From NCBI GenBank assembly GCA_001949185.1, contig BDGG01000002.1, forward strand, positions 8,851,990-8,915,989: 64,000 bases of DNA. Reading direction: 5' to 3'. The notes under the pieces were generated by a model. That model was not told the origin of the DNA, made no database searches, and saw only the letters and a list, made by a program, of their open reading frames with translations. A program made the position numbers and the translations under genes. How positions within the stretch are numbered: position 1 is the first letter of the stretch; every line of letters begins with the position of its first letter. This document shows positions 1 to 64,000 of this stretch, in pieces. The stretch comes from Ramazzottius varieornatus. Lineage: Eukaryota > Animalia > Tardigrada.

Positions 1-218
1 TCTGAAGACATTTCTATGCCTAGGCAAATTTCTATATACATATCTTGAAAAAAAACTTTGACAAATTTGAAGAAACATTTCAAAAGTAGAAATTAACTGC
101 AAGAGATAAATAGACTAAGATGCTATAGAGTGCATTAGTATCGAGCAAAGATGAAAATTCGATGGAAAAAGGAATGTTTTAGATCCATCCATTTCGTACC
201 ATTCTTCGGACTTGCAAG

Positions 219-2244
219 ATGACGCGTATCCTCGTCGAAAACAACGGCGTAACCGAACGACCTTCACGGTGCAGCAGTTGGAGGACCTGGAAGCGGCTTT
301 CACCCAGACGCACTACCCCGACGTCTTTACTCGCGAAGACCTGGCCATGAAGATCAACTTGACCGAAGCCCGCGTTCAGGTAGCTTCTTCATGATCATCG
401 ACTCTTGCCCAGTTCCCCACTTGATCGATGATCCATTCTTCATTGTACCCTTTGTATCGTCTACGGCACAGGTTTGGTTCCAAAATAGACGGGCCAAATG
501 GCGCAAGCACGAGAAGGGAAGTGACAAGAAGAAAGGTCAGGAGAAGGCCGAAGATGAGGCTTCGACAGGTGCTGACAGCAAAGAAGGCATGACGGCCGAT
601 GCCGACCTTGTCCGGCCTCAAGGAAGGAGAGCCAGCTCTGCCGAAAACGTCTCGGATACCAGCTCAGTTTCATCCTCTCTTTCCGACGGTAAAGCCTCTC
701 AACAACCGGCGGCGGCGGACCATCCGCAGCAAGAGCCGCTTGATGTCTCAACCAAAGAGGAACACGTCTCCTTGGTCCAAGCACAGAGAACCTCCAGGTA
801 CACTCCTTCCTTTTCAAGCTCCATGATGATTGCATGTTTGTGTCGTGCACTGCTCCCTCAATCTTCTCCCTAAAAACAAAATTAAAGTTCTCCCTGGCTG
901 AGGAACTCGATAGTCCAGCGCACTATTACCGGGCCATCAGCTAGTAAAGCGCTTGTACTTTATATATATTGATAGCAGTTTTGCCTTTCCGCTTGATAAT
1001 ATGGTTGAGTTTCATTCGATTCAAACCTGCCGCGGGGTGTATCAAACTGGGTTTGGCCAGAATTGATCAGAGCATTTTCTGGGGGTGAAAATAAGACTAT
1101 TAGCGAAGAGGCGCTATATTGAGTTCATTTGCCTAATTGGCGGCTGGAGCTGTGAAAGCAACAAGATTAGCTCTTCGTTACAAATCAGTCAGATGTGACC
1201 GAAGGGATATTAATCTTTGATTACTCCATTAAGGGCAATTTTCTAATTTGGCCAATAAGCTGGAGACGGCGGCTTGATCCGCGCCCAGGCCGAGACCCAA
1301 TAAAAGGGCATAACTGTACTCGCATCCGAGTGCCATTCAAAGCAGATTGCTCTCTGCTCCACTGAATGTCGTTACATGTATAGCCGATATCATGATTAGG
1401 CTGAATAGACGCTCATCAAACCCTAGTCCGCTCCCCTGAGACCAGCCACCCTTTCTTCCCCAAAGTAAACATTTATTTCCAAAGTAAAACCCGCAACCTT
1501 CACCACAACACCAAGTGGCCACCTTCCCTCAAAACCATTCCTGGAAATTCTGGAAACCTACGTACAACAAGGCCGTGCAAAGTGCCACCTGTCGTTTCGT
1601 GATAAAAGAGGCCAAAGGTCATGAGAGCTCTCAGCTACACAATGACTTGGTTACGGAAACTTTGGGTTTTTGCAGGAAGCGGAACAAGGACCCTTCTCGT
1701 TCCACGTCGAGGTCTCCGTCTCGAGTGGAAACTGCAAGTTCCCCTTGCTCGCCAAAAATGGCCGCTAACATTCCCAGCAAGCCGCCCATCGGTACAGGCA
1801 CTTCTGTCGTGCACGTCACAAAGGGCGCAACGCTGCCACCATCGAGCACGGCCATCAATCATCCGCCGTCGTCGCGAGCCTTTCTCCTCTCGGCTCCGCC
1901 TGCAACGACAGCAGCGGCCATCAACATGGCCGCAGTTATGTCATTGGGAAGAGGCAAGTGCTGCACAGCTTATTTGTCAATGCAACTTTATGCAGTCCAT
2001 GATGCAGAACTGCAGACTGATTGCGTTTGCAGCACCGGACTTCCTCAATCACTATTTGGCCCATCGCGCTGCACCCTCCCTCTATCCCGCATTCCTGCGC
2101 TCACCCTTTGATACACTGGCCCAGTTGCAGCAACATCGTATGCTGATGGGTAACGCCGCGGCGGACCTCAAGTCCAGCAGCGTGGAGAACCTGCGAAGGA
2201 AAGCCAAGGAGCATTCCGAAGCACTGGAGAAAGCAAAGACCTGA
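219..2244 (+). CDS. Drgx: PRD-class (Q50) homeobox transcription factor with C-terminal OAR motif, Drgx/Prrxl1-like; 5' exon(s) lie before the window
   Basis: Exons 219-379, 472-797, 1676-1953 and 2033-2244 join in frame. Homeodomain [61 protein letters not shown] closely resembles DRG11/Drgx, with the typical PRD-class intron at VQ/VWF. C-terminal OAR motif [15 protein letters not shown]. Confidence 0.88.
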
Positions 2245-2705
2245 CTCGAGTCAACATAAATCTTCAAGCCCAATGTGCACTGGCCACCCTATATTATCCT
2301 ATCTTAGCTGCCGTTTCAGATGCGTCTACTTTTTACCGAAATTTATAAACCCACGCTTTTCTTCTACTTGTTTCGCTGACACCATGATGAAATGTTATCT
2401 GCTTAACAGTACCACAAATTCCTTTCACAAACTGAATGGTTTAAGAGAGCGTTAGCGTGGATCACAGACCAAAAACCCGAATCAACAAACTTGAGTTTGC
2501 TTACCATGTCATGTGGAGAGAGGCCAAAAATGAATATAGTCATCTATACAGAAAATGAAGTACGAGTACACGTGCACCTTGCCTACAATGACGCCCATGT
2601 TAGCCTATGTACAATTCGCGCGTCGTAAAACTAAATATATGAAAGGCAAGTAGCTCAACTGGTAAGAGATTAAGTGGCGCTTTTCAGTACAAACCTCACT
2701 ACCTC

Positions 2706-3752
2706 TTAGCGACTCAAGATTTTGAAGAGTACGAAAACAAATACCCCGAAGATGAGGACCCAGACACCGGAGTTGTTATCCTGCTCCTGCCGCTGCTGGT
2801 TTCCTGTGCCGTTTCCGCCAGCGAAATCCGATGAGCGCGGAAATCCATCGGTCGAGTCGGCGGAGGCGCGACTGGATCCGAACCAGCCACTCCGACCTAC
2901 AAAACCCTTCATCAGCTTGTGCTTATGTTTAGACTTTATAACAAAGTCAGCTAGCCCATCCGAAATCTGGAAATGCCTTTCTCTACCGCCGACCAGACAA
3001 TTGCTGCATTCCTGTTTTCAACATGCCGTTCGGCGCTCATGATAAGGAACCCTGTCAGACGTGTACGATAAGCGACGCGGTGAACCGGAGCGTTTTGAAA
3101 AGTTGCCGTACGATTTGACGATGGCGAGCCACACGGTACAACCCGAAGGTGCACCATACAGCTTAATCCGCGCATGACGTCACCGTAACCATGTTCTCAA
3201 AGCGGTAACTCAGTAAAACTCCAAAGCATGCAAACGTGACCTAAAGTTTTCTTACTTGTTCCACCTTTGATCGCACTGCTGCGCTCAGCGTCCGGATTCT
3301 TCTCACAACTCTGCTCATGATCTTTGATCTGTTCCACGGACAGCACCTCCCGACATCCGCTGTTCCAGAATTGGCATTTGATGCGCAACCTATCCAGCAC
3401 GATCTGCCGGGCTCTGTTGGGTCGAGTTGGCTTAACAGTCACCTGTGTCAACAAGTTATCTAGTCAACAACAACAACAAGTCAACAAGTCATCCAGATAG
3501 CAGTCACCTGAGTCCGATCCAGCGGACACACTCGTTCTCCCGATACGAATGCTTCTCGTAAACATAGTGTACAGAAGACATGCTGGCATCCTCGAAGCTA
3601 CAAGCAGGCTGGAATAAGTGAATGCGGAGCTGTCCGGATGTAGAGAGAAAACGTACCTCTAAAGGTTTGTCCAATACGTCCAGACATATTGGACAAATAA
3701 CCAGTTCGTGGTCCACAGTATCCGGCACAAAACGTTCGGTATCAATACCCAT
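2706..3752 (-). CDS. RING finger + TRAF-type zinc finger E3 ligase (NRDP1/RNF41/RNF151-like N-terminus), probably with a C-terminal transmembrane tail
   Basis: Exons 3752-3657, 3597-3508 and 3442-3256 give MGIDTERFVPDTVDHELVICPICLDVLDKPLE-LRGCQHVFCTLCLREAFVSGERVCPLDR...LRIKCQFWNSGCREVLSVEQIKDHEQSC. The last ORF (2912-2706) ends VWVLIFGVFVFVLFKILSR*. The exons joining these two parts are uncertain. Confidence 0.75.
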
Positions 3753-4302
3753 CCTATAGCCGAGAATTTAGACCTAACCAGTTGATACACTTCTCCTGCT
3801 TCGACGGAAATCAGAGATCCGAGGGAGATATTCCAATAAAATCTAACTGCCCTTACGGCGTGCCAGAACATACGATAGTTCTGCCAGGCCGCTAGGCGGC
3901 GAGATTTCGGAAATGAAGACGGCAAATTTGATTGGCTTTCGGCAAGCTTAAAATTTCAATGGGAAGACCAGCCCACCCGTACAACGAGCCAGCCCACAGT
4001 GCAGTCGGTTGTACGCACGCACCGGGTGCGTACAGCAGTGTGGACACAACACCCAGTCAAAATTTGTTCGGTTTGGAAAGCCTTGTTCGTACCACAGATT
4101 TGAGGATTTCAAATCAATTAGTTTGCGTTGTATGCATGAGTGCGTTGGACTGCACATGCAGGTGCACGTCGCAGCGCGCTGATTTTATGTCACGTGAGCT
4201 TCCCCAGCTTCCCCACGCACCGTCCCCATTTCCGGCTTCTCTACAGGCCGCTAAGTTAGCTCGCTTCGCTTCTCCCCGTTCGCAATCGCATGCGAAAGGA
4301 TA

Positions 4303-4428
4303 CTGTATACTCTCCCGAATTCACGTACGTCACTCCATTCAGAGTCTAAAAACTAGAGAAAGAGTTCTCATACGGTGACCATAACAGTCTGAATCAGTGA
4401 CTTACGTGAATTTCGGGAGAGCATACAG
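4303..4428. mobile_element. MITE (Tc1/mariner-like, TA target duplication)
   Basis: TA-CTGTATACTCTCCCGAATTCACGTACGTCAC ... GTGACTTACGTGAATTTCGGGAGAGCATACAG-TA: imperfect ~30-bp terminal inverted repeats with no coding capacity. Confidence 0.7.
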
Positions 4429-5093
4429 TAGATTCTACAGTGCTGAAAATGCATCTCTTCAGGGGGTCACGCGACGTAAGTTACCATTGACTAATGTTAT
4501 AAGACCACCTGACTGCCGGAAGGGATGCATTCTCAACAGTGTATACTCTCTAGCAATAGTTTTGTGCTTTAACTTTGTCGGCGTTATGAAGACAAGGCTA
4601 CACTGATGAGATGTTGGCCTTCATGCCAAATCAATCAACATATAGACAAATACAGTCCTACATCCGAGATGCGACAGTTGCTTCTTCCGCGACCGAACAT
4701 CAATTTCGCATGGGACGGCTCGCCAAATGCCGAGCAACACGATCAGCTGATTAACGATTTGTTCGAGCTTGATTTGATCAAGTAATCAAGCATGTGTCCG
4801 CAGCTGATCAGTCTCGGGCGAACAGTGTGGTGGGTAGGCTGGTGAAAATATGAACCGTCGTTTATACCGCTGCCGGTTGTACGTACAGCGTTGAGAGAGT
4901 TGGGTTTCTTCCCAAAGACACCGTGGCTGTATGCCAACGTGTTGCTGGAACATTCGAAAAAGCAGTCGTTGCCGGCGTTAAATTTTCTCTCAGTTGCAAA
5001 GTTTGCCGATGCGCATTCTTGACAGTTCGAATAGGTTCGCCATTTGCGTTCGTCTCTTTCCTTTCAGTTTAAGCTTGCTTCTTCTCTGCAAAG

Positions 5094-8000
5094 ATGTCGT
5101 GGGGACAAGGGGGACAAGGCCAGAGCGGCCCCCAGCTGGGATCCGGCGGTGTCTCTGGATATGCATACGGAATGGGTAGCCAGGGTGGCTATGGATCGCA
5201 AGGAGGATCGTGGCCTTCGCTGGGAAACCAGGGACAATCGCAAGGATACCATGGATATGGACCAGGATCATATGGTCAAAGCGGAAGTAAGCTGGTTGGC
5301 GTAGATTTGCACACTCTTTCACGCCCTCGCATGCGCTCAGCCGTGCGTTCGATGTAGTGCGCGAGTATGTAGGTGCATGACAGAGGGGTCGGTTTTCTCA
5401 GTCACTTGGCTTCTGATGCCTGATGGAGTTTTTCCTGTATTTGCAGATCAGGGTCAGAGCGGATGGGGCAACAGTAATCAGGGTCAGTCAGGTTGGGGAA
5501 GCAGTAGCCAAGGACAGCAAGGATGGGGACAACAAGGAGGATATGGAGAAGGGATGCAGGGAGGATATGGTGGAAGTACTGTAATGCTTCATGAACTTCG
5601 CGAAGCACGTCATCATACACGTACAGTTGAACCCCGGTCCGAAAATTTTGCCCTACCAACCCCCTAAGGGATGTTTCGCGCGTATAGTGACCTTCTTCGC
5701 GAAGTTCATGCAGCATTACAGTAAGTGCTTTAGTGGGCGTTGATGAATGGTTTTAAAAATACTTCTTTCTCCGGTGTTTTATTCATCTTTTGGGACCTTC
5801 CCGCGGTCAGGTGGCCTAATATTCTCCTTATCCTTGCAGACCAAGGCCAGTCTGGACAAAGCGGATGGGGCCAAAGCGGAAATCAAGGTGGCGGAAGTGA
5901 GCAAACCCTTTTCGTACTCCATCGTATTTATAGTTCATCGACTTTCTGGTTTCTTGGTGAACCACTAGTTTTATCTCCAAGAGGAAGTTTCAAAAAGATT
6001 CTGATGTTGGTATTCTTGCCTTTGCAGACCAAGGCCAAGGTGGTTGGGGCCAAGGTAAGTTGGCGAGCTAGTACATGCATATTTTTTGGGAAACTTAATA
6101 GCTATCTTCGAAGCTATTCCCTCTTTCTTCAGTTTTCAATTTTAATGGTAGTTTATTCTTCTAGGTCAACAAGGCCATGGCTGGGGTAGCAATGGTGAAT
6201 GTAAGTTCGAACACCCACTAAGATTTTGAGTACAGATGTCGCTGCGAGGTTAAGTGGCGCACTTCGGCTGGGTTATCCCAGCCGAAAGTGCGCAACAAGA
6301 GGCAATCAAATTTTCCATTGATGACAGTAATTGGACTTGCTTTGACACAAGTGTACGTAGTAGTCTTCTTCTGTTTTCGCAGATCAAAGCGGCGGTTACA
6401 ACAATCAACAAGGCGGTGACGCAAGTAAGCTCGTTTATACTCGAAGTTGTTCTCGGTTTTGTCAAATACATTTTGTCCAGCGGATGCTTCTTCGATGGCG
6501 AATATCGGTTGAACAGAGTGACTTCGGAAAGACAACCTGACAATTTTGTCTTTAGTAGATCGAGGCGGACAAGGTAGACAAGGAGGTTTCGGTGGTGGCG
6601 GTGATCAAGGTGGTCGTAACCGTTCGGGATCGTTCGGTCGAGGTCGACGAGGCTCCTTCGGACAGGGTGGAGGACAACAGGGCGGACAACAAGGAAGACA
6701 GCAGGGAGGTAACCAGCAAGGTGGTGGCGGCGGAATGGGTGGCTGGACCAAGGCCATGATGGACAACCACGCCAACCAGCGGAACCCCAACAACTGGAGA
6801 TGGCACAAGGACCACGGCGACCTGCCTCCACAGTGGCGTCCGGATCACCCCTGGAGAAGTCAGCAAGGAGGGCAGCAGGATGGACAACAAGGAGGTAACC
6901 AGCAGGGAGGTGGAGGTGGCCAGCAGCAAGGAGGCCAAGGAGGTAATCAGGGCGGACGCGGTCGCTCCGGAAGCTTCGGCCGAGGACGACGTGGTAGCTT
7001 CGGCCAAGGAGGTGGTAACCAGCAAGGCGGTGGCGGTGGCGGCCAGCAAAGCGGTGGCGGTGGCGGCCAGCAAGGTGGAAGTAAGTTTAATTGTTCGTTT
7101 CTACGAAATTTTTTACAGACGCTTCGAATAGTGTGTACCGACACGGCTTTGTCAACCGTATTCATTAGAAGGCAAAGTTTAACTTGCGACTTGCGAGCTA
7201 TTATTTACGTTCAACATTGAAAGTGCAGTTTTTTGGGAGATTCGGACTTGTGACTGAGAAGACAGCGTTGCTGTTTTGTGGTAACGATTGATACTTTTCT
7301 GCAGATCAACAAGGAGGAGGAGGAAATCAGCAAGGCGGCGGCCAGGGCCGAGGAGGAAGTAAGTTTAGACAAGAAAATAAAGTCCTCATTGGATTCGATT
7401 ACTGATACGATTCGATTACTGATACTGCAATCTAGCTTTCCCGAAGCAACGACTCGTTTCAAACGAGTCATCTACGGCTAAGAGCTATCAGCACTCGACA
7501 TGAACAAAGAAATGAATGTCTTGCTAGGGATCTAAGGAATCTTTCTTTCCGTTGGTCCTCTTCAGTTTACTCTGTTGAATTAACAGGGTTGAGTTCTACC
7601 TTTAATCTTATTTTGTAGATCAGGGCGGCCAACAGAACGGCGGCCAAGGACAAGGAGGAAGTAAGTTTTACTACGTCTGCCTTTTCTTTTGCTCGTCTTT
7701 AGAGGAATCTCATTTTATTCGATGAGTTGCGTTTCATCAGCAGAACATGCTGTGACTGAGTACTTTTGTAGACCAAGGTGGCCGCGGACGGTCTGGAAGT
7801 TTCGGCCGAGGACGACGTGGAAGCTTCGGTCAAGGAGGTGGTCAGCAGGGTGGTGGTAACCAGCAAGGCGGCGGTCAAGGACAAGGACAAGGTAGGCAAG
7901 GCTCCTGTCATTCTTTCCACAGGAATGAGGCTCACTGGCTGAGCTCTGGTATTCTTTGAAGGTAACAATCAAGGAGGCCAGGGCGGGCAAGGGAACCAGA

Positions 8001-8250
8001 ATTCCGGTGGTGGATTCTGGGGTAGCAGTGTGGGTTACCAGGCTGGTCAGGGACAGGGAGGTAGCCAAGGCGGAAACCAGGGAGGACGAGGTCGATCTGG
8101 TAGTTTCGGCCAAGGAGGAGGATTTCAGGGTGGCGGGGGAAACCAGTCTGGCAACCAAGGTACCAAGAAGCAACTCACCAGATTTCAGTCTCTCAATTAA
8201 GCTTTGCTGAATTTGCAGGTGGCAACCAGGGAGGACGTGGAAACCAGTGA
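5094..8250 (+). CDS. Uncharacterised Gly/Gln-rich, prion-like low-complexity protein (~483 aa, 12 exons)
   Basis: Exons 5094-5286, 5447-5575, 5840-5896, 6028-6054, 6165-6200, 6383-6424, 6559-7080, 7305-7358, 7619-7660, 7772-7891, 7962-8159 and 8219-8250 (1452 nt) are all flanked by AG/GT and join in one open frame from MSWGQGGQGQSG to GNQGGRGNQ*. An in-frame TAA at 5070 supports ATG 5094 as the start. Confidence 0.85.
5579..5721. mobile_element. 143-bp MITE inserted in the 5' splice site of intron 2 of the Gly/Gln-rich gene
   Basis: 27-bp TIRs CTGTAATGCTTCATGAACTTCGCGAAG (5579-5605) and CTTCGCGAAGTTCATGCAGCATTACAG (5695-5721), 1 mismatch; TA on both sides (5577-5578, 5722-5723). Confidence 0.85.
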
Positions 8251-8545
8251 AGGCTTCTTCGAGGTTGCAGGTTGCCAGAGTTTAGTTGAAGAACCAATCT
8301 GACGTGATAGTCTACCAGTGTTCCGCGGTTTTGCCTGGAGCTTTGCCTGGTGTCTCCTTCCTTTTCTAAAGTCTCTAATGGCAGATTATTTTCCCATCTT
8401 TTTTTAACGCGCGCGATATGTCACCTCGTAACTTGACAGTTGTTTATACATTGTTGGATGTTGGAAGAAAGTTAAGTTAAACTGCCGTTATCAGAAGGAA
8501 CGAACGTGCTTTCGCGTAAAACTCTCGGAGTTTGTACGTGTACTA

Positions 8546-8581
8546 TAATAATAATAAGAATAATAATAATAATAATAATAA
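8546..8581. repeat. (AAT)n microsatellite forming the 3' tail of the adjacent LINE
   Basis: taataataataagaataataat...; on the minus strand it follows AATAAA directly (cagaataaaggttgtttattattatt...). Confidence 0.8.
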
Positions 8582-9897
8582 ACAACCTTTATTCTGTTCG
8601 AATGCTAGCCAAGCTTAGCGCTGTATGAACAAAATTGGAAGAAGTGAGGCAAGAGCGCCAGGAGAAGAAGCGACAACAACAGCACAAATTCTTTTTCGTT
8701 TTCTTTTCTAAGAATAGCAAGATTTAAACTAGCAGCACCGCGTCGATATGATTTCTGCACCACTTAGAATTTGAAAAATTCGGAGCGTCAACATAGTACT
8801 TGAAAGTCCCAAAGGTATTCAAATCTACAGCACTAGGGCAGAACAAACAGTCTTTCAGCATGGCTTCGGCGATGTAAGCAAATGAGCCGATGGTGGAATC
8901 AAGAAGGGAACGTGAAGAGGCGGCCACCGAAACTGGACTCAACATCAAGGCTTTGTCTTGGCTACGGGTTCTTAGGTTCTGGCATGGCAGGACAATTCTC
9001 TCAGCTGGTGTTCCTTGGCGAAATCTCCGTTCCAGATCTTCCAGGCATTTACCAGAATCCTCGCACATCGTCGATGTCACAATGGTTTCCACCCTACTTC
9101 TCGGAGGTGCTGATGGTATCGTTTGAAGTCCAGGCCGTAGCTTTGGTCTTCTTTTTCTACTGGGCTAAGACGAATGCTCCGAAGGAACTTCTTTTGAATC
9201 GATTCGAGCTGCTTTTGTAGGCTCTTGGTGGTGGTGAACCAGGAGGAGGGTGCGTAGTCGGCAATCGATCGAACCAAGGATGTGGAGAGAAGTTGTTTCA
9301 CTGCTCCATAGCGCTTAGGAAATAGTCCATTAATACCGTAAAGTCTCTGCCTGCACTTTGCCGTAACTTTGTCCACCTGTGCTGTCCACTCCATCTTGGT
9401 CGAGAACTTGGCACCCAAACATTCAGCTTCGCTCACCAATGGAATCTTTCCCCTGTTGATCGTATAGCTGCCACTTGGCACCCACTTTCTTCATCTTATT
9501 TGATATGCGCAGATGCTGGGACTTTTCAGGATTCAGCTCAAGGCCAGTTTCTCTGCACCAGTCTTCAAGTCTCTGCAGGTCTTGTTGGAGCAAGGTACAA
9601 TCTTCTTTGCTTTTGATATTCCGCCATGGCAGAATGTCATCTGCGTACTGCATCACGGTGCACTAAATTCTTTTTGGCAGGTTGTTCACAGCAATGATGA
9701 ACAGGATCGGGCCAAGAACCGAGCCTTGCGGGACACCAGACGGGACAACGCACTCTGAAGAGAAGTGTCCACCGCCAGTCACTTTCTGACTTCTTCCGCG
9801 CAGGTAGTCGGACAGTAGGTCTTTCAGCCCGCCTTGGACTCCATGGCTGATGAGGCTGGTGACGATGGTAGAGTGCGGAAGTTTGTCGAAGGCTTTA
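8546..9897 (-). mobile_element. 5'-truncated, decayed non-LTR retrotransposon (CR1/L2-like reverse transcriptase)
   Basis: RT motifs KAFDKLPH, SGVPQGSVLGPILF, QYADD and LQQDLQRLEDWC...LNPEKSQ are spread over ORFs 9663-10064, 9423-9656 and 9077-9481, broken by a stop and frameshifts; simple-repeat 3' tail. Confidence 0.9.
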
Positions 9898-10491
9898 AAT
9901 AGAACGGTTCTGTGAGGAATGAAAAAGGTGTTCCTTGGCCTCGTGACGTATTTTTGGACTGCGCCCGATACGAGGGAACTGGAACATGGAGTCCTTCGTC
10001 CGCGGAATGTGAGAGCCTTTCTTCTGCGCGTATGATTAAGTTGCCACTCCCGTTCACTTTGCAACTGTAGCTACGGCCTTGCTCCGCCCCTTTCGTGACG
10101 TGTAACTACATTTTGCTTTCCGTAGCTCCCCTTATTTTCGAAAAATAGCATAATCGGAGTTACGGTTGGCTAGCATTGGGAAGCATGGTGGCTGCCCAAC
10201 TATTCAAAGTTCTGATCAGCTGCTGCGCTTATGAGTGACGTTGCAACTCATCTTAGCTACAGTGGGACTTTCATCTGGCGGTGGCAACTTAATGTCTGTA
10301 ATCTCTATATTTAATGTTACGAGCTGCGTCAAGTATCGAGATGGTGCATGCCCACTGTTTGCTAAACGGCTGATTGATGGCTCAGTTTTTCTCTTGATTG
10401 ATGTTGCATTCATTCAAGTTAGTTTTGTGGTCTTCATCCCGCTATCGTGGAACTTTTCTTCCTTCTTCCGAGGTTCTCTACTTCTGGTATA

Positions 10492-12282
10492 ATGTCGCAA
10501 AAGATGCTGGCGCGTAAGGTTCTTCCGGAGCTTCTGGAATGTTGCGGATGGTCGGTGCGATGGAACTACAGACGGCGTCTTTCGCAGACGGCCACGAGGG
10601 TGAGTAGCACTTCATCCCCTTCGATGAATATGACTCTGATACTGGAGTAGGCATTGATGTTGTTGTTTCGTTAGAGCACTTGGGTACTAAAGCGCGAACA
10701 CCAGATGCCTCTTTCCAACCTGACAGGGAGATCGCACAAAGCCATTCGGGAATACGAGAAGGTCTATCTGGAGGTGTCTGGTGGTGAGGAACAGAAGCCT
10801 CCTCCCATCGACGTTCTCCTTCTCAAAGACGTCCCCGGTCTGTCTACTCTGTCCCCACTTTCGCTGCTTGACTGTCCCTTCAAGATAGGCAGTTGGTGTG
10901 CTTTCAGGTCATGGTAGAGCGGGAGATGTGGTGTCGGTCAAGAGGAATATCGCCCGGATGTTTCTCCTTCCGGAAGGCAAAGCAACGTATGTTACTGCCG
11001 AAGGTCTCACCGCTTTCGCTACCAAGAAAGAGGTTGGTTTGCTTCTGTCCTGATGTCCGTAACCTTTTGTGTCTCAGTGTGTCAACAGTCTAGCCAAATG
11101 TGGGAAAGACATTTTCTGTCCCCGGCCAGAGGCGGCTGGAGGTACGAGGTAAACGACATAATTCTGGCATACCGATTTTCGCACCATAATTCGGGCAAAG
11201 CAAAAAGTTTGAACATTATCGTCAACGCTTGATTCATTTCTCATCGTACGCCTGTTGATACAACATTAGGCTTTTTGACACTGGACAGACCCATCCCTCT
11301 CCCAGGCCAGATTCCTGTGCTTCACAACGCTTTGTCGTTCTCGAACCTATTGAAACCTCGAGGAGAGGGACCGGTCTACCTCAGGAAACAAGAAGCAGTT
11401 CCTTACGCGCAGCGAAAGCTGAGGAAAAATATGCCCGAATTACGAGTCAAAAACCACTATGCCCGAATTATGTCGTTTACCTCGTATTAAAAAGGTCCGC
11501 AATTTGGCCCTTTTTCTACGAAGTTGCTTGTCAGGTCCGTGCTCGGCACAACCGTGAAGGATAATTCCTGAAAATCTCGTAGAAAGAGGGCCAAATTGCG
11601 GACCTTTTCAACACCTCCAGCCGCCTCTGTCCCCCCCTGGTTTTCAAGATTTCAACAAGGACCAACTGTTGAATAAAGCCATTTAAGCATTGATTAATTG
11701 CACTTCCGCTTGCAGTTTGAACGAGCGCATCCCGAGCTGCAGTCCAGCTCGTCTACCGCACCCACCGCTGTCATTTTCTTGGAGAATATGTGCTTGGACA
11801 TGCCCATGAACATGCACAATCCCTGGACCATTGAGCGATGGCAGGTGCGGAACGCCCTGCGCAAACAAGGCGTGTGGTGTCCAGGTGACCACGTCCTGGA
11901 ACTTCCTGCTCAAGCCATCAGCGGCCCCAACCCCGATCAACATGGAAAGTGCTTCAGCATCTTCCTTACGGTAAACTAGTCTCATCTTCTTATGGTAAAC
12001 TAGTGGTATTCTAGCTTGATCGCTCTAACCAGCCCTCTGTCTTTTGTCCTCTAGATCAATAACAAGGAACGTGCCTGCGTGCTTTGTCGCATCAATTTGC
12101 AGTGTAAAGACCCAGCCGAGGCACTTCCGCCTCTGCCAACGGATGAAGGCAAGCCCATCAACCCTGTCCCTCTCTTCCCCGGCGCTGTTTTCCCCGAAAA
12201 CAAAGCACCGACCAGGTTCCCCAAGAAGAAGACGCTCAACGATGTACCATACGTCCCTCCCTACAGAATGAAGGACTTTTAA
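10492..12282 (+). CDS. MRPL9: Mitochondrial ribosomal protein bL9m (~292 aa)
   Basis: Exons 10492-10599, 10675-10837, 10908-11032, 11716-11970 and 12055-12282 are in frame. L9 N-domain IDVLLLKDVPGHGRAGDVVSVKRNIARMFLLPEGKATY; invertebrate mRpL9-type C-domain MNMHNPWTIERWQVRNALRKQG...ISGPN...TINNKERACVLCRI; Arg-rich presequence-like N-terminus. Confidence 0.88.
11127..11629. mobile_element. hAT-like MITE in MRPL9 intron 3, interrupted by a nested mariner-like MITE
   Basis: Termini CAGAGGCGGCTGGAGGT / ACCTCCAGCCGCCTCTG. The TIR continues after the nested element (AAAAGGTCCGCAATTTGGCCCT vs AGGGCCAAATTGCGGACCTTTT). Flanks TCCCCGGC / TCCCCCCC match at 6 of 8 positions, consistent with a decayed 8-bp TSD. 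Confidence 0.7.
11145..11484. mobile_element. 340-bp mariner-like MITE, copy 1
   Basis: TA-CGAGGTAAACGACATAATTC ... GAATTATGTCGTTTACCTCG-TA; a second diverged copy lies at 39055-39394. Confidence 0.85.
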
Positions 12283-12566
12283 AGCCTTGCTAACACACGC
12301 TGTAGAGACAGTCTTATGTCCCTCTCTGCCTCTGCATTTCTGCTTTGTTTTCCAATGTTTGGCTTTGTGTCCATTGGATAGCACAAGGCATGACGACGGT
12401 ACCACTGACAACAAGATCAGAGAGAGGCAGTTACATCTGCGGTACTTCAACACCGGTTCGTCTGTCATAGCACCGACGCACAGTTTCAAAGAAACATATC
12501 GAAGAGGAACGTTAAGGAATATCAACAAGAGATTCGGTATGCCGAGATCACCACTAACATTCAGGT

Positions 12567-15388
12567 CTAGTCAAACAAGGAGACATTCTTGTACATGGCG
12601 TCCAGTTGTTCCTTGAAAGCTTTCCTGACCACGGCGCGTTTCATCTTTTGAGTAGGCGTCATGAAGCCATTTTCCACGCTAAAGGCTTGGGGAAGAATGT
12701 AAATCTTTTTGGGTATTTGAAACGAGCTGATGCCTTTACTCTTGCCCACTGTCTCGAGTTCCTTCAAGAGAATGGCTTGCACACTAGCCTGCCGTGAGTA
12801 GTCACCTCCGCCGTTGGGCATGGTCTCTTTGAGCAGCGGATGCTCCATGTTGGGATGGACCAGGGCCACGGTGAAGGGATAGAGGCTGCTGCCGTCGATG
12901 AAGATTTGAGCAAAGAGCGACGACGTCAAAAAGTCATTTTCCAGCTTCTCTGGAGCCACATACTCGCCCTGGCTCAACTTGAAAATGTACTTTTTCCGGT
13001 CGATAATCTTCAGCCTTCCTCCCTGCAGGCAGAAAGACACATTGACAGTGAGGAAGAAATGCCAAGGCAAAATACTGCAGTGATATACCTTGATCCACTG
13101 GCCAATGTCGCCCGTATGGACAAAGCCCTCTTGGTCGATGGTTTCTGCCGTCTCGCTCGGCATGCCATAGTAGCCCTTCATGACATGAGGTCCGCGTGCG
13201 CAGACTTCGCCTTGAGCTTGACATGCCAGGTAGCCCAGCTCCGGCACGTCGACCAGCTTCACTTCCATACCGATGGCTGGTGCTCCCGCATGGCCAGCCA
13301 TCGCATCACCCGCCAACGTCCCCGTTATCACGCCAGCAGTCTCCGTTTGCCCGTACACTTCGAAAATCTGCAAACAACATGGCAAATTTTGGCGCAGTCA
13401 GCTTAACAGTGACAAGCACAGCGGGTATGGCAGGAGAGATGACACAGTGTATGTCACACCATCAAGTAAGTACTGTAACTGATATAACTTGGGCGTTAGA
13501 TCATATGACATGACTTACATAACAGCCCAAGGCCGCTCGCATGGCGTTAGTCATGTGCGGGTCCAGCGGGGCGGAGCCGGTGGCGCAGATGCGGACATTG
13601 CCACCCAGGCTGTCCTGCAACTTGCCAAAGACCAGCTTATCCCAGATGGAGTCCCGTCGGTAGATGCCGTACTTCATCTCTAGCGACTTGAAGAAGATGG
13701 CAAGGTTGAGGACGGCGCGCTTGAGCGGCGACTGCCGCGCCGCTTCCGTCATCTTTCCGTAGATGCGGTAGAGGATGCGAGGCACTAGAACGACCAGGTC
13801 CGGCTTGAGTTCTTGAATGTCATCGACCAGCCGAGGGATGCCGTTGGAGTTGAAGCCGACGCGACCCCCGCGGACAAAGACCGACATCTCGACGATGCGC
13901 TCCATGATGTGGGCCAGAGGAAGGTAGGCTATGGACGTCGTCTTGCTATCAAGTCTTGTTGGCTAAAACAGACAGAAACAGTATACCTTATTCGCAAACG
14001 AAACTAGATCAAGAATGACGGCTCGTTAACGACGAATTCATTCTGGCCAGGACTTCCTTACCAAAAGGCCCTCGTCGACATGGGCGATGGCCTGCGCCAC
14101 CGTTTCATGGGTCAGCATGGCCGCTTTGGGCTCTCCGGTGGTGCCGCTGGTGAACATCAAGATGGCCAAGTCCTCCTTCTTGGGAGGATTCACTTCTGCC
14201 GGGTACTTGCGCCCCAAGTTCTATAGTCAAACTCTATTCCAACACCACCCACAGCGCTGAATATTATCAATTGGGATATCTGAACGTACCTCAACTTCGC
14301 CCAACGTCAATACCTTCAGCCCCAGGTCGGCATATTTCTGCCGAGCTTCTTCCGTTACTTCCTCAAGAAAAATGACTGTCTTGAGGCGTGACAGTCCGTC
14401 CGTGCCGTGCAAGAGTGGCTCGAAACTCTTGACAGTCCCGCAGATCAGCACAGAAATCTTCACTGGAAAATTAGGAAGACTCCACTAGCAGTAGTTTTCT
14501 GTTGCCACCGAAGGATTCTCAACAAATTGTGAAGATAGATTCCCCGTTGTTACTTACGTCGATTCAAGGCCGAGCGACAGGCTTCCGCGCCCAGAGAGTC
14601 GTAAAACGGCACCAGAACAAGGTTGTAGGCGTACGTGGCGTATTCTGTTATGACCCATTCAGGCGATGTCTTGGCAAAGATACCAACGAAACTTTGACTG
14701 TCATTGTGCGACCTCAGCCCCAGCTGGATTAAACCAGCACCCAAGGCCTTGATCCTTTCTTCCACTTCGTAGTAGGAAATCCATTCGTAGGGCGTGGTGG
14801 GACCGCGCCGGAAACCCAAACAAGGACCATTTCCTGTTGAGTAGAACGTGTTAACCATAAACCATGCAGCACCAACCATAAGGCCAAAAAGACCGCTACC
14901 ATGACACGCCGTCTGGTTCAATATTGATCTATCAAAGCTATTGATTCAACGGAAACATTCAAATTTCCATTTGCTCCATCGGTCAATCCTCTGAACCTCA
15001 TTCCTCAATCCTCACCTGAAATTTGTATTCCTCTGGCCATAAATCCCCAAATCGTTTCCGGCCATTCGAATCCTATCGACTCACCAGCCCTACCATTGAG
15101 GAAATTCCTGCGCCTGACTCCCTGTTGAGACTGCAAGCAAGAAATCAGACGACGTTTTTTACAGTGAATACTTTCGACCATGCCAAGCCTCACAGCCAGG
15201 AATTGAATTGCAGTCGAACAGACCTCAAATCGGTCGCCGACGACGACAGACTGGTTAGCATAGTCCAGTCCTTTGGCACGCAGACGGGGTTGTCGTTTAA
15301 AATAAAACCACAGCAGGGCAGCAGCACCGCAGACAACGCAAGCCAGGGTTTGCGGAGTGTCGAAGGAATGCCCATGGAAGACTTCCAT
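12567..15388 (-). CDS. ACSL: Long-chain fatty acid-CoA ligase (ACSL1/5/6-like)
   Basis: N-terminal TM segment; AMP-binding FTSGTTGEPKAAMLTH; YLPLAHIMER; YGQTE; HTGDIG; IIDRKKYIFKLSQGEYVAPEKLE; TPTQKMKR. Multi-exon. Confidence 0.93.
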
Positions 15389-15602
15389 CTTCAAACTGAG
15401 GAGCAGCTCTATCTGTGTCAGATAGTCCTGTGAAATCGAACGCCAGGAGCCAGATCAGTTTCTTGGCATTTACGGTACAAAGTCCAGGCGGAGAAATCCC
15501 GCGAAGCTGCCATTCCGGTCTGAAAACAGAAAAAATAAAAATGATTAAAGGAAACCTCATTAATCAATCAACAGTCAATCAATGCTTTCAGCTTTAACTA
15601 TT

Positions 15603-15813
15603 TGAGCACAAAGCTTTTCAGTAAGGCGTGGCAAAATTGCGTAGTATGGAGCGGGCATCGACAGAAAACAGTCTGTTTTGACCAACCAAAATAGTTGGTT
15701 AAGTGCAACAGAGCGTGCTGATGGGTTGCAGTGTGGCTAGTTTTTCTTTTGAATGGGCGCTCCATGTGTCGTTATTAGGCCACGCCTTACTGAAAAGCTT
15801 CGCCCAGTGCTCA
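15603..15813. repeat. Inverted-repeat element (probable MITE) upstream of ACSL
   Basis: AAGCTTTTCAGTAAGGCGTGGC (15611-15632) is the exact reverse complement of GCCACGCCTTACTGAAAAGCTT (15779-15800); an outer TGAGCAC/GTGCTCA pair is also present. Confidence 0.6.
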
Positions 15814-16455
15814 TTTAAAAAAAATCATATGAAACTGGGTGATTTACTCTTATGGGGCCAAGAACGCATCTAACAACATCAAGTTGCTGGTTTCAATGAG
15901 GAGCATTCGACAACCAACGTGCACCTCTGCGCACCCACAAGTAACGATTGACCAGTGGTCACCATTTGGCTGGCCACCTGCCCTGTACAAGGAAAGAGTT
16001 TCCCCTATGAAGGGTGTGCACGCGCCTGGCCTAACTGATGCAATGGAGAAAACAGCTGGCAGCCGGTCGAAAGCGGCAACGTACATCAAATTAAAGTGGC
16101 CTATTTCCAACAGGGTTCGGGTCACAACTGACTGGTGTTGCACATAGTGATTAATCATTTCAAGTGGCAATGAAATCAACGGAAAGCAGATCCGCAGTCC
16201 ACTATATTCTTAGTGAAATACCATGTTTCGACAGGTATAGCGGCGGAGATATCATGGGATGTCGGCAAATGAACCGAACAAGATCCCTATCTCATGAGGT
16301 ATTCGTGTCCATTGCGACCGGCACAGAGAGTGAGCGCCTCTGGGAAAACCACCAGCTGAACTCATTTGCGGACGCCTCATCCGCGCTATACACACAGATC
16401 ACCGAAAGCTTTAAAATTGAAACTGCGCGGTATGATGAAGATGAGCAGCTCGGTG

Positions 16456-18495
16456 TCAAACCTTGGTCTTTTCGACCCGCTTTGTTTTCGTTTTAAGATT
16501 TTCATCGACACAATGTTTCCGAACAAACTTATCGAAAGACTGTTGCTTTCCATATTCCACATGCGCTTTCAATTCGTTCAGCAACTGAGCAGGTCTTGTT
16601 GCGCTAAGACCGGCAGGCTCGAACGTCGTTTTGGGTGCTGATGAATAGGGTGGTTCTCTTGTGTTAGTGGCAGCGCTGCGGGAAAAAAACATGGTTTAGA
16701 ATAGGCAGATATAACTTTGCCGAGAATACGTAGATGAAAGTTGTGAGTACTTCGCGGACGCAGTAGAAACAGTTTTGGGAACATGTAAGAACTTTACCTC
16801 GCGGATCTGCGCCGGCTGTTCATGTTCTTGAACCACGTTTCCATCAGGACCATCTTCCATCTTCTCGTCAACACCTTCTTGGTATGAATGTTTCAACACG
16901 ATACCTTGATCAGTTTTGGAAAACTTGAAGTGGTGGGACGACCGCATTCCGACCACGGGCTCGTAACGCTCATCAAGGTATGTCTTCTAGTCAAACCATT
17001 CGAAATCGGGTTCATCGGAGTACTTGTATGTTGTCGTATTCGGAACGGCATTCCCGACAGCCGTCTCGAGATCTTCCGGCAGATCCGTGTTCCCACTACG
17101 GATTACCTTCTTCCATCGGCCAAAGAAAGCATCGAGGGCGAACTTTGTGTGCCCGACAGGTAGGAAGTGCGTCTCCACGTCGTTATATCTGCCGGGTTTC
17201 ATCCGGTGAGCTCAATATGCCATTAGAAATCGGTTCTTGTTTTGTCCGCCGCAATTGTCGCAATACACAACCAAAATCTTTTCGCCATGGTCATGCTTCT
17301 TCAAGTAGTAACCGACCATGGAAATCACCGCGTTAGGTCCGTGAGATTCCTTTCCGTCCGGACCGATGGTTTCTGTTTCATCGGCAAGATAAGAAATGAA
17401 GTGTTTTCGCGCTGGGTCTACCGGACCGAACAAGTGGCATATCAGCTGGACCTGTAAGCAAAAACATCAACGTTGTCTCCATAGACTTCGCCGACTTCGA
17501 ACCCCAGCTGAAACCCCGTTCCAGCTGGTGTTCGCTGTAATCCTGGTTACTTCTGAGCTGCGTACCTTGCTAGCTATGAAAACATTACGTCTGAGTTGTT
17601 CCGATAGTAGGCTAGCTTACCTAAAAATAAATAGGTCCCGCTTGGTCGGTATGGTTTGGAAGACCCACGGGCTGCGCGAAGTCGAAAGCAATAACGCGCA
17701 TTGTTGCCCGCCTCCAAGAAACCATTCTGTTTGTAGTTTTTGATGCTGCTTTCCAAGTGGCTAACATATTTAGCTCGCTCGTCGTCCGCCCTTTGCTTGT
17801 GTGCTGTCCACTTCGCCAATAGATCATCACGGAGAATACCTTTCTTCCGGCAGTGATATATGCGGCTGGAGTACTGATCGCAGTCATTGCACATGTCGCT
17901 GCGCAAACCTCGGACTTTAACGTGCGGCGCCAACTGCTTCCACACCTCAAGAAATGTGTTCTTGCTGACACCCGGGCCGTCCTTCGGAAACATCTGAAGG
18001 TACTGACCGTACAAGACCGTAAGAGAAAGATCGATGGTGGTTTGCTCGTGCTGGCGTTGGCTTCGGCAATCCGAATAAACTGGCTTTCTGAAGGAGGGAG
18101 CTCGCGGTCGGCAGGGATCGTCGCTTTGTCAGCGCCCGACCACGATTGCCTTGTGGTTCTACAACATAAAAAACGCCATTCCTGAGAGAGGTTCGCAACC
18201 GGTAGACAGCGTTGTTCGATGCTGTATTTGCAAAGGAGAAAGCTTTAAGATATAACGGTCGATCAGCACTTAAAGAATACTTCGCATGAACGCCCTTCTC
18301 AAACAATGCAGGAAAAGCCATAGATTGCATCGAAGCCAGACATAGTCGTCTTTCATGCCGGGACATTTCCTTCATTGTACGTCGCCTTCCTTGATATGAC
18401 TCTTTACTGATAGTCAGGTGACACCGCAGGCCACATGGTGCATGATTGCTGATAAACTCGTTGTACAGGCCATCTTCTTTCTCAGCATTCCACAC
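16456..18495 (-). pseudogene. Inactivated DDE transposase, Sola-like, containing an intron
   Basis: Motifs FLEVW..LAPHVKV, RSDMCNDCD, AFDFAQ...GPIYF, HGPNAVISM, CDNCGGQNKN and FLPVGHTKFALDAFFG are split by frameshifts and stops; GT-AG intron 17620-17452. Confidence 0.8.
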
Positions 18496-19378
18496 GATCT
18501 TCCCCCACCGTCTATCGAGGGCCGGAGCAGGATTCTAAGACGAACGCATGGCTGTAATGGCTATCGTATGTGCAAATGCGCTAATTGCAGGGAAGGCATT
18601 GTCCACCCACATACGTATTCGAATCGCAGTGATTAGTTCACACTGCATGCAGGTGATCGAGATAACCACAGGCAAGGGATTCGGAAATCATTCGATGACC
18701 TGCGCACAACGTACACCGTGAGCACCTCTGCGCAGCTGTATGCCGTTACTTAAAGCTGCGACTTTTGTGTTGTAGATTGTACGCCTTCCGTACTTAAGGA
18801 TTTACGAATATTTCTGCTGATTATCGTTCGTATCCATCACCTCAAGTTCATCGCTCGTCAAAGAATCTCCCGAAATTATCTGTTCCATATTATCCCATAC
18901 GGCCTCGTCCGGTGAGTCCTCGCTGATTATTCTATTTCGATCCTCCACTTTCACTTGATCGACGTCCTTCCATTGCGCGTCGTCGTTTTGGGTAATTGGG
19001 AAGGTGTCCTCCTGAAAATCCATGTCTTTGAAACCAGGTACGGACAGCGGAACTTTTGCCGGCTGCGCTACCACTCTTGTGATATTTTTCTATTCTGCAT
19101 TGCACAAACGACAAAAAGAATGGGTGTTTTTTGCAGCATGCTTTGGTCACATAAATGAATAACATGCTCCACAATTTCGCCTGCATTTCTCTGCATCACT
19201 CAAATTATTTCGTCTGTACTGTAATCACGCAAACGTTCGAACTAATTTGCTGTGAGCCGTCAATCAACTACACTGGGATAAGCGCTCACGATCTCGTAAT
19301 CGGTTATGATTTTCAATTCTGGACACGTTACCGCAGCTTCAGCCAACTCACAAATACGCCATGACTCAACAAATTTGA

Positions 19379-19825
19379 TCATGAGAAACGAAGCACTTTC
19401 TTCATTGTACCATAATGCTGCTGTCTGTGCCTACCTGAAAGTTCAGTATCCGTATCCGAATTCTTTCCTTGATGGTTATCTTCATCGTTTGATGTTTCAA
19501 ATGGTGATGAAAAATCACCGCAGGTAGAAGTGTCAGGTCCGCTTCTTCTTCCGTAACTTTCGGGCTGTTTGTCGCGAGATGGCGCTACGGACGATGCTTG
19601 TGCGATCTCGGGTTGTGCATGTTGGCCGGAGGCTACTGTCCCAAGTGTCATGTGGCCAGCCGACGTGCTCGAGCATTTTCGCCGAATATGGTCAAGCAGA
19701 TAGGGAACGTAGGAATCTGGAAGACGAGTACCACAACCGTTGCATACTGCAGGATAACGTTTTCGTACTTTTTCCGGTTCCCTGTGGAAAAAGCTCCAAA
19801 TGGGATGTAACAAATTGTCCGCCAT
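19379..19825 (-). CDS. BED-type zinc finger ORF/exon followed by a low-complexity acidic region
   Basis: HPIWSFF...AVCNGCG...YLLDHIRRKC matches the W-x-x-F...CxxC...L-x-x-H-x4-C BED pattern. A possible donor near 19434 could join it to the acidic ORF at 19074-18802. Confidence 0.6.
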   Translation of the reverse strand: MADNLLHPIWSFFHREPEKVRKRYPAVCNGCGTRLPDSYVPYLLDHIRRKCSSTSAGHMTLGTVASGQHAQPEIAQASSVAPSRDKQPESYGRRSGPDTSTCGDFSSPFETSNDEDNHQGKNSDTDTELSGRHRQQHYGTMKKVLRFS

Positions 19826-20186
19826 TGCTAAGCTTGTAAACAAAGTCACAGCAGCGCAGGCCATAAATTTCGAGCAAGAAATGTTTCTACTGCGCTTCCG
19901 AAAGAATGAGGTAGCCGCACGATGCGATCTCTAACGCATCAAATATTTCTTCCAGTTTTTTTCTACGCGTAGAAGCATAGTTTTTACGGTGACGCACACC
20001 GGTTCATCACAGTCAAGAGTGTTACCACGACTTTCAGACGTAAAACGCTCGCAATCGCCGTGCAGTCACGCAAAGAACCACTTGTCGAACGTTTCTCGTC
20101 CTAACTTGCCATCTTTGCTCACAAGAAGTTCCCCTTCCTATTCTTTCGTTTACGGTATCTCCGCTTTCTAAATACCGGGACAAATC

Positions 20187-21057
20187 ATGGACACCTTCGG
20201 CATTGCTCTGTTTGCCTTCGTCATGGTTATGGTTCTGGCGGATGGAGTACTCGGCAACTGGCTAGCCTTACTCTACGGAGTGGCTCCACACAACTTTTTA
20301 GCTGTCAACCCCATGCTCAAAGGGATAGAGCATGTAAGTCTACTGAGTAAAACGATAACTTAACAGTCTAGTACGAAATTCTGCTTGTGATTTTTTCCTT
20401 CAGATATTCTTGGAAAAAATTTGCTTCTGAGGCCTCATGATTACTATACGAGATCCTTTGTGATCATGTGAGGTGCTATGTTGCAGATGATTAGTCAGCG
20501 ATACGGGATAACTTCATGACGGTGGACCAGGTCATCGCGAAAATGGTGGAATATGCCCAAGAGATCTACAACATGGTGGAAAACCGCTGCGATGTCCAGA
20601 AGCGATCATTGATGGACGACCATTTCATGTACAAAATCGCTGCTGGAGCTCTCGTCGCAGCTTTGGTCTTGACGGTGTGCGCCTTTGCCGTCACCGTCGC
20701 GTTTCGCGTGACAGAATCAAAGCTCTTCAGGTCCACCAGCGCGATATGATGCTGGCCATGCAGAACGTTTCAACCTTGCCACGCTCCGGACAGGTTCCAC
20801 GCGATTGATGGAGCAGAGTTCGCCGTCACAGGTATAATGCCAGCATCCCTTCGAATGTTTCTTCCTTCGACTTTACATTCTTATTAATATATACATATTT
20901 TCGAATATTGTCTGAGACTGATGTTTTGTTTTTTTTTCAGGGTCCGCCACCGTATCCGGAACCATCATCCGATCCGGAACCATCATCCGCACCGGAGGAT
21001 TATCCGTTCATCATTAGCTTCACACTGACTGTGCTTTGTCCCATACCGTTATTATAA
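20187..21057 (+). CDS. Possible small single-pass membrane protein (signal peptide, TM helix, PPPY motif); may be disrupted
   Basis: Exon 20187-20333 (MDTFGIALFAFVMVMVLADG..., ends at GTAAGT); ORF 20516-20749 has the TM segment IAAGALVAALVLTVCAFAVTVAF; an exon from 20941 reads GPPPYPEPSSDPEPSS. I could not resolve a continuous frame. Confidence 0.35.
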
Positions 21058-21994
21058 CATTGCAGTAATACCCGCTTATCGGTGTATCCGGGAAACAATC
21101 TCGGGATGATCGTTGTTCATGTGGCGCACATTACCCGCCAACACGAATGAAAACTACGCCGAACAAGATAACAAATCTTCCGAGATCGTTTGCAGGCTCG
21201 GCCATCTATTCTCTTCGTCTTGTACGCCCGTATGAATCACTATTGTCGACTTTGTGCTGTACGAGCTCTCACCACGACGTGATGTTTCTCCACATAAAAA
21301 CAAAAAAAGGCCTCAGTTCGCTCACTCGCGATAGTTCAAAGTTCAATCATAACCACTGTAGGACCCTTATCTGCCGATGTGATATTTCGCTCAATGTTCA
21401 TCTGCCGCCCATGAGCTTTGTACCATGAAACACTCTGATGAGTGCTACACAAGGCTGCATCAGCCGTTTCAACTCGCCCCTAACTGCCCCAGATGAAAAA
21501 ATCGATTCCTGAACATTTTTGGCCATTGACCAAATCACCCAGTCCGAAATGACTTTCTTCATTTATAATTTCATCCTGGCAGACAAGCTCAAAGACGGCG
21601 CCCTTTCTGGTTCGAATGTGGCTTACCTGCACCTTCTCTGCCAATCGTCACGAGACCACACTGAAGTACCTGCATTTTCCTTTCACAATCCACGACAACA
21701 GAAACTTTCCGACTCAGCGAGTCCGTACAAATGAAGTCAGAAGAAAGCAGAAAGAAATGAATGGAATTGAGAGAATTCGATTTTTCTGCAACAGAACATT
21801 GGCCGAGAACAGGAGGAACGGATGGAAATGCGGATGTTCCTCCTCGTTCCTGTCAGTTCCGCCGATCTGACCAGCGACCAACTTCCGCTCCGTAAGTTCC
21901 GTTGCTTTTGTCCAGCTTTCTTCCTGCGTAAACTTAGCTCATCGCTTTCTCCGAGGTACAAACACCTCTGCGGATTCGTCCCTTATCCGGCACT

Positions 21995-23680
21995 ATGGAT
22001 TGGTTCCACTGTAACGTCTGCTATGCACGGCCTGAGTCGGACGAAGACGCCACAAGATTCTCGGCCTCGAACTGCGGTATGCCTTTCTTGATACTCCCTC
22101 CAAGTTTCCATAAGCTCCCGCCATGTACCAAAGTTGTTTACGAACCAAACGCTTATCTTCCTTCAGGTCATGTCTTTTGCGACCCCTGCGTTCAAAGACT
22201 GCAGGACAGTACTTGCCCGAAATGTGGCGAAGAATGTCGTTTGGTGCGCATCGACCAGAATGTAAGTTTTGATGAAAATGTTCTCGAGCGTTGTGCCGTC
22301 GCTTGATTATTGATTGACCCACGAGTTTGCAGATTCCGAAGAGCATTGCGGTCTACTTCCGTAGCTTGAACTCCATCCTGAAGAAACTGAAAAATCTCAA
22401 CAAGGAAGTGGCCGAACTCTTTGAGTCCTTTCAACGAGGAAAGAAGTTTCAGGACACGCAACGCGAACATTTGATGGCGCATTTACTGGCTGCAGCCCAG
22501 GTTTGGCCTCCCCTTACATTCAACTTCCGCTTCATTCCCCATACGGTGATCTTGACTAAATCTTTCTCTCCTGACTTCTAGAGGCCACCTTCTCCACCAG
22601 GACAGTACGTGACTGTCTGCTTGCATGGTTTCTTAGATCATTGTTGGCGGTTCTGGTTTTGGAACTTTTCTGCTGGTGTTTGTTCAACCGACACTTGTTG
22701 CAGATTCATTTCGGTGTTTTCTGTCTGTAGAAGGATAACCACGGAACAAGCTCAGCAGATCAAGGACAAGCATGCCAGTGACGCACAGTGAGAATTATTG
22801 AATGGATGTGCCGTTCTGGCTCACTTGATTTCACCAGACGATGATATGTTTACAATCTGCAGGTTGATTGAGGCGTTGCAACAGGAGCTTCATTCGCTCA
22901 AGGCCCTAATGAAAACTGCCAACCTCCAGTACCAACAACAGCAGCAGTACCAGATGCACAGCCGTCCCCCGACAGCCTCCTCCATGAATCGCAGCATAAT
23001 GATGGCCAGCCCGACACAGCTGGTCATGTCTCCCGCCTTCGGCCAAGCTTGCCGACCTGAGCCACCCTCTGCCGCGCGCATTCTCCCGTCAAGAGCATCC
23101 AACTGCAAAGGTACTCCCAAGTGCTCTTCTGACTTTCCATAACTGCTCATTCCTCACTGAATTCCCTTTTTAGCTCCGTCCGCTCAAATCGCGCACGCTG
23201 CAGTGTCGTCCTCCTCGACGTCCTCGCGACACACCACCACTTCCGCTGCTCCTGCCGGCTTCATGCCGGCTAGTCGGGTCGTCACTCGAACGCCGGCACC
23301 CCAACCATTTAGCAGACTCAGCGGACCTCCCGTAGCCTCAGCAAGCACTCCTTATGGAACTCGCAGCGTCGTAGGAGCGACACACTCGGCCGGAAGAAGC
23401 GGCATACTGCAGCAGCAGCCGCCTGCCGCAGGCCGAATGTCCGCCGGAAGTAGCCACAGTGATGTCAGTATGCGCACCGTATCCACCGTTCGCACAAGCG
23501 GGTAAGACGATATTGCCTCACAATGTCATGTCATGTCGGACCCTGTGATGACGATGTTGCAGGAGTACTTTGGGTTATCAGCATTTGAATGGTGGCGGAT
23601 CCAGCGGATCTTCCCGCATAGTCGAGGGTCCCACCTTCAACCCGCGCGATCAGCTTTATGTCAAACAACGAAGGGCATAG
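21995..23680 (+). CDS. RNF212B: RNF212/RNF212B (Zip3/ZHP-3 family) meiotic RING E3 ligase
   Basis: MDWFHCNVC...SNCG/HVFCDPC...CPKC RING at the extreme N-terminus, followed by a coiled coil (...FQDTQREHL...LQQELHSLK) and a Ser/Pro-rich tail; last exon 23563-23680. Confidence 0.8.
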
Positions 23681-24178
23681 TCTAGCTCTTTTTTTCCCTT
23701 TCGTTGTTACATCTTTCCCCGTGTGCAACAGTTTCTTTCTCGGCCAAAGCTTTTTGTATTGATCAGAATCTTTTTCGTTCTATCCACAATCGCATTTTTC
23801 TCTCAGTCTTTTTGATTTTCATTTCGGACTTACAGCAAGAAGAGCCTTTCGCTACGGGTACATGTAAAGTTGACACAGTATAATGAGAGCATAAATGCTC
23901 GCTACCTCCGGACTTCCGGGCCGGAGTTGGATACGTTGTGGTACTCGTACAGTATGACAACCGGCTATCAACTCTAGTGTCTACTTCTCCTGCGTAAGTT
24001 CCTTTTCTTATTGCAGTTTTCGGCCAACCGAAGGTTTTCGTACTTTAAGAGTTAAAAAATAAACATATACTGAGTACAGAGGATAAAAAGCACCAGCATC
24101 TATCTTCCTAGAGTTGCAGCGAAACTTGAATAAAACTAGATTGTCTCAAAGAACACAGCGCAGTTATATTCAGCAAGA

Positions 24179-27100
24179 TCAATCACTGAAAAATGCCACC
24201 CTCAAGTCAGGGTAATTCTCTACGGCTTGCCTCAGTACTTGGGCCTCTTGATCGAAAAGAAAGACGGCAGGTATAGTGATGGCTTTCAAGCCATGACTAT
24301 GCGGGTCGCCGGACATGGCAAAGGGCGGACCAGCTTTGAAGGAAGAGCCGGCCTTGTTGTCCAGCACCACCATGGCGATGGCTCCGGCTTCTTCCACCAC
24401 TCGGGCCTTGTCCGAAAACATGCAGCCACCCCGCATGACGACGGCCACCTTACCCTCTAGCTCTTCCAGACCTTGTGAGCCTACAACAAAATGATTACAT
24501 GGAGTCCTCACTTGGCAGGAATATTCTAAAGCTGTCGTCGTCAGGTCTGCTGTCAAATTTACCTCCGACGCAGCCTTCGACAGGTTCGCCAGCAAAAGCT
24601 AGCGTTCCTTCCACGCCGATCTCTTTGGTTAATGGTAGTCCGAATTGGGCCGGAGAGGCCTTTAGTGTGGTGTTGAAGCTGCCTTGGCGGGAAGAGAGGA
24701 GGACGTTGGCGGTCAGTAGCTGGTTGGGGGGCGCCCGGAAACTCTGGATCAGTTCCTGCATCAGGATCATACCTTCGGCCGCCAATCCCACACTTTTGGC
24801 CTTTGTGGCGTCTTGAGATAGAAGGATGTGGCCATTTTCACGACGTACCATCGATATACCCATTTCTGTCAGCAACAACACCTGAAATGATTTACAACAT
24901 ACCGAATTATAGATTATATTCCGTGGAACGGAAAGCCAGTGTTTTTCGGTTTTCACTTAAACATAATTTGAAAATTAAGATTGTTCCTGGTGACTGATGT
25001 CTTTCACACTCTAGAATTTTCTGGCGGATTGAATGGCCTTTTTTTTTATGTGGGTTTTGTTTGCTGTCTGGCTTTGATCTGCGTGGCCGAGACAAAAAAG
25101 GGAAAGCTTAACGGACCTGACAGCAGATATAGGCGGTCAGGAGAAGGAGGGGCACAAGGAAAGCACTCACATGCTCCGGATTGTCCCAGTTGACTTCGGC
25201 GGCCGCAATGGTCCGCGTACGGAACTTGGCTAGTTGCTGGATCAAGGTCTGCGACAGCGGGTTGATGGCGCCACTTTGCTGCGAACACTGCTCCAGCTGC
25301 ACCTCGCCATCCTCCGACGCCGTCAGCGAACTCATGTCTTTCAGCACAATTTCCGGCGACTTCCACAGTGACGAAAACGGCTGCTGGATATGCGAGTGTG
25401 GACAGGAAGACAGCGGTACATCTTCTTGCAACAACATCTTCAAAAGACAAGAAAGTGAAAATTACTTACTTTCCACTTCCACCCTTCTGCTGCCACTGCA
25501 TGCAAAACTCAATTGACCATTTTTCTGCCAAAATATTGGAAAGGTAGTCAAATAAGGCTGTCAAGCCTTTTTCCTCAAAGATTTTGACCAAGAGCTGGCA
25601 GAGATTTATGGCGTGATACGAGACGAGGGCGGTACCTGAAAGCTATGTCTGGTGGAAGCCGTTAGATTCTTGCGGGCCAAGTGGAGAGGCAACAAGTGGG
25701 CTTCCGTCGTAAAGACATAGTCGTGCAGGTCGACCAGCAAGTCGGCGGGTTCGCTGAACAAGAGATAGAGATACTTGAGTGTTTCGGCCAAGAAGAAAGA
25801 GTCCATGCGGTCGTCGTGCAAGCCGGAGCCTGTATCCTTCAGGGCAGCGTATCCACAGGCCACCCGCGAGTACTGCTCCAGACTGCTCACCAGCTCCTTG
25901 CCCACGTTGAGGTAGAAGGAATCCTTGGTGGCCGTGTACAGAAAGTAGGCCGACTCAATGTACTCCGGCCGAAGGTACGACTCCGACCAGTACATACGCA
26001 GGTCAGGCTCAGGAGTGAAGGCTTCCGGCAAAAAGTTGTATCGCTGCACCACTTTATACAGAAGCTGACAACGACAGAATAAGCTTTATGGCACTAAAAT
26101 TTGTATCTCGAAAGGTCGGTAAAGAACCCTAGCGCACTTTGCATGCACCCCAATGCAGCTGTACGTAAGTAGGTGACGCCGAGTTGCCCACTTTGCGCCA
26201 CCTACCTGCATACAGGCATTTCTCTTTGAATAAAGTTGATCAACTCGTACTTTGAAGGACTCTTTGGCCAGTTCGACATCACCATAGAGGACCTGGAGGC
26301 CTGGGAAGAAGGCGATAAGGGCATCGAGGTAGGCTTTGGAGGTGAAAGCTGGCTGGTGCATGTGCACGTCCATCATGCGCGAGCCTTTCAGGACGTACTT
26401 CATCAGCGCTTCGTAATGCCGATGGAAGCGGTGGAGGTAGGTTTCATCACCAAGGAGAATATATGACTTGAGAACATACTCGTAGTACGAGTCGGAGCCG
26501 GCACCTATGCCACTTTCCCTGCGGATCCAGTCACCGCTGTCGACGTCGATGATATGGCCCACTAAGCCCGAGCTACTATGTCGTCTGCTCCAGATGTAAT
26601 CCATGGCTAGACGCGACTTCTGCTCAAAGATCGGATCCCCCGTTAACCTGCTTAAGGCGGCGAACTCTGCAAAAACCCAAAGGGCAACCTTCAATTTGTG
26701 TGTCGGAAGTCACATATTGTAATGTATTTTAGTACCTAAGATCATAGTTCCAGCGCACGCTGCGCACGTATGTCGTTGTTTGTCCAGCCCGTTATTCAGT
26801 CCAAACTTGAGGTTAACCCTGGGGTAAGGCACACCGGTGCTGGAAGAGAAGGCTTCGAGCAGGACATGTCCCAGATCCTTGGATAGATCCAGCAGTTCGT
26901 TCTGATACCACAGCATTTCACCGCGTTTCCGCTGCACTTCGACGGCCAGGACGTGGGCTGCCAGCAGTCCACCCAGCATGCGAATGTTCGTCTCGAAGAC
27001 CGAAACAACAATGTCTTTATCGAAGTGTACGGTATCGATCACCAGGCGAACGGCACGTTCAAACTCGGCAAACTCGTTGAGCAAAACCAGGGTATCCAGT

Positions 27101-27673
27101 GTATCGACTAACGTTAGGGAGTAATTCCCCATCGCGTCGTCCACATCTCCTCGCCCGATCCCCTGACTTCTGAAGCGTCCCTTACAACTCAGCGGCATCT
27201 AGAAAAAGGCCAAGTTGTATACATAGTCGCGCTCCACAACTTCGTCCATCGACAAAACCAGAACGGAAAATCCTCATCGCGCAGATATGCTTTCCACCAT
27301 CGAAAATGACGATGATTGTGGTTGGCTGTTCAAAATGCGCATGCACCAATCGTGCTGACGTCACGAGACAGTCTGGATGGAAGTACACTAAGAAATACAC
27401 ACGAACAGTGCACCATTCGTGCATGACTCTCGCCCCGCCTCTTGCCGGTGCACTTACCAATTCATCAGCCGGAAATGCATGGTCCATATAGCTATGATAT
27501 CCATGCAGGAACATATTTTTGACTTGGTCGCGCAGCTGTCGCTTTTCCCGGGTCGACATGGCAGGAACATGACTGGCTGTCGTGGGAGAAACAATTCCAT
27601 AGTATATCAGAGCTACAAGTAGGATCCATATTCCGTCCTTCCGTCGAGGCGTCCATGCTGGCACTGGCAGCAT
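24179..27673 (-). CDS. EDEM3: ER degradation-enhancing alpha-mannosidase-like protein 3 (GH47 + PA domain)
   Basis: Signal/TM segment; MFLHGYHSYMDHAFPADEL; VSVFETNIRMLGGLL; GIGAGSDSYYEY; YLRPEYIES; DRMDSFFLAETLKYLYLLF; FTTEAH; C-terminal PA domain GKVAVVMRGGCMFSDKAR. Confidence 0.93.
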
Positions 27674-28101
27674 AATAAAAATCACAGAAAAGCTTGATAT
27701 ACAGCTCGCGGTGCGCTCCTTCGCCTCTTCGTCCCGACCATCACATCATGTCATCGACCTAAAGAGTAAGATCCCATGTTAGTGCGAAAAACGCTACGGA
27801 AACGTGGTAAGAAACTAAAGCAAAGTTCAGAAAAGATAATCTTACATGAAAACTCAACACAAAAACTTTTATTCAATTATTTTAATGAACTTTCGTAGTG
27901 GGCGGTTCCGCCGTTCCGGGAAACGACGGCTGAAACCACGAGCTCCGCTTGATTGACTGATTCGCGGTATGATGTGATTGCCAGCACAAGCTGAGCCATC
28001 GCGCGGGTTGATCAGGGCGGACAAAACGGAATGATGATCGATAAAAGTTGACAGGACAGTTGCGTAATTTTCCCCATCACCGAAGACCGGTTTGTATGGT
28101 G

Positions 28102-28151
28102 NNNNNNNNNNNNNNNNNNNNNNNNNNNNNNNNNNNNNNNNNNNNNNNNNN
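28102..28151. other. Assembly gap (50 N)
   Basis: Run of N; the true distance between the flanks is unknown. Confidence 1.
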
Positions 28152-28474
28152 TTTCCCCGCGCGTACACCCGCGGTGAAACTCTTGTCATAGTCCGCGGGT
28201 GGATGCGCGGAAAAAGTATTTCACCGCGCATGGAGTTTCTTCGCGCATGCACCCGTGGTAAAAGTACTGTGGACTTTTGAATCGCCCGGCTCACCATAGG
28301 TTTGCTTCCTTACCTTGGTCCACTTGTTTTACTTGAGATGATTTGTTCACACTAGAAGTTTGTACTTGCAGACCTTCCCTTCCATGTTCTTACAGATACG
28401 GCGGGCTAATCTTTCCATGAGAGGATAGGGACTACGGGGACGGGACAAGATCTTGCACCGGAAGTGCAGAGAGA

Positions 28475-33269
<4,795 letters not shown>

Positions 33270-33826
33270 TGACTCCTCAATGTGATATCAAACTAGAATT
33301 TTTCTCTTGGTCGTTATTTATCGGCTTCTTAACATGACTCTGTCTGATTTTTGAACCTTTTACCCGGCTGCTGGCTTTGCGGTACGATGTTTTGTTGTTG
33401 AGCGGTGAGTTTGTTGGTCGTGTGAGTTGATAGTAATTTTGGATTTCACTTTGCTGTTTTGTGATATAAAAAGCTTCCTCGCCAAAGCCAGACGAAAAGA
33501 AAATATAAATGAAAAAGCCGACTTGTAAGATGTAATTACGAAGGATAGCGCAGGTAATTGTTAACTGGTTCAAATATCCCTTGTGGATATTCGCGGCTTA
33601 GCGAACCGTGCATAACTTTGAGCGAGGCTGAATCACCGGCTTTTCCATACTTTCCTGTGCCGTTTTGTTACTTTGGCGTTCTGCCCCCAAGCTTCATTAC
33701 GCAGTATGCACTAGTTTCTGTCTTTTTCTGTCAAGTGATGTTTCCTACCGACCTGTTTTGCTGTGTGCAAGTGCCGAGCCTGTCGACACTGCAGCTAGAT
33801 GGTCTGCTGGTAGAGTCCCCCGTTTG

Positions 33827-36800
33827 ATGATGTCTCTGTCCCGTGGGAGAGACTTCTTCAAGGGACTGTCGCGGACACCCAAAGGTGGATATGACGTACT
33901 GATTAATATTCCCTCCCGCGATGTCGCTGTACCGGCTGACGAGCTATGCACCTTGCTGAAAGCGCCAGGGCCGGAGGTCCGTCCCATAATCGAAGAGGAT
34001 TATGGCTCCGTCCTGCATCTTTGTGCACAACTGCAAACTTCCCCAATTGATGGTAAGATTACCTTCAACCACACACCGGCCTTTTGACCATTGACATTAG
34101 TTGAATTGGGCCTCGGGCCTATGACGACACACCGCCATATTAGTCCTACAAAATTCTGGCCAGAAACCTCGGCACAGGTTGGGGAGTACAGTAGGCCTTA
34201 ATTTGCTATAAGCACTGCTTTTTGATGGTCTTTAGGGATCCCAGCCGATGCCGATGACGTATCTGGTCGGGCGCGGCTGTACGGAGCCAATGTTATTCCT
34301 GTTCAGAAACCAAAGACTTTCCTCAAGTTGGTGGGGGTAGCGCTGAAGGAACCGACATTAATCATCTTGGAGATTGCCGCAGTCTTATCGCTGTGCGTAG
34401 GAATATGGAGCACAGTTCGTGGGGAGGAGGGGGCCAGCGACTGGATCGAGGGTGTGGCGATCGTTGTAGGTGTTGCCGTCATCGTGCTGGTCAGTGCGGC
34501 CACCGACTACAGCAAGGAACGGCAGTTTCAGGCGCTGCAGAGCAAAGTCAACGAGGAACACCTCATTGCCGTTATCCGCAATGGCCTGGCTGTCTCCATC
34601 CCGGTCCAGCACCTTTTGGTCGGTGATGTCTGCCAACTGAAATACGGTACGGGGACACGAGGACGAACTTGCCTTAATTGCTAGTGGTACGTGCGGGCCA
34701 AGATTTACCTTCTGTTTGCAGGAGACATTATACCGGCTGATGGCATCGTCCTGCAGAGTCAGGAGCTCGTCCTCGACGAAAGTTCCTTGACGGGAGAATC
34801 TGATCCCGCACGCAAGGATGTCAGTCACGACATTAAGTTGCTGTCCGGTAGGTGTTCTGGCTTGTTGATGAAGACTGGTGTGAATAAGTGAATCACCCAT
34901 AATTATATCGGCTGTAGGGACGCATGTGGTGGAGGGCTCGGGTAAGATGTTGGTACTGGCTGTGGGCCTCAACTCGCAGACGGGCCGCATCTACAGAATG
35001 CTGGGCCTGGTCAAAGAGAAGAAGAAGGAAGGGGAGAAGCAGCCAAAGAGCAAGGGCGACCTTTCAAGAGGGATGGCTACACTGTACGGTAGCATCGGCC
35101 CCGTGGCACCACTGCAAGATAGTGGGGAGGGAGCGCCGCATTCCTCCAACGAAGACTTGACCATCCAGTCCAGAGACTCTGACGATATCGAGCGCAAACA
35201 GACCAACCATTCTGTCTTCCAAGAAAAGCTCAACGTCATGGCCTATCGAATCGGCTTGCTCGGTACCATCAAAGTTCAATGAGGACTTTTCTTCCTTACA
35301 GTCAATCTTCTCTATTGTAGTTCGTTTAATGCCTTGGATGGATTTGCAGGCTTTGTATGCGCGTCGGCCACTTCGCTCATCATCATTGTACGCTTCTGTG
35401 CAAACAACTACGGAATCCTGAAGCAGCCTTGGCGAACGACGGACATCTCCATCATGATGGACGCTATCGTGGTGGGCATTACCATCCTGGTCAGCGCCAT
35501 CCCTGAAGGACTGCCCCTGGCGGTCACTCTCACACTGGCTTTTTGTGCAAAGGTTAGGCCTAGCCTCTTGGGGATAAGTTTTATAAAATGGCCCGAATCG
35601 ATTTATAAAAAAATATAAAAAATATAAAAGATTTAAAAAGTTTTATATATAAAGTAGAACATTTATAAAATATAAGAGATTAATTAAATATAAAAATATC
35701 AAAATACAAATTGTAAAATGGCCCGAAGTGAGCGGACAGAAGGGTGAGACCTTGCAGAAAATGATGGCCGACAAGAATTTGGTACGGCATTTGTACGCTT
35801 GCGAAACGATGGGATGTGCCACCACCATCTGTTCGGACAAGACGGGGACGCTGACCACCAACCGCATGACCGTCACCCAGTGCTGGCTGGGCGGTGACAT
35901 CTTCTCGCCACCATTCCAGGCCAGAGTTGAGGACGACTTGCTGTGCGATGCCATCGCCATCAACAGCAGCTACACCTCGGAGATTATACCCTCCAGCCAG
36001 GGAGGCATGGCTGAGCAACGGGGCAACAAGACCGAGTGCGCCTTGTTGCAGTACCTGGCCTCCATTGGCCGCTACTATCGCGCCATTCGAGCCGCTCATC
36101 CCGAAGAGTCCTTCGCTAAGGTTTACACCTTCAACTCGTCCCGCAAGTCCATGACCACTGTCATTGCCATCCCTGGAGGATGGAGAGTTTTCTGTAAGGG
36201 CGCCGCTGAGATTGTCTTGGCTAAATGCAGCAGTATCCGAGATGAAGGCGGTCATGTAGCCGACTTGTCGACGGAGGAGGCAGAGAGGATAGTCGAGCGT
36301 GTCATTAACCAGATGGCCGACAATGGTCTGCGGACCATTTGTGTAGCCTACAAGGACATTATGGGACAAAGTGAGCCAAACTTCGCCGATGAGGCAACGG
36401 TCGGTTCCTGCTCATTTGTGCCGCACTTGACTGGCCGTTGGCAGCGAGTCTGTTGCGTTTGCAGGTTACCGCTGGGCTGTGTTCTTTGGCCATCTTTGGC
36501 ATCGAAGATCCCGTCCGTCCCGAAGTCCCCCAGGCCATTTGGCAGTGCCAACAGGCAGGCGTCACTGTCCGCATCATCACCGGCGACAACGTCAACACCG
36601 CACGCAGTATCGCACGCAAGTGCGGTATTCTACCCCGACAATACGATGACGTCCATAGGGACAAGGATATGGTCATGGACAGCCGCAAGTTCAACCGCTT
36701 TATTACCGACGACAGCGGCAAGGTAGCCTAACTAATGCCAGCCCCATTTCTTCACCTCACAGACCAATATTCGTTATATCCATCATTCTTCTGGTAGATC

Positions 36801-38085
36801 AGACAGGACAAGCTGGATTTGATTTGGCCCAGGTTGCGAGTTCTGGCCCGTTCGACGCCCAAAGACAAGTTCACATTGGTGGAGGGTATCATCAACAGCA
36901 AAGTCTCCAAGCATCGTGAAGTGGTGGCCGTTACCGGCGACGGTACCAATGACGCGCCCGCGCTGAAGAAAGCCGACGGTAGGTCGATTCTCTCCAGACT
37001 GTTAACGAGATTGAGGAGCACAAAACGACAGGGATATTTTTGGCAGTGGGTTTTGCCATGGGTATGGCGGGGACGGACGTGGCCAAAGAAGCCTCGGACA
37101 TTATCATCACCGACGACAACTTTAGCAGCATCGTCAAGGCCATCATGTGGGGACGAAATATCTACGACAACGTGGCCAAGTTCCTGCAGTTTCAACTGAC
37201 GGTCAATGTGGCCGCCCTCAGTGTCGCCATCATCGCCGCTTGCAGTATCGGGGTGAGTTGTCCACACAAGAAAACGTCTGTGTTTGATATTAGGGGAAGG
37301 AGCAGTGCTTGTCGCTGTAGGATACACCATTGAAGGCCGTGCCCATGTTGTGGGTCAACATGATTCAGGACACACTGGGCTCTCTGGCGCTGGCCACCGA
37401 ACCGCCCGGTCAAGCGTTACTTGAACGCAAACCTTACGGTCGCAACAAGCGCTTGATCTCCTCGATCATGGCCCGCAATATCGTGGGACAGGGCGTTTAC
37501 CAGTCGGTTGTGCTATTGTGCCTCCTCTTTGCCGGTGAGGTCTTCGTCAGATATTAGAGCCATTGATTATGCAGTTCTAGAAAGAAAGAAATAAGGCAGA
37601 GCAAGTCAAGACTAAAGGTTGTCTATATGGCAGGTCCAAGGTACTTTAACGTGTACGAGGAGCGAATAGTGGGGCAGGTCAACGGGGAAGTTCCTAGTCA
37701 GATGTACACTCTAGTTTTCAACGCACTGGTGCTGATGACGTCCTTCAATTTGATCAACTCGCGTTGCATCCACAACGAAGCCAATGTCTTCCAGGGTCTC
37801 TTGACAAACTGGTACTTCCCGCTCTTATGGCTGTCTATGGTCATTATCCAGGTACTGTCTGTCAAATTTCAGCCTTTGTTGGTGAAGAACATCAAGCATT
37901 GACGTTGCTTCCTTCCGTAGGTGATCATTGTGCAGGTGGGCGGCGTGGCCTTCTCCACCGCCCCCTTAACGGCCAAAATGTGGGGCGTCAGTCTGCTCTT
38001 CGGAGTGGGCTCCTTGGCGTGGTACCAGCTACTGCGAGTCATTCCCATGCGATGGCCATGGGCCAAGTCCGATAGAAGAGAGTAA
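33827..38085 (+). CDS. P2B (PMCA-type) Ca2+-ATPase, tandem copy B, C-terminally short
   Basis: Same motif set and nearly the same exon structure as copy A; ends ...[15 protein letters not shown] (an alternative splice at 38081 would add only a few residues). Confidence 0.9.
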
Positions 38086-39054
38086 TCTCCTCCCTACATT
38101 TTGCCGGCATTTTTGTTTCAATGTGATACGGATACCTTTGGTACAGGTACCTGCCCTGAATGTGGCCATGGACAGAAATGTAAGCCACGGAGCGAAGGCG
38201 GCGCGGGCCAGCACAAGTCGACCAAGCAACTAAAATCAATCGGAGCAGCACCGCTTTCCCTCCGCGGCCAACATTCTTGTCCATGCCCACATTTAAGCCA
38301 GCTGCTTGTACTTTCTGATTCCTCCTTCCGTTATGTGTGCCTGCCCGTTGGAAGTTTCTGCATTTTTTCAACATTTCCATACAATGTTTCATTCTTACAA
38401 TATTCAGACAAGGATACAGTACAATACGTTCGGATGCTATTAGATAAATACATAGTATGACGCATATGTGGTGATCCCGCTGATCCGCTGAAAACTACTG
38501 AAAGACCGATCGGTGGAATAATTTATCGTTACGCTTTTAGCGTCGTTACACATTGCGAAAGGTTTTACTGATGCAGTTTAGTATGGTGCGATTCGTACTG
38601 TACACGTACAATGAGAAGTTACTTTGTAATTTTCCATTTTACCGTCCTTTCCGCCTGTCGCGTAATTTACGTGTGGACCTAAGGAAACATAGCGAGCATT
38701 AACCCACCTTCTTGTATCGTCGCAGCTCACCGTAGAGAACCAGTGGTGACCGTGGGGGAACGGTGGACGATCGGGGTAAGGCCTGCAGGATCAATGGATA
38801 TGGTGGAGGATCAGAGGAGGCCATGGAAGATCAGTGAAGGATCAGCTAAGGCGCTGGAGGATTGTGGGATAGAATATGCAGTGATCTTTCTCTCCTCTGT
38901 CCTGGAAAAAGACCTTGCACGCCTTCGAAAAGACGACCAGCGTTTTCCGATCCATCTCCATCCCCATTTCCCTTCGCCTTAGGACTCTGACCGGTCCCCT
39001 ATTCCTTCCTTCGATTCCTTCCTTCCGCATTACCCTAACGGGATTGTGCATATA

Positions 39055-39394
39055 CGAGGTAAACGACATAATTCGGGCATATCGATTTTCGCACCATAAT
39101 TCGGGCGACGCGAAAAGTTCGAAGATTATCGTCAACGCTTGATTTATCTCTCATCGTAAGCCTGTTGATACAACATTAGGCTTTTTAACATTGGACAGAC
39201 CCATCTCTCACCCAGGCCAAATTCCCGTAATCCACAACGCCTTGTCGTCCTCAAACGTATCGAAACCTCAAGGAGACGGATCAATCTACCTCAGGAAATA
39301 AGAAGCAGTTCATTACGCGCAGCAGGCGCTGAGTAAAAATATGCCCAAATTATGGTGCGAAAACCGTTATGCCCGAATTATGTCGTTTGCCTCG
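39055..39394. mobile_element. 340-bp mariner-like MITE, copy 2
   Basis: CGAGGTAAACGACATAATTCGGGCAT ... ATGCCCGAATTATGTCGTTTGCCTCG; colinear with and the same length as 11145-11484. Confidence 0.85.
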
Positions 39395-39635
39395 CACTGT
39401 AGTGTGCGGAAAGGACAATTCAGATGTGGTCTGTTCAAGGCTGGTTCAATTTTCGGTAGTTGACAATGCACCTCTTGACAATGCAAACTGGCCGATAAAT
39501 CTCTTCCGGTTACATATCCTCAAAACGGAAATAACTCAAGATTCAGTGAGGAAAGCCCTCTCTAGAAAGGATGGAGTCGCCCCTTCCTCAAAAGGTCATA
39601 TGCATTTGGATATATAATCGATAGAACAAAGCCCG

Positions 39636-40830
39636 TCAGAGAGCATCAAAGTTAAATCTGGTGGAGGGAGCCAGGCTGGAGTGCCGGGAATGGCGGTCAG
39701 GTCGATAGATCTTTGAGACGGAGGAGGCTGGCGTCTTATACAGATGATTGCAGGTATGACAGCGCATGCGGCTTACTTGCTCTTCGTACTCCCACGACGA
39801 GTTTTGCAGTAGGCAACAGAAGACCGTCACCACAACCAAGATCAGGCCAAGGAAGCCCGTAAGCCAAGCTGCAGCCACAAGAGGATAATCACATTGAGGT
39901 CTCATTTAACCCGATTAACCTTCCGGAGATTAAGCTATAAATGGGATAACCTGATATCACAACGATGATGCTGGATGTCTTTTCGTACAGCTCCACTAAT
40001 GCATCAACACACCCGCCAACCGCAGAAAATTCGTCGGTCCTGTTACAGGATGCAGGAATTTTCTACAAAAAACACAAAAAGCCAATTTCATGTTGGCATT
40101 AAATTTGCACATTTCAGCCTGACAGAATCAGCAACCGATTACATGGGTACATAACGAAGTTTTCGGAGTTTTGACACGTTGCGCTACCGACGGGACTATA
40201 TAAGCATTTCACAAGAGGACGAAAAGGATCCGGAAGTGGGATCTTACCGAGAATGAGGTGAAATTCCAGTCCAGCGCTTTCTCGGCGCCGCAACACTGAC
40301 GTTCGGCCTGGATCTGGTCCAGCAGCTTGTCCCTGGAAGGAGTCAGTCTGCACTTTACCATTTGGCTTGTATTTACGTATTATGGTGTTGTGTTGATCGA
40401 TGAGCCTGACGAAGACGTACCCGCCGCTTTGCTGACCAAAGGGCGTTCCATAGTGGCGCATATAGTTTGAAATGACAGCTGTCAGCTTTGGCTTGAGGGT
40501 TCTGAGCTTCAAGTGGGTGAAAACGGCGGTGCCGCCATACAATAAGACAACCAGGAACAAGATGGTGAAAGACAATTTCATCAGCTTCAAGGACTGCTTC
40601 CTCAGTCCCAGCAGCCCAAGGAGCGAGGTGGCGACCAGCAGCAGGCTAGTGGCTAGCAGCGCGCACAGACTGGCGTAAGCGTAAGGTCCCTTCAGAGCTG
40701 CCGCCAAGCCGACAATGCACAGTGCGCTGCAGACCACTCCGGTCAGCAGCGAGACGGCACATAAGGCCACCGACAGACGGCGCAGATGGCGGAATTGCCG
40801 TCTCTGCAACTCCAACGACGTGCCTTCCAT
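39636..40830 (-). CDS. Tetraspanin family protein
   Basis: Three TM helices in exon 1; large extracellular loop LLDQIQAERQCCGAEKALDW...IPASC...GGC (CCG and PxSC motifs); fourth TM helix followed by FCC in the last exon. Confidence 0.85.
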
Positions 40831-43263
40831 TACAAGAAGACAAGACGACGCTTCCCATCAATCCGCAAGTGTCATGACGAAAAGCAATTCCCAGGGAAAT
40901 CTGCAAAATTGATAGCTCGTTATACAGCCGAACGGCGCGCAACTTCATTGGGGCAACGCGACAAGAATACCTTTGAAAAATTTGGTCATCTACAACATTC
41001 CAAACGGTTTACTGTACTATGTCTCCTATCAGACAGCAGACAGAAATGTATATGAAATTGACGTCTAACGTACAGTAGGGTATATGATGCAAGGGGAATA
41101 GAAACACGGAAGGTGCTGATATCAGTGATATATATGTAGCGGAAGATTTTCAATCAAAAAAACCGTGGGTGTCATCATTAAGCACTATTGTTGCAGAACC
41201 TGTTTGCGTCAGTTTAGTATTTAAAAGGAACCATCGCTGCAATTACCAGTTATCCGTACACGGACGATGAGATATTATGAGACGGTAAAAATTATGGGAC
41301 CAGGCGGAAAGGACGGCAAAATGGAAATTCAAACGTAGAAAAGTGTCGAAAGATATCTTAATGTGGATTGGTCGCGTAAGTGCTTCCGTACCGCCGTAGC
41401 GAAAAAGCCTGTCCCATTATTTCCCATCGTACGTGTACTGGGGACGTGTGACACAGTCCATGATTTCATACGGATTGACTTCGTATCAATGCAGAATCAG
41501 CGATCAACAGCGCAGAGCTTGTCAACTAATAAGCGCGATGGCCGGAGGTAGCAGTCAGTCTGTATATTCTTCTTCCATAATAATACAGTATGTATACGGC
41601 GTAGCGGGTGCCTGCAGAGTGATAGGAAGATGGCCGCTCTAATGAGCTGCTCCTCTATCCACAGCACGGTACGTGGCAATTATGGGCAACCATTGTATGC
41701 ATCGCCCGTTTCTGACGTCGACGTCCGTTCCCCATGCGTGACACTGCACTGGGGAGCACAGATAGCAAAATGCACTACATGAATCACATGACCAACATCT
41801 GCATGCATTCATAGTAGAGGCGTGCACAGACCGAACTACCGATCATATAACGTCTAGATAGCATCACAGTTACTTTGGAGCACTACGTGCTTGATCTAAA
41901 AATAATAGCGTTTCGGAATGTACTGGAACGTTCATAAGCATGGCTGCATGTTGTCAGAAGAAAAATTTTGGTCAATATTTCGAAATTAATGGCTCGTTAA
42001 TCAAAGATGCAAACTGTCCAGCGTAATATGCCAATGAGTTCCACGAAGAGTCGCTTGCCACGACGAACTCAGAATACGCTGATTCGCCCACTCCGAGACT
42101 CCATGAATTATATCTGTAACTGCCAACAACGTGCAAGGTGGCAGGGTCTGCAACAGATGTTGTGAGACTCAAGACCAGTGGCGCCACTCGGCTTCCCCAT
42201 GCATACCGCTACAAAGAAAAATTCAGATTGCAGCTTTTCGCTTATTCTTCCACATATTTTCACACAAATTTTCAAGCAGTTTCGACCGCGCTTTGACTCG
42301 TCTAAACACCCCTAAATATTCGACTGGAATGACTTTCGGTGGGGAAGACATGTCGCAGCGAGTGAAATGCAGTCTGCAGAATTCCATCATTGAGTAGCGA
42401 TCCCCAATATGCGTTAATCAGACCTACAACTATCCGAGCGTTTAAGCCACTTACATTCGTAAAGTGGTAACAGGATGGACCGATTACAAGCAGAGAAAAA
42501 ACAAGGATCGACAGCGCTGTGAGGCACAAACAGAAAACAACTCGAAAGGACAAAGTTGGTGGGTATTTTCCGGCCATTTCATATTGCACCGGCATCTTTG
42601 GCTACTGTAGTTTGGTAAATCAGAGGTTTGACGCCTCTCCCTGATAGAATGTGGATGGGCGTGAAAAAATGTGATTATCACATCGGACATGACCGCCTAT
42701 TCAATGAGCGGTTAAGAACCGCGAATCTTGTTAGCCGGATTTAGCACTTGTTCCTCAGATGCAACAGCTGCATAAATAAATTTGAATATCTTTATTCATT
42801 GGATTGTAGCTAGTTTTCCTCCCTTCGGTTATGTTTTCTGGTTAACAGAATCATTATTAACGAGTTCTCGAATATTTATCATCAGGTCTCGTAAATCCAA
42901 CATGATGGCCCATGTGTCCGAACGGCCCGTGACCAGATTATCGGGACGTCACATACTGGCATCGTTGACCAAGATATCGACCATGCTCCTGTAATTTCTC
43001 CATATGCCGGAACACAGTTATTATTGGCTTTTCATTTAGCAGGTCACATCGGATGGCGGTGAGCGTTCCCTCTGTTGCGCTCTGGGCCACCTTTTCGCCA
43101 GGCTTCCCCATCTCGCCATAAGAGCTAAGGCTTCTGCGATGGCATATGCTAATAACTAGATGATGCTGCAGTAACTATTAAATGCCCTTCTGCCTCGCCA
43201 ACGCTCCATGTCGTCAAAATGGCTTCCTGAACTGCACTAGATAGAAGAAGGAATTTACATGTA

Positions 43264-43669
43264 CTGTATTACCTCCCAAAATTCATGTACGTCACAGCCA
43301 CCACTTTCTATACAGAGTTTGGGAGTCAACGGCAGGCATAACTAGCCACGTCAGCCTATTACGTCATCTCGGACTATGATATTTCCGAGATGGTTTAAAT
43401 TTTGCCGTCGATTCTAATCCTCGGGCGATTCTTCGTCTTTCTGATGTTTCAAATCACCAGGCGGAAATAACAAAACTAGGGAGAATTGAAAAGACTATTA
43501 TCGAACACAAAATCTGGTTTTTGAAGGAAGTCTTCGGCCGAACAGCTGATTTTCCGTTGACACAAGTGACGTCAATGACTTTAACGTCGGCAGGTTATCG
43601 CAAACGCAGCGTATACGTGTAAATAGAAATAGTGCTTGTGACGTACATGAATTTCGGGAGGTAATACAG
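43264..43669. mobile_element. MITE (TA target duplication) with TIRs related to 4303-4428
   Basis: TA-CTGTATTACCTCCCAAAATTCATGTACGTCAC ... GTGACGTACATGAATTTCGGGAGGTAATACAG-TA. Confidence 0.8.
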
Positions 43670-44525
43670 TACAGCACTGTTTGTCGAGCTCATACACACA
43701 AAGAACACTTTGAGGCGTACCGTACGGGGCGTTGTCAGGAATCAGACTGCTTGATGAAACTGGCGGTTCTCCTCACAGACTCACAGTTCCTTGCACTGTA
43801 CGATGACGACACCCTTGCTCCGACGAAGACTTGGGCAGATCGTGGTAAAGGTGGCTGTCTTGGAAAAAGCAGCTATGGCACAATGGCCATTAGTTTATTC
43901 ATTGCTACAAATGACCGCTCCAGAGCGGTCATACAGTGTACGACAAAATTAACCGTTAAAAATGGGCGTAAGAGTCCAGCTGAGCTAACTTACGACTCAG
44001 CCAACGAGAATTAGGTTTTGCTGCTTGCGCAAATTTCATTGGCTTTAACCATCTGGCTCCATACACCCATTTTTAACGGTCTATTTTGTCGTGCACTGTA
44101 TTGTCGCCAACCAGCCAGTTTAGGTGTTTTCAGACTATAACGGACACCAACCGATAACGAAGTTAAAGGAACAATATTTCGCCCTCCAACGCGTTTGATA
44201 GCCGCAAAGCACGATATGGTCACATTCGACTATGCGCTGTCGAGTCCAAAATACTTTATTCACCATTTCACTGTCATAAACTGAAGAGAGGTTCTAATAA
44301 ATTAGATTACATCTGACTGCGATATTGTAGTCAATAAGCCATCGTTTGTCAGTGACAAAAGCACAGCTGAAATGACCAAAACATCCAAAGCAACAAGCAA
44401 AAGGACCATGTGATAGATGGATGACACAATTACTACAACAGAGAAGAGGATGGCTAAAATTTAACTAAGACAGAAAGGGGATATGACATGATCAAGCCAA
44501 AGCATGGAGAAAAAGTATCAAGGGC

Positions 44526-46581
44526 TTACTGGGAGAAAGCGCCACTTTGTAAGAGCCTCTCCACTGCGGCATTAACATCTCCAAAGGTGGCTAATAACGC
44601 CTGAAGATTGGCTTGACGGTTAGTGAAGCCCATCTGTTGCAGCGTTTCCAGCTCGGCACGGAAGCGTTCTTCGGGTGGTGCAAGAGGGACTGCCGGTGGT
44701 ACAGCCGGGCCTTGGCCACGCAGCATGGACTGGAACATGTCGTTCAAGCCAGCTGCAGCAGCCGAGCCTCCACTGTTACCTAAAGGTGAAGCCACAGCCG
44801 CAGGAAAGGCGCCCATGGCCGCCGGGAACATGGAAGGGGCCAGCTCGTTCAAGGTGCGATAAGCCTCGTTGAGCTGGCTCAAAGCTTGCATGCCGCGCGG
44901 ATCGGAAATGACGCGCATATACTCGGGGTTCTGCGTCATCTGCATGGCTCGCTGCATCATGTCGGGGTTGGCCTGCATCTGCCTCATCATCTCCTCCATC
45001 CCCGCCATGCCACCTGGTCCGCTTCCGCCACCTCCACCTCCGCCCAGCATGGAAAAGGGGTTAGCACTGCCTCCTGCAAAAGCATCACCAGACATGTTAC
45101 AAGCTTTGCAGCCCCCATGATGCATCATGCTGTACCTGCAGCTGAAGGTGCTGAAGATCGTCCAGCGTTCGGCGCCCAGGGATTGGGTAGTGGTTGAGCA
45201 TTCTCAGCGCGAGGAGGCTCAGTGTGGCCCGCGCTGCCCCCATTGTTGGCTCCGGCGTTGGCCACGTTGCCATTACTCAGACTAGCAAAAGGGTTCTGGT
45301 TGGACATGGCACTGTACATGGGCTCTTGGTAGTCGTTGTAGAAGCGTTGCAGCGCGTTGAAGCCACCGGGTAAACTTTCCAAATTGCTCAGTGCGCGATC
45401 GTAATTGCGCATCATCTCCTGCATCATGGCTGGGTTGCGCATTACCTGCAAAGCACCACCCATATGCTCTCCTAACTATCTCGAGGCAATGCTGAACAAG
45501 ACACTCAGCATGCTTCCCGATATCCTGGTCGGAATGGCCAGCACTAGCACTCGCAGCCTGAGTCTGATACCTGCCTGACCACGTGGATACTGGATACATC
45601 TACCATGACATCACCTGACATGACATGCTTACATGGCATTACTAAACTTATAGTGCGGAGCCAGCACGTGACGTCATAGTCAAATACGCTTTCCAACAGC
45701 ACTGTGATGTAATAAGCCAAGCTGATCTATGACGTCATACGCGACCTTATCGCCGTTAAGGGGAAAAGACTTGCCTGCATGGCTTGGCGCATGACATCTG
45801 GGTTGTTGATGGCATGGGACAATTCGGGATGTCTTTCCATCAGATTCTGCATTTGCGGATTGTTAGACACGACGTTGCGGATGACATCGGGGTTGTTCAT
45901 CATGTTCTGGATGAGAGGATTGTCCAGCAGCTGGTCAAAGTTGGGAGGCAGGTTGGGCATGCCTGGAATAGCGCTGGTGGCGGATGGTGTCGTCCCTGGG
46001 CCCGGCCGAAGACCTGTCTCTCCAAAAACCTCTGGTCAGAAGTCAATGGCGCTTCTGAAGGCCGTACAAAGGAGGCCTTACCTGCGGCTGTCTGGCCGGC
46101 AGCAGGTGATGTGGAGGAGGGTGCGTTGGGGAGGGTGGCTGTGGCAGCGCGCTGTGGTGGCGCCCTGACAACCAAATGCACGGAATGTTCATTCTTCACA
46201 CCATAACTTCTGACGCTTTCTTCGTCCTTCATGATCTTCCCACCATAGACCAGACACAACCTTTCCGGTGTTTCATTGTACAGCTTACTCACTTCCTCCC
46301 GCAACTACAACAAGCACTACCATTTAATAGCTACAGTAGAAGAAGACAGCCAATTATAATCGGCAATCAAATGACAAAACATCCATCCGACAACCTACCG
46401 TCCTAACCATGGCATCCGCTTCAACCTGAACAGTCTTTTCCTGGTTAGGTGTCTTGATCTTCAGTGTCCAAAGAGAAGATAAGCTGGATGGAGGGTGGGC
46501 AGGGGAATCTGAGGAGGTCGATGCTTCCTTGGCTGTCTTGTCACCGTCCGTCTCCATCTTGTCTCCATCGGTATTAGACAT
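44526..46581 (-). CDS. UBQLN: Ubiquilin (UBL-STI1-UBA)
   Basis: UBL domain [28 protein letters not shown]; STI1 repeats ([43 protein letters not shown]); PLPNPW; UBA domain [31 protein letters not shown]. Confidence 0.95.
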
Positions 46582-47392
46582 CTTCCTCAACTATTCCTCA
46601 ACACTTTGTCCACCACAAAACACCTCGCAACAGTCGGATGGGATTAGAGTTTAGAACACAAGATAACCTGGACGAAATGTATGAAACGAAAAACGGGAAA
46701 ATAATGGAAAAAATCCAAATTAATTTTATATAGTGTGCAGCAGTGTCGGAAAAGTATCAATCAATGACACGTCACATTTTGGTTTTATATCGTGACCATC
46801 AGATACCGCACGGCCAACCATCGGTCTAGAAACGTCGACCACTGGACAACAACTGGAAGTAGCCAAGTACGAACAGAAGACTTCATCCTAAGAAGCTGCC
46901 TGGTTTCGTCTTTCCCCCAGACGTGGCCCAAAAGAAGAATCGGTAGTTGTTCGAGCTCATCTTCAATTATTCACAGTAAACTGGTCAGAAAGGAAAAAGA
47001 CGAACTTGTATTGTACATGACAGGGAAGTGCAAAAAAACATCGACGAGCTGCCGAATATGGCCCAGCTCGGCGTTGATTGGCTTGGATGCTGCCAGAGCC
47101 TACGGTTGATCAGTTGATGAACAGCACAAATAGTTTAGTGCAAGGCCATATTCAGCCGCTCGTCTCTGGCAAAAAGGCACAGTGGTAGGAACGACAGGGA
47201 CATCACAGACAAAAAAAGAGGGAAGAGCTGCTTCATATTATCAGATAAGTGACATGTTCATGGAAGTAAAACTAGAATCATTGCATGAGCAATGGCAGTA
47301 AAACAGCAAGAGTCTAAAGGCATCATAAATTAGGAATAAAGGTTTGGTAGGCACAGTGTCAATAATATCAAGCACCTTGGATCTAGTGCTGG

Positions 47393-50300
47393 TCAAGTCC
47401 ATACATAGGAAGGAAGATACTGCAAGCAGTCAAGAGAATGAGCCTTGATGGAGCAGAAGTTGCAAGCGTAAGGGAAGAGGCAACTTACACTCTCGCGTGT
47501 CCTAAAGGCCGGTGTTAGGTTTTGATCCTTGAGAAAGTCGAGGGACAAGTGGCACAAGTAACCCTCAATGTCCTTCAGGCGTTGGCGCGAAGCAACGGGG
47601 TCGGTCTGGTACAGGTACTGCTTCTTGCTCCATTCAAAGAGCTTGTCAAAGTTGGAGACATTGTCGGCCGGTAGACTGCCAAAGACCTCTTCGTAAATCT
47701 GCTCGTTCTTGTGGGCTCGGGCATTCCACAGATTGTGGAAGAGCTCGGGGGAGACAGGGTCACCCACCACGGCGTCAGAGTTCGCATCGTTCCAGATACC
47801 CAAACATATCCTATCAAGCAAGCATAGAAAGAGGCCTATATAGCTGGATGGAAAAAGCCCTGTTACAGTATGTTGAGGCTGCTTACTTCATGAGACGTCG
47901 GCGGAAGCGACCACAGAAGCGACCCGACTGGTATGCTTGCCCATCCATCTTGATACAGTCTGACACGTCAAACTCCAAGTCTCTGACCAGGACGCCCACT
48001 TCACTGTCCCGCGTACCCAACATCGATCGGTCATTTCTATTGAAGAGAGACAAGACATATTGAACAGAGTGCAGAGCGACAATGCTCTTCATCAGGCACT
48101 TGCATGTTGGCGGAAGCGATGATGGCGCAGACATCATCCACCTGTTGGCCAGGAAAGAGGCAAGGTCAGACAATCAGGACGTGAGAATGGTCAAAGAGAG
48201 AGAGAGAGAGAGAGCCCGACAGTAGGCGACGCCTTACAATCATCAGTTTGCTATGAACATAGATCAGTTCCGTCACCAGTTTGCCATCAATCTCCCCGTA
48301 AGTACGCATGCCATTAAAGGATAGGTATTCTTTGGGATCGGCACCAATTTGCTGTAAGCGCTCCATCAGCGATCTCCCACCTCGGCAGATGCTCTGCCAA
48401 AGACAAGAAAAGCCTGCCATCTGTGCCAAGTGTCAGCGGGCAGTAGGTAGGTAAGGCCTCAGTTCTTACCATGTAGTTCCAATGCGTTATGGCTTGGACA
48501 GCCGCGCCGGCGTCGGTCCCGTATTCACCTTCGATGCCCGGCTTCAAGGGCATCACCACATAGACCTGCAGGTTCACCAGCTCGCACTTGCCTCAATAAA
48601 GTCGTATATTATACAGAACAAGTTCCATACCCGAAACTTTTGTCCTTCTCTACCACAGAAAAGAAGAAGGGGTTGGGGGCATTGCTTTAGGTTGTGAAAG
48701 ATGTATGTGACTTACTGGAAGGCTTTCTTTATGCGCTGAAAAAGCGCTTCGCCAATTCCGTTGGACACTCCTGAGCGTCTGTCGCCGTCCAACGTGATGA
48801 AGAACTGATTCTACAGAGAGAGAGAAGAAAGGACCTAAAGGCACAAGTTCAGTACAGAGAAGAGACGCAGATAATGTCTTAGCCACTTCGATGTAGATAA
48901 AGTGGCGAGCGGCCTGGATGGAGGCAATGTAGGCTTGATGGATGGAGTCTTCGACCTTGCCTGGCTGTAAGCCGGCTGACCAGGTGCAGACGCTACGGAG
49001 AATTTGTACTCGACAATTGTGGGTGCCTTCCAGTGTCCGACGATCGACGGCACAGGTGTCGTAAGAGCGAGGGATCAGGTAGCTGTAATTGTCGTCCCGC
49101 CGATTCCTTTCCACCTAAAGTAAATCAATCATCGTTCAGGCCAAGCCGTCAACGATAGCTGTACCGGCTCTTCAACCTTGCAAGCGTTCCACCGTTGGAT
49201 GAAATGACGGGCCAGGTCCCGAGCGGCTTCCTCATAGACGACGGCACCGGCGTCGTGCCAGGGCATTCGTGGCACAGCATGTCGATCCAGCTGGTCTATA
49301 ACAAGCAAAGGACAGAGAGCAACTATCAATTGATCAGCCATACAGAGATACGACAATACTCATTTCAAAAGGCATCCAACCTTCATCTGGCCTTTCAACG
49401 GCACCCTTGACGAAGCCCTGACGAATCTCGTTACAGTAGTCTTTGCCAATCCATAGCCTACCTACATGCAAGAATTAGCCTTCAAGCACAGCAGGACGAC
49501 AGCGGATAGAAAGGAATGCTTGCTACAAGGTTGAACTTACCCGATTTAGTAATGTTCATCTTATCCAAATCAGCGTCCGTCTGTGGCTGCTCGTTCTCCG
49601 ACACTCGCCTTTCCCTGCAAAGTCATCTTCAACAAGACCATCCCCTTCCATGACTTCAGCCCACCATACGTGGAGAAATTCTTACGTGGACATGAGGACA
49701 CCGTCACTCTCTTCCTTGATGGTACTGCGCTTTGCCAGTCGCAGGGCATTTTGCAACTACAAGATAGAAAGGACAAGACACAGTCATACGACGCTATGGG
49801 CAAAGTCTGGACAAGAGAGAGCTGACCAGTTTGGTGCTCCGTCGAAACTTGGGGCTGTCGCCTTCATGCAACTCCTTGACTTGGTCTTTGCTCAGTCGAA
49901 TGCGGTCACGACCATAGGCCACTTCTTCCTCCTCTTCCACTGCCTGCAGCTCCTGCTCGTTGCGCACAATCTTGTGGCTCGAGCCCGACGGTGCTGACAC
50001 TGATCGTCGAGAGAAGGACTCTTTGAGGCTAGACTTGTCTTTGCGGCGAGCAGCTTCCACCACGGCCGATAGTCGGGACAGGGCGGGCCCCTCTTTTGCT
50101 CCTTTGGCCAGGGCGTTCTTAGTGGAGGTGCTACGATGCAAAGTGACCCGGCCATCGGGCTCGTCGCTAGCCTTGATGGAGGGGAAACGCTGGCCCAGCC
50201 GCCACTTGCCATCGCTAATCTCTTCCTTGGCTCGCGCGTCACGCCACCTGTCGCCTCTCCTCAATTCCACTTCTTCCGGGGCGGCGTCTTCCTTGGCGCC

Positions 50301-52890
50301 GCCGTACAGTAGTTCGGCAGCCGTGATGGAGTCCGGGTGAGCCCTGACGAGGCCATATCCACCTTCCAACGGAGCCTTCTGCTCATCGCTCTGATTAACC
50401 ACACGTACCAATGCAAACACTCTTCATCTTCCCCTAAGTTAGCTAAGACAGGGTGGCAAACGAGACGACGCACCTGAGACCAAGGGTTCTCCTGGTCCAA
50501 AGGACCTGCAAGAAAAAAGCGGCAACTATATTGAAGGACATCAAAAGCTGCCGTCCATTCCACGAATTGCGCATAGTACATTCAAGGAGCGGCAAGCAGC
50601 TCGGTCAAAAATTTATCTATAATGCCATACCTACGTCCGCCAGCCTGTACAAGTGGTCATCCCAGCGTCCAAAGCCTGCGGGAAAGAGAAGGTGACTGTA
50701 AGAAGGTAACTGCTTCTATTTGGGCCTTGCTGCTACCGCAAGTGTCGGCTTTACAGTTGGCAAGCAGGCAAACTACGACATTATCTACCGACTAACACAA
50801 ATCAATGCCGCCCAAAAAGCCAATCTTCTGGTCGATAATGACCGTCTTTTCGTGGTGCGACCTGCAGCAGATAGAAAGACATCGAAAGGAGGAGGAGAAG
50901 GTTCGGCGTGGCGCATACAAGCTATCCCGTGCGAGACATACCACAGCCAGACGTTAGCGCCAATGTGCTCAGGATGGCGCTGAACCTGTACAAGAAGCCA
51001 CAGGTGACAGCACAAAGTGACATGATGGTGACATGAGCCAGCCAACCTTGATGTTTGGATGACGACTGGTAAGGATGGCCTTGCTGTGGTACGAGTTGAT
51101 GGTCAAAGCCAGGGAGACCTCTCGATACAATAAGACGTAAATCTTGACACCAGCCTCCTACCAAAGCAAAATTTGACCTTGATGGTTAGAGGGAAAGTAT
51201 TGGGACAGTGCAGAAGTAAAATCAGCCGTGTATGGCTTACGGCACGCCTTTGCAGGATTCGATCCAGTCGCCATCGTTCGCCCTGGGTGATGGGTCGCTT
51301 CATGTAAATTTCCGGCGAGAGCCACCAGTCAGTGATGAAAATGTCCTCCTGGGCTTTCTCCAGCGCATCAGCCAGCGCCGACATGTAGGGCGCACCGTCG
51401 ATAAACCACTTGGCTGGAATGTCGTCCCGTAGCGGGTAGCTGGAACCGTGAGGGTGAGCGTGAATAAACTGTGCGCCTAACCAACACACAACGGGTCAGC
51501 TTACCTCGTCGTCTGATAATATGGAGGGCCACTTACCGCTGGTGGACAGGACATAGTTAAAGTACTTGAGCCAGTCGTCCAGGTCGCGTTGCGTACCAAA
51601 CTTGAGGACCAAGTCTCGGCTGGAGTTACGGACAATGAGCGACTTGTGGCGTATACTGTAGCGCGCGTCGTGCTCGATGCGCAAGTCCTGATCAATCAGC
51701 AGGACGTTGCCAATGCGCTTGGAGCTGCTACTCATGTAGGCGTAATACGTGTCCTTGACCAGGATCCACCTGCCAAACCTCCCCTTCATCTTAGCCCATT
51801 CAACTGACCACCTTGTTGAGCTTACCGTTCTTTCCAGCGGGAGAGGGCGTCACAGAAGGTGTTGTTACTGCTGCAACAGAGGGGAATGGTGACGCGCCCA
51901 CTCAACTTCTCCAACGGCATCTCCTTGCCCTTCTCCCCTAATTCACCCAGGAAGCTCAGCTCGCTAACTTCCAAGAAGCGCAGCGTCTCTGGATGCTCGC
52001 GCCATAAAGGCACGTTGAGCAACTCGCTAAAAAACTGCTCCACTTTCAACTACAAGAAGAAGCAAAGAGAAATTATTGCTCTAGAAGCCAACTTCAAGGC
52101 ACAGTCAATTCAAGTTCGCACTCGACGAGACTCCAATTGTTCCGGCGTGACAAAGACATCCATCCGCCGAGGAATATTGGGAACTCGCGGTTTCAGATTG
52201 GAAGTGAGATGGTCGCTGAAAAGACAGTAGAAATACTTCCTCGCAACCTTCCATAAAGTCAACGGAGTGTGGTCTCATGCTTACAGGTTGGTCTTGCGCG
52301 CTATGCGCATCGTCAAGGAGTGCAACTTTAGTCGACGGTGCAGATTGTGGATTTTGGCGTAACGACGACGGATGGTCCAATAGTAGCCGGCGTGCTGAAT
52401 CTCAATCTCGTAACTGCAAAGATAACCCCTGCGCTTATACTTGCTCCACTATCCCTGCCTAACTGCATCAAGGGTTGCTCACATGTGAGGATGGAATATC
52501 GGGTGCGTCGTCCTTTCAATGTCTAGACATCGACAAGTTGATGAAGACAGACGTATGTACTTTCGTACTAGTAGTGTAGCTATACAGCGAAGGCTAATTA
52601 ACAAGGCTTACTTGTAATGCGCACGTGCACCGGCTCATCTTCCTTGAAGACTCTCTTTCCCTGCAGCAAGCTGGGATATTCCTTGAAGGCCTGGAAGGGC
52701 AAGAAAATCAGATCTGAAAGAGCAAGACACAAACTGTAAGGCCAGCCTTCAGTAAAAGACCTGCATAATTATACTTTGAATGAAGCAAGCCACAAGTCTT
52801 ACTGGGTCCACTGCTGCTGTCCAACTGCATCTCGTCATCCAGCTCGTCCTCCTCCTCCTCGTCATACTCGGACTTCAACGTGTTATCCAT
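47393..52890 (-). CDS. Pld: Phospholipase D (PLD1/2-type, PX-PH-HKD-HKD)
   Basis: [80 protein letters not shown] and C-terminal LPSYVWT. The start codon is tentative. Confidence 0.93.
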
Positions 52891-54070
52891 CCTGTTGAGC
52901 GGTGATGTACAGCGTACAAAGCGAGGGCTACTTCCTCCCCAACTATCTCTTCATACAGACATCTTTCCGCCGACTCTGCAAAACAGGCCATCGTCCGCAG
53001 CGGGTCCGGCCATGTTCAAAACCCAACACTACAGACGCATTACCACTGGACGAAGGCAAGACTAGCTTAGGACCACCAAGGAGGCTACTGACCTGATGAC
53101 GATACTCCCCCCTCGGTGCAAGTATATATGATTTATGAAGCTGTAATCGGCTGTTTAGACCTGCTCAGCCGTAAATATTGATGAGTACCGACCACACATC
53201 TCCAGCCTGCCTCGGATACTTGCGTACTACGATGCTCCCTCCTCCTCCCTACTGCCAAAAGTTGTCAAAGATGGGAGTGAACAGGACCGTGGATCACATC
53301 AAGTGGGATTCGGGCTAGAATAATGCAAGAAGATGGAAATTTCTGAAGATGGAAAAGTCAGATAGCTTCGTACTCAATCAAATACGACAATCAATCAGCA
53401 TGGTTTGGCAGCCCTCTTGCTAGGAGGGTACGGCATGCCTCGGTTACCATTGCGTCACGGAACTGGCGGTGTAAGTACCAGCCACATGGCACGCAGAACC
53501 CTGTTGTCTGTTCGAACTTGTATCGCTTCTTCAAAGCGCCGCATTACGTCATGGTGTGCGTAAAATATCCCTGGCAAGTCGGCAAAGTTGTGAACTTGAT
53601 CCGGGGCTCCCGTTACGCGTACGACGAAGCGTACGGCACTCCACCGACGTCACAGTTCGCCAAATCTTGTTAGTCATCAACTTATTATAGTGGGTTGCTC
53701 TCGAGATCAGCTGTTCCCACGTCCTGATCGATATAGTCCGTCACTGCGTATCCGTCACTGTGTACTACATCGACACGTTGGCGCCAAGAAGATCCTGACA
53801 GATGCATATGTGTAATTATCGTGCCTGGAGCGGTAGAGCACCTTGCTGAGTCACTGTGACAGTGGACGAAGCGCACCTGATGGTGAGGAAGGCAGAGCAA
53901 GAAGTCAGGACATATGAGCCTTGATCAGCGCGTCAACGGAGAAAGGTAAGGTAATCGTGGCTGATCGTTCTGTTACGTTTTGTACGTCAAGTCTGGGGCT
54001 CTTGGGCTAGGTTGGCTGTAGCAAGACGTCAAGTCCACACCTTTTTATCGAGCAGAGATAAGGCGGACGA

Positions 54071-56305
<2,235 letters not shown>

Positions 56306-59300
56306 CCGTCCTTACTCTCTCTTTTTATGCCCCTACCTTCACTTCTGGTTGTAATTGCTCTGTTGTGATCTTATGGTTTCCGGTTTTTACTTTTTATCGA
56401 ACGAAGGAAAATTCAGACAGATGATATTATGGGACGGTTTTAGGAATGCTCAGCATTTGTTGTTAACTGCGATAAAATTTTGATGTCCGTCTATATAGTT
56501 TGTGCTTTGTTGGTCTTATACGCCTGTCTGATAGAAGCCTGACCATCTGTCCCATCGTTGACTATTTTCCAAAGTGTATTTTCTGCTCCAGTTACCTGCG
56601 AGACCCTACTACTACAAGTATTTGAAGTAATGGCAACACTGTCGAAGAAGCAGGTTTTTCGCACCAAAGCTGCGCATACCGGAAGTAATGTAAACAATCA
56701 TCTAATGTACTATAGTTCTTCTCACGACGGGGCGTGAAACGTGATTGATTGCATTGATCTTAGAAACGGATTACCAAATTTCACTGTCACGATAAGTAGC
56801 CCTCAAGTAGCTCATCTTGAAAACGGATCATTCTCTGCACACTTGCCTCAAAAATTCCATTTTCCATTTCTCAGCTGATTTCCGTTTCTAAAGTGTATTA
56901 CATCGTAAAATCCCGTTCCTCGCATGGGCTTCTCGATACCTGTCAGCGTCGAGGATATCGGGAAACAAAGAGCAGCCAAAAAGTAAAGACAGAAGTCGGA
57001 GCCCACTCAGAGACTGCCTACGAACCCACCCCGCGGGAACTCCCGTATTTCCGATCCTGTTTCCCAAACCAGCTTAGATTTCATCTCAGTGACGCTCGAT
57101 TTGAGTTGGTTAAGGTGAAAAAAAAAGTTCTGTCAGTTGTTTGTTTTCAACACAAGCATAAATTTGAGGCTAGTGGTGAGGAGAAGTTATGTGCTGCAAT
57201 CTGACAATTGTATGCAGTTCACCTAGCGGCGATCCGCATCTCTTGCATGGTACGTACTTGAGTTGATCCATTGAGATGGATGAAATCTGCAAGGAAGTGA
57301 CGACAAGGGACTGGCGAGCCTGTCGGGTATAGGTCCGCCGGTGTCGCCACCAGTCAGTCGTCGGATTTGCTCTTTCATAGTCGATCGCCGGATTAGAAGT
57401 AAGCGCACGCTACAGAGGGCGGCTCACTCTCCATCGGTTCTTGGCAATGGGATGGCTATAGCATTCTACGTGTACCAACCTACAAATCGGACTGTCAGGC
57501 AGCATGCAGTTACCCATCTTGACCTCTTCTTTTGTCTCCAATTCAAAGTGGATTGATATATTATTCACCAACTACCGACGAACCAAAGGCTCTACTGCGT
57601 TGACACGGTCACACCCATCTTTCTCGACCAATTTGAGGGGCACTGCAGCTACAGCCAGATCGACCTGATGGAAATGATTGGGCTCTTTGGAAGACGTTAT
57701 CCGGGATTTGTAACCGTGAAGGTTCGTGGTTTCATTGAAACCAGCTTTTCTCCTTTGTCTGACATATTAAACAGTTTAGGGTCTAGTACGTATTACGTAG
57801 TCATCCTGGTAGAGAAAGGTCTTTAATCCGAATTTACTGCTGGTTGCTTTTTTTTGACTTGCCAAGTATAACGTTAAGGGGATGCAATAAAGAGTTTAGT
57901 GCTCGTTGGGGGAACTTGGCGAGCAAACAAAATTTGGGGGGCCTGATCATGATCGTCATCCTTGAGAGGACGTCAGTGGATGGAGTTATAGCATCTTTAG
58001 CTCCTTGGGTCGTTAGCGTCTGTGCCATTTACTCAACAAGGAACAGCTGTTAATAAGAAGAGAAGTTAGTAACTTTGCCGGCGGCTGGCGATCAACCATA
58101 ACTGAAAGACACTGCGGCCCTGTCTGCTGAGTACCGCCGCGCCGATAGTGGGCCTGCCCAAGTTATAGCGCCCATGAAGCCCTAGTACGTCACAGCATTC
58201 CCTCCACGACGTCGGCAGCGCTCAAGAACTTGAAGCTCAACTGCAGCCTTGCAAATGACTCTTGGTGGATGAAGCTAGGCTCATTTGGACAACTGCAAGT
58301 CTTCACGTCGTTAAGGTGCTGCTGCTCAGCTGCCAGCTATAGGACAGGAACTACAGTGTGTACCATCTGCCTTGTAGCCTAGGACGTATCGTACAGTATC
58401 GTACGACAGCCAAGTACAGTAAGAAAAGGGAAGGACTGACCTAGCTGTCCAAAACGTTGGAGGGCCTTTTCGTACTTATGGCGGCTAGCTGTGTATTTGT
58501 TGAGCTTGTCATACTCAGTTTCACATCATTGATCCGTCAGCGCATTCATTCAGGCCACGATTATATCCGCCTTACTTCCCTTTTCTTTGTCTTTGCTGGC
58601 CGGCAAATATGGATGATCAGCATCAAGGGCTTCTGCGCACTGCGCCTCATCACTGAAGCGGGGATGTGGCTGAGGTCTTCCGGCTATCGGGCCATGTACC
58701 ACGTCTTTTGCTATCTCACTCGATCACCGTTCGTGCAAACAAGACGGTGACATCTCTCCCGTGCAGAAAAGCCCGTTTAGATTAAGTCTATTAATCAGCC
58801 GGCACTGCCTGCTGCTGGGCTATATGCTAAGTGATTGATGGTCTTTAGCAGTCCTCCATTGATTCCATCACTGTTTTCCATCCAGTGTCGAGCATCGACG
58901 GGACGTCAATAATTACTATTCCCTACAACGCCTTTGTACTACTGCACCATGTAATCCTTCAGCCTTGCAAGTGTCAACCTAACCTTTCCGCGCCCTATTT
59001 ATTCCCATGAATTTCCGCGTCAAAAAATGTTGTCGAAAGGAGCGCTTGACAATATAGCTGCAGCCTACAAGACCGCAAGGAAAGTTGAGCCTTCTCTACC
59101 GCAGAAAGCCGTGCAATCCAGAAAATTAAGCATCTCATTTGCTTCTCTGTGGAAGTTGGGGCGCAAGTTGTCCATTGACTGTGAGTACAGTCCAACAAAG
59201 TGTGGATTGCATGTTGGTGTGGCCAAGTAGTTGGCAGCTCGTGTGAGGCTGTGTGTCTGGCCGGAGGAAGGAAGATTAAAGTGGATAAAAGGGCCCATGA

Positions 59301-59438
59301 ATAGAGGAGGAAAGGCAATTAAGGCGCTATAGATGCCCCTTCTCCAAGGCGAAGATGCTAATTGACATGAAATCCACCACAGCTTTACCAAGAGCCAACG
59401 TCTTCAACCTAGCAGCCCAACTATTACCATAAAGCCAC

Positions 59439-60501
59439 ATGGATCTTGCTGCTGCTCCCTTGGCCGATACTACGGCGGCCATCCCGCCATCGCCCAACAA
59501 TCCCATGCCGCATAATTCCACCTTGATGCTCAACGGCAGCGGACCCATCACAATTTATATGAGCACCACCGAGGCTGTCATTGCCTCAGTCTTGTGGTCC
59601 TTGATTATCTTGTGCGCCATCGTCGGCAACGTCATGGTCATCTTTGCCATCTTCAAGTCTCCGGCGCTGTATATTGTGCAAAACTTCTTACTGGTCTCCC
59701 TCGCCGTAGCCGATATCCTGGTAAGTCTCCGCCAACCCCAAAGGGATGTCCAACGCTGTTATATATACCTTGTCACAATTTTTGACGCCGAAAAGTCAGC
59801 TTTGGAGCGGTAGCGAGACTTGTTGGTATGCTGAGCAAGCTTTTGATGTAGAGGAAGGGGATGTAGTATGGCAGATCTTGATGGACAGGGCAACACGCTG
59901 ACTGGCACCTCAATCAAGACCCAATCATTGTTGTGCGGCAGAGCTGTCTTCTGTCTGCTGTTCACCACTGATCAAGTATCCTTTCGCTTCATTGTTATCC
60001 TCCCACTAATTGAGTTAGTCCGCCACTTCTCTGGCTGCATAGTCTCATCCAGACAAACTTCCCCCTAAATTTGCCACCTTCCACTTCGGCAGCTTTGCTA
60101 TTGATTCGCATAGGTCCACACTTCCACAATCGCACTTTTCTTCAAGGCCAAATACATTCGGTCAGCCAAAAGAATATTAAGCGTGCAGTATGGGACGTAG
60201 TACAGAACTATCAGAAGTTTCGGTTAGTCTTAAGAGCAACACATACACGAACGTAGCAAATATTTCACCTGGAAGGAGAGGTCTTCTCCGACAGCATAAT
60301 TAATGTTGTGCCTTTTGCCTTCAATAAATGGGTGACTTTATGTGTTGCGTAGGTGGCAGTGCTGGTGATGCCCTTTTCCCTGACCAGTACCCTGATGGGA
60401 CAATGGATCTTTGGTCGGGGTTTCTGCCTTTTCCATGTGACATGCGACGTCCTCTTATGCACAGCCTCCATCCTGCACTTGGTGGCCATCGCGCTGGATA
60501 G
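59439..60501 (+). CDS. Biogenic-amine class A GPCR, exons 1-2 only (TM1-TM3); the gene continues beyond this point
   Basis: Exons 59439-59720 and 60353-60501: GNVMVI...[24 protein letters not shown]...GQWIFG..FC....[21 protein letters not shown], with the TM3 amine-binding Asp. Subtype (tyramine/octopamine/5-HT1/alpha2-like) cannot be resolved from this fragment. Confidence 0.9.
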
Positions 60502-63500
60502 GTAAGCAAAACGACACTGAGCAAGGGATAACAAAGTTGCTATTAACAGACCAGCCCTAACCGAAAATGCAATTGCTTCCTTTACAATTGCGCCATACAG
60601 TCAGCCGGAAATGAGCGCATAAAAGAGGCGCTTGGGCTATATATACACATAATTATATGTACGGGTAGTTTGTTTACTAGCTAATGTATATAGACAGCGC
60701 TTACTACCACTGCACATTCCAATCTTAAAGATTACCAGCGTAGGGCGTGGCCGGAGATGCAAGGAAAGAATTTTCTGTCGATCGATAGTGGACACTTTAT
60801 CTACAGGAAGCGTCAGAGCAATGTCATAACAGCAATCAGTCTTTGGAAACTAATTAGGTTCGCGACCGGTCAAAGGAGCAGGAAGTGTGCCGACTGCAAC
60901 TTCTCTTTGCATTGGGTTCTTGCATCAGTTATTACTTACGAATCAATAGATCAAACAAGAATACCAACCCTGCTCAATTATTTACTCATTTCTGGCGGGG
61001 AACATCTGTCTTTTTCTGAAAGAAAAATGGTTGACGAAAGGCGTGCGGAGTATGAACCAAGTTGGGATTCATAAGAATTTGGCACAGCTAGCTAGGGCAA
61101 ATTAAATGAGTTGAACTAGCTACAAAACTTGGCCGATGCGACGTATCGTAGTTTATCACTGGCAGTAACAAAGTCCTAGGAATGGCCTGTGACGCAGGAT
61201 TATATGGCCGTTAGGTCTGGCATAGAGATATTGGTATGCGGCACTATCCTTAAAATAGCAAGTGTGACCATAATGTCAGCATGGTATTTTGCTTTAATCT
61301 GCATGTTGAATGGTGTAGCGACAGAGAGGGGAAGGAAGCGACGGGCTGAGCAGAAAAAGTGGGAAAATAAACGACGAGATGATTGAGTTTAATCACAAAG
61401 TGATTGTACCATCTTTTTTTCCTGTGGCTGACCGCATGGAGGAGCAGTACGAGTACGTCAACTTTGCACTGGCAACTGCCTTTCTTCTTGGCTCTAGCCT
61501 CCCACAGTCCCACAAAGAGAGCAGAAGGGTCCTACTGTAATCGTGAGCGAAGGACCTTCTGCGAAAGAGCTCACGTCAGCGACATTGGCAATAGTTTGTA
61601 GCCCTCCCTTTAGACGTAGCAAAACGGCAGGTGTGCTCGCTACAAGCCCTACTTCGACTATTACGCGTACTTGTGGACGACTACTGACAGTGTTAATGTA
61701 CAAAATTCGGAATGTGAAAAGACTGCTTTTTGGACGAGTGGGAAAAGCCGCAGACAGATATTGCCGATGACATATCTGATGACACATATACATGTCACTT
61801 TAACACGTAGCAGTGCTCAACACCCAACCCTATATTCATAGCTAGTCTTTCCCAGCATTTGAACCGAGGTGCTTCCTTTTTCACCCAATAACCCGAGTTG
61901 CAAGAGGTGGAACCCACAAAGCTTGTCAAGGCTGGGCACGGCAAGATGGGCTATGATAGTCGCCATGAGCACAGATAAAGCTAAAATTAAAAGTGGCCAG
62001 ACCATAGTGCTTTCGCTAGACAAAGGCCCAAGAAAGGACATATATTTGGAGGGCCACACGTACGGATGTTATGGACTAATGTTGAGAGTAATATGCGGTA
62101 TTTGATGTGGCATTTGGGCTTGCTTGTGCTTAGTGTATGCGTGTTAAAGAGGAGAAGTGAACGGAAGGAAGTTTGGCGGCATACTTGGCAGCTCCCCCCT
62201 CCCCCGCCAGCAGACTACTTTGCACTTCTACTTATGATGCAAACGCTTTTTCAGTTGGGGTTTCCACTGCTTTGTAATACCCATGCAACCTGGCCAGCCA
62301 CTGCAGCAGCTCGTGTTGCGCGCTGCTGACTGCGGCCATGCATCTAAACTGAAGTCCATAAGTAACTGTCAAATGTCCTGGATGAGCGCATGCGGCTTGC
62401 AATTACTTAAGGCACTTCCGCTTCCAAGAAAGACAAGTCCGGCCCTTTCCACAATCCATCTCAAGCTCGCGCCCAACATCCAAGACAGACACAGAGACAA
62501 AGTTGGCAACAGCAGCGACATCAACTTCCTACACTGCACTTTATTCCAGCCTCTCAGATGATAAAAAGCCTGTAAAAGCGGCAAAGAGCGAACTGCCTTG
62601 TTGAGAATTTGAGGCCGGATTTGAATATGCGGAGACTATTTCTGCCAAGAGCCCTTCCCAGCTGGAAGGTTGGCCTGGGTTGTGGAATCCTTGTGGGAGA
62701 CGTTGGCTGGGTGGTGGCCTGGTAGGAAGGCTGCAAATTGTTACGATCATTGTCGTTAGGAAATCCATTACAGCCAAGTGTGATTATGGTTGAGCAAGTT
62801 GAGCTACGGGCCAGCTTGAGTGGAAGCAAGCACCACAGTTGAGTCAGTTAGATGGCTATCCTTGGGCCAACACCCACAATCCGGGATCAAGTGGAGTGTT
62901 TAATTACATCACAAGTCAGCCTGCCCCAAAGTCTCCCCACTCCCCACTCTTGAGACGCTTAGCTTCTGCTCCGTCCACAATCAGACTGATTGCGTAATCT
63001 TACTCTCCACCCCGGCTCTGTTTCAGCTTTGTTGACAACAAACACAACTAACACCACAAAATCATTTACAGTCGACAAACGGAGATCACTGCGTTTGGCA
63101 GAAAAGTGACCTTTGCATCCCAGGGACTGCGGTCAGCCGTCAAGGTCACTGGTATATAAAAGTGACATTAATATTCTATGCAAACACATTGGCTCAGTTG
63201 ACATGGTCCATAAGCGATGACGATCTCTTACTGTGTCTACTTCTTTTGCATAAGACCATCGTCAACTTTTAGCACAAGACGTAATAGTCCCCGCGGACCT
63301 ATGTACTCTGCTCCCTGATGGGCAAACTTTGCCTTGAGGTAGTCTTATTGAGTGCCGTCGTATATGTTGAGACTACTTCACATAAAGGCAGCTTGCGCTC
63401 TTTGAATCACTCCTAAGCGTGGAGTAAAAAATGTGATGGCTGTCGGAGAGCAGCTCAACGGACTTTGGCAAGAAAAGACAGTGCGGCCTTCGTTGCCGAT

Positions 63501-64000
63501 GCGTGCATGGCCGAAAGTAATGAGCTTGTGGGTAAATATGTGGACTGCTCTGTATGGGCGGCGCATGGCAAGCAAACAATGTAACGTAGCAATTGCCCAG
63601 GCATTTGACATGCTATAAGTAGAACTTGTCGGAAATCTAGTGTTAACGGCTTGTGGCAGGATAAAGTGGCGAGTGATGGCAGCCTGCACAAACATGGACC
63701 CCACGTTATACAAGATGACAGTGCCCTGTCTGTCGCAGCAATTAGCCTTCCATATTTGCCTTGACGTTTCGAAGATACCGGGTTACACGGGCACAAATGC
63801 CAAGGCGGCGCAAGGTCGCCAAGGTCGATCATGCCTAACGCCATTAACATCGCTCTGCCTGACAATTAGTCGACTGGTCGGACTCTTGGCAGTAGGGACA
63901 AAGGCACATTCATAAGCAGATTCAGAGAAAGAAGATACCCACCGCGGGAAAATCCCAGCAGTGTATTTGACCAAGTTCGGGCTGCGCCCTGCACGGCCAT

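Follow-up and report, generated by a model that had tools for sequence, protein, structure and literature searches.

Known sticker-and-spacer and glycine-rich proteins

The FET proteins (FUS, EWS and TAF15) and the tails of the A-type hnRNPs combine an uncharged G/S/Q sequence carrying regular aromatic residues with Arg/Gly regions, and follow a sticker-and-spacer logic. In the FUS family, according to Wang et al. 2018 and Martin et al. 2020, phase behaviour is reportedly set by the Tyr residues of the prion-like domains and the Arg residues of the RG regions; Gly is said to give fluid condensates, and Gln and Ser to favour hardening. Argonaute-binding tryptophans, as in GW182/TNRC6, lie in G/S/N/Q contexts with spacers of roughly 10 residues. 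Loricrin and the keratin-associated proteins (KAPs) are leaderless and have aromatic-anchored, Gly-rich loops. Tardigrade protectants include CAHS, SAHS, LEAM and Dsup.

The locus described here, from Ramazzottius varieornatus, encodes a product that resembles each of these systems in part. The window analysed is a stretch of 64,000 nucleotides (contig BDGG01000002.1, positions 8,851,990 to 8,915,989), and all coordinates below refer to it. Like the FET and hnRNP A proteins, the product has an uncharged N-terminal domain of the [G/S]Y[G/S] type (nine G[WY]G and four [GS]Y[GS]) and Arg/Gly regions, but it has no RRM, no zinc finger (RanBP2-type included) and no folded module; it uses Trp as often as Tyr, is 42% Gly, and carries RxRxxSF repeats instead of RGG boxes. 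It shares with GW182/TNRC6 the repeated GWG, the G/S/N/Q context and a spacing of about 10 residues, but lacks an Argonaute hook, UBA, PAM2 or RRM by Pfam (E up to 1). CAHS, SAHS, LEAM and Dsup belong to the same phylum and are also disordered in silico, but the product has neither amphipathic helical repeats nor predicted long helices, gives no sequence match to them and is far apart in composition. The glycine loops of loricrin and keratins have a counterpart in its aromatic-anchored Gly-rich loops, but it is short of the Cys and Lys needed for cross-linking. The likeness to the prion protein octarepeat drawn in the initial annotation stands for the GWGQ core and falls for the rest of the unit: PHGGGWGQ with its copper-binding His does not occur, HGWG occurs just once, what repeats is the decapeptide NQGQSGWGxS, and the PrP domain is absent by Pfam.

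Gene structure and transcripts

The gene occupies positions 5094-8250 of the + strand and has 12 exons and 11 introns, as checked by the reading frame of the joined exons. Its features are as follows.

4978..5093, + strand: 5' UTR; the longest RNA contigs begin at 4978-5043; in-frame TAA at 5070, out-of-frame upstream ATG at 5009
5094..5286, + strand: exon 1; A at -3 of the start codon; G/S/Q sequence without charge, containing Tyr and Trp (GYAYG, GYG, SYG)
5447..5569, + strand: exon 2, major form (minor form to 5575); decapeptide repeats NQGQSGWGxS (repeat family D6)
5577..5723, no strand assigned: MITE with 45-nt inverted ends, TA-flanked, inserted where intron 2 once had its GTAAGT donor
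5840..5896, + strand: exon 3; GWGQ
6028..6054, + strand: exon 4; 27 nt, GGWGQ
6165..6200, + strand: exon 5; HGWGS
6383..6424, + strand: exon 6; GGY..
6556..7080, + strand: exon 7; Arg/Ser/Phe blocks 1 and 2, island and G/Q spacer; acceptor taken from RNA
6606..6689, + strand: Arg/Ser/Phe block 1, GGRNRSGSFGRGRRGSFGQGGG; repeat family D1
6735..6863, + strand: island of about 43 aa, the sole non-repetitive stretch; TKAxxDNHANQxNPNN unit (core 6744-6809), then a W/P/H-rich tail
6948..7031, + strand: Arg/Ser/Phe block 2; repeat family D1
7305..7358, + strand: exon 8; G/Q/N spacer
7619..7660, + strand: exon 9; G/Q/N spacer
7772..7891, + strand: exon 10; contains Arg/Ser/Phe block 3 (7774-7857)
7962..8159, + strand: exon 11; contains half-block 4 (8054-8137), FWG/GY
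8219..8250, + strand: exon 12 with the TGA stop
8251..8600, + strand: 3' UTR; AATAAA at 8577; RNA contigs extend to 8411-8500

All introns are GT..AG and of phase 1, and each of the 11 junctions is present in the spliced RNA contigs of four runs, one from each of four studies, which bears out the proposal of a spliced, transcribed gene. The stretch occurs in 20 runs of seven studies, with a word share that matches its exonic fraction; contig depth is not a measure for ranking expression. No exon-skipping isoform appears in the four runs, whose contigs lose rare forms. The gene is present in one copy in the genome, with no paralogues outside the gene itself.

The exon set of the initial annotation gives an open CDS of 1452 nt and 483 aa (G 42%, Q 21%, S 8.3%, N 7.5%, R 5.4%). 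Its junctions are those of the major RNA form except at two borders, the end of exon 2 (5575) and the start of exon 7 (6559). Since the RNA contigs place the exon 2 donor at 5569 and the exon 7 acceptor at 6556, the first AG of TAGTAG, the major product has 482 aa (G 42%, Q 21%, S 8%, N 7%, R 5%).

The in-frame TAA at 5070 is 24 nt before the ATG and within the transcribed 5' UTR, and the RNA contigs of the four runs show no splice junction upstream of exon 1, which rules out any N-terminal extension and any signal peptide. In 19-residue Kyte-Doolittle windows the highest mean is -0.07, in agreement with the proposed lack of a signal peptide or transmembrane helix. The N-terminal signal peptide that is a hallmark of secreted glycine-rich structural proteins is thus absent, and no upstream coding exon supplies one.

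Composition and layout of the product

Composition was counted on the spliced join, which also served for the frame check, while the database searches were run exon by exon. The count shows a product made mostly of G, Q, S and N, as had been claimed; exons other than exon 7 exceed 80% in these residues. Aliphatic residues make up 3.5%, Cys is absent and there are only two Lys. Residues 1-160 are of the uncharged G/Q/S/N type, with a net charge of -4 and 18 aromatics (Tyr or Trp) whose spacing is more even than in 99.5% of shuffles, so that the regular spacing noted at the outset is upheld. GWG occurs six times (residues 70, 80, 90, 114, 130 and 139), G[WY]G nine times and [GS]Y[GS] four times, and a 30-nt repeat unit encodes NQGQSGWGxS. 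The C-terminal two thirds are a basic G/Q/N spacer of net charge +19, with 12 RG dipeptides; the product has only two strict RGG triplets. The 35 GGQQ/GGNQ-type spacers and seven RxRxxSF match the description of a G/Q spacer with Arg-rich blocks. The two putative sticker types would lie in separate halves of the molecule, aromatics in the N-terminal and Arg in the C-terminal half.

The Arg/Ser/Phe block is present in 3.5 copies. Its three 24-residue copies are identical at 22-23 of 24 residues, although their DNA is only 67-86% identical, and 8-16 codon differences are synonymous against 1-2 that are non-synonymous. Because the protein is nearly identical despite this DNA divergence, with an excess of synonymous changes, the block is judged to be under selection. 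RxRxxSF is the consensus of the basophilic AGC kinases (Akt, S6K and RSK), and RRGSF also fits PKA.

Exons 1, 2, 7, 10 and 11 matched none of the Pfam families, with matches accepted up to E 1, and NCBIfam and Pfam gave no RRM, no other RNA-binding domain and no domain of any other kind in the exons. AlphaFold2 on exon 7 gave a pLDDT of 52 and a pTM of 0.17, with two helices of 7-9 residues, both in the island. The product is predicted to be fully disordered, with no predicted fold. These results agree with the earlier statements that it has neither an RRM or folded domain nor amphipathic LEA- or CAHS-like repeats, and no CAHS or LEA match was obtained.

When exon 7 was compared by HMMER with 1.84 billion representatives, there were only four matches; each of them lies in the island, and the G/Q and Arg blocks drew none. 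A word-indexed search limited to the island part of the 224-aa open frame that encloses exon 7 found no match, and the ESM Atlas gave no usable one; in these searches the product has no full-length match to a named, characterised family. The missing tardigrade orthologues are uninformative, also for the proposed lineage specificity, since a control homeobox/OAR exon of the same window was equally without a protein-database match and two open frames of the genome are absent from the collection. Literature searches with motif strings and block strings, and through tardigrade reviews and screens, found nothing on this protein.

The island and its motif family

The island had been taken to be unique. 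It belongs instead, as a single unit, to an unnamed motif family of wide occurrence, with which it is, judged by its sequence, homologous. It reads DNHANQRNPNN and so contains the invariant N-H-x-N-Q-x-N-P-N of the family. A motif profile run over the whole genome finds it at E 1.8e-4, hhalign aligns it with the family at E 2e-6 (22 columns, 55% identity), and phmmer (HMMER) matches it to a protist member at E 1e-7. Its W/P tail, which reads ...WRPDHPW, matches the longer variant of this unit (NPNN..YW.SRG...P..W).

Elsewhere the motif makes up tiny hydrophilic proteins of 30-140 aa in bacteria, archaea, protists and animals. They have one to three TKADLDNH(A/S)NQxNPNN units, usually two that are 30 residues apart, and short ends that are acidic or Gly-rich. 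A 66-aa member is also encoded in the same genome, and there is one copy in a phage, where it is listed as a hypothetical protein. The present product departs from the family rule of 30-140 aa and two units: it has 482 aa, and its single unit is embedded in some 440 low-complexity residues encoded by 12 exons.

The island thereby brings to light a short motif family that occurs in eukaryotes and in bacteria and archaea, there in the genomes of at least 225 species, and that has no name in Pfam, NCBIfam, the PDB or the searchable literature. AlphaFold2 gave no confident structure for the tiny proteins (pLDDT 51), the PDB holds no relatives of them, and their bacterial neighbourhoods (MatE, HNH, HTH, ParB-methylase, RNase III) form no coherent pattern. 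Strong conservation of the motif in such small proteins points to an unrecognised common function.

Proposed function and alternatives

A condensate, gel or desiccation role may be suggested from composition only. The reading we favour, to which we give a little less than an even chance, is that this single-copy, transcribed gene encodes a non-secreted, disordered 482-aa protein that acts as a self-associating scaffold. The product would associate with itself through many contacts and form a condensate or a gel. Aromatic and Arg residues would act as stickers in the fashion of FUS, and the Gln-rich spacers would favour hardening. Phosphorylation of the seven RxRxxSF sites could act as a switch by neutralising the Arg stickers, and the island could form a short helical site at which a conserved partner docks. 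The small number of strict RGG triplets, only two, and the lack of an RNA-binding domain speak against this reading. Such a protein would be a tardigrade scaffold entirely without a folded part, with its Arg stickers inside kinase consensus sites, and a compact natural test case for sticker-and-spacer rules. It would also be a candidate cytoplasmic organiser, besides CAHS, in an anhydrobiotic animal. A bolder extension, which we regard as a long shot, is that a HANQxNPNN docking motif kept across all domains of life has been fused to a giant phosphorylation-tunable sticker-and-spacer polymer. In this extremotolerant animal, the function common to the small proteins would then have become that of a gel or granule in the cytoplasm which can be switched and which traps the conserved partner of the motif in stress or dormancy.

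The six GWG between residues 70 and 139, about 10 apart in an uncharged G/S/N/Q context and in part encoded by the 30-nt repeat unit, would also suit an Argonaute- or PIWI-binding platform, in which GWG would enter the Trp pockets of the PIWI domain and methylated RG blocks would be read by Tudor proteins, making the product a small-RNA or germ-granule scaffold. This is unlikely, since exons 1 and 2 have no match at E up to 1 in Pfam, a library that presumably includes Argonaute-hook and GW182 models; there is no UBA, PAM2 or RRM silencing domain, and Tyr is as common as Trp in the same region.

Somewhat more doubtful is an intracellular glycine-loop matrix protein of the loricrin or high-Gly/Tyr keratin-associated type, packed round the cytoskeleton and perhaps cross-linked by transglutaminase through Gln. 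The 42% Gly with aromatics between, the lack of a signal peptide and the 21% Gln, which are potential acyl donors, fit this description. However, with only two Lys and no Cys the product could not be cross-linked to itself, and the selected, kinase-site-like Arg/Ser/Phe blocks have no counterpart in loricrin or KAPs.

Equally improbable is a nuclear or nucleolar GAR-type, RG-rich RNA chaperone, rather than a scaffold. Such a protein would bind RNA by its RG blocks and be imported by means of a PY-like signal, an R-x3-P-W that follows a basic patch in the island. The 12 RG dipeptides, the charge of +19 over the C-terminal two thirds and the ...WRPDHPW tail speak for it, but RGG triplets are few, the long uncharged aromatic N-terminal domain would be superfluous in this role, and the PY-like signal is a pattern match made by eye only.

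That the gene is a transcribed but functionless runaway expansion of low-complexity sequence seems very unlikely. Modular phase-1 exons could multiply by duplication and no full-length relatives are detectable, but among the differences between the internal blocks synonymous changes strongly outnumber non-synonymous ones, a conserved motif unit has been kept, and splicing is clean in every run examined. Finally, a secreted cuticle, eggshell or adhesive protein, which the composition recalls, is close to refuted by an N-terminus that is not hydrophobic and follows an in-frame stop in the mRNA, with no upstream junction in the four runs.

Alternative donors of exon 2

Exon 2 uses three donors in the RNA contigs. 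In the main form the exon ends at 5569, with GT at 5570, and the form ending at 5575 is minor. The third donor, at 5720, retains the MITE, and its reading frame meets a stop. At least 40 full-length copies of this MITE are present in the genome.

Gene structure and transcription

The gene for the Gly/Gln-rich protein lies at 5094-8250 on the + strand. Joining its 12 implied exons (4500-8800 examined) gives an open coding sequence of 1452 nt, in which all 11 introns are GT..AG and all 11 are in phase 1. Six donors have the form GGAA/GT (the slash marks the splice site) and, with acceptors AG/AYCARGG, split an Asn codon; a Gly codon is split at three further junctions (CAAG/GT..AG/GT). Phase-1 introns and recurring split-codon junctions therefore indicate a gene built of symmetric modules.

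Words of the region 5000-8400 are present in 20 public RNA runs from seven studies at a share of 0.26-0.52 of the sampled words, mostly 0.39-0.52, close to the exonic fraction of the region. RNA contigs of four runs (four studies), whose depth is unsuited to ranking expression, were aligned to 3400-9000, and every one of the 11 junctions is found in all four. What the initial annotation observed is confirmed, apart from two junction corrections. Its 483 residues fit the implied exons, but the major product has 482 aa, because the RNA places the end of exon 2 at 5569 and the start of exon 7 at 6556. The donor originally assigned to exon 2, 5575, is used in two runs, but the main donor, with its GT at 5570, is found in four; 5720 is a further minor donor, seen in one. 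Exon 7 has a tandem acceptor, TAGTAG (6553-6558), and the first AG, used in 4/4 runs, replaces the start proposed earlier; the second AG would drop one codon and alter the junction residues. The corrections change Gly-Gly-Asn to Asp at junction 2 and Asn to Ile-Asp at junction 6.

Intron 2 has three donors because a MITE inserted in its former GTAAGT donor:

5577-5723, MITE of 147 nt, inverted ends of 45 nt, flanked by TA

The genome contains at least 40 full-length copies of this element, which are 87-94% identical. Use of donor 5720 keeps the MITE in the mRNA and leads to a premature stop. Loose contig ends at 5575-5577 and 5605-5607 represent the MITE in other transcripts.

The gene is also present in four runs of study P2 labelled as organisms B-E (X2, X3, X5 and X7), at the same word share as in the runs of organism A. 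Contigs of X2, the one of these four that was aligned, are at least 99% identical. Either one species carries several labels, or those samples contain its RNA.

Absence of a leader and of a fold

The RNA contigs of the four runs begin at 4978-5043, with no junction from upstream. Since an in-frame TAA at 5070, 24 nt ahead of the ATG, lies within these contigs, no earlier protein start is possible. An upstream exon with a signal peptide, the main objection foreseen in the initial annotation, was looked for in the contigs and is absent from them. The N-terminus lacks hydrophobic character, and the mean hydropathy over 19 residues peaks at -0.07 across the protein, which excludes a classical signal peptide and a membrane helix, as had been proposed. 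The absence of an RRM or other folded domain also stands: Pfam and NCBIfam have no domain on any exon, and the AlphaFold2 model of exon 7 has a pLDDT of 52 and a pTM of 0.17, with two short helices, both inside the ~43-aa non-repetitive island of this exon (6735-6863).

An upstream ATG in another frame starts a 56-codon reading frame (5009-5179) that extends across the main start codon. Only the longest 5' contigs (starts 4978, 4985 and 5004) contain this ATG, and the position of the true transcription start decides whether the mature mRNA does too.

Sticker regions and Arg/Ser/Phe blocks

Exons were joined for frame and composition counts, and database searches were run exon by exon. The 483-residue model contains 42% G, 21% Q, 8.3% S, 7.5% N and 5.4% R; A, V, L, I and M together make up only about 3.5%, and Cys is absent. 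Residue counts, spacing shuffles and block alignment bear out the layout first described, an aromatic-rich N-terminal part followed by Arg-rich blocks. Residues 1-160 have no Arg or Lys and a net charge of -4. Their 10 Tyr and 8 Trp are spaced more evenly than in 99.5% of shuffles, and GWG motifs, which account for six of the Trp, fall within decapeptide repeats like NQGQSGWGxS.

The rest of the protein, two thirds of it, is basic (net charge about +19) and carries 3.5 copies of the block GGRGRSGSFGRGRRGSFGQGGG, in exons 7, 10 and 11. The three full blocks are identical at 22-23 of 24 residues. Because they share only 67-86% of their DNA and differ by 8-16 synonymous codons versus 1-2 non-synonymous, the codon comparison shows that selection maintains the block peptide itself, which did not arise by recent slippage. 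RxRxxSF sites number seven in total, two per full block and one in the half block. Kinases of the Akt, SGK, RSK and S6K type have the consensus RxRxxS with a hydrophobic residue next to it, and PKA has RRxS, likewise with a hydrophobic residue after it.

The island and an unnamed motif family

The island had been considered unique. A HMMER search with exon 7 against 1.84 billion representative proteins has only four matches, all at query residues 40-108, which is the island (TKAMMDNHANQRNPNNWRWHKDHGDLPP). These and a profile match place it in a widespread, unnamed motif family; the motif in the four matches is TKA(D/A)LDNHANQMNPNN(WRYWSSRG..PP). A search seeded with one of them recovers 35 unnamed proteins, 45-144 aa in length and free of Pfam domains. 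Most have two units at a distance of 30 residues, and their sources are protist transcriptomes, metagenomes, a bivalve and a cricket. A scan of one genome per bacterial or archaeal species confirmed 225 prokaryotic loci with 1-3 units per gene, in taxa that include Bacteroidota, Clostridia, Nitrosopumilaceae, Gammaproteobacteria, Treponema, Helicobacter canis and Dialister. Members are hydrophilic, about 30-140 aa long, with 1-3 units of ..TKADLDNH(A/S)NQxNPNNxxY(W)xSRG. Neither Pfam nor NCBIfam has a model of the family, no structure of it is solved, and the searchable literature does not mention it; its bacterial gene neighbourhoods give no consistent functional hint. AlphaFold2 predicts only one short helix per unit, with low confidence.

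A profile of 21 members (A1) matches the island with an E of 1.8e-4 over the whole 55.8-Mb genome, and hhalign of A1 with the island gives an E of 2e-6 over 22 columns at 55% identity. A better match to A1 in the same genome is a 66-codon frame on contig C2 (C2:2193250-2193414, - strand), a canonical two-unit member with a GGQ-rich tail, GGQGAQGGQGGQQGKK. It has two diverged copies on other contigs (C18:94019-94174 and C11:1586926-1587030), one with stops. The 482-aa protein can be read as a single family unit embedded in greatly expanded Gly/Gln arms, and its gene may have descended from the small 66-codon gene. In a word-indexed protein database the island has no match, and neither has a control homeobox exon of the window; two open frames of this genome are absent on exact look-up, so that, given this coverage, a lack of orthologue matches is uninformative.

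Proposed function

The gene product is probably a variant among known low-complexity scaffold proteins. It is a transcribed, leaderless, fold-free polymer whose aromatic and arginine sticker regions lie apart, and it contains Arg/Ser/Phe blocks under selection as well as a single short motif that is conserved. The link of such a protein to an unnamed motif family of all three domains of life is unexpected. The interpretation in the initial annotation is partly supported: the gene, its splicing, the lack of leader and fold and the sticker layout hold, but the uniqueness of the island does not. By analogy with the phase rules of FUS-type proteins, the polymer may self-associate, with contacts between aromatic and arginine residues producing a condensate or gel. 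Gln-rich spacers would favour hardening, phosphorylation of the RxRxxSF serines would weaken the Arg stickers, and the island would be a docking helix. We put the chances of this tentative reading as a whole a little short of even.

Other roles are less probable. A GW-type Argonaute hook is unlikely, and a loricrin-like intracellular matrix protein and a nuclear RG-type RNA chaperone are, equally, slightly more doubtful. A functionless low-complexity expansion, set beside blocks that are under selection, is improbable. A secreted structural protein, in a product with no classical signal peptide, is the least credible of all.

Genomic surroundings

The gene has ordinary animal genes as its neighbours. 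The upstream neighbour, on the - strand, has CT..AC junctions at 3435/3501 and 3597/3657 in all four runs (3435-3805). Further upstream, at 1621-2241 (+), an exon with an OAR motif belongs to a paired-type homeobox gene.
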